A stretch of DNA of 36,449 bases from a virus (Duplodnaviria > Caudoviricetes). The position numbers were made by a program, and so were the translations under genes. Positions 1 through 36,449 of this stretch are shown one piece after another (position 1 is the stretch's first letter; every line of letters begins with the position of its first letter). The notes under the pieces are model-generated. The model was not told the DNA's origin. It did not search any database and saw only the letters and a program-made list of their open reading frames with translations. The DNA is taken from the IMG/VR virus record IMGVR_UViG_3300047457_000647, positions 1 through 36,449 of that record; one strand, given 5' to 3'.

Positions 1-990
1 TTGGTGGCGGAGGCGCGTGGGACGGGGAACCCCGAGTTGATCGAGATGCTGTACTGGCAGCACCCCGAGAAGAACAGGGGCGCGGAAACCCGCGTGGACT
101 TCGACGGCACCATAACGGGCGTCACGGGAGGCACTTACGTCTGGACGCCGTGGCTCGGGGACCAGTTGCGCAAGCGCGACAAGGTCGATCTGGCGCAGAA
201 CGTGTTCGCGGAGGCGATGGGTGCCGGGGCGGCGTTCTTCCCGTCCGCGGCGGTGACGGCGCACAGGCGGGAGTTCGGTCGCGAGCCTCGCCGGGCGAAC
301 TGGATCAAGGGCCGTTGGGTGGACAGCCCGACCGGCCGGTGGCGCCTGTGGGCGGACGTGGAGGTCGGTTCCTACGCGGTCGGGATCGACCCTGCCTACG
401 GGACGGGAAACCATGCATCGGCGGTCGCCGTGGTGGACGCGGAGACGAAGTCCCTCGTCGCCATGATGGTCGATGCGAACATCACCCCCGCCGACCTTGC
501 GGCGGAGGTGGCGGACGTCTGCCGCGGGGCGTTCCGGGACTCGGTGGTCGCATGGGAGGTCAATGGCCCGGGCCAGAGCCTCCAGCGCGACTTCGAGGCG
601 CAGCGGTTCCATCGCGTGTGGAAGCCCCGAAGGGAGGGCAAGACCACGCACGGGATCGTGGACAGGGTGGGATGGGTGTCGAGCGAGAGCACGAAGCGGC
701 TCTTGCTCGGCAACCTCTCCCGCGCCGTCCAGCAGGGGGAGGTGATCGTCCCGTGCACGGGGACGCTCGACGAGATGCTGGCCTACGTGCTGGACGGGAA
801 CGGCCGCGTCATCCCCGGCAGGCTCCGGGACGAATCGACCGGCGCACGCGAGAACCACGGCGACCGCGTGATCGCGCTGGCGCTGGCATGGCTCGCGATC
901 GACGACGCCCCTGTTCCCGGACAGGAGCAGGACGATTACGCTCCCGGGACGGCCGGAGACCTCCTTCGGCATCGGGAGGTATTCGGATGA
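1..990 (+). CDS. terL: Terminase large subunit, C-terminal RNase H-like nuclease domain (5' truncated)
   Basis: YAVGIDPAYGTGNHASAVAVVD, WEVNGPG and HGDRVIALALA motifs typical of the TerL nuclease; upstream of the portal. Confidence 0.9.
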   Translation: MVAEARGTGNPELIEMLYWQHPEKNRGAETRVDFDGTITGVTGGTYVWTPWLGDQLRKRDKVDLAQNVFAEAMGAGAAFFPSAAVTAHRREFGREPRRANWIKGRWVDSPTGRWRLWADVEVGSYAVGIDPAYGTGNHASAVAVVDAETKSLVAMMVDANITPADLAAEVADVCRGAFRDSVVAWEVNGPGQSLQRDFEAQRFHRVWKPRREGKTTHGIVDRVGWVSSESTKRLLLGNLSRAVQQGEVIVPCTGTLDEMLAYVLDGNGRVIPGRLRDESTGARENHGDRVIALALAWLAIDDAPVPGQEQDDYAPGTAGDLLRHREVFG

Positions 991-1280
991 TGATCTGCAA
1001 CGCCGACAGGGTCCGCGGGTGGCTTGACGAGCACGAGGAGACGTCCATGCTCGCTGACGGATTCGACGACGCCGTCATCGGGCTAACCCGCGACCTCAAG
1101 ACCTCGAAGTACCGCGTCGTGTATGACGTCAAGCGTTGCCTCCACATCCTCATCAACGACCACGGCATGGATGAGGACGAGGCGATCGAGCACTTGGAGG
1201 TGAACGTCGTCGGCGCGTACGTCGGCGACATGACCCCGGTGTGGATGTTCCTTCCCGCCGTGGACGAGGACGACGACTGA
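987..1280 (+). CDS. Acidic conserved phage hypothetical protein (97 aa)
   Basis: ATGA overlap with the terL stop, GGAGG upstream; ADGFDDAVIG..VVYD..EAIEHLEVNVVGAYVGDMTP resembles a recurrent phage family. Confidence 0.85.
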   Translation: MMICNADRVRGWLDEHEETSMLADGFDDAVIGLTRDLKTSKYRVVYDVKRCLHILINDHGMDEDEAIEHLEVNVVGAYVGDMTPVWMFLPAVDEDDD

Positions 1281-1513
1281 TGGCACGCAAGCGAGGGCCG
1301 AACCTCTCGGTCGGCAGGGGCGAGAAACTCCCGGTGTCAAAGGGCGCTGGCCTGACCGCCAAGGGCAGGGCGAAGTACAACCGCCAGACGGGGAGCAACC
1401 TTCAGGCGCCGACCAAGGACAAGGACAATCCACGCCACAAGTCCTTTTGCGCCCGCAGCAGGTCGTGGAAGGGCGAGCGCGGCAAGGCCGCACGCGCACG
1501 GTGGGGGTGCTGA
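1280..1513 (+). CDS. Small basic protein (DUF6321-like, 77 aa)
   Basis: TGATG coupling; GLTAKGRAKYNRQTGSNL..RHKSFCAR..ARWGC. Confidence 0.8.
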   Translation: MARKRGPNLSVGRGEKLPVSKGAGLTAKGRAKYNRQTGSNLQAPTKDKDNPRHKSFCARSRSWKGERGKAARARWGC

Positions 1514-1514
1514 C

Positions 1515-1646
1515 ATGGCGAAGAACTCCCTCGTCGGCAACATCAACAAGCGTCGCAAACTCGGGATCTCGCGCCCCAAGTCTGCCAAGTCCGTCAGCGC
1601 GAAGTCGTATGCCGCAATGAAGCGCGGCTGGAAGAAAGGCAAGTGA
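1515..1646 (+). CDS. Small Lys/Arg-rich protein (43 aa)
   Basis: MAKNSLVGNINKRRKLGISRPKSAKSVSAKSYAAMKRGWKKGK; starts 1 nt after the previous stop. Confidence 0.8.
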   Translation: MAKNSLVGNINKRRKLGISRPKSAKSVSAKSYAAMKRGWKKGK

Positions 1647-1756
1647 TGCCGAAGGTCGGAAAGAAGTCGTTCCCGTACACCGCGAAGGGCAAGATGGCCG
1701 CGAAGGCCTACGCCAAGAAGTCCGGCAAGAAGATGTCGAAGGGCAAGGGCTACTGA
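1646..1756 (+). CDS. Small Lys-rich protein (36 aa)
   Basis: MPKVGKKSFPYTAKGKMAAKAYAKKSGKKMSKGKGY; TGATG coupling at both ends. Confidence 0.8.
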   Translation: MPKVGKKSFPYTAKGKMAAKAYAKKSGKKMSKGKGY

Positions 1757-1890
1757 TGCCGTTCAAGTCCAAGGCGCAGCAGGGCTTCATGTTCGCCAAG
1801 CACCCGCGGCTCGCGAAGGAGATGGCTTCCAAGACGAAGTCCATGAAGTCCCTCCCGGCCCGCGCCAAGAAGAAGAAGGGACGCAAGTGA
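1756..1890 (+). CDS. Small Lys-rich protein (44 aa)
   Basis: MPFKSKAQQGFMFAKHPRLAKEMASKTKSMKSLPARAKKKKGRK; TGATG coupling. Confidence 0.8.
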   Translation: MPFKSKAQQGFMFAKHPRLAKEMASKTKSMKSLPARAKKKKGRK

Positions 1891-2024
1891 TGGACAACCT
1901 CCAGATCGCCGCCATCGTCGGCCTCTCGTTCGTGACCGGTTTGCTCGTCGGGAACCTGAAGGACGCCGTGGCGTTCGTCAAGTCGTGGTTCCCGGCGAAG
2001 AAGAAGCGGAAGGGCGGCCGCTGA
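1890..2024 (+). CDS. Small single-TM protein with basic tail (44 aa)
   Basis: MDNLQIAAIVGLSFVTGLLVGNLKDAVAFVKSWFPAKKKRKGGR; TGATG coupling. Confidence 0.75.
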   Translation: MDNLQIAAIVGLSFVTGLLVGNLKDAVAFVKSWFPAKKKRKGGR

Positions 2025-2344
2025 TGCAGTTCGTCCGCATCCGTTCGTCGTGGTTCCCCACCGACGGGATCGACCAGATCGACATGGTCGGCGAGCGCGT
2101 GCGGGTCGTCCTGTGCAACGGCATGAAGATCGAACTCGACCCGATCGAGGGCGAGAAGGTGCTCCAGCAGGTCGAGCATGCCAACGGTGCGAGGTTCACC
2201 AAGTCGGGCGAGGCGGTCGATCGCCAGCCCGATCGCACCCAAGCCCTGCTGGAGCGCATCTGCATGCTGGAGGCGAGGCTCGACGCGGTGATCCACCGCA
2301 TGCAGCAGTCGCCGAAGGCAGGGAAGGCGAAGGCCAATGCTTGA
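2024..2344 (+). CDS. Hypothetical protein (106 aa)
   Basis: TGATG-coupled start MQFVRIRSSW; C-terminal coiled coil; overlaps the portal start. Confidence 0.8.
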   Translation: MQFVRIRSSWFPTDGIDQIDMVGERVRVVLCNGMKIELDPIEGEKVLQQVEHANGARFTKSGEAVDRQPDRTQALLERICMLEARLDAVIHRMQQSPKAGKAKANA

Positions 2345-4112
2345 CTTCACGAACATCGCGGCCATCCGCGACGAGATCGACCGTGCGGAGTGGTTCCGCG
2401 ACCAGCACATGCACACGCCGAAGGAACTGCGCGAGTGGTTCTGCGGCCAGTCGTACCGCGAGGGGTGGGGTCAGGATCACCCGGAGAACGCGGTGCACGC
2501 CTACGTCAGCATGGTGCTTCCGCGCATCATCCACGACAACCCGAAGGTGCGCGTCACGAGCGCCCGCCCGTCCGTGCAGCGCACGGCGTGCATGGCGATC
2601 AAGGCCGCGCTGAACCGCTGGAGCCGCATGACCCGCGTGCGCGGGACGGTGGAGCGGATCGCGACCGACATGCTCATGGGATGGGGCGTCGGCCTCGTCG
2701 TGAACGAGGCCAAGTCGTCCGAGCGCCAGTGGGATGCGAGCGGCCCCTACCTGCCGCGCCTCTACCGCATCGACCCGGAGCGGTTCTTCATGGACCCCGC
2801 CGCGCAGCACCGCGAGGAGGCCCGCTTCATGGGCCACGTCTGGGTTGCCGACAAGGAGGATCTCCTCCTGCGCGCCGAACTGGACGAGACGTGGAACAAG
2901 GAGGCCATCGAGGCGCTCGGCACCAACAACGGCGTGGACGAGTTGCGCGACGGCCGGGACGTCCCGGAGCGCCGGGAACTGGCGATCTACGAGATCTGGG
3001 TTCCCGAACTGCACGAGGCCGCCGCCGAACTGCTCGACGAGGCGATGGACGAGAGCCTGTTCAACGGCACGATCTACACGATCGCCAAGTACCAAGGCGG
3101 CAGCGACAAGTGCGAGTGCGAGTTCATCCGCAGGCCGCTGCCGTACTACGGCCCATCGACCGGCCCGTACGTGGTGTTCGGCGCCTTCAGCGTGCCGAAC
3201 GACCCGTACCCGCTGTCCCCGATCGTGGCCTGCCGCGACCAGATCCAGTACTGCAACGACATGGCAAAGAGCCAGCAGGAGAACCAGAAGCGGTACAAGC
3301 GGATCCTCGTCGGCGACGCCAAGAACCCGAAGTTCCTTCAGGACGTGGTGAACGCCCCGGACATGTACGTGTTCGCGGAGGCGGGGCTTGACGCCCGCAG
3401 CCTCGCCCCGGTCGAGATCGGCGGGTCCACGAACCAGCACATCCAGTCGGTCGAGACCGCCAAGGAGCGGCTGGACCGCGCCCTCGGCATGTCCGACGCC
3501 ATGCGCGGCAACATCGCCGGAAGCGCCTCCGCGACGGAGGTTGCGGTGGCGGAGTCCGCAAGCACCATGCGCATCGCCCACCTCAAGCGGGCGTTTCAGG
3601 ACTCCGTGGACACGGTGTTCCGCAACGTCGGGTGGTACATGTTCCACGACGGCCGCATCGTCCTGCCCGTCGGCGGGGAGGATGTCCGCGGGACCGGCAT
3701 GGAGGATCCCGTGTTCCAAGGCGGCCTGAAGGTCGGCACTTGGGAGGACATGCAGATCGACGTGGACGCCTACAGCATGGAGCGCACCAGCGAGATGCTG
3801 GCCCAGAAGCGCGCCATCGAGACGTTTCAGGTCATCACGCAGGCAGCGCAGGCCATCCCGGCGATGCCGTGGGTCAAGTGGCGCGACCTGCTCTCCTTCC
3901 TCGGCGACGCCCAGAACGTGCCGCAGATGCAGGACTTCATCGACGAGTCGGTGCTCCAGCAGATGATGCAGGCGCAGCAGGCTCCGCCCCAGTCGGCGGT
4001 GCCGGAGGGGGGTGTTGTCTCCGGAGGCCCGGCGCCTTCTCCTACAGGCGAGGCTCCCGTCGTCCCTGCCCGTGCGCAGGCGGCGATCGCGGGATCAGCA
4101 GCGAGGATGTGA
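2337..4112 (+). CDS. Portal protein
   Basis: 591 aa between terL and scaffold/MCP; NPKVRVTSAR, RIDPERFFMDP, G..DAMRG..SATEV motifs; Q/P-rich tail. Confidence 0.88.
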   Translation: MLDFTNIAAIRDEIDRAEWFRDQHMHTPKELREWFCGQSYREGWGQDHPENAVHAYVSMVLPRIIHDNPKVRVTSARPSVQRTACMAIKAALNRWSRMTRVRGTVERIATDMLMGWGVGLVVNEAKSSERQWDASGPYLPRLYRIDPERFFMDPAAQHREEARFMGHVWVADKEDLLLRAELDETWNKEAIEALGTNNGVDELRDGRDVPERRELAIYEIWVPELHEAAAELLDEAMDESLFNGTIYTIAKYQGGSDKCECEFIRRPLPYYGPSTGPYVVFGAFSVPNDPYPLSPIVACRDQIQYCNDMAKSQQENQKRYKRILVGDAKNPKFLQDVVNAPDMYVFAEAGLDARSLAPVEIGGSTNQHIQSVETAKERLDRALGMSDAMRGNIAGSASATEVAVAESASTMRIAHLKRAFQDSVDTVFRNVGWYMFHDGRIVLPVGGEDVRGTGMEDPVFQGGLKVGTWEDMQIDVDAYSMERTSEMLAQKRAIETFQVITQAAQAIPAMPWVKWRDLLSFLGDAQNVPQMQDFIDESVLQQMMQAQQAPPQSAVPEGGVVSGGPAPSPTGEAPVVPARAQAAIAGSAARM

Positions 4113-4414
4113 TGCCAGCGTACGAGTTCGTCACGGAAGGCGGGATGGTGGTGGAGTGCGTGTTCTCGATGAGCGACGCGCCGACTGTCGGTTCCATGTA
4201 CCAGCATCCCACGCTCGGGCCGATCAGGCGCATCGCCAGCGCCTCGCAGGTCAGCCCGAACTTCTGCACGGGCGCATTCCCGTACGTCTCCCACTCCCTC
4301 CCGCGCAACCTCGAAGGTTGCAGGTGCGATTCCAAGGGACACCCGATCATCCACAGCCGTCGCGAGGAGCGCAACGTTGCCTCCAGACACGGCTATGTAC
4401 GCAACGAGGACTGA
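4112..4414 (+). CDS. Hypothetical protein with degenerate FmdB-like N-terminus
   Basis: TGATG coupling; MPAYEF....VECVFSMSDAP resembles the FmdB zinc-ribbon start but lacks CxxC; usual position after the portal. Confidence 0.7.
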   Translation: MPAYEFVTEGGMVVECVFSMSDAPTVGSMYQHPTLGPIRRIASASQVSPNFCTGAFPYVSHSLPRNLEGCRCDSKGHPIIHSRREERNVASRHGYVRNED

Positions 4415-4415
4415 C

Positions 4416-5312
4416 ATGGACAGCGACGCTGAACCCATCGTGCAGGCCGAGACTCCGACCGGCGGGTCGGAGGAGCAGCCCAAGCAGGACACCACGCCAT
4501 CGAACGAGGCCATTCAGGCCGAACCGGACGATGACGATGCCATCCTCGCCAAGTTGCTCGGAACCGAGACGGAAGCGGACAACGAGGCCGACGTGGATTC
4601 GTCCACGACGCCCCCGGCGGCCGCCCCGGATCAGCCCGCCTTCGACCGTGACGCGGTCGCCAAGATCCTCAAGAGGGACGGCGTACCCGACGAGGTCATT
4701 TCCTCGGCTTCACCGGAACTCCTGCTCAAGTGGGCGGAGTCCGCAGCGAAGCGGCAGAAGGACGTTGACTCGTACGGCGGTCGGATGAAGCAACTGGAGG
4801 AGCAACTCGCGAAGGGATCGCAGCCGGAGGCGCCGAAGCAGGACAACACGCCTGCCGCGGCCGCAAAGCCCGCAGCGGATGACCCGTTCGCGCAGATGGC
4901 GGAGGTGTACGGCGAGGACGCCGTCGCTCCCGTCAGGAGCGCCTTCCAGTCGCAGCAGCAGCAGATGCAGGAGCAACTGCTGCTGGCGCAGGCCCGTGCT
5001 GCCGACGCATCGCTCCGCTACCAGTACGGCGCCAAGGCTCCGGCATGGGACGCGGTCCTCGCGAAGATGTCGGAACTCGGGAATGCCAAGCCGGGCGGGT
5101 TTGCGAGCGTCGATGAACTCGCGTCCGCTGCCTACTCGGCCATCGTTGGGTCGAAGCCTTCCGCTCCCGCGAACGTGCGGGCCAGCCAGCCGACCGCGCC
5201 CAAGGGCGCGACTCCGCCGGTGAAGCCGCCGCCGCGTGACGAGGAGGACGAGATCCTTGACCAGATCCTTTCCGGCGGCGGCATGCGCCTCCGTCCGGCA
5301 ACCCGCAAGTAA
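4416..5312 (+). CDS. Capsid scaffolding protein (putative)
   Basis: Acidic low-complexity N-terminus, coiled coil, basic C-terminal tip; directly upstream of the MCP. Confidence 0.75.
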   Translation: MDSDAEPIVQAETPTGGSEEQPKQDTTPSNEAIQAEPDDDDAILAKLLGTETEADNEADVDSSTTPPAAAPDQPAFDRDAVAKILKRDGVPDEVISSASPELLLKWAESAAKRQKDVDSYGGRMKQLEEQLAKGSQPEAPKQDNTPAAAAKPAADDPFAQMAEVYGEDAVAPVRSAFQSQQQQMQEQLLLAQARAADASLRYQYGAKAPAWDAVLAKMSELGNAKPGGFASVDELASAAYSAIVGSKPSAPANVRASQPTAPKGATPPVKPPPRDEEDEILDQILSGGGMRLRPATRK

Positions 5313-5324
5313 GGAGGAGGCACC

Positions 5325-6587
5325 ATGCCTTCGATCACCCAGTTCAACGACTTCATGCAGAGCACCGGCCCTGCGTACCTGAAGTCCGCCGATGCCGTCA
5401 TCAACGAGGCCGTCAAGAACAACTACGTCCTGTCCCGTCTCCTGAAGGAGAAGGCCAGCGAGACGCTCGTTCAGGGCGGCACCACGATCAAGGACGTCAT
5501 CGTCTTTGACGACGCCTCGACCTACCAGAAGTACCAGCCCAACGACACGTTCACTTGGAGCAACCCGCAGGTCACCGACACGCTGTCGGCCCCGTGGCGC
5601 TTCAGCATGGACTACATGTCGTGGACCGATCAGGAGGTCGAACTAAACGACGGCGACGCGAAGGTCATGTACAAGCGCCTCAAGCGCGTCAAGGAGATGC
5701 GCATGTGGACGTCGATGCTGAACGGCATCGAGAACGACCTGTGGCAGTCTCCGTACGCCAACTACTCCAACATGGAGACCGGCGGCAAGGAGCCGTACTC
5801 CCTGCCTTCGTTCATCACCGAGCACGCCCTCTCCACCTCCGCCCTCGGCGAGCGTGGCGGCGTGCCGACCGGCTGGACGAACATCCTCGGCATCAACCCC
5901 TCGAACGACCAGCGGTGGTCGAACCAGATCTCGTTCTACAACCGCAACCTCGGCCGGAACGATGCCGCCGTGCTCAAGGCCGCCGGTGACTACACCGGCC
6001 ACAACGCGAACGCGAGCGTGACCCGCACCGTGTTCAGCATGTTCGGCGCCTTCGACGACATGTACCTGAAGGTGCAGTTCAAGGCCCCGCTCACGCAGCG
6101 CCAGTACTTCGAGGAGACCAACTTCCAGCGCCAGATGATCCTGTGCTCGAAGGACGGCATCAACCAGTACAAGCGCGCCCTGCGTGACACCAACGACATG
6201 CTGGTCAGCCCGCAGGACGGCGCCTACAACACGCCGACCTTCAGCGGCATCCCGCTGGAGTACTGCGCGAACCTCGACACCGCCGAGATCTTCCCGGCTG
6301 CCGCGTCCGCGGTTCCGGACACCCTTTCCGACCGCAACGGCAAGACCGTCACCGGCGGCGGCACCGAGACCGGCTCGACGACGATCGACAAGGGCGCCCG
6401 TTACTACTTCCTCAACGGCGCGTACCTGACCCCGATCTTCCACTCGACCCGGTACATGAAGAAGCACGACGTGATGCGTCACCCGAACCAGCCGTTCACT
6501 TGGGTGCAGCCCGTCGATTGCTGGTGGAACCTGTTCTGCAACAGCCGCCAGCGTCACGGCATCATCGCTCCTCTGCGCTCGGCCTGA
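5325..6587 (+). CDS. Major capsid protein (HK97 fold)
   Basis: 420 aa; strong SD AAGGAGG; strongly biased codon usage; GGTTIKDVI..W....SWTDQEVELNDG pattern; position. Confidence 0.88.
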   Translation: MPSITQFNDFMQSTGPAYLKSADAVINEAVKNNYVLSRLLKEKASETLVQGGTTIKDVIVFDDASTYQKYQPNDTFTWSNPQVTDTLSAPWRFSMDYMSWTDQEVELNDGDAKVMYKRLKRVKEMRMWTSMLNGIENDLWQSPYANYSNMETGGKEPYSLPSFITEHALSTSALGERGGVPTGWTNILGINPSNDQRWSNQISFYNRNLGRNDAAVLKAAGDYTGHNANASVTRTVFSMFGAFDDMYLKVQFKAPLTQRQYFEETNFQRQMILCSKDGINQYKRALRDTNDMLVSPQDGAYNTPTFSGIPLEYCANLDTAEIFPAAASAVPDTLSDRNGKTVTGGGTETGSTTIDKGARYYFLNGAYLTPIFHSTRYMKKHDVMRHPNQPFTWVQPVDCWWNLFCNSRQRHGIIAPLRSA

Positions 6588-6596
6588 TGAATCAAC

Positions 6597-6620
6597 GGGG
6601 GCGGGATTCGTCCCGCCCCC
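6597..6620 (+). terminator. Perfect 10-bp stem with TTCG loop after the MCP (terminator or stabiliser, no U-tract)
   Basis: GGGGGCGGGA-TTCG-TCCCGCCCCC. Confidence 0.6.
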
Positions 6621-6650
6621 TCACTCACACACAAAGGAAGGACAATCAAC

Positions 6651-7160
6651 ATGATTCTTGCTCCCAACAACGGTTCCGTCGGCATCCAGCCCGCTGGAAC
6701 CAAGTGCCGCTGCATCAACCGTCAGGGCAGCGCCCTCGCGGTCGGTGACGTCGTTGTCACCTCGTACGCCCACTCTGGCGCTCTTTACCCGCCCGCCGAC
6801 ACTGTCGCCAGCCTCGAACTGTCGCCGCTTTCGTGCGTGGTCAAGGCTGACGGCAGCCCGACGAGCAGCCCCGGTTTCGTCGGCGTCGTCACCGGCCTCC
6901 TGTCCGGTGCTGGCGCAGATGCGTCGTACGTCGAGGTTCAGTTCGGCGGCATTGCAAACGCCAAGGTCAACGCCTCTGGCGCCGCGATCGCCCTCGGCAG
7001 CGGACTCGTTCTGTCCGATACGGCCGGTCAGTTCGCGAACGCTGGCGGCGGCACCCCGACCGTTGGCCTTGCGATCGCCCTCGGAGCGTGTGCCGATGGT
7101 TCGTCGGCCACGATCCCGGTGATCCTGCCGTCCGTCGCGCACTTCCCGGTTTCGATCTGA
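6651..7160 (+). CDS. Capsid decoration/cement-like protein (putative)
   Basis: 169 aa, G/A/V/S-rich beta protein immediately after the MCP; SD AAGGAAGGA. Confidence 0.6.
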   Translation: MILAPNNGSVGIQPAGTKCRCINRQGSALAVGDVVVTSYAHSGALYPPADTVASLELSPLSCVVKADGSPTSSPGFVGVVTGLLSGAGADASYVEVQFGGIANAKVNASGAAIALGSGLVLSDTAGQFANAGGGTPTVGLAIALGACADGSSATIPVILPSVAHFPVSI

Positions 7161-7175
7161 TAGCGCAACCATTCA

Positions 7176-7203
7176 CCACCCGGCGGGGAAACCCGCCGGG
7201 TGG
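7176..7203 (+). promoter_or_regulatory. 12-bp GAAA-tetraloop hairpin overlapping the ribosome-binding region of the adaptor gene
   Basis: CCACCCGGCGGG-GAAA-CCCGCCGGGTGG, ending 8 nt before ATG 7212. Confidence 0.6.
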
Positions 7204-7211
7204 AATTACCG

Positions 7212-7928
7212 ATGCTCACCTACCTCGACCTGAAGAACCACGTCCTGCTCGCGATCGGCGGCCGCCCCTCGACGGCCTCCGGCCAGACCGTCGCGCAGCG
7301 GCAGGCCGAGATCATCAACATCGCCGGGGAACATTTGTTCACCCACCCGTGGAAGTTCCGCGAGGCGACTGGGACGTTGACGACCGTGTCGGCGCAGGCG
7401 TGGGTCGCGCTTCCGTCCGACTTCGCCGAATTGACGTCCGTGTGGAAGAACGATCAAGCGGTGTGGATCTGCACGCCGGACGACGTCGAGACCGCCCGGA
7501 TCTCGAACTACCCGGACCTGTCGTACCGCGTGTACGTCCGGCACGTCGTCCCGACCAACTCGACGAGCGAGTCGTTCCGCCTCGAACTGTACCCGACGCC
7601 ATCTGCCGCCGAGACGCTGAAGATTCTTTACCGCGTCGGTTGGCAGGGCGTGACGTCGAGCACGACGGACACGGAGGTCATCCGCATTCCACGGCACGTC
7701 GAGGCGACGCTGATCGCCTATGTGCGTGCGGTCGCGGAGTCCTACGAGGACGGCATGCAGAGCCAGCGTTTCGCGGAGATCGAGGCCGGGCCGATCTTCG
7801 GCGCATCCAAGCAGAAGGACGGGATGATGCAGGGCAACTTCGGGCAGGTTCAGCCGAACCTGTGGCGGAGTTCGTCGCGCAACGGTCCCGGCTTCGTCAT
7901 CCTGAACCCCGTGCAGAACCCGTCTTGA
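7212..7928 (+). CDS. Head-tail adaptor / tail tubular protein A-like
   Basis: IINIAGEHLFTHPWKF, ALPSDF, LELYPTP motifs typical of podophage adaptor proteins. Confidence 0.7.
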   Translation: MLTYLDLKNHVLLAIGGRPSTASGQTVAQRQAEIINIAGEHLFTHPWKFREATGTLTTVSAQAWVALPSDFAELTSVWKNDQAVWICTPDDVETARISNYPDLSYRVYVRHVVPTNSTSESFRLELYPTPSAAETLKILYRVGWQGVTSSTTDTEVIRIPRHVEATLIAYVRAVAESYEDGMQSQRFAEIEAGPIFGASKQKDGMMQGNFGQVQPNLWRSSSRNGPGFVILNPVQNPS

Positions 7929-7938
7929 GGAACCACCC

Positions 7939-8478
7939 ATGAGCCTGATCGGCCTTTCCCCCACACTGACCGCCACGCGCACGATGAACGCGCCGCTGAA
8001 CATCGCGTTCGGGACGAACATCGCGATTCCGACGTCCGCCAACCTGACCGTCAAGGGTGCGACCACGACCACCCCGTCCAGCCTCGCTGACGTGGTCGGC
8101 AACAACTACGCCGGTAGCCGCATCGTCGTCGGCCCGCAGTTCAACTACGCGAAGATCCAGTCGGCCACCAGCACGACCGCTTCCGTCGTGATGCACGTCA
8201 TCGGATGGAACAAGGGTGACGACCATGTGTGGCGCCCGCAGTTGCTCACGACCTGCACGATCACTCCCGGCACCGTGAACACCTCGATCAACGGAACGTC
8301 GATGGGACTTGGCCTCACCTACGTCAAGAACTTCGGTGACTGCAAGATCTACAACGGCAACACTGCCGCTGCGTTCGGCGGCTTCATCATCGTCGATCTC
8401 TGCGGAGCGGAACTGCTTGAAATCGCGTACAGCGGCACCGCCGCCGTGACCGCCAACGCCCTCATCGGCTACATCTGA
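7939..8478 (+). CDS. Virion structural protein (hypothetical)
   Basis: 179 aa, T/S/G-rich; SD GAGGA; inside the structural operon. Confidence 0.7.
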   Translation: MSLIGLSPTLTATRTMNAPLNIAFGTNIAIPTSANLTVKGATTTTPSSLADVVGNNYAGSRIVVGPQFNYAKIQSATSTTASVVMHVIGWNKGDDHVWRPQLLTTCTITPGTVNTSINGTSMGLGLTYVKNFGDCKIYNGNTAAAFGGFIIVDLCGAELLEIAYSGTAAVTANALIGYI

Positions 8479-9956
8479 TGCACGCACGCAACCGCACATG
8501 GCCTCTCGGTCAGTCACCGGAGGAGCGATGCCGCCAGCGCATCCTTCCCATCGAAGGCGGCGACGGCTCCACGCTGACGCTTGACTTCACCACTGGCGTC
8601 CTCGACCCGCGCCTGACGTTCACGCGAACGAGCGGCGGAACGTACACCGGAAACGATGGCTTGGTGTACGGCATGGACTTCGCCACCAGCAGTTTGCTTG
8701 CCATCGGAACTGGGTCGAAGTCGGTGATCTTGACGGCGACGGCTGGCGTTGACCGCCGCTACCTCGTCGGGCAGACGGTCTACATCAGCAACGGCGCGAA
8801 CAACATGAGCGGCCCGGTGACGGCCTACAACGCATCGACGCAGGTGTTGACGATCAACGCGACGGCGACGAGCGGCAGCGGCTCGTTCATTTCATGGACG
8901 GTCGGCAATGCCTCCGCTCGCTTTGACCACGACCCGACCACGGGTTCGCCGCGAGGGCTGCTGATTGAGGGTCAAAGTGTCAATCTTGCGCCCAACTCTA
9001 ATTTGCAAGCAGCATGGGCCGGGTTTTCTAATACGACACTTACGCCAAACACCACAGATGTTGTGTCGCCTGATGGCACATATAACGCCGCAAAGGTGGC
9101 GTTGACCAGCACTGGATACTGCTCTCGGTTTGAGTCCATCGCCGGACTTGCAAACGCGACCACGTACACGTTCTCGTATTGGATTCGCGGAACTGCCGGA
9201 AATCAACAGCGCGTGTATTCCACCACGCAAAGCGTGGACTTGGTGACGCAAAGCAATCTGACGTATACCAGCACGGGATGGACGAGGGTACAAATTACAT
9301 TCACTTCTGGAGTGGCAAACAATACGGTCCTTATTTATGTTGCATCGCGTCCGACCGGGACGGTGAATGACGTTCTTTACATTTGGGGAGCGCAACTTGA
9401 AGTTGGGTCTGCCGCGTCTAGCCATATCTTGACAGGGGCGAGTCAGGGGACGAGGAATGCGGACCATTGCACGATGCCGACTTCTTCGTTCGTTACTGGT
9501 CCGCTGTATCCGCAGACTTTGTTCGTTGAGTGCATCCCCGCTACGCCAAGCACGGCCTTTCCCGACATCGTGAGGTTGTTTGACCGCACCGCTGGCGGGA
9601 CATTCAATTACGGAAACGAAATCTACTACTTCAGTGCTGCAACCATGTCCGTCCAGCGGAAGATCAATTCATCTTCTGGAACAGATCGCGCACTTGCAAG
9701 CGGTCTGACCTACAACACTCGGCACAAGTTTGCGACCGCCATTGATTCTTCGTCTTTCATCGGGTCATACGATGGCTTGACGGGAAGCGGTGCAACAACC
9801 GCCGCATCCGCACTTGCATCGCAAGTGACGCACCTTGGTGTCGGATGCAATGGGGATGCAACTCCGGTATCGGTCATGTTTGGAACCGTGCGCCAAATCA
9901 AGTTCTATCCGTTCGCAATGTCGCAGTCTCAACTAAACGCCCTGACCACCTTGTAA
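8478..9956 (+). CDS. Head spike/fibre protein with carbohydrate-binding and LamG-like domains
   Basis: LDF..LDPRLTFTR, ARFDHDPTTG.PRGLLIEGQSVNL, YIWGAQLEVGS.ASS.I.T....TRNAD, and C-terminal SQSQLNALT. Confidence 0.75.
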   Translation: MHARNRTWPLGQSPEERCRQRILPIEGGDGSTLTLDFTTGVLDPRLTFTRTSGGTYTGNDGLVYGMDFATSSLLAIGTGSKSVILTATAGVDRRYLVGQTVYISNGANNMSGPVTAYNASTQVLTINATATSGSGSFISWTVGNASARFDHDPTTGSPRGLLIEGQSVNLAPNSNLQAAWAGFSNTTLTPNTTDVVSPDGTYNAAKVALTSTGYCSRFESIAGLANATTYTFSYWIRGTAGNQQRVYSTTQSVDLVTQSNLTYTSTGWTRVQITFTSGVANNTVLIYVASRPTGTVNDVLYIWGAQLEVGSAASSHILTGASQGTRNADHCTMPTSSFVTGPLYPQTLFVECIPATPSTAFPDIVRLFDRTAGGTFNYGNEIYYFSAATMSVQRKINSSSGTDRALASGLTYNTRHKFATAIDSSSFIGSYDGLTGSGATTAASALASQVTHLGVGCNGDATPVSVMFGTVRQIKFYPFAMSQSQLNALTTL

Positions 9957-9959
9957 ACC

Positions 9960-10268
9960 ATGACCGACTTTATGCTCCGCACGAATACGCAGGATCAGAT
10001 GGACGATGCGCTCATTGCCGCAGGGCTGGCGCAGGAGGTCACCGACCCGGACGGCGAGGTCACCGTTGCACCCGTTGGCTGCGCCATCGACCACATCGGG
10101 CCGATCCCGACGCGGCTTGACCCCGAGGATCCGAGCGTCATCCTGAAGCCGGGTGACGCCCGCTGGCACACGAACATCCGCGTGACGGTGGAACTGACGC
10201 AGGCGCAGATCGACGCGCTGCCGACCTTCACGCCGACGCCCGGGATCCCGTACCGCGTGTTTATCTGA
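9960..10268 (+). CDS. Spike-associated small protein (possible chaperone)
   Basis: AIDHIGPI..DARWHTNIRV..P.IPYRVF pattern; directly follows the spike gene. Confidence 0.65.
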   Translation: MTDFMLRTNTQDQMDDALIAAGLAQEVTDPDGEVTVAPVGCAIDHIGPIPTRLDPEDPSVILKPGDARWHTNIRVTVELTQAQIDALPTFTPTPGIPYRVFI

Positions 10269-10486
10269 TGAGACAAGACATGACGCTCGAACACACGAAT
10301 ACCACCGTCCGCCTGTCCGCCCGCGACTGGATCGCCATCGTCGGAATCACCCTGTCGGTGTGCGGTGGCGTCCTTGCCGCCTTCATCCACCACGATCGCC
10401 TGCTGATGCGGGTGGTGACGCAGCAGGAGTCGATGGCCGAGCGCCTGCACAAGATCGAGGCCAGCCTTGAGATTGATCGTCGCTAG
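10268..10486 (+). CDS. Holin-like single-TM protein
   Basis: WIAIVGITLSVCGGVLAAFI TM followed by a coiled coil; alternative start at 10280. Confidence 0.55.
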   Translation: MRQDMTLEHTNTTVRLSARDWIAIVGITLSVCGGVLAAFIHHDRLLMRVVTQQESMAERLHKIEASLEIDRR

Positions 10487-10958
10487 TTTCCTTCTTGCCG
10501 GGTGCTCCGCCTCGGAGCGGATTGCGTCCAACGCCAGCGCCATCCAGCGCGAGGCGAAGGACGTGGTTGCCATCGGCAAGGAGACTGGAGACGGTCGGCT
10601 GGAGGCCAAGGGCAACACGATCTACGACCTCGCGTCTGGCATCCACGAGGTGCTTCCGCGGGTCGAGGATCAGGTTCCGGCGTGGATGAGCCTGCTCGGG
10701 TGGGCTTTCCTTGCCGTGGTGCTGGTGGCCGTCGTGGTGATCCTGTGGCAGACCGGCCTCGGCACCGCCATCCGGGTGGCAATCGGCTGGATTCCGCGGG
10801 CAAAGCGCGTGGACGCCTCGCTTGCGGTTGACGTGATGGACACGGACAAGCCGGAGTCCGTGCGGGAGTACGTGGCTGCCCGGCGGGCGTCCGACCCCGA
10901 GTTCGATTCGGCATTCAAGAAGGCCCGACGGGCCAAGGAAACCCATGATTCTCGCTGA
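10467..10958 (+). CDS. Lipoprotein with internal TM segment (spanin-like)
   Basis: TTG start, lipobox LLAG-C, TM WMSLLGWAFLAVVLVAVVVILW. Confidence 0.65.
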   Translation: MRLIVASFLLAGCSASERIASNASAIQREAKDVVAIGKETGDGRLEAKGNTIYDLASGIHEVLPRVEDQVPAWMSLLGWAFLAVVLVAVVVILWQTGLGTAIRVAIGWIPRAKRVDASLAVDVMDTDKPESVREYVAARRASDPEFDSAFKKARRAKETHDSR

Positions 10959-11055
10959 CATCTCGTCCTTCCTCGGTTCGGTGTTCTTCGCCCTGCTGTG
11001 CGGGGTGGTCGGATTCGTGGCCGGGTATGTGATCCGTGGCCGCCGCCAGTTCTAA
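10945..11055 (+). CDS. Small membrane protein (36 aa)
   Basis: MILADISSFLGSVFFALLCGVVGFVAGYVIRGRRQF; SD AAGGA; below the ORF-track cutoff. Confidence 0.7.
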   Translation: MILADISSFLGSVFFALLCGVVGFVAGYVIRGRRQF

Positions 11056-11074
11056 TTAGCGCCGAGGAACACCC

Positions 11075-12289
11075 ATGCCGATCAAGTTGCAGATTCGACG
11101 CGGTACGGCTTCGCAGTGGACGTCGGCAAACCCGACGCTGCTTGCAGGTGAAATCGGGTACGAGACCGACACCGGCAATTTCAAGGTCGGCGACAACTCG
11201 ACCGCATGGACATCGCTTGCGTACCAGTTTCCATACGCAACGGGAACGAAGGCGCTCGATACCACGACGCTCGTGGTCGATCAGACGAATGACCGAATTG
11301 GCATTGGAACCTCATCCCCGCTATCGCAGTTACATGTCGAGAGCGCGGCTCCGGTACTGCGTTTTCGGGATACAGGAGCGGATGCTGGCACGCATTCGCT
11401 CATCAGCGCCGACAACGTGGATGGCACGCTAACGATCAGCGCAGATGCAGGAAACAACACCGGAACGAGCAGTGTATCAAAGATCCAGTTTGTCGTCGAT
11501 GGGACAACGACAAGCACCGTGCTGCCGAATGCGGTTGGAATCGGCACCAGTGCTCCTGTGACAAATCTGCACATTGAATCGGCGTCTGCAACAATTCGCC
11601 TTCGTGACACGGATGGCCCTGCAAACGCATATTCCCAGATCGTTTCTAATAATGCCGATGGCAGCATCACCATTGACGCAGATCCGGCAGGCGCCGGAAC
11701 TGGAGCATCGTCTGTCTCGCTGTCAGTCGATGGAGCGACCCGCGTTCAAGCGACGACGACTGGGGCAACCATCAATGGCATCTGCGCTGCAACGACGTTC
11801 TCTGGATCAGGTGCATCGTTGTCGGCGAACACGATTCCTCATAGCGCGCTCACCAATTTGGCGGCCGCGGGATTTTTGGGCCGAAATGCTGCTGGCGCCG
11901 TTTCTGCGCTTACCGTTGCAACGGCACAAACAATGCTTGGTCTTGGAAGTTTGGCCTATTTGTCAAGCATCGAGTTAGTCAACGATGTAACACTCAACTA
12001 TGGTAATGGTGACAACACGCTTGATTTCTCCACACTGAAGGAGGGAATCAACTTTCTCAGAATCATTTGGAATACCTCACCCGGAGTTACTAGTTACGCA
12101 AAAATTCAACTTACCGCTGGTGAGTTTGGGTACGGCCTATGGATTGGAACTAACAATGCCGGTTTCAACCCAGTAAATCCCTACTCCGGTCCTTTCAATA
12201 ACTTGGGGACTGGACTTTATACCCCAATTACTGTTGGCGGCAATCTGACTGGTCAGGTTGCTTATTACGCCGTTCTTCGGTTTGCATAA
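11075..12289 (+). CDS. Tail fibre / receptor-binding protein with Mtd_N-type N-terminus
   Basis: IKLQIRRGTASQWTSANPTLLAGEIGYETDTGNFKVGD..W..L.Y, then two GIGT..P...LH repeats. Confidence 0.85.
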   Translation: MPIKLQIRRGTASQWTSANPTLLAGEIGYETDTGNFKVGDNSTAWTSLAYQFPYATGTKALDTTTLVVDQTNDRIGIGTSSPLSQLHVESAAPVLRFRDTGADAGTHSLISADNVDGTLTISADAGNNTGTSSVSKIQFVVDGTTTSTVLPNAVGIGTSAPVTNLHIESASATIRLRDTDGPANAYSQIVSNNADGSITIDADPAGAGTGASSVSLSVDGATRVQATTTGATINGICAATTFSGSGASLSANTIPHSALTNLAAAGFLGRNAAGAVSALTVATAQTMLGLGSLAYLSSIELVNDVTLNYGNGDNTLDFSTLKEGINFLRIIWNTSPGVTSYAKIQLTAGEFGYGLWIGTNNAGFNPVNPYSGPFNNLGTGLYTPITVGGNLTGQVAYYAVLRFA

Positions 12290-14463
12290 TGCCATACGCG
12301 CCGGTCACACTTCCGTTTCGCGGCATCAGCGTTGATTCGTCGTATTCCTCGCTGCCACCGGGATTCACGTCGCAGTCGATAAACGTTGTCCCATACGACT
12401 CATATAAGGGAAGATTGCGTCTTGGGCAGCGAAGGCCGCTGCTCGGCGCATACGAGTTCAACGACACTTCTCCGGCAGTCACCCGTGAAGTGCAGGCAAT
12501 TCTTCGTGCAGACGCTTATATCAGTGGCGTCTTGACGCAGCGATGCGTCGTGGTTGCTGGTGGAGAGGTATTCGTGATCGACAACGCCGGGGCAGCGACG
12601 AAGGTTGCACGGGACGCCGGGATTGCTGCGATGAAATCCACCGGGCACATTGGCGCAGCAGTATTCGGCCAGTACTGCTATTTCGCCGATGGAACGTATT
12701 ACCGCAAAGTTGACATCACGCAGACGGTTGCGCAACTGACGACTGCTGCTACGGGCGTGCTTGATTGGACTCATGCCAACGGGCCATACAACTATGTCGG
12801 AACCGCAAGCGACCGCGCAACATTGCTCGTTCGATTCGGCGGACGCCTCGCGCTTTCTGGCGTGAAGGCTGCGCCAAACAACTGGTTTTTGTGCCACATC
12901 AACAATCCTGACGACTGGAACCCGAGCACCAATGCCCACGATGCGGTTGCCGGTGTGTCGTCCACGCGATTCGGCGTTCCCGGTGAGCCGATCGTTGCCC
13001 TCGTTCCGGTTGGCGAAAGCGGGCTTTTGTTCGCCGGTCGCCATACGATGACGTATCTCACCGCTGATCCTGTCGTCACCGATGCGAGATTGATTGAACT
13101 GTCGCGTTCGGTTGGAATCGTGAGCGAGCGGGCATGGTGCGCAAGCGATGCGCAGACCATTTACATGATGGCACAAGATGGTCTGTATCGCGTGCAGCCG
13201 AACGACTTTCAGGTCACGAAAAGCAGCCGAGTGACCGGCGGTCGTCTCGACACCTTCTTTCAGCAGCAACGTTTTGATGCGTTGAATTGCGTTCTCGGAT
13301 ATGACGCCGAAGCACAGAATGTCATTTGCATCATGTCTCGCGTTGATCTTCCCGGATCGAGCGTGCATCTGCTGTACAGCCAAGCGACTGATTCGTTTTG
13401 GCCGTGGCGGACGGGGTGGCCGTCTTTTCAGGCGCCGACATGCTGCGGAGATTTCCCGTTCGGCGATGCCAGAGCGCCAATTCTCGCGTTTGGCAGTTCA
13501 AATGGGTACATCGGATGGTTCGACAGGGATTTGACGTCGGGAGTTGATGGGCAGGCGGCCGTTGGTTACAAGAGCGTTTCCGATTTCACGGTCACGAACA
13601 CGCAGGCTGCTTCGCAGAAGGTTTCCAGCCTCATCACGTTTGGGCCGGTGTTGCAGCCAACGCTTGAGCAGTTGATCCTGAAAGACGTTCGCTGCGAACT
13701 TTCGATGGATGAACCGTCGGAGAACGCCGTATTTTCGACGCCGATTCAGCGGTTGACCGGACCATTCTTGTCCGTGCTGTCAGGCCAAACGGCCGAGGAA
13801 GCGATCGGAGAGAACATCGTCGCGGTCACGGTGGCCGTCGATCCGGACTTTCCAGCCGTGACAATCAGTGCTGGTACTTCCACAGACTTCACGCCGACTG
13901 CGACCTACGACTGCGGTGCGTACAACCAGTCATGGAACACGGCAACAGACAAGGCTCTTGACCTTTTCTTTGCGCAGGAGATTGCCGGAACGTACCAAAC
14001 GGCTGACACGCTCATAACAGATCCGACCGAGCGTACATACATCAACGGTACGTATCGAGTGTTCAACACCGGGACGGCGCCGCCGAATACCGATTGGTAC
14101 ATCCAGCATGACGTGGCCTCTCCGCAGGACATGTATCAAAGGGACGAGTCGATGCCGGGCGCGTCCTCCGATACTCCCGGCGGAACATATACCTACATGT
14201 CGGAACAGACCGCGCTTCTGTTTCCGTTGCCGTCTGACATCACGGCTCCGCGTTACGTGGTCAGCAGTGCGACGTACGACAACACAAACAGCAACCTGCT
14301 CGGAACCCTGCTTCCCGGGAGGAATGATTCGTTCCGATGCAGGATCAGGGACCAAGCGGCATATGTTCGCATAGAAAGTCTCGGAGTCCCGTGGGCGATT
14401 GAGCGCATGTCTGTCATGCTTGAGGCCCGCGGACACACGAAGAACGTGAAGGGAACATACTGA
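12289..14463 (+). CDS. Tail nozzle / tail tubular protein B (P22 gp10-like beta-propeller)
   Basis: 724 aa beta-rich; NPDDW, GEPIVAL, SRSVGIVSERAW motifs; precedes the ejection genes. Confidence 0.7.
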   Translation: MPYAPVTLPFRGISVDSSYSSLPPGFTSQSINVVPYDSYKGRLRLGQRRPLLGAYEFNDTSPAVTREVQAILRADAYISGVLTQRCVVVAGGEVFVIDNAGAATKVARDAGIAAMKSTGHIGAAVFGQYCYFADGTYYRKVDITQTVAQLTTAATGVLDWTHANGPYNYVGTASDRATLLVRFGGRLALSGVKAAPNNWFLCHINNPDDWNPSTNAHDAVAGVSSTRFGVPGEPIVALVPVGESGLLFAGRHTMTYLTADPVVTDARLIELSRSVGIVSERAWCASDAQTIYMMAQDGLYRVQPNDFQVTKSSRVTGGRLDTFFQQQRFDALNCVLGYDAEAQNVICIMSRVDLPGSSVHLLYSQATDSFWPWRTGWPSFQAPTCCGDFPFGDARAPILAFGSSNGYIGWFDRDLTSGVDGQAAVGYKSVSDFTVTNTQAASQKVSSLITFGPVLQPTLEQLILKDVRCELSMDEPSENAVFSTPIQRLTGPFLSVLSGQTAEEAIGENIVAVTVAVDPDFPAVTISAGTSTDFTPTATYDCGAYNQSWNTATDKALDLFFAQEIAGTYQTADTLITDPTERTYINGTYRVFNTGTAPPNTDWYIQHDVASPQDMYQRDESMPGASSDTPGGTYTYMSEQTALLFPLPSDITAPRYVVSSATYDNTNSNLLGTLLPGRNDSFRCRIRDQAAYVRIESLGVPWAIERMSVMLEARGHTKNVKGTY

Positions 14464-15290
14464 TGGGACTGTTCAGCAACCTGTTCGGCGGAAAGCGTGA
14501 TTATCGTGCGGCGATCAATCGCATGGAATCCGGATATGCCGAGGTACGGACCTATTCGTCTGCGGAATACGGCAAGTTGATCGACGAGTTCCTGAAGGAA
14601 CGCACGGCCAATGCCGAGGTGTATTCCACGAACTACCGGGAAGCCGTTGACCGATATTCCAGCGTCATGGCCCAGAGCCGCGAAGCATTCAAGGCTGCCG
14701 GTGCGGAGGCGTACAAGACGCTCGAAGCGGGCCGCGAGTCCACGCTTGCGTTGCTGAAGCAGGATACCGACGCGGCGGTCGCCCGCCAGACGCTTTCCGG
14801 GATGCTGACCGGGCTGTCGAATACGACGTTTGGGCAGGCAGCCATCAATGCCGTGTCTGCACAGGGTGCCCTTCAGGCCGGTGCAGTCCGCGAGCAGTAT
14901 GCGCAGACGCTCTATCAGGCGCAGATGGCGCAGGCCGGTGCGCTTGCCGGAATGGAGCAGCAGGCCGCGCAATCGCTGTTCGGGGCCGGACTCGGATCGG
15001 CGCAATACCTGTCAGGCCAGTACCAGCAGTACACCGCGGCAGCACAGGCTGCCCGCGAGGCAAATATCCAGCAGCAGTTGGCGCTTCGGACACGTCCTAT
15101 TGAATCCCGATATGCCGCCGAAACACAGCAGGCGATGCAGAGCATGCAGGCTGGTCAGGCCTTCGGCGGCGCACTGCTTGGCGCTGGCGTCGGCGCTCTC
15201 GCCGAGGGAATCGGAGGGATGCTGCCGAAGTTCGGAAACTTCGGCGGCGGAGGCGGTGGTGGCCCGCTTCAGCCGATCGTGGTTCGCTGA
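14463..15290 (+). CDS. Internal virion / DNA-ejection protein (putative)
   Basis: A/Q/G-rich helical protein, MGLFSNLFGG start, Gly-rich hydrophobic C-terminus. Confidence 0.65.
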   Translation: MGLFSNLFGGKRDYRAAINRMESGYAEVRTYSSAEYGKLIDEFLKERTANAEVYSTNYREAVDRYSSVMAQSREAFKAAGAEAYKTLEAGRESTLALLKQDTDAAVARQTLSGMLTGLSNTTFGQAAINAVSAQGALQAGAVREQYAQTLYQAQMAQAGALAGMEQQAAQSLFGAGLGSAQYLSGQYQQYTAAAQAAREANIQQQLALRTRPIESRYAAETQQAMQSMQAGQAFGGALLGAGVGALAEGIGGMLPKFGNFGGGGGGGPLQPIVVR

Positions 15291-15337
15291 TCGAGGCGCT
15301 ACGGAAAGCAACCGGACACGAACACGGAGATCGAATC

Positions 15338-15838
15338 ATGGCACGGCAGGCAACCTCACAGAGCGACACCTACTTCGACGCACCGAGCGAACCGTCTCCG
15401 TCAGGATGGGACAAGTTCCTGACCGGCACGGCGCGCATCGGCGGCAGTTTCCTGTCCGGCTTCGCTGCTGGCCTTCAGGGCTACGACCCGCGGAACGAAT
15501 ACAGTTCGTTCGGTGCGGCCATTGCCGGTGCGACGCCCGGGCTTCAGGCTGCGCTTCGCCGCCCTGCGCAGGAACAGCAGGCGGCGTTCCTGCGGCAGCA
15601 GAAGCGTCTCGACGAACTTTCCGAATTGGAAACCGGCATCGAGATGCAGCGCAGGAATGTTGCAGGTGCCAGCGTCATTCCCGGCGGAGAGGCCATTTCT
15701 GGGATCAGTGCTGGAATCGCGAAGCCACAGCCATCGAAGCCAAGCACCGAGCCATTTGAGTTCAAGTTGTTCAGCGCAGGTCCGCCGACCACTTCGGCGG
15801 AAAGCGTGCTGCGACTGATGCAGGGAGGAAAGCGATGA
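15338..15838 (+). CDS. Internal virion protein (putative)
   Basis: 166 aa, SD GGAG, ATGA coupling to the next gene. Confidence 0.6.
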   Translation: MARQATSQSDTYFDAPSEPSPSGWDKFLTGTARIGGSFLSGFAAGLQGYDPRNEYSSFGAAIAGATPGLQAALRRPAQEQQAAFLRQQKRLDELSELETGIEMQRRNVAGASVIPGGEAISGISAGIAKPQPSKPSTEPFEFKLFSAGPPTTSAESVLRLMQGGKR

Positions 15839-17370
15839 GTGCGCTGCCGAACATGCCGGAGCCGACCGACTTCTCGAAGCAGGCTCCGTTTCGCCTGAAC
15901 GAAGGGTTTGCGCAGCAGGAGCAGCCGCAGGAGGCTCCTGACGTCCTTGGTGACGACGAGTTGCTTCGCGCTTCCGCGATGGACGCACGCGGGTCACGCC
16001 AGATCGCCCCGTTCGCCACGTATGAGGCTGTCGATGCCGCGATCGAGGATGGCTACTACACGGGCCTTGAGGCGCTTGACTTCGGAACGCTTGCCGACGG
16101 CACCCCTGCCGCGATGTTCACCGACAAGAACGGCGTCCGTCAGGCCGTCCGAATGTCCGAGGAAAAGTGGTTCGCCGCCATGCAGCAGCGTGCGCAGGGG
16201 CGAATCGCCCTTGCGCAGCAGATGCGCACCAAGCGAGACGCCGACCGCCTGCGCCCATCCATCGCGAAGATGGCGAAGGAACTTGAGGCATATGCCCCGG
16301 GTCTTGCGCAGTACGCGGAGATCGGGCTTGAGCGCGATCCCGGCCGTGCCTACGCCGAGATGCAGGACTACTACTCCAAGATCAAGGCGCAGGACATGGC
16401 TGCGCTTCAGGAGTTGCAGTTCAAGATCGCCAAGACCAACGAGGAGATGACGCAGGCGATCGCCGACAACTGGGCGACCAAGACGAACGAGGAATACCAG
16501 ATGATGCAGGAGGGGTTCCTCAACGACTCCTCCATTCCGGAGGAGGTTCGGACGCAGCGTGCGCTGGAGATGCGCCGTTGGCAGAAGAACGTCGAGCGGT
16601 TCGCGTACCTCATTCCTCCTGCTGACCAGATCCGCCAGAACTACAGTTTCGTGCAGTGGTTCGTCGGGCAGGATCCGGCGGCTCTCACCGACCTTGCGGA
16701 CATGACCATGCAGACCTTCGGGGAGCACAACCTGAAGGGCTACCCGGAGCAGATGCGGCTTCCCGTGCTCGTCCAGAAGGCGCAGGAACTTGCCCGCAAC
16801 CTGAACTGGACCCGTCCGTTCAGCCAGACGGACGTGCAGCAGGTCGCTGCCGTCATCCAGCAGCGGATGTACGGCGGCATCTCGGCGGCTCCGGTCATGC
16901 GGATTGCGCAGCCGGAGGAAGTGTCGCAGTTGAGTCCATACAGCCAAGCGATGCTGCGAGGCGCGCAGGGCCAGATTGCCCGCGGCGAGGAGGCTGCGCA
17001 GTACGAGCGCCGTCTGCGCGAGGCCAAGTTGGAGTCCGAGCGCACCCGTGCCGAGCGGACGACGGCGGAGGCCGGTCGTGCCGCGGCTGGCGCGGAGCGT
17101 ACCCGGGCCGAGACCGACATCATGCGGTCGATCGGCGGCGGAGGCGCTCCGGAGGCCGCTGCCGCCCCGCAGGCTGCCGCCCCGTCCATCAACGAGTCCC
17201 GCGTCCGATCTGCCTTGGCCGCGGCTGGCGTCGAAATCCCGGATTCCGGCAATCTGCCGGAGGACATCATGGTGGCCGCGCAGCAGTTGCGGGCCGCGGG
17301 TCCGCAGGGTCGGTCCCGGCTGATGGAATTGCAGAGGGTGCTCGGAACTTTCCGCCAGACGGGACAATAA
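15835..17370 (+). CDS. Internal virion / ejection protein (putative)
   Basis: 511 aa, helical, A/Q/E-rich; position. Confidence 0.65.
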   Translation: MSALPNMPEPTDFSKQAPFRLNEGFAQQEQPQEAPDVLGDDELLRASAMDARGSRQIAPFATYEAVDAAIEDGYYTGLEALDFGTLADGTPAAMFTDKNGVRQAVRMSEEKWFAAMQQRAQGRIALAQQMRTKRDADRLRPSIAKMAKELEAYAPGLAQYAEIGLERDPGRAYAEMQDYYSKIKAQDMAALQELQFKIAKTNEEMTQAIADNWATKTNEEYQMMQEGFLNDSSIPEEVRTQRALEMRRWQKNVERFAYLIPPADQIRQNYSFVQWFVGQDPAALTDLADMTMQTFGEHNLKGYPEQMRLPVLVQKAQELARNLNWTRPFSQTDVQQVAAVIQQRMYGGISAAPVMRIAQPEEVSQLSPYSQAMLRGAQGQIARGEEAAQYERRLREAKLESERTRAERTTAEAGRAAAGAERTRAETDIMRSIGGGGAPEAAAAPQAAAPSINESRVRSALAAAGVEIPDSGNLPEDIMVAAQQLRAAGPQGRSRLMELQRVLGTFRQTGQ

Positions 17371-17374
17371 GCAC

Positions 17375-20300
17375 ATGACGTCCTTCCAGCAGGCGCTCGA
17401 CTTCGTCGATCAGGCCGTGTCGGGTGGCGGTGGCGCGCAGCCTCCGCTGACGCTCGACGACGCTTTCAGTTTCGTGGATTCCGCGATTGCCGCGGAGATG
17501 CCGGGCGCGACGCCCGGGGCGCGGGACGAGGACATTCAGGCCATTGCCGCGCAGGAGTACGCCGGGATGGTGGATGTCGTGCCGGACATCGACGTCGGCA
17601 TCATGCCGCGGGAGGTTGCCCGCGGCGCGGTCGGCATGTTCACGCAGGCGGCGCAGGCCGTCGCGACCCCGGGCATGCGGGCGCAGTTCATCGAGAGCGT
17701 CCTGTCGCCGATGCTCATGTTCCAGATGCCGTTCATTGGTTCGGCCGCCCGTCGGCAGGTGGCGCGTGGTGCGGCCCGTACGGTGTCGCAGGCGCTTGAA
17801 CCTGCCGGGAGCGGCCTGTCGGTCGAGGACGTGGAGACGGAGGCAATGGCGATGCGTGGCGCGCAGGCCGGGCTTGCGGCCGGGCAGCGCGAGGGATTCC
17901 GGGCAGAGGCGAGCCGCGCAGTCGGTCAGGTGGTGCCGCAGGCCGCTGCCGTTGCCGGGGCCGTCCTGACTGGGCAGCCCGTCGTGGCGGCTGCGCTGGC
18001 GTCCAATGCCGTCATGCCCCTGATGGGCTTCACCAGCGGGCAGATTGCCTACATGGACGAACTTGACCAGAAGCGGGCCGACGAGGCCGCTGCTGGCAAG
18101 CCCCTGTCGGAATTCGACATTGGCGAGATGGGCCGTCGCGGGGCGATCACGGGGGCGATCGCGGCTGGCGTCGAGGCCGTGGGCGCCGCCACGGGCACGC
18201 GGCTCGTCGGCAAGGCGCTTGCCGCTGCCGCCAAGCCTGCGACCAAGAACGTCGCCATTGCCCGTCTTGCGCAGGCCGGGCAGGACAAGGCTGCCCGGGT
18301 GTTGGCGACCCGCGCCGGGCAGGCCGGGGCGCAGGCGTTTGCCCGAATCACCGCCGGGACCGGGCAGATCGCCAATGGGTTCATCGGTCAGGCCGGGAAG
18401 GCGCTTGCGCTTTCGGCCGCGGAGGAGGGCGTGGAGGAGTTTGCCGAGGGCATGCTGAATGCCCCGTTCACCTATGCCCCGATGTCGGAGGACTTGTGGA
18501 ACGCGGTCAGCGCGGCCGCGGTCGGGTCCGTTGCCGGAGGCGTCGGCGGCGGCATCGGCGTGACAGGGGCGGTGACGCAGCGGTCGCTCGCCAATCGGCG
18601 CGAAGCCATGCGTCCGGAGACCGACAAGGAGCGCATCCTGCGGCAGTCCCATGCCGAGGCGATCGCCAAGCGCGTGGACTGGACGAAGGATCTCGACGAC
18701 ACGCAGCGTGCGGAGATCGCCGTGGCGCTTGACACCCTGAACGGCATGGATCAGGAGGAGCGCGGGACGTTCCTTCAGGAGATGCGCGACAGGCAGGCCG
18801 ACGCGGTCAACTTCATCGACATGCTGCTTGCCGAGCGCAAGCAACTGGACGACGCGATCGCCGGTCTTGAGGTCAGCGAACGCCGGATGATCGAGGATCA
18901 GCCCCGCGTGGAGGGCGAGCGGGCGGCGAAGCAGGAGGCCGTCCGCGAGGCGGAGGCTGCGTTCACGCAGGCCGAGGCCGACCTTGCCGCCGCGCAGGAG
19001 ATTCTTGCCGAGGCAGAGGGCGCCGCCGGAGTGCGTCCCCGCGTTGCCCGTCCGGGCCGCAAGATCGTCACGCCCGAGGAGGCGCGCCGCAACGTCGAGT
19101 CCGCACAGGCGCTCGTCGAGGAACAGCGCAAGAACGTCACCGCCGCGCTGTCGCAAGTCGAGGCCGCGGAAGGGCTTGAGATCGACGAAGGCATCCGCAT
19201 CGACCCCGTTGCCATGCGGGCAGACCTGCTGTCGGACATCGCGAAGAACGATGCTGCGCTCAAGACTGCCGTGACCGACAAGTTGATCGCCGATGCCCGG
19301 GCCAATGCCGTCGCGGAGAAGATCAGCGACATGCCAGCGGTGGTCGAGCAGAAGGCGTCCGGCGACGTGCTGTCTGACCTCGGCACCTCGATGGGCCAGA
19401 CCTTCACGCAGGTCAAGGCTCCGCGCAAGGCGTCCAAGTTGACCAAGGATCTGGCCGCGCTCGGCGTGAACGTCGTGTGGTTCCGGTCGTCCGGCCGGTT
19501 CATCCCTGCGTTCCACAGCCGCAAGAGCCGCGGGACCATCTACCTCAACGCCGACATGGACCCGCGCACCGTGCGCGCCCGGGCGTTCGAGGAGATGTTC
19601 CATGACATCCAGATGTTCCAGCCGGACATCGCGGAGTCATACTCTGAACTCGTCGGACTCGCGCCGATCTACCGCGCAGGCATGGAATACGTGACCCGCG
19701 GCGGGCCGGAAAGCGAACAGATCGGTCGCCTCGACGTGGCTGCCGTGGAACAGTTGGGCGCGGCCGGTGCTGCCCTGCGTGGCGAGCGTGCTGCGATCCA
19801 GCCGGGCGTGGCACGGGCCGGTGCCGCCCGTCTCGCGCAGGAAGGCGAGGCCAATGCGTTTGCGGAGGCCGCCGCGGCCATGACCACCAACCGCGTGCTT
19901 GCCCCGATTTCGCGGTTTGCCGCCCGTCGCGGGCTGATGGGCCGGGAGGCCCGTGCGGCGATGGCCGTGATCGACGCCGCAGCCCGTTCCGCGGCGATCG
20001 CGAAGGTCAAGGGAACGCAAGGCGACGCGACGCTGTCGCCGCTTGCTCGCACGCTGATGTGGGCCGAGGATCTCAACGTCTCATATGCACGCGAGATCGA
20101 GGAAGCAACTCAACCGAAGCAGCCTGCCGCCGAAGCCGCGCAGACTCCTGCGGCTGGCGTGTCGATGGCCCGCGAATTTCCGTCGCGCCCGTTGTCGTCG
20201 TTCACGCCTGAATGGCGTGCGTGGTTCGGCGACAGCAAAGTGGTTGATGAGAACGGAAACCCGCGTGTCGTGTATCACGCAACTCGCGCAGCCAAGGACT

Positions 20301-23300
20301 TTGATGTATTCAAGATCACGAAAGATCTTGGATATCACTTTGGTTCTACTCCAGATGCGGCCAATCGGGCACTTGGCAGCAGAGTCGGTGGAGTGACGCA
20401 ATCCGGTGGGGCGCGTATTTACCCCGTGTACCTGTCCATCAAGAACCCGCTTCGTGTTTCAGAAACAGGAAGCGCGATGATGGGCGATCTTGGCGGATGG
20501 AATTTCGGTGATTTGGTCGGGCAGTTCTATCGCCCGGTCAAACTTCGTCAATCTAACTTGTTCCGATATGAGCCTGAAGCGAACGAGTTTGATGTTCCAG
20601 AGGGCATGTCAATTCCGGAGGCAATGCGAACAGGACAGGTCACGCGCACGGAACCGCGACCCGGTCTGATTGACATGACGCCCTTGGAGTATGTGCAGAA
20701 AATCAACGCCGAAGTTCGTGCTGAACTTGGTGAATTGACAAAGACGAACAGGGTGAAGTTCAACAGGGCGGCGTTGCAGAAGTTTGTTGCTGACCTGAAG
20801 CGACTTGGATATGACGGACTGGTGTACAAGAACATCGTCGAAGGAGGCGGTGACAGTTGGATTGCATTTGATTCCAACCAGATCAAGTCCGTATTCAACG
20901 AGCGCCCGACCGCCGCGCCCGGCATCTCGATGGCCCGCGAGGATTCCGCCGACATCGAGGCGATGCGCACCGAGATCGCCGCGCTTCAGCGCCAGATGCG
21001 CGATGTCCAGAACGTAACCGCCGCGCAGCGCGCACGGGCGATGCGCGAGGTCAACCTGCTCCAGCGCAGGCTCGTGACAGCGCAGTTGATCGCTGAACAG
21101 AAGATCGGTCAGGCCGAGCGGCTGCGCAAGCGCATGGAGCGCGAGCGCGAGGTGTCGGAGTCGTCGATCGCCGACGCACAGGAGGCCATCGGCCGCCTTG
21201 AGCGCGATCTCGACGAGGCGGAGGCGGCACTGCGGTCGGAACGCGAGAAGGCCAAGGCAGGCCCGGGATCCGCAGCGGCGATCCGTTCGGCGCAGCGGGC
21301 GATCGACTTCGCGTACCGCATCGGTCGCCGCGAGGGACTGGTCGCTGGCGAAGTGCGCGGACAGCAGGTCGGCCTGCGCGAGACGGCGGCCGCCGAGCGC
21401 CGTGTCGAGCGAGCCGAGCGCCGCGTCGTGACGTCCGCGGAGCGAATCGACGAACTTCTTGGCCGGATCGGCGAGGCGAAGTCGGAGATCAGCGACCTTC
21501 GCAGGAACATCCGTACCGACGCTGCGCTTGCGCAGCGTGCCGCAGACCTTGCCTACCGCATGGGACTTCGTTCCGGGCAGGTGCAGGGCATGATGCGCGG
21601 GCGGCAGCAGGTTCTCCGGGTGCTGCGGAAGCGCGAGGATGCGCTTGCGCGCCAGTTGGACAATCTACGCACACTGAACGCCCTGCGTTCGGATCAGGTC
21701 GCCGAGCGTGCTGCCATCGTCCGCAAGATCGCCGCAGACGCGGTTGACATGCTTCCGGTGCGCCTGCGCGGGCCGCTTGCCAAGCGAGCCGCGACCGCGA
21801 CCACCGTGCAGCAGGCCAACAGGATCGCCGTGGAGGCCACCAGAGAGGCGGTCAACAACGAGGTATCCACCGCCCTTGCCGTCATCAAGGCGACGCGCAA
21901 GAAGATGAACCGCCGCGGCATGCGTAACGTCACCCGTGAGCGCGTCGAAACCCTGCTGGATCAGGCCGATGCGATGCTCCGAGACACGGCCAACCGACGC
22001 CTTGCCGCGAAGGTGGTCAGCGGCCCGAAGGCAGGTCTTGGCCCGGGTGCGTCGGTCGTGACGAATGCCGTTTCGCTGTATTCGGCGGTTCTTGACGCCT
22101 CGCTGCTGGTCGAGCAGGCCGTGGCGGAGGTGCAGGCGGAGCGCGATGCGTGGGAGCGCGAGCGTGCAGCCCGCGTCGCCCGCTATGCGGACCTGAAGTC
22201 CCGGCTCGGGTCGAACCTCGCGATGCGTCCGACGCTTGAGGAACGTGCGCGTGCGGACGAGTCTCCGCGAATCGGCGCACTTGCGTCGATGCAGCGCGCA
22301 GCATCGGACATCTACACGCTGATGCTGGAAACGGAAGGCACGCAGGATGGCGCGCTCGGCGAACTGGTGTCGATCGCGCAGCGCGGCAAGGGCGAATCGT
22401 CTCTTGAGCATGCGCGCATGATCCGCGACCTCGCGCCAGCCCTGTCCGGCGCCGGTTACGAGAGCCTGTCTGACTATGCGCTCCGCAATGGCTTGATGGG
22501 CGAGAGCGCGGCCGAGACGATTGACGTGGTGCTTGGCGGCAGGACGCTGACGCTGCCGGTCGGCAAGGTCTTGTCCGTGGCTGCGATGGATGACGAGACG
22601 CTCGGGCTGATGGATGGCTCGCAGCCGATCACGTTCCGTGGGGCGGAGACCACGATGCGGGTCAGCCCGACCCGGCAGGAGATCGAGGCGATCCGGTCGT
22701 CGCTCACGCCCGGGCAGCGCGACCTGATCGACGCCATGAAGTCGATCCTCGAAACCCGCGTCCGCGACCGCGTCATGGACGCGATCTGGCGCGTGGAGGG
22801 CGACCAGCCGCCGATCGTGCGGAATTACTGGCCGCGCATCCGCAAGACAGACCTCGACGCGGAGACCGCGGACGTGCTTCGTTCGGCATCCGCCGCGGTA
22901 CGTTCGGCCCTCACGTCGGTCGGTTTCGCGCAGGCACGAACCGGCAGCAAGTCCCCGCTCGTGTACGACGACGCCTTCCGGACATGGGACCGCCACCTTC
23001 AGGTGTCGCTCGACATGATCCACATGGCGCAGCCGTACCGCGACGCCCTGTCTGTCTTGACGGATGGCGAGATCGAATCCGCGCTTGACAGGCGCATGGG
23101 CGACGGCACGGCGAACATCCTGCGCGCCTTCTTCGCCAACGGCGTCGGCGCGACGGCAAGAAGCAACGTCACGCTCATCGACGCGATCACGAACAACGTG
23201 ACGGGCGCGATCCTTTCGCTGTCGCCGCGCACGGCCGCGAAGGTATATGTCGGCGGCACCATCCGCCTCATGTCGGAGATGCCGTCCGGCCTCTGGGCGC

Positions 23301-24472
23301 GAGGCGTTGCCCGTGCAATTGCCCGTGCGGCAAATCCGCAGGCATGGAGCGCACGCATCGACGAGATCCATTCGGTGAACGGGTACTTCACCCGGCGACA
23401 CCAGATGCACATGCGGTCGATCGTGTCCGGCACGCTGTCGGACGCCGACCGCACGACCGTTTCGACGGCCTTGTCTGCAATGGCCGCGAGCCTGCGCGGT
23501 GCGGGGCAGAACGTGGCTGCCGGAAACTTCACCGACGCAGCCCGGGCGGTTCGCGAGGTCGCCAACGGCGCGAACATGGCCGTGACCGCCTTCGTGGACG
23601 CCCTGCGGTACGCCGACGAGCAGATCATGCTGGTCGCGGTGGAGTCTCGTCTCGCGGAGGTCGAGGACGAGGGAATCCTGACCGGCACGGAGGCGCTCCG
23701 CGAGGCGGCGCTGCGCGCCGAGCGCGATTTCCGGCTGACGCAGAACGCCAGCGACGAGTTCGACGAGACGGCGACGGTCGCCATGACCCGTACCGCCAAG
23801 GGGACGCCGTACATCCGGTTCCTGTTCCCGTTCTCCAGCGATCCGCTGAAGGCGCGCAACCAGATCAGGCGCGCATGGTTGACCGGGGAAGCCCGCGCAC
23901 GAACCGCGCTTGCCATCACCGGGAACACCGCCACCTCGACGCTCATCGGCGCGGCAAGCACCCCCGCGCTCATGGCGATGTATTACGCGGTTATGAATGC
24001 CATCGGCGGCGACGACGAGGAACGCAAGACGCTTCCTCCGGAGTTGCAGAAGGAGTTCGACGAGCAGGCCAAGCGTATTCCCGTGGCCGTGGCGAGGGAA
24101 ATCCTGTCGTCGGCGACCGGCTACCTCGGGATCATCGTCGGCTCGATCGTGGATTCGATCGTCAATCGACGTGCCGCGTTTGTCCCGCTCGCCGTCAGGC
24201 CCGTCGAGCAGACCGCACGCGAGGCAGGACGGATGTTCGGCGAGGAAGGCACGATGCTGCGCATCATCCCGGCGACGCTTGCCCTGTCGCAGTTGGCGGG
24301 TATGCCGTTCTACCAGTTGTACCGATTCGTCGAGGGCTTCGTGCCGCCGAGCACCGTCACCCCTGAAGAACGCCTTCGCAAGAAGGTCGAGCGTCGCACC
24401 AAGGCGCTCACGCCGGAGTCCGTGCAGGAGCGCGTGCGAAGGCGTGTCGAACAGTTGCGACGAGGCGGCTGA
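17375..24472 (+). CDS. Large polyvalent ejection protein with degenerate zincin and ART-PolyVal-like ADP-ribosyltransferase domain
   Basis: 2365 aa; Gly/Ala-rich hydrophobic N-region; TIYLNAD..AFEEMFH; WFGDSKVVDENGNPRVVYHAT..PVYLSIKNPL..GYDG..AFDSNQIKS; long coiled coils. Confidence 0.85.
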   Translation: MTSFQQALDFVDQAVSGGGGAQPPLTLDDAFSFVDSAIAAEMPGATPGARDEDIQAIAAQEYAGMVDVVPDIDVGIMPREVARGAVGMFTQAAQAVATPGMRAQFIESVLSPMLMFQMPFIGSAARRQVARGAARTVSQALEPAGSGLSVEDVETEAMAMRGAQAGLAAGQREGFRAEASRAVGQVVPQAAAVAGAVLTGQPVVAAALASNAVMPLMGFTSGQIAYMDELDQKRADEAAAGKPLSEFDIGEMGRRGAITGAIAAGVEAVGAATGTRLVGKALAAAAKPATKNVAIARLAQAGQDKAARVLATRAGQAGAQAFARITAGTGQIANGFIGQAGKALALSAAEEGVEEFAEGMLNAPFTYAPMSEDLWNAVSAAAVGSVAGGVGGGIGVTGAVTQRSLANRREAMRPETDKERILRQSHAEAIAKRVDWTKDLDDTQRAEIAVALDTLNGMDQEERGTFLQEMRDRQADAVNFIDMLLAERKQLDDAIAGLEVSERRMIEDQPRVEGERAAKQEAVREAEAAFTQAEADLAAAQEILAEAEGAAGVRPRVARPGRKIVTPEEARRNVESAQALVEEQRKNVTAALSQVEAAEGLEIDEGIRIDPVAMRADLLSDIAKNDAALKTAVTDKLIADARANAVAEKISDMPAVVEQKASGDVLSDLGTSMGQTFTQVKAPRKASKLTKDLAALGVNVVWFRSSGRFIPAFHSRKSRGTIYLNADMDPRTVRARAFEEMFHDIQMFQPDIAESYSELVGLAPIYRAGMEYVTRGGPESEQIGRLDVAAVEQLGAAGAALRGERAAIQPGVARAGAARLAQEGEANAFAEAAAAMTTNRVLAPISRFAARRGLMGREARAAMAVIDAAARSAAIAKVKGTQGDATLSPLARTLMWAEDLNVSYAREIEEATQPKQPAAEAAQTPAAGVSMAREFPSRPLSSFTPEWRAWFGDSKVVDENGNPRVVYHATRAAKDFDVFKITKDLGYHFGSTPDAANRALGSRVGGVTQSGGARIYPVYLSIKNPLRVSETGSAMMGDLGGWNFGDLVGQFYRPVKLRQSNLFRYEPEANEFDVPEGMSIPEAMRTGQVTRTEPRPGLIDMTPLEYVQKINAEVRAELGELTKTNRVKFNRAALQKFVADLKRLGYDGLVYKNIVEGGGDSWIAFDSNQIKSVFNERPTAAPGISMAREDSADIEAMRTEIAALQRQMRDVQNVTAAQRARAMREVNLLQRRLVTAQLIAEQKIGQAERLRKRMEREREVSESSIADAQEAIGRLERDLDEAEAALRSEREKAKAGPGSAAAIRSAQRAIDFAYRIGRREGLVAGEVRGQQVGLRETAAAERRVERAERRVVTSAERIDELLGRIGEAKSEISDLRRNIRTDAALAQRAADLAYRMGLRSGQVQGMMRGRQQVLRVLRKREDALARQLDNLRTLNALRSDQVAERAAIVRKIAADAVDMLPVRLRGPLAKRAATATTVQQANRIAVEATREAVNNEVSTALAVIKATRKKMNRRGMRNVTRERVETLLDQADAMLRDTANRRLAAKVVSGPKAGLGPGASVVTNAVSLYSAVLDASLLVEQAVAEVQAERDAWERERAARVARYADLKSRLGSNLAMRPTLEERARADESPRIGALASMQRAASDIYTLMLETEGTQDGALGELVSIAQRGKGESSLEHARMIRDLAPALSGAGYESLSDYALRNGLMGESAAETIDVVLGGRTLTLPVGKVLSVAAMDDETLGLMDGSQPITFRGAETTMRVSPTRQEIEAIRSSLTPGQRDLIDAMKSILETRVRDRVMDAIWRVEGDQPPIVRNYWPRIRKTDLDAETADVLRSASAAVRSALTSVGFAQARTGSKSPLVYDDAFRTWDRHLQVSLDMIHMAQPYRDALSVLTDGEIESALDRRMGDGTANILRAFFANGVGATARSNVTLIDAITNNVTGAILSLSPRTAAKVYVGGTIRLMSEMPSGLWARGVARAIARAANPQAWSARIDEIHSVNGYFTRRHQMHMRSIVSGTLSDADRTTVSTALSAMAASLRGAGQNVAAGNFTDAARAVREVANGANMAVTAFVDALRYADEQIMLVAVESRLAEVEDEGILTGTEALREAALRAERDFRLTQNASDEFDETATVAMTRTAKGTPYIRFLFPFSSDPLKARNQIRRAWLTGEARARTALAITGNTATSTLIGAASTPALMAMYYAVMNAIGGDDEERKTLPPELQKEFDEQAKRIPVAVAREILSSATGYLGIIVGSIVDSIVNRRAAFVPLAVRPVEQTAREAGRMFGEEGTMLRIIPATLALSQLAGMPFYQLYRFVEGFVPPSTVTPEERLRKKVERRTKALTPESVQERVRRRVEQLRRGG
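20162..20940 (+). repeat. 14-bp direct repeat TCGATGGCCCGCGA (20162-20175 and 20927-20940) flanking the ART domain
   Basis: Exact copies 765 nt (255 codons) apart, both encoding SMARE. Confidence 0.9.
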
Positions 24473-24474
24473 CC

Positions 24475-24902
24475 GTCCGAGCCGCCGCTTCGCTGCGCGT
24501 CGCCCGTGGCTCCGCTACGCGGCGGCTGTCGCGTCAGGCGATGTTCGACGCGCACACATCAGCCAGATGGGCGGAGTCTAAAGTCCTGTCACGCCGTGGG
24601 TTGCGTGCGATCATGGCTTTCAGCCCGTCCGGTGAGTGAAGGAACACCATGACCCCACGAGGAGGTCACGGAAATCAGCCCGACCGGAGCCGTGCGAGGT
24701 TTCCCTTGCCCACAAGTTGCACCATTTCGCTGCGTGGTCAGCAGCCGCTTCGCTGTGGGACGAGCGCACCCGAAGGTGGCGCACGGTAGAGTCATCTCCG
24801 TGCGTCTTGATACCACTTTGCCCCTACCGCGGCGGGCAACACTTCCGACAGCCTTGACCCGCAGGCCAAATCGCACTAGGCTGCAAGTGCGCTTCTTGTC
24901 CA
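24475..24902 (-). ncRNA. Candidate ~430-nt structured RNA / RNA-primed replication origin
   Basis: No credible ORF; downstream of a leftward promoter; serial hairpins including cUUCGg (24767-24778), CGCACGG/CCGTGCG (24780-24804) and AGCCGCCGC/GCGGCGGCT (24480-24527). Confidence 0.55.
24854..24882 (+). promoter_or_regulatory. sigma70-type promoter (rightward)
   Basis: TTGACC-N17-TAGGCT. Confidence 0.55.
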
Positions 24903-24908
24903 CCACGC

Positions 24909-24937
24909 ATCGTACAGGGTCCATCCACTCGATGCAA
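24909..24937 (-). promoter_or_regulatory. sigma70-type promoter (leftward)
   Basis: TTGCAT-N17-TACGAT on the minus strand. Confidence 0.6.
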
Positions 24938-24944
24938 GCGCGAA

Positions 24945-24994
24945 ATCGGAATCGGGGAGGGGCGGCGACATCCCCGCCCCTCCCTGAAACCGAT
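24945..24994. other. Strong GC hairpin
   Basis: GGGAGGGGCGG (24955-24965) / CCGCCCCTCCC (24974-24984) with outer ATCGG/CCGAT. Confidence 0.75.
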
Positions 24995-25164
24995 CCCACG
25001 GTAGCATCCGGCCGCCCGGCGTGGCTTCTCTGACGAGGCACCGCGGCAAGTGCCGTGGTGTGCGGCCCGACCGGGCATGAATTTCCCAGAGTTGCAGTTC
25101 CCCGGCGGTTTCTCGCCGCGGGGGACTGTTCTCTTTGGCGGCCGACCTGTCTACTTTGGGCGGC

Positions 25165-26061
25165 ATGAAACTGCCGTGGTCGGTCACTGCACCTGCCCGC
25201 AACATCCACATCGTCGATCTGGTAGCAAAGAGTGCTACCGATCATTGGTGGTTTCTGCTTTCCGGAGATCGTCACCACGATAACCCCCACGCTGACCATG
25301 AGTTAGAGAAGAAGCATCTCGACGAGGTGGTCAAGCGCAAGGCCGGGTGGATCGACGTCGGGGATCTCTTTTGTGCGATGGAGGGAAGGGCGGATCCACG
25401 GCGGAGCCGCAAGGGCGTCCGCGAGGAACACGCGATGGCGCCCGACTACTTCGACTCCATCGTCAATGCCGCTGCGGAGTTCTACAAGCCATACGCGCAG
25501 CACTGCGTCGTGATCGGGAGGGGGAATCACGAAGCCTCGGTGCTGAAGAACAACGAGACGGATCTGACCGAACGTCTCTGCGAGCGCATGAGCATGATGT
25601 CGAAGTGCAAGGTGTATCCCGGCGGATACGGCGGGTGGATCAAGTTCCGCACCGACCGTGGCGGCCATCGTTATGCGCTGAATCTCAAGTACTTCCACGG
25701 GTCCGGCGGTGCCGCGCTGATGTCGTTCGACACCCTGAAGGTGCGCCGTCAGGCCGCCGTCATGCCGGATGCCGACGTGATCGTGCAGGGACATGTGCAC
25801 AAGCAGTGGGTGATGCCGCTCGCACGCGAACGCCTGATCTCCGACAAGGCGGGAATGCGCATCCGCCACGACGTGCAGTACCACGTCCGGGTCGGCACCT
25901 ACAAGGACGAGTTTCAGGACGGCTACGGCGGTTTCCACGTCGAGCAGGGCCGGACGCCCGAGATCATCGGGGCGGTCTGGATGAAACTCTCGCTGCACCA
26001 CGAGATCGTGAACGGTGAGACCAGATACAGCCTCCGCCCAGAGTTCTTCCCGATCCACTGA
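25165..26061 (+). CDS. Calcineurin-like metallophosphoesterase
   Basis: DRH, GDLF, GNHE, FHG and GHVH motifs in canonical order. Confidence 0.88.
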   Translation: MKLPWSVTAPARNIHIVDLVAKSATDHWWFLLSGDRHHDNPHADHELEKKHLDEVVKRKAGWIDVGDLFCAMEGRADPRRSRKGVREEHAMAPDYFDSIVNAAAEFYKPYAQHCVVIGRGNHEASVLKNNETDLTERLCERMSMMSKCKVYPGGYGGWIKFRTDRGGHRYALNLKYFHGSGGAALMSFDTLKVRRQAAVMPDADVIVQGHVHKQWVMPLARERLISDKAGMRIRHDVQYHVRVGTYKDEFQDGYGGFHVEQGRTPEIIGAVWMKLSLHHEIVNGETRYSLRPEFFPIH

Positions 26062-26113
26062 TCGCGCAGAGGACACGTTCCCCGGAAACCGATCGTTTGG
26101 GAAGGACAGATCC

Positions 26114-26389
26114 ATGCGCGTGAAGTTGAACGGCAAGTGGTGGAACCTGAAGTTCGTTCCGCAGTTGCGGGACTACGGCGACATGGTCGATCCCGGCAAG
26201 GCGGAGGGCAGGCGCATCCGGATCGGTACTTGGCAGGACGACGAGGATCTCCTCGACACCCTGATACACGAATGCCTGCACGCAATCGAGCCGAACTGGA
26301 CGGAGGAACGGGTGACCGAGGCGTCCAAGGAACTTTCCCGGGTGCTCTGGCGGCTTGGGTATCGCCGGGCAAGCCAAGAAAAATCCTGA
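26114..26389 (+). CDS. Small HExxH zinc-metallopeptidase-like protein
   Basis: DTLIHECLHA..EERV; SD AAGGA. Confidence 0.75.
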   Translation: MRVKLNGKWWNLKFVPQLRDYGDMVDPGKAEGRRIRIGTWQDDEDLLDTLIHECLHAIEPNWTEERVTEASKELSRVLWRLGYRRASQEKS

Positions 26390-26407
26390 AATAGTGTCAT
26401 CAGGCGG

Positions 26408-26435
26408 TTGACAGATGGCCGATGGGTGATACCAT
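26408..26435 (+). promoter_or_regulatory. sigma70-type promoter with extended -10 for the recombination operon
   Basis: TTGACA-N16-TACCAT with TGn; A-rich upstream element. Confidence 0.75.
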
Positions 26436-26482
26436 GCCGCCCGGCGCGGCCGCGTGGCCCGCCCAACTCTGGAGACAACAAC

Positions 26483-27301
26483 ATGGAACTGCTGCACGGT
26501 GTTCCCGACAAGGAATACCACTCATGGGATCGCATGAGCGCGACCGCGCTCAAGACCCTCGACCGCTCGACCCCGCTCCACCTGCTCGCGCAGATGGAGA
26601 ACGACGAGGACACGCCTGCCCTGCGAGTCGGGCGCGCCCTGCACTCGCTCGTCCTGACGCCGGGCGTGTACGACCGTGACTTCGTGGTCGCCCCGGACAT
26701 CGACCGGCGAACCAAGGCCGGGAAGGAGGAGTGGGAGAAGTTCAAGGAGGTGGCGGAAGGCCGCACGGTGCTGACCAAGGACGAGCACAATCTCGTCGAG
26801 GAGATGCGCGGCGGGATCATGTCCTGCAACACGGCCCGCCAACTCGTCGAGGCATGCGGCAACGACGTCGAGATCAGCCTGCGCGGCGACATCGACGGCA
26901 TCCCCGCGAAGGCCCGCATCGACGGCTTCATCGAGCGCGATGGATGCCTCATCGACATCAAGACGCACGGCGGGCTGTGCTCCCCGCAGGAGTTCGCGAA
27001 GGCCGCGTACTCGTGGGGCTACTGGACGCAATTTGCCTTCTACCGCGAGATGCTTCGCCGCGCAGGCAAGGACGTCACCTCCGTGATCCTCATCGCCGTC
27101 GAGAAGTCCGCGCCGCACGGCGTCCTGTGCGCCGCCCTGCACCCGGATCACCTCGACGTCGCGACGGCGCGACTGCCCGAACTGTTTGACCTGTACCGCA
27201 AGTTCAAGGACGAACCCGGCCTCGGTTGGCCGGACACCGTGACGGAGATTCGCATGCCCGCGTGGGCTGCGAACGACATGATGGCCCCCATCGGAGACTG
27301 A
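26483..27301 (+). CDS. PD-(D/E)xK exonuclease, RecE/ExoVIII-like (DUF3799 type)
   Basis: EYH..MSATALK, GRALHSLVL.P, DRRTKAGK, KARID, IDIKT, QFAFY. Confidence 0.88.
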   Translation: MELLHGVPDKEYHSWDRMSATALKTLDRSTPLHLLAQMENDEDTPALRVGRALHSLVLTPGVYDRDFVVAPDIDRRTKAGKEEWEKFKEVAEGRTVLTKDEHNLVEEMRGGIMSCNTARQLVEACGNDVEISLRGDIDGIPAKARIDGFIERDGCLIDIKTHGGLCSPQEFAKAAYSWGYWTQFAFYREMLRRAGKDVTSVILIAVEKSAPHGVLCAALHPDHLDVATARLPELFDLYRKFKDEPGLGWPDTVTEIRMPAWAANDMMAPIGD

Positions 27302-27303
27302 AC

Positions 27304-28095
27304 ATGACGACCAAGACGGAAAACATCGGAGAACTCGCAACCGCGCTCGCCAAGGCGAACATGGAGATCCGCAACGCGGAACTCGACCGCGTGAACCCGC
27401 ACTTCAAGAACCGCTACGCCACGCTCGGGAGCATCCTGAACGCCGTGCGCGTGCCGCTCGCCAAGCACGGCCTTTCCACGGTGCAGACCGTGAAGATGGC
27501 GGACGGATGCGTGTTCGTGAGCACGACGCTCATGCACTCGTCGGGACAATGGATGGAGGAGTCGGCCGCGTTCCCGCTGCCCGACAAGTCCACGGTGCAG
27601 CAGATGGGTTCCTGCATCACCTACCTGCGCCGCTACACGCTCGCGGCGATCTGCGGCATCGTCGGTGACGAGGACGACGATGGCGAAGGCGATGCCACGC
27701 AGCGCACCGCGTCGCGCCCGGCCCCCGCCCCGTCTCGCCCTGCGCCCGCGTTGTCACGCCCGGCCCCTGCCCCGGCCGCGGAGCGCAAGCCCGCAGCGGA
27801 GGAGCCGCAGGTCGATGGCGAGTACGTCGAGATCTTCTGCAAGTACTTGGACGAGGGCGTCGGCGGAAAGAACCAGTCGCCGTACCTCAAGGTCAAGACG
27901 CCAAGCAACGAGGTCTACTTCTGCTGGAACGAGGCGCTGTTCCCGACGATCCTCTCGTGCAAGAACAAGACCATGTGGGCGATCGTCGAGGCTTCTGTCA
28001 GCCCGAACGGCGCGCCGCGCATCAAGCAGGTCCGAACGTCGCCGCCGGTCACGGTCGGCTCAGGAGACGCCGATGGCGTGGAGATTCCGTTTTGA
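27304..28095 (+). CDS. erf: ERF-family ssDNA-annealing protein with C-terminal extension
   Basis: NPHFKNRYATL, HSSGQW, GSCITYLRRYTLAAICGIVGDEDDDG. Confidence 0.9.
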   Translation: MTTKTENIGELATALAKANMEIRNAELDRVNPHFKNRYATLGSILNAVRVPLAKHGLSTVQTVKMADGCVFVSTTLMHSSGQWMEESAAFPLPDKSTVQQMGSCITYLRRYTLAAICGIVGDEDDDGEGDATQRTASRPAPAPSRPAPALSRPAPAPAAERKPAAEEPQVDGEYVEIFCKYLDEGVGGKNQSPYLKVKTPSNEVYFCWNEALFPTILSCKNKTMWAIVEASVSPNGAPRIKQVRTSPPVTVGSGDADGVEIPF

Positions 28096-28385
28096 AGCGT
28101 TGCCCAATTACGGATTTCATGCCCGTGTACGCCTACAAATTGGGCTGCCGCTGCAAGATCTGCGTCGATGCGAACACGAAGCGGTGCAAGCGGACCATCG
28201 CAAAGGGCAGGAAACTCGCGATCGTCCCGGAGACACCGGACGGCTGCAAGTTCCCGATGCACAAGCCATACACGGGCTACCAGTACGGATGCCGATGCGT
28301 TCGTTGCAGGAATGCGCAGGCATCGCAGGTTTCAGCGTTCAGGGTAAAGAGAAAGGCAAGGGATGAAGAATTCAATCGTGATTGA
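28092..28385 (+). CDS. Tandem GCRCxxC zinc-finger protein
   Basis: YKLGCRCKIC and YQYGCRCVRC; TTG start overlapping the erf stop (alternative ATG 28119). Confidence 0.7.
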   Translation: MKRCPITDFMPVYAYKLGCRCKICVDANTKRCKRTIAKGRKLAIVPETPDGCKFPMHKPYTGYQYGCRCVRCRNAQASQVSAFRVKRKARDEEFNRD

Positions 28386-28704
28386 CGGGATCGTTTCCCG
28401 CATCAGGAAGTCCACGGAGAACGAGCACTCGCTCGTCGTGGTGCTGTCGGTCGATGACGGCAAGTCGCTGCTTCGCGGCATCGACGAGACTGCCACGGCG
28501 ATCAAGGAACTGTCGGTCCTTCGGGACGCCCTGCGGATCCAGTTGTCCGCCGCGAACGCACGCATGGACGAGGCGCGCCGGGAACGGGACGAGGCGCGAA
28601 TGGAGTGCTGCGCCGCCTCCTGCGTCCTGCCCGGGTCACGCCCGGAGGACGAGGCCATGCGCCGCGGGTGGGTCGGCCTGTACCCGGAGGTCGCCAATGT
28701 TTGA
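28363..28704 (+). CDS. Hypothetical coiled-coil protein (ERDEAR..RRGW family)
   Basis: ORF track; C-terminal motif shared with 30520-30774. Confidence 0.7.
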   Translation: MKNSIVIDGIVSRIRKSTENEHSLVVVLSVDDGKSLLRGIDETATAIKELSVLRDALRIQLSAANARMDEARRERDEARMECCAASCVLPGSRPEDEAMRRGWVGLYPEVANV

Positions 28705-28981
28705 CCCGAACGACGACCACGACCACCCCCGCCACGAATGCAACTGCCTCCGAAACGAGGCACCGGAGACATGGTGCCAGTTCCACCAAGGGGTGTGGGA
28801 GCAGGAGGACGAGAAGGACCGCACGATCCGTGCGCTCGCCGACCAGTTGCGAAAGGAGCGCGAGGAGGCGACACGGCTCGCGCAGCGCAATGCCGTCCTC
28901 GTCTGCGAGATCGACGACATCAAGGACCGCATGGTACGGTTGCTGTCCAAGTTGCAGGAATACGAAGTCCGAGACCTATGA
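28697..28981 (+). CDS. Hypothetical protein, Cys/His N-terminus plus coiled coil
   Basis: SD GGAGG; MFDPNDDHDHPRHECNC..WCQFH. Confidence 0.7.
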   Translation: MFDPNDDHDHPRHECNCLRNEAPETWCQFHQGVWEQEDEKDRTIRALADQLRKEREEATRLAQRNAVLVCEIDDIKDRMVRLLSKLQEYEVRDL

Positions 28982-29565
28982 GGAAGGAACCCGAGAGTGT
29001 CATCAGAGAAATCAGGTACAGGATCAGGCAAGGGCAGACGCATCGGAGCGTTGCGGAGGCTTTTCAGGTTTCCGTATCTTTCGTCGGCAAGGTTTGGCGC
29101 GGCGAACGACGACCCGAAGTCGGTGATGAATCTCGACCTTGTGCTGACCCTTCTCTCGGAGGGAGATCGTGGAGACGCGAGTTCTGCCGCCGCTGCGGAG
29201 GAAATCTTGCGGATGCAGGCGACGATCAGGACGATGGAGAAGGAGGCGAGCGTGTCACGGAAGCGTGCCGATGCGTTGTCGGCGGAGAACGCGATCCTGA
29301 AGGAACGGATGGACTGGAAGGCGACCGGATGAAGAAGAAGATGTACGAACGCAGGCAGGCGCAGCGCGGCATTTGGGTCAGCGCGACGCTGATGGACGAG
29401 GTGGCGAAGTCGGCGAAGCAGGACGCTCGCACGCTCCGCTACCAGACCGAGAAACTCATCGCACTTGGGCTTTGCCACGACGGTCCGCTGCCGGAGGCAG
29501 CGCGCCGCAGGCTTGCCCGCATCGCCAAGGAAGGCGCATATGGGACGGGCCAAAGGGAATCCTGA
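28978..29565 (+). CDS. HTH DNA-binding protein whose frame reads through into the downstream RHH-like gene
   Basis: ATGA coupling; VIREIRYRIRQGQTHRSVAEAFQVSVSFVGKVWRG HTH; no in-frame stop until 29565. Confidence 0.6.
   Translation: MRKEPESVIREIRYRIRQGQTHRSVAEAFQVSVSFVGKVWRGERRPEVGDESRPCADPSLGGRSWRREFCRRCGGNLADAGDDQDDGEGGERVTEACRCVVGGERDPEGTDGLEGDRMKKKMYERRQAQRGIWVSATLMDEVAKSAKQDARTLRYQTEKLIALGLCHDGPLPEAARRRLARIAKEGAYGTGQRES
29126..29332 (+). CDS. Hypothetical coiled-coil protein nested in another frame
   Basis: MNLDLVLTLL..AAEEILRMQATI..AENAILKER; ATGA coupling to 29329. Confidence 0.6.
   Translation: MNLDLVLTLLSEGDRGDASSAAAAEEILRMQATIRTMEKEASVSRKRADALSAENAILKERMDWKATG
29329..29565 (+). 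CDS. Ribbon-helix-helix-like regulator (putative)
   Basis: RGIWVSATLMDEVAKSAKQDARTLRYQTEKLIALGL, an Arc-like pattern. Confidence 0.55.
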   Translation: MKKKMYERRQAQRGIWVSATLMDEVAKSAKQDARTLRYQTEKLIALGLCHDGPLPEAARRRLARIAKEGAYGTGQRES

Positions 29566-29857
29566 AGAAAGCGTGATGCTCCTCAAGAGGCTGCGCGTGG
29601 CCGCAGAAGTGCGCGAGTCCCGTGCGCACCTCGTGGCCGCCGCCCTTGACGAATGCCTGACGCTGCTGCTTCAGGCGTTGCTTCAGGCGGAGCGAACCCC
29701 AAGGGGCATGCAGTCGCGCCGGGCCAAGCGATTGCGTGCGAAGTTCCTCGTTCTCCGGCTCAACGCACTCGAAGGAAAGTCTCCATGCGATCCTTCCATG
29801 AGCAGACTGGAGGTGGAGAGTGAGGCAATGGACGGTCAAAATACGGTGGTCAAGTGA
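29540..29857 (+). CDS. Hypothetical protein
   Basis: SD AAGGAAGG before the ATG; helical. Confidence 0.6.
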   Translation: MGRAKGNPEESVMLLKRLRVAAEVRESRAHLVAAALDECLTLLLQALLQAERTPRGMQSRRAKRLRAKFLVLRLNALEGKSPCDPSMSRLEVESEAMDGQNTVVK

Positions 29858-30164
29858 GGAGAAGGCGGTCATGGATGCCGAAGGGACCATCCCCATCGAC
29901 GGGACCATGCACCCCATCCATTACGCCGAGGCGATCAGCGACACGGTGCGGATGATGTCGTCGATGGCGACCGCCCGCCTGAAGCGGGATGGCGTGAAGT
30001 ACGACTCGCGCCTGACTTCCGTGAGCGTCGAGTCCAAGGGACAGGTCCGGCGCTTCGTCATCAGCCAAGACCGCGCCATGTCCGACGAGGAGGCCAAGAA
30101 ATGGTCCGAGGAAATGCTGGATTGGATCGTGTCGGACGAGACGACGGAACTGGTGCGAGACTGA
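29820..30164 (+). CDS. Hypothetical protein
   Basis: GTG start with GGAGG; protein-like composition. Confidence 0.7.
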   Translation: MRQWTVKIRWSSEEKAVMDAEGTIPIDGTMHPIHYAEAISDTVRMMSSMATARLKRDGVKYDSRLTSVSVESKGQVRRFVISQDRAMSDEEAKKWSEEMLDWIVSDETTELVRD

Positions 30165-30523
30165 TCCTGCACCTGCCGCCGCCGAGGATGCCCGGCAGCA
30201 ACGCACGCGGCCATTGGACCGTGCGGCACCGGGCGGCGAAGCACGACCGCTATGTTGCGGCGACGGCTGCGCTCGCGGAGATGCGGAAGTCCGCATCGTG
30301 GCAGGCGATGTCGGGAGCGGCCCTGACCGTGCTATGGCGCGGCCGGGGCCGCCTCCCCGACCCGGACAACATCGGCGCACGCACCAAGGCGTACATCGAC
30401 GGCCTGACCGATGCTGGCGTGTGGTCCGACGACCGCGTGGTTCGCTCTGTCATGTTCAGCACGGAGCGCGTCAAGTCGGCGCAGGATTGCGGGATCGTGC
30501 TCACCGTGGAGAGAACGCAATGA
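30101..30523 (+). CDS. rusA: RusA-like Holliday junction resolvase (start uncertain)
   Basis: LPPP..SNAR.HW, PDPDNI...KAYIDGLTDAGVWSDD. Confidence 0.8.
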   Translation: MVRGNAGLDRVGRDDGTGARLILHLPPPRMPGSNARGHWTVRHRAAKHDRYVAATAALAEMRKSASWQAMSGAALTVLWRGRGRLPDPDNIGARTKAYIDGLTDAGVWSDDRVVRSVMFSTERVKSAQDCGIVLTVERTQ

Positions 30524-30774
30524 ACGACGAAATGGTGAAGCGACTGCGATTGTGGGCGGAGAACATGCACGGCCAGAAATCATCCGTCATCGCCGTGGTC
30601 ATGGCCGAAGCCGCCGACGAGATCGAACGGCTGCGGAAGGAACGCGACGAGGCGAGGCGAATGTGGTGCGAAGCCGCGCCTGTCGGTAACTCCCTATCCG
30701 TGGATGACATGGATCGACGCGCCCGTGCCGAAGCCAAGCGGCGCGGATGGGACTGCTTCAAGGAGAAGGCATGA
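30520..30774 (+). CDS. Hypothetical protein (AADEIERLR family)
   Basis: ATGA coupling; EAADEIERLRKERDEARR..RRGWDCF. Confidence 0.75.
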   Translation: MNDEMVKRLRLWAENMHGQKSSVIAVVMAEAADEIERLRKERDEARRMWCEAAPVGNSLSVDDMDRRARAEAKRRGWDCFKEKA

Positions 30775-30986
30775 CCGAAAAGAATGACATAGTGAACAGG
30801 CTTCGTGTGTGGTGGGATTCCATGACAGATATGGGCAATGCAGAACGTGCCGAGGCGGCCGACGAAATCGAACGGCTGCGAAAGGAACGCGACGACATGG
30901 TTATGGTCACAATTCTGTCCATGACCGACGAGCAACGCCGCCGTGTTTTCGATCGGTTCGCGCAATACAAGCGGGAGAACCCATGA
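30771..30986 (+). CDS. Hypothetical protein (AADEIERLR family)
   Basis: ATGA coupling; DIVNRLR..EAADEIERLRKERD. Confidence 0.75.
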   Translation: MTEKNDIVNRLRVWWDSMTDMGNAERAEAADEIERLRKERDDMVMVTILSMTDEQRRRVFDRFAQYKRENP

Positions 30987-31441
30987 CTTGCGAATTTCCG
31001 GCAAACACGGTTCTCGTTTCCTACAGGCGCGGATGCCGATGCCGCCGGTGTCGTGCCGGATACGCGGAGAAACACCGCGACTACAGCCAAAGGTATGTCG
31101 AACGCAACCGGGAGCGGAGGCTCGCGTCCGTTCGTGCGTGGCAGGAAAGAAATGCGGACAAGCACCGCGCCAACCGACGCAATGACCAAGCGCGTCGCCG
31201 TGCACGGATCCGTGGGTGCGAGGTCAGCGAGCGCGACCGGGACTTGGTGGCTCGGATCTACGCGCTGTGCCCCGCAGGATATGAGGTCGATCACATCGTC
31301 CCGCTGTCACGGGGAGGCGCACATTCGCCGGGAAACCTGCAATACATGAAGGCGGCGGAGAATTGGCGCAAGAGTTCGCGCACCACATGGGTCGCCAAGA
31401 ATGGCACCGTGATACCGTGGCGAAGCATCGTGAAGCGGTAA
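30983..31441 (+). CDS. HNH endonuclease with N-terminal GCRC zinc finger
   Basis: YEVDHIVPLSRGGAH..NLQ....EN..K. Confidence 0.85.
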   Translation: MTCEFPANTVLVSYRRGCRCRRCRAGYAEKHRDYSQRYVERNRERRLASVRAWQERNADKHRANRRNDQARRRARIRGCEVSERDRDLVARIYALCPAGYEVDHIVPLSRGGAHSPGNLQYMKAAENWRKSSRTTWVAKNGTVIPWRSIVKR

Positions 31442-31482
31442 GAAAATGCTGCACTTGTTCCTTACTGTGGCGGAATCGCTCC

Positions 31483-31923
31483 ATGCGACCCATCTACGAA
31501 CGCAGCCCTGACCGTGCGAACCAAGCCGATGCGGTGCGCCTGTTCTGCCGGGAGTACGGTGTGTCGCCGCACGAAACCCCGCGCCTTGCCGGGTGGGATT
31601 ACGAGGTGCGCAGGGACGGCCGCACCGTTGCCTTGGTGGAGGTGAAGTGCCGCACTTGCGTCATGCACACATACCCGACCTACATGGTCAGCCGCGCCAA
31701 GGTGGACGCGCTCCGGGCCGAGGCCCGGGCGCAGGGCATCGCGCCGATCCTGCTCGTCCGGTGGACGGACGCCGCCGGGTGGGTTCGCCTTGACCGACGC
31801 ACGGAGGAATGGTCCGATGCGGTCGGCGGGCGCACCGACCGAGCCGACCCGATGGACACCGAGCGCGTGGCGCACATCCCGATCCGCCTGTTCACCCGCC
31901 TGCGACGGACAGCAGCCGCCTAG
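31483..31923 (+). CDS. PD-(D/E)xK-family nuclease (putative)
   Basis: WDYEV....ALVEVKCR....YPTYMVS..K, GGRTDR.D..D.E. Confidence 0.65.
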   Translation: MRPIYERSPDRANQADAVRLFCREYGVSPHETPRLAGWDYEVRRDGRTVALVEVKCRTCVMHTYPTYMVSRAKVDALRAEARAQGIAPILLVRWTDAAGWVRLDRRTEEWSDAVGGRTDRADPMDTERVAHIPIRLFTRLRRTAAA

Positions 31924-32054
31924 AACGGCCCTGTCCCGGCGATAGGTTTCCGGATTACCCCAACGGGTGCGCTTGCCACGGTCGTTCCTTGCGGCCTTCT
32001 GCGTGGCACCGTGCGGGATTGGCTCACCCGCATCATCGCGCTTGCATGATACCC

Positions 32055-32087
32055 AAAAAGCACCACACCCCCGGCCGAAGCCGGGGG
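32055..32087 (-). terminator. Intrinsic terminator of the leftward early region
   Basis: Minus strand CCCCCGGC-TTCG-GCCGGGGG then TGTGGTGCTTTTT; at the convergence of the two arms. Confidence 0.65.
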
Positions 32088-32124
32088 CGCGGGGGAGAAC
32101 GCCGACCAAGGCGTTGGTTCGATG

Positions 32125-32454
32125 CTACCAAATGCGCCCGATGCCATGCCGGGGACGGCAATCGCAGGGCGGAGGTGGCGGCGGAGGCGGGGCGGACACC
32201 GGGACATAGACCACCCGTGGCTCCGGCATGGCGACGGGTGCGCCGGGCGGCGGCAGCACGAGGCCGGGCTGCACGATGGGGTTCCACGGCGGGTTTACGC
32301 CCGGGAAGTATTCCCACCCGCTCCCGACCCACATCGTGTCATGCACTTGCCATGCGCTTCCGCCGGACCAAATGGTCAGGCCGGGCGACGGAGACCACAT
32401 GACATCGGCATGGGCGGAGGCGCAAATCAGGGCGGACAGGGCGATGGTTCTCAT
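32125..32454 (-). CDS. Secreted Trp/Pro-rich protein
   Basis: Signal-peptide-like MRTIALSALICASAHA-D; poly-Pro tract. Confidence 0.65.
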   Translation of the reverse strand: MRTIALSALICASAHADVMWSPSPGLTIWSGGSAWQVHDTMWVGSGWEYFPGVNPPWNPIVQPGLVLPPPGAPVAMPEPRVVYVPVSAPPPPPPPPCDCRPRHGIGRIW

Positions 32455-32714
32455 GGGGTTCCTTCTATCGTGGTTTCGTGGTGCGTGTTCGTCTTTGGTT
32501 GGTCGCAGTCAGAGCGACCCGCCGCCATGTCGATGATCTTCTGCGCCTGTTCGATCAGCGCGTCCGCTTGCATGATGTCAGCAAAACATGGGATGCACAA
32601 GGTCGCGCTCTCTCCGGCAAGCGCAGAGGTAATGTCAACCGGAACGCGGTGCATGGCGATGAGTGTTTTCCTATTGCGGATCTCGTTGCCGCAATGATCG
32701 CAGAATATGCACAT
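32451..32714 (-). CDS. Zinc-finger hypothetical protein
   Basis: MCIFCDHC..LCIPC; leader GGAGACAACGACCATG. Confidence 0.7.
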   Translation of the reverse strand: MCIFCDHCGNEIRNRKTLIAMHRVPVDITSALAGESATLCIPCFADIMQADALIEQAQKIIDMAAGRSDCDQPKTNTHHETTIEGTP

Positions 32715-32733
32715 GGTCGTTGTCTCCTGTTTA

Positions 32734-33153
32734 TCAGCGGGTGGCGAATTCGGCACCGGAAACCGGCGTGTCGGTGTCGCCCGGCGGGACGATGTTGATG
32801 GACGCGATGATGCAGTCGTGCAATGCCCGCCCGTACTCATGCGCTGCGGCACTCGTTTCGTTGAGGAGCAGCGCGGCGACGGACTCGCGGATGGATTCGA
32901 TCATCATGTCCTGCACCGATCCGTCCAACCCTGCGGTGTCAATGATGTACGAGAAGCGGGCGATGTTCTTCACGGTCAGCACCCCGAGCGGGTCGCCGCC
33001 TTCCCGGTACTCATTCGTGTCGATCAGGACGCGGTGCGCCTGTCGCTTTGGAATTTTCGCATCCACGATGCGGATGGCACCGCCTTTGCGGATGGATACG
33101 GCGAGTTCGATTCCGGTGTCGGTGGTGAATTCGATGAGCAGGGTGTTCTTCAT
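32734..33153 (-). CDS. Hypothetical protein
   Basis: Conserved leader GGAGAACACGACCATG. Confidence 0.8.
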   Translation of the reverse strand: MKNTLLIEFTTDTGIELAVSIRKGGAIRIVDAKIPKRQAHRVLIDTNEYREGGDPLGVLTVKNIARFSYIIDTAGLDGSVQDMMIESIRESVAALLLNETSAAAHEYGRALHDCIIASINIVPPGDTDTPVSGAEFATR

Positions 33154-33182
33154 GGTCGTGTTCTCCGTGTTGGTGGTGGTGG

Positions 33183-33530
33183 TTAGTTGTTGCCGTGTCT
33201 TGGGCAGTCAGAGTCACCGCACAACGACTCGCCCGGGTCTAGTTCGCGACCACAATGCGGGCAGTCACAATCGGCGGGAGGCATGGCGTCGATGATCCGC
33301 TCCTCAAGCAATGAATCCTCGTCGGCGCGACACATCGAAAACATGACGGCTCTCATCGCTTCGTCAATCGTGTTGTCCGATGGCTCCGCACAATCCTCGC
33401 CGGGATGATCGTCGGCAAGCCTTTGCTTCAGGTCGTTGGCAGTCACGCACAAAATCAGTACGGGTTCATCGGGATGGCAGCACTTGCGAAGGTCGTTGAT
33501 GATGTTGCGGGCGGTGTCTTTGCGAATCAT
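33183..33530 (-). CDS. Acidic hypothetical protein with C-terminal Cys cluster
   Basis: Conserved leader; CDCPHCG..C...CP.H. Confidence 0.8.
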   Translation of the reverse strand: MIRKDTARNIINDLRKCCHPDEPVLILCVTANDLKQRLADDHPGEDCAEPSDNTIDEAMRAVMFSMCRADEDSLLEERIIDAMPPADCDCPHCGRELDPGESLCGDSDCPRHGNN

Positions 33531-33564
33531 GGTCGTGTTCTCCGGGTAGGTGGTGCGTTGTCGG

Positions 33565-33771
33565 TCAGTCAGTCAGGTCATCGTTGCGCCAAATGCGTCC
33601 GCCGTACTTTGTCTGCATCCGCACGGCGCGCTCGTGGGTGATGCCGCACTCACGCCACATCGGGAAGCCGGGGCGGTAGGCGTTCGTGTCCGGCGACCAA
33701 TTCCATGATCGGTCGGAGCCGAGCATTGCGTCGGCGATGAAGCGGATGGCGTGAAGTTGCGCGTCGTTCAT
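33565..33771 (-). CDS. Hypothetical protein
   Basis: Conserved leader, directly downstream of a promoter. Confidence 0.8.
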   Translation of the reverse strand: MNDAQLHAIRFIADAMLGSDRSWNWSPDTNAYRPGFPMWRECGITHERAVRMQTKYGGRIWRNDDLTD

Positions 33772-33811
33772 GGTCGTGTTCTCCTTTGCCGGATACCCGG
33801 CGATTGTGTGT

Positions 33812-33839
33812 AGTGTATCACGAAACGGAACGGTGTCAA
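33812..33839 (-). promoter_or_regulatory. Early sigma70-type promoter, extended -10
   Basis: TTGACA-N16-TACACT with TGn. Confidence 0.75.
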
Positions 33840-34051
33840 TCGCAAATAGGGCAGAGAGTGATGGCGATGAGGTCGGAGCGGTCGCGCCAGAGGTCGGTCA
33901 GCACGGCACGGGCGGTCATTGCATCCTGCGCGGCCACGTTGTACGCCTGATGGTCGTAAGGGTCGGTCGGGTCGTACGGGCATGACCGGACGGTGACGAT
34001 GAACTCGTACACGATGGTCTGCTCGGGCCGTGGGTTGGCTTTGCGCGGCAT
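33836..34051 (-). CDS. Hypothetical protein
   Basis: MPRKANPRPEQTIVYEF; SD AAGGAGG; TGATG coupling. Confidence 0.7.
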   Translation of the reverse strand: MPRKANPRPEQTIVYEFIVTVRSCPYDPTDPYDHQAYNVAAQDAMTARAVLTDLWRDRSDLIAITLCPICD

Positions 34052-34419
34052 CACTTGCCCTCCTTCGCCGTGCCGCAGCACTCCGTTGCGGTGATCGCCT
34101 TCCACGCACCGATCAGTTGCGCGGACGCATGGTTGCGGAAACGGCTTGCTTCCGCGACCGCGAGGCTCGGATCGACGGCGTTGCCGATTGACCACCCGCC
34201 GATGTGCTCCGCATGGACGAGCGCGGCGTGGTAGTGGACGGCCATCGCGTAGTCCTCCGCGCGGGCGACGAACGCGGACGCATCGGAATCAAAAAACAGG
34301 GGAAGCATATCCCGGATGGCGTAGGCGGTCTCGCGGGCGAGTTGCCCGCACCCGCGCATATCGGCGGCGTTCTTGCCGATCTCGGAAAACACGGAAAGCA
34401 GTCGGTCGGTGTTCATCAT
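34051..34419 (-). CDS. Hypothetical protein
   Basis: SD GAGGAG; helical. Confidence 0.75.
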   Translation of the reverse strand: MMNTDRLLSVFSEIGKNAADMRGCGQLARETAYAIRDMLPLFFDSDASAFVARAEDYAMAVHYHAALVHAEHIGGWSIGNAVDPSLAVAEASRFRNHASAQLIGAWKAITATECCGTAKEGK

Positions 34420-34470
34420 GTCAGAATCTCCTCGTGGTTGTGGCGTGTCACGAAACGGAACGGTGTCAAG

Positions 34471-34776
34471 TCAGTCGATGGCGGGCGCGGTCGCCGCGCC
34501 GAACACTTCGACATGGCGGTCGTGCATGGCGGTCGCGTACCCCTTGCGGTAGGCGTAGATGAGGTCGTAGAGCGCGGGCTTGCTCACATACCCGGAGGTG
34601 ACGGACTCGCACCCGCGCCCGTTCAGGGCGTTGCGCTGAAGTTGCCATCCGCCGTACGCCCCTTGCAGGAAGTACGCGCCGGGCGCGTTGTGCGCGGGCT
34701 TCGGTTCCCCGTGCACGATCTCGTTGAGGCGGGCGACGGCGGCGTACAGGTCGGACTCGGTGATTCGTGAGGGCAT
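34471..34776 (-). CDS. Conserved phage hypothetical protein
   Basis: Conserved leader; LYAAVARLN..YFLQGAYGGWQLQR..SGYVSK. Confidence 0.8.
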   Translation of the reverse strand: MPSRITESDLYAAVARLNEIVHGEPKPAHNAPGAYFLQGAYGGWQLQRNALNGRGCESVTSGYVSKPALYDLIYAYRKGYATAMHDRHVEVFGAATAPAID

Positions 34777-34810
34777 GGTCGGTTCTCCGTTGGTGGTGGT
34801 GCTTCGCGGG

Positions 34811-35074
34811 TCAGTTAGTCGGGCTGTCGTTGCGCGAAATGCTCGCGTTGGGTTCGTCTCCATGCGCACGGCACTCAAACGCATGGGTCGCTTCGGAAAT
34901 GGCATCGGCAAGTCTGTCAAGGTGCGAAACTTCTGCGCGCAAGTCTGCTGCCATGTCGGTATCGGTTTCCGCAAGGCTGTCGGCAATATTGAGTGTCCGG
35001 TCGGCAGCGTTGTGTAGGAACATCGGAAGGTAGGCGGCATCGGCAAGGGAAATGGTGATTGTCACGGTCGGCAT
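34811..35074 (-). CDS. Hypothetical protein
   Basis: Conserved leader GGAGAACCGACCATG. Confidence 0.75.
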   Translation of the reverse strand: MPTVTITISLADAAYLPMFLHNAADRTLNIADSLAETDTDMAADLRAEVSHLDRLADAISEATHAFECRAHGDEPNASISRNDSPTN

Positions 35075-35106
35075 GGTCGGTTCTCCTTTGGTGGTGGGTG
35101 GTGGAA

Positions 35107-35349
35107 CTACTCAACGTCTTGCATCGACATTTCTTCGTACGAAATGATGGTTGTTCCGATGTCAGACAATTCTTCGTCCGTTGTCGCGTATGTTTCGTGA
35201 ATACCGCGAATTCGCATCATGGAAATGCGCGGAGTTATTTCCGATCCATCGGGCATGGAATACCCGTATGAATCACCATAAGGATCAACGAGCACGGTCG
35301 CATTGTCAGGAATCTCAACGACGCACGAAACGGTTATTGTCTTTCTCAT
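35107..35349 (-). CDS. Hypothetical protein (AT-richer)
   Basis: Conserved leader; MRKTITVSCVVEIP. Confidence 0.75.
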   Translation of the reverse strand: MRKTITVSCVVEIPDNATVLVDPYGDSYGYSMPDGSEITPRISMMRIRGIHETYATTDEELSDIGTTIISYEEMSMQDVE

Positions 35350-35375
35350 GGTCGGTTCTCCGTTGGGGGTGGGTG

Positions 35376-35606
35376 TCAGAAGCCGCAGCGTGCGGCGCAA
35401 GCGTCCTCGTACATCATGTCGAAACGGTCGGGTGCGGCGGCGGCTTCCGCGTCAGCGACGAGCGCGGCGATGCGCTTGGGGTCGGCGGACAGTACGCGCT
35501 TGGTCGCACGGCACCATGCGATGGGTGCGCCGCGCTTGATGCGGGTGCCATCGGCGGCGGTGCCGGGGTAGCGGGCAAGCATGGAAACGATGGTCGGCGC
35601 GGTCAT
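35376..35606 (-). CDS. Hypothetical protein
   Basis: MLARYPG....G..I..G..I.W..; C-terminal YEDACAARCG; first gene after a promoter. Confidence 0.75.
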   Translation of the reverse strand: MTAPTIVSMLARYPGTAADGTRIKRGAPIAWCRATKRVLSADPKRIAALVADAEAAAAPDRFDMMYEDACAARCGF

Positions 35607-35645
35607 GGTCGGGTTCTCTCTGCCGGGTATCCGGCGGTTGGGTGT

Positions 35646-35673
35646 ATTGTATCACCTATCGGGGGTGTGTCAA
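35646..35673 (-). promoter_or_regulatory. Strong early sigma70-type promoter, extended -10, A-tract UP element
   Basis: TTGACA-N16-TACAAT with TGn; upstream AAAAAATTT. Confidence 0.8.
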
Positions 35674-35715
35674 GCGGGAAAGTTCAAATTTTTTGTATGG
35701 GTTCTGTACGGGTCA

Positions 35716-35742
35716 GGGAAAGGGGGCGGTCGCATCGCCCCC
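35716..35742 (-). terminator. Possible terminator after the clamp-like gene
   Basis: GGGGGCG-N7-CGCCCCC-TTT on the minus strand. Confidence 0.45.
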
Positions 35743-35748
35743 GTACGG

Positions 35749-36351
35749 TCAGGGCATCGCCGCCCGGATGACGGACGCGGCATCGTTCAGGCGTTCGGTC
35801 GCGTTGCCCGCATGGACGGACGCGGCGTAGCGGTGACTGCACGGCATGATGAGTCCGACCGCGCCGGTGCCGCCCGGCTTCTCCGCGTAGGGCATCACGA
35901 CGATCGGCTTATCGCTGTCGGCATGGATGAGGAGCGTCACCACGCCATCGGTGGACCCAAGCGCATCGGCAAGGCGCGCGAGCATCTCCGCGTTCAGGTG
36001 CACGGCGGTACGGTGATTCATCGGCGGGGCCATCACGTCGTGCACGGGCGGGAACTTCGCATCGGGTACGGCGTTCGCGTCCAAATCGATCACCGCCGGG
36101 AACGCCTTGCGGGCGGACGGACGGGCGGACTTCACGACGGCGGCGGGCAGGACCGTGCGCCCGGACGCGCCCGGGGCATGGGTCGGCACGACGGCGAGCA
36201 TCTTGCCGTCCGTGGCAGCGAGGACGGCCCCGTCCCCCGCCGCGTAGACCGCGACGGTATCGGGGGCGCAGAATCCGGACGCGCTTGGACGCGCGGCGGC
36301 GGCGTGGATGGCGGTCGGGACTTGGACGGTGGCGGTAGCGGTCGCGGGCAT
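35749..36351 (-). CDS. Truncated DNA polymerase III beta-clamp-like protein
   Basis: LAATDGKML, KFPPVHDVM, HLNAEMLARLADAL, KPIVV and GLIMPC resemble DnaN signatures (ATDGHRL, FPxY, FNxxYL, LIMPxR). Confidence 0.7.
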   Translation of the reverse strand: MPATATATVQVPTAIHAAAARPSASGFCAPDTVAVYAAGDGAVLAATDGKMLAVVPTHAPGASGRTVLPAAVVKSARPSARKAFPAVIDLDANAVPDAKFPPVHDVMAPPMNHRTAVHLNAEMLARLADALGSTDGVVTLLIHADSDKPIVVMPYAEKPGGTGAVGLIMPCSHRYAASVHAGNATERLNDAASVIRAAMP

Positions 36352-36449
36352 GGTCGGATTCTCCGTTAGGGTGCGATGGGTGGCGCGTGCCGCCCGTCCG
36401 GCCCCCTCCGGGGAGGGAGCGCGGCGGGGGGCACGGGTCAGGCGGGGAG

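Follow-up and report, generated by a model that had tools for sequence, protein, structure and literature searches.

Background

Origins of replication initiated by RNA have been described, in the literature that we compared, for the plasmid ColE1, for the MRB replicons and for mycobacteriophage prophages. As described in the cited sections, the rG stretch of ColE1 RNA II pairs with a dC stretch of the template, giving rise to a persistent hybrid, and the plasmid can also replicate without RNase H, transcription or the R-loop then opening the duplex without priming (PMC4412123). How the transcript starts this persistent hybrid is still termed speculative in the part of a second account drawn on here (PMC5043065). 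The MRB (pB1067) replicons of Vibrionaceae plasmids form a second family that is convergent with ColE1, and the cited part of that work reports a 68-nt RNA I wholly complementary to a 465-nt RNA II, a conserved RNA I core of about 110 bp, and an RNA II that spans RNA I and whose promoter is unrecognisable (PMC3035462).

As a category, RNA origins in tailed phages have a precedent. According to the cited portion of the mycobacteriophage study, the extrachromosomal prophages of cluster A have either a non-coding RNA region or a RepA-like gene, and the RNA-based origins lie beside parABS, serve the prophage only and are dispensable for lytic growth (PMC7157519). In addition, three structured motifs of 223–349 nt, ARRPOF, GEBRO and PAGEV, have been tied to plasmid replication, and ARRPOF, as presented in the excerpts used here, contains four pseudoknots and occurs in a region that replicates without rep (PMC5737381, PMC12990946).

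Results

The window and its gene-free gap

The window, i.e. the whole stretch of DNA that was analysed, is a linear virus record of 36,449 nt that is 89% complete. A scan of its 50 ORFs revealed terminase, portal, capsid and tail genes together with a 2365-aa ART-PolyVal protein, whose homologues span about 2200 to 3700 aa, and an ExoVIII-ERF-RusA-HNH operon. A row of five tiny, very basic ORFs (37–59 aa; 1334–2024, plus strand) precedes the portal gene, and some of them are kept in relatives. A sequence-only reading of this DNA had pointed to a single large gene-free stretch, and this stretch (24473–25164, 692 nt) is indeed the largest gap of the window (Table 1). The next gap (31924–32453) separates convergent operons and contains a hairpin as well as a possible 109-aa proline-rich ORF on the minus strand; short matches to it were seen in two other records (G005 and G045).

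The same reading had stated that polymerase, helicase, primase and initiator genes are absent, which agrees with our finding of no matches among the 50 ORFs, nor when the record was scanned for such families in all six frames. ParA/ParB and integrase likewise gave no matches among the window ORFs. All that was seen was a weak sliding-clamp-like match (E 1.8e-5) in a 200-aa protein encoded at 35749–36351 (minus strand), which is present in initiator-bearing relatives too.

Table 1. Positions of the features discussed in the text, in window coordinates
Feature	Position	Strand	Basis and remarks
Left flank	17375..24472	+	2365-aa protein, ART-PolyVal domain, probable ejection protein; same flank in initiator-bearing L008, L010, L011
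Pas-like hairpin, repeated GC-N-N-AGC words	24480..24527	-	Inverted repeat I4; strand bias; alternation with loader-like gene
Second downstream box	24566..24605	-	In 16/70 distinct tails, none with loader-gene promoter; possibly single-strand initiation signal
Conserved structured element, most likely RNA (RNA II-like)	24620..24902	-	About 285 nt, 13 helices in model; alignment, pair counts, G-U excess, no conserved ORF
Direct repeat r2, candidate hybrid-nucleation site near origin	24620..24632	-	55 nt downstream of r1
Most conserved core (covariance model R1)	24671..24812	-	Hairpin whose loop hardly varies, GNRA/UUCG hairpin, nested stems, unpaired words that are invariant
Direct repeat r1, candidate guide loop	24675..24687	-	Repeat search, MI scan, identity co-variation
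5' pseudoknot	24848..24889	-	Loop 24884-24878 pairs with 24854-24848 across hairpin 24889-24874
Predicted antisense promoter	24854..24882	+	-35 24854-24859, 17 nt, -10 24877-24882; within sense element
Predicted antisense RNA (RNA I-like)	24889..24988	+	About 95 nt, two or three stem-loops, variable loops; terminal GC hairpin 24955-24984
Predicted sense promoter	24909..24937	-	-35 24937-24932, 17 nt, -10 24914-24909; +1 near 24902
Right flank	25165..26061	+	Metallophosphoesterase-like gene, first of ExoVIII-ERF-RusA operon

Conservation and structure of the element

It is highly probable that the gap holds a real structured element and, as judged from the alignment, the conserved element is most likely RNA. 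The conserved stretch begins with the promoter (24937) and reaches to 24620, beyond which the tails are variable; the non-coding RNA of about 430 nt that had been proposed thus shrinks to a conserved part of about 285 nt (24902–24620), the last 140 nt belonging to the variable tail. Among loci fetched via the right-flank gene, the gap was 69–80% conserved in several relatives and the core was found at a different position in two others. A pattern scan gave 87 true matches out of 103 in the viral set, falling into 28 clusters with the window included, and further true matches in 16 of 120 metagenome loci and two of 18 genome loci. The remaining pattern matches (16 viral, 104 metagenome and 16 genome) were discarded as chance.

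For the structure alignment we used 34 sequences (64% identity). The resulting model has 13 helices with 64 pairs, and 96.1% of the cells are paired. Covariation had been named as a check by the sequence-only reading and was found: double changes occurred in 36 of the 64 pairs, compared with 18.7 ± 2.4 in shuffled and 11–19 in slid controls, the model being derived from the same 34 sequences on which the pairs were counted. In an unbiased mutual information (MI) scan the top eight pairs were all Watson-Crick helix pairs. With regard to the type of nucleic acid, G-U cells outnumbered A-C cells by 157 to 15, and where the window has the cUUCGg loop, a GNRA loop was present in 25 of the 26 homologues whose loop was scored as four bases long. 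The G-U excess and the GNRA/UUCG interchange fix the minus strand and favour RNA. The run of hairpins pointed out earlier stood in part, as the cUUCGg hairpin at 24778–24767 is real, but the folding energy of the named 428 nt gave no signal against shuffles (z −0.05; other strand −1.00), so hairpins alone are no evidence.

Three pseudoknots were modelled. In the 5' pseudoknot, five of seven pairs showed double changes and pair 79:120 ranked second by MI; its inverted repeat also flanks the antisense promoter, which makes a reading at the DNA level possible. The other two (helices 8 and 11) are nearly invariant and are modelled only. Moreover, in at least 88% of the sequences an invariant loop word (24790–24793) could form pairs with the G-rich arm, likewise invariant, of the last hairpin (24651–24656), a possible switch. 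In one record (L007:2320-2580) the middle part of the element has been replaced, only the 3' domain and one hairpin matching.

Protein coding was rejected as an explanation, the overlapping ORFs being unconserved and the alignment rich in indels. An Rfam scan over 4227 families gave no match at E values up to 1, RNase P, tmRNA and ribozyme families being among those without a match; ARRPOF, GEBRO and PAGEV are presumably included in Rfam 15. ARAGORN found no tRNA or tmRNA in the gap, and blastn found no similar sequence among 72,556 plasmids or among 50,697 phage records. The literature search yielded no description of the element; published catalogues of candidate phage RNAs lay outside this search and may list it without a function.

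Predicted sense promoter and convergent antisense unit

A leftward promoter, TTGCAT-N17-TACGAT (24937–24909, minus strand), had been proposed from the letters alone, and it is well supported by the homologues, 25 of 37 of which carry TT....-16/18-TA...T at this place (background 2.9%). A predicted convergent promoter, which had gone unnoticed, is present inside the element in 34 of the 37 homologues at a nearly fixed distance (chance 2.9%). At 76–96 nt past the predicted antisense start, 24 of the 37 homologues contain a hairpin followed by a U-tract; the antisense GC hairpin of the window is without a U-tract. If the predicted sense start is right, the two predicted RNAs overlap by only about 14 nt. 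By analogy with the MRB replicons, the sense start could possibly lie further out; a search for a sense promoter beyond the antisense terminator found none.

A direct repeat that co-varies by identity

The direct repeats r1 and r2, a pair that had also escaped notice, are spaced 51–61 nt apart across homologues, and the conserved sequence stops sharply past r2. The two repeats vary in concert, keeping their identity: the same base was seen at 266 of 380 positions, compared with 200 ± 6. Counted over the 20 distinct r1 words, one of which is probably a false anchor, 129 of 180 positions were identical (65.9 ± 7.2 when shuffled; 0 of 20000 shuffles), and at the four variable bases the figure was 62 of 80 against 30.9. 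A repeat pair of this type also occurs in 15 of 21 loci with two unrelated non-coding cassettes (see below) and in none of seven initiator slots.

We found no specific pairing partner of r1 within the RNA. Pairing of r1 with the tail was rejected as the cause of the repeat, since it is feasible in many copies but unspecific (own −16.3, other −15.8 ± 0.3). Co-variation by identity is what pairing between an RNA loop and the template strand further downstream would require, and we infer that the r1 loop would invade its own template at r2.

The variable tail and a loader-like gene

Motifs resembling a primosome assembly site (pas) had been noted in the distal part of the gap. In 70 tails the GC-N-N-AGC words were found 183 times on the sense and 18 times on the antisense strand, compared with 14 upstream, and 34 of the 70 tails had at least three. 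Such words, which were picked after inspecting the tails, or a G-run hairpin were present in one of 13 tails followed by a loader-like gene, whereas they were present in 18 of 25 tails without this gene (p 3.6e-4); the other seven of these 25 tails were without such words. Hence the motifs proved to be strand-biased and to alternate with the loader-like gene, but the words are common in the GC-rich window (GAAGCGG, 13 + 6 occurrences) and a profile of four tails misses the ColE1 pas. The identification of the tail as a pas is a lead only. A third type of tail, seen in five loci (L029, L249, L270, L321 and L369), has a G-run hairpin and then an A-run, reminiscent by eye of the G-run/A-run end of ColE1 RNA II.

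The loader-like gene encodes 150 aa and follows 41 of 83 tails, and it is absent from the window and from seven others of the 13 fetched element genomes. The protein is weakly G39P-like (ESM 0.95 with 11% of members); its best named Foldseek match had an E value of 0.22, and no match was obtained in Pfam or PHROGs or under E 0.001 in Foldseek. It may be a G39P-like loader or the split-off C-terminal half of an initiator. The copy at L241:14973-15422 and those in relatives are leaderless and preceded by a promoter of their own.

Exchange of the element with predicted initiator genes

Three relatives (L008, L010 and L011) have a DUF1376 gene on the minus strand in the same slot between the same flanks. 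The PHROGs label of this gene is primosomal protein, and DUF1376/YdaU proteins are, as we take it, lambda-O-like initiators; on these grounds the gene is predicted to be a replication initiator.

To compare the two states we used 50 records, 27 chosen through the element and 23 through other genes (a capsid-based sample consisted mostly of short fragments and contributed one new long record). Short initiator ORFs were missed by gene calling, and claims of absence rest on six-frame family scans. The covariance model matched 35 of the 50 records, with one copy per genome. None of the 35 contained DUF1376, HTH_36 over cut-off, DnaB, AAA_25 over cut-off or PolA (for DUF1376, as judged by tblastn and Pfam in the window itself and by family scan in the other 34), and none of the 30 near-complete ones contained IstB/DnaC, DnaB_2 or Prim-Pol; these absences cover the families tested, and initiators of other families would escape. 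Matches to AAA_25 in six element-bearing records were dismissed as weak and under cut-off, the 454–463-aa frames matching terminase by size and place. An objection is that a Rep gene might lie in the rest of the incomplete record; it is answered by the seven of the 35 that are complete with terminal repeats and have no detected initiator.

Of the 15 records without the element, 11 had an initiator-like, helicase or polymerase gene: DUF1376 (six), HTH_36 (two), DnaB (one) or PolA plus primase (two). HTH_36 is a broad family, and one of the HTH_36 records (G015) has iteron-like repeats within the gene. The rest comprised two records with other non-coding cassettes (G011 and G016) and two fragments that lack the slot (G007 and G013). 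Within the 23 records not chosen via the element, such a gene was found in none of eight with the element and in 11 of 15 without it (Fisher p 0.0013; as the genomes are related, Fisher values here overstate independence). Both states occur inside two different virion gene sets, and the virion proteins of the window are nearest to those of an initiator-bearing phage (80.3%). The element itself accompanies three or more distinct virion gene sets and does not always occupy one position, several being known.

A second sample was taken through the loader-like gene (80 loci, six dropped for too little upstream DNA). In the 74 loci kept, the slot upstream of this gene was occupied by the element in 46, by DUF1376 in seven and by two other non-coding cassettes in 21, and near-identical loader proteins were found with all three cassette types. 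On the loader-gene tree the label changes four times, of which well-supported branches force only one. The two other cassettes (L479:150-850 and L481:600-1300; also in G011 and G016) gave no match to the model but resemble the element in the arrangement of the 3' part, including a direct repeat spaced by 52–54 nt; a strict scan found no antisense promoter in them.

The gene downstream of the element has its own promoter or is convergent, and therefore the element is not a leader. GC and TA skew at four-fold sites were inconsistent as origin markers, and the GC skew did not follow the direction of the element (six positive and six negative of 12). From the pattern of exchange the element probably has a role in starting replication.

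Copies outside the phages

A divergent copy on a Planctomycetota chromosome (L304) is flanked by an HTH_17 gene on one side and a tyrosine integrase on the other. It is part of a 4.2-kb element (L304:1649-5922) that is bounded by 61-nt tRNA-Leu repeats and contains the HTH gene, the element, the integrase and two paralogous cargo ORFs, with no Rep, and which is a candidate minimal satellite; genes for PriA and RNase H are present in the same genome. Another divergent copy, on a long scaffold (L379), comes after an SSB-like gene (SSB assigned by eye). A host housekeeping RNA was rejected: only two of 151 genomes in the class of G050 match, G050 itself within an integrated element and one weakly inside a coding gene. 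That the host of the window belongs to the Planctomycetota, as L304 and L306 might suggest, is a weak guess.

Proposed mechanism and alternative explanations

We favour, with a probability of roughly 60%, the reading that the element is a protein-free origin whose transcript stays paired with the template, primes or opens replication with host enzymes and is checked by an antisense RNA; the single steps are less certain than the whole. Host RNA polymerase would transcribe leftward from about 24902, where the promoter is conserved, and the RNA would fold into some 13 helices with at least one pseudoknot, in agreement with the covariation. The r1 loop would then pair with the template strand of r2 and nucleate a persistent RNA-DNA hybrid, as the identity co-variation suggests. 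By analogy with ColE1, trimming by RNase H and extension by Pol I, or the R-loop alone, could expose the RNA-sense strand, onto which the helicase may be loaded by host PriA at the pas-like tail (in the window) or by the phage loader-like protein in relatives without such a tail, assignments consistent with the observed alternation. An antisense RNA of about 95 nt from the convergent promoter, whose promoter and terminator are conserved, might limit initiation or set incompatibility. The ColE1-like RNA-primed origin put forward in the sequence-only reading is thereby kept as a layout, that of an RNA origin without Rep, which is backed by the initiator swap, the antisense unit, the co-varying repeat and the strand-biased tail; homology to ColE1 was not found, and the length is about 285 nt and not 430–550.

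An unlikely variant is an origin without RNA priming. Here the part of transcription or the R-loop would end with the opening of the duplex; the helicase would be loaded by PriA or by the loader-like protein of the phage, and both strands would be primed by host primase. The exclusion and slot data fit this equally well, ColE1 itself can work in this way without RNase H according to the cited section (PMC4412123), and the loader-like gene behind 41 of 83 tails is in line with it. Nothing here separates it from priming; the abrupt end of conservation past r2 would suit a nearby RNA-DNA junction. It is similarly improbable that the element is a regulatory or immunity RNA (an antisense switch or superinfection exclusion) in an exchangeable slot, replication being carried out by recombination (ExoVIII, ERF, RusA) or by an undetected initiator. 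In favour of such an RNA are the variable loops of the antisense unit, the occurrence in near-identical phages of three cassettes that differ in the manner of immunity types, and the position of the L304 copy between an HTH gene and an integrase, as well as the presence of ERF in all 13 fetched element-bearing genomes. However, initiator-bearing relatives have the same recombination genes, the lack of co-occurrence with initiators (0/35) would be unexplained, the arrangement of the downstream gene leaves no leader, and no Rfam family matched, C4 included if it is among the families scanned.

That the structure acts as folded single-stranded DNA, as a single-strand origin or primosome scaffold, is very unlikely. 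Plasmid motifs of the ARRPOF kind may act as ssDNA, as stated in the cited excerpt (PMC5737381), and the promoter-like words embedded in hairpins and the pas-like tail would suit such a role, but the 157 G-U cells, the interchange of GNRA and UUCG loops, the covarying pseudoknot and the conserved sense promoter directly upstream argue for RNA, and these dsDNA phages have no Rep nickase. An inserted RNA of a selfish or catalytic kind, unrelated to replication, would be compatible with the spread over at least three virion gene sets and several positions, and invariant single-stranded words are typical of catalytic cores. Against it stand the single copy per genome, the strict exclusion with initiators and the lack of a linked reverse transcriptase, nuclease or recombinase, so we give this explanation hardly any weight.

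Comparison with known systems

Many small uncultured phages have no visible replication genes, and for one large group of them the element offers a testable answer and a model for annotation. Moreover, the naturally variable r1/r2 pair opens the start of a persistent hybrid to direct testing by compensatory swaps, and the cassette might be developed into small replicons that are compatible with one another, for a host group in which genetic tools are scarce.

As far as the cited descriptions go, the element resembles the MRB replicons in the lack of Rep and in having a predicted short antisense RNA of two stem-loops with a well-conserved promoter and terminator, together with a longer partner RNA (PMC3035462), but no sequence similar to it occurs among the 72,556 plasmids. 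It shares with the mycobacteriophages, in the portion of that account considered, the setting in tailed phages and an RNA region that alternates with an initiator-type gene; the window, however, has no par genes, integrase match or other replication gene, and no similar DNA was found in the 50,697 phage records. The phage case in the cited text is unneeded for lytic growth, whereas here the element would be the only origin. With regard to structure, ARRPOF is, judging from the sections available, the nearest analogue, but ARRPOF, GEBRO and PAGEV belong to other hosts and element types, and the element gave no Rfam match at E up to 1. Tentatively, the element may represent a new, independently evolved class of protein-free cassettes, in which a re-programmable guide loop (r1) invades r2, with at least three interchangeable types that swap freely with DUF1376/HTH initiators and provide a broad group of tailed phages, as well as the 4.2-kb integrative element, with their only origin, which for the phages would then be the lytic one too.

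The element differs from ColE1 in several respects. A search with the ColE1 record gave no nhmmer match at E 10 and a best blastn match of 12 nt (E 0.39) in a stretch that is variable among homologues. The distance from the predicted +1 to r2 is about 285 nt compared with a pre-primer of about 550 nt in the cited text on ColE1, and the element is pseudoknotted and found in tailed phages and an integrative element. The predicted antisense overlap of only about 14 nt sets it apart from both ColE1 and MRB as they are described in the cited parts, and the variable r1/r2, which include no invariant pair of G runs, are an analogue of rG/dC and not a match. Common to the element and the ColE1/pMB1 plasmids are, according to the passages cited, the lack of an initiator protein and a long, structured element in the sense direction, within which a convergent promoter (predicted here) would drive a short antisense RNA (PMC5043065, PMC4412123, PMC4555960), as well as an RNA sequence repeated near the 3' end and a candidate helicase-loading signal downstream on the RNA-sense strand. 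Although not detectably related to ColE1, the element is thus ColE1-like in layout and, by inference from this analogy, probably also in function.
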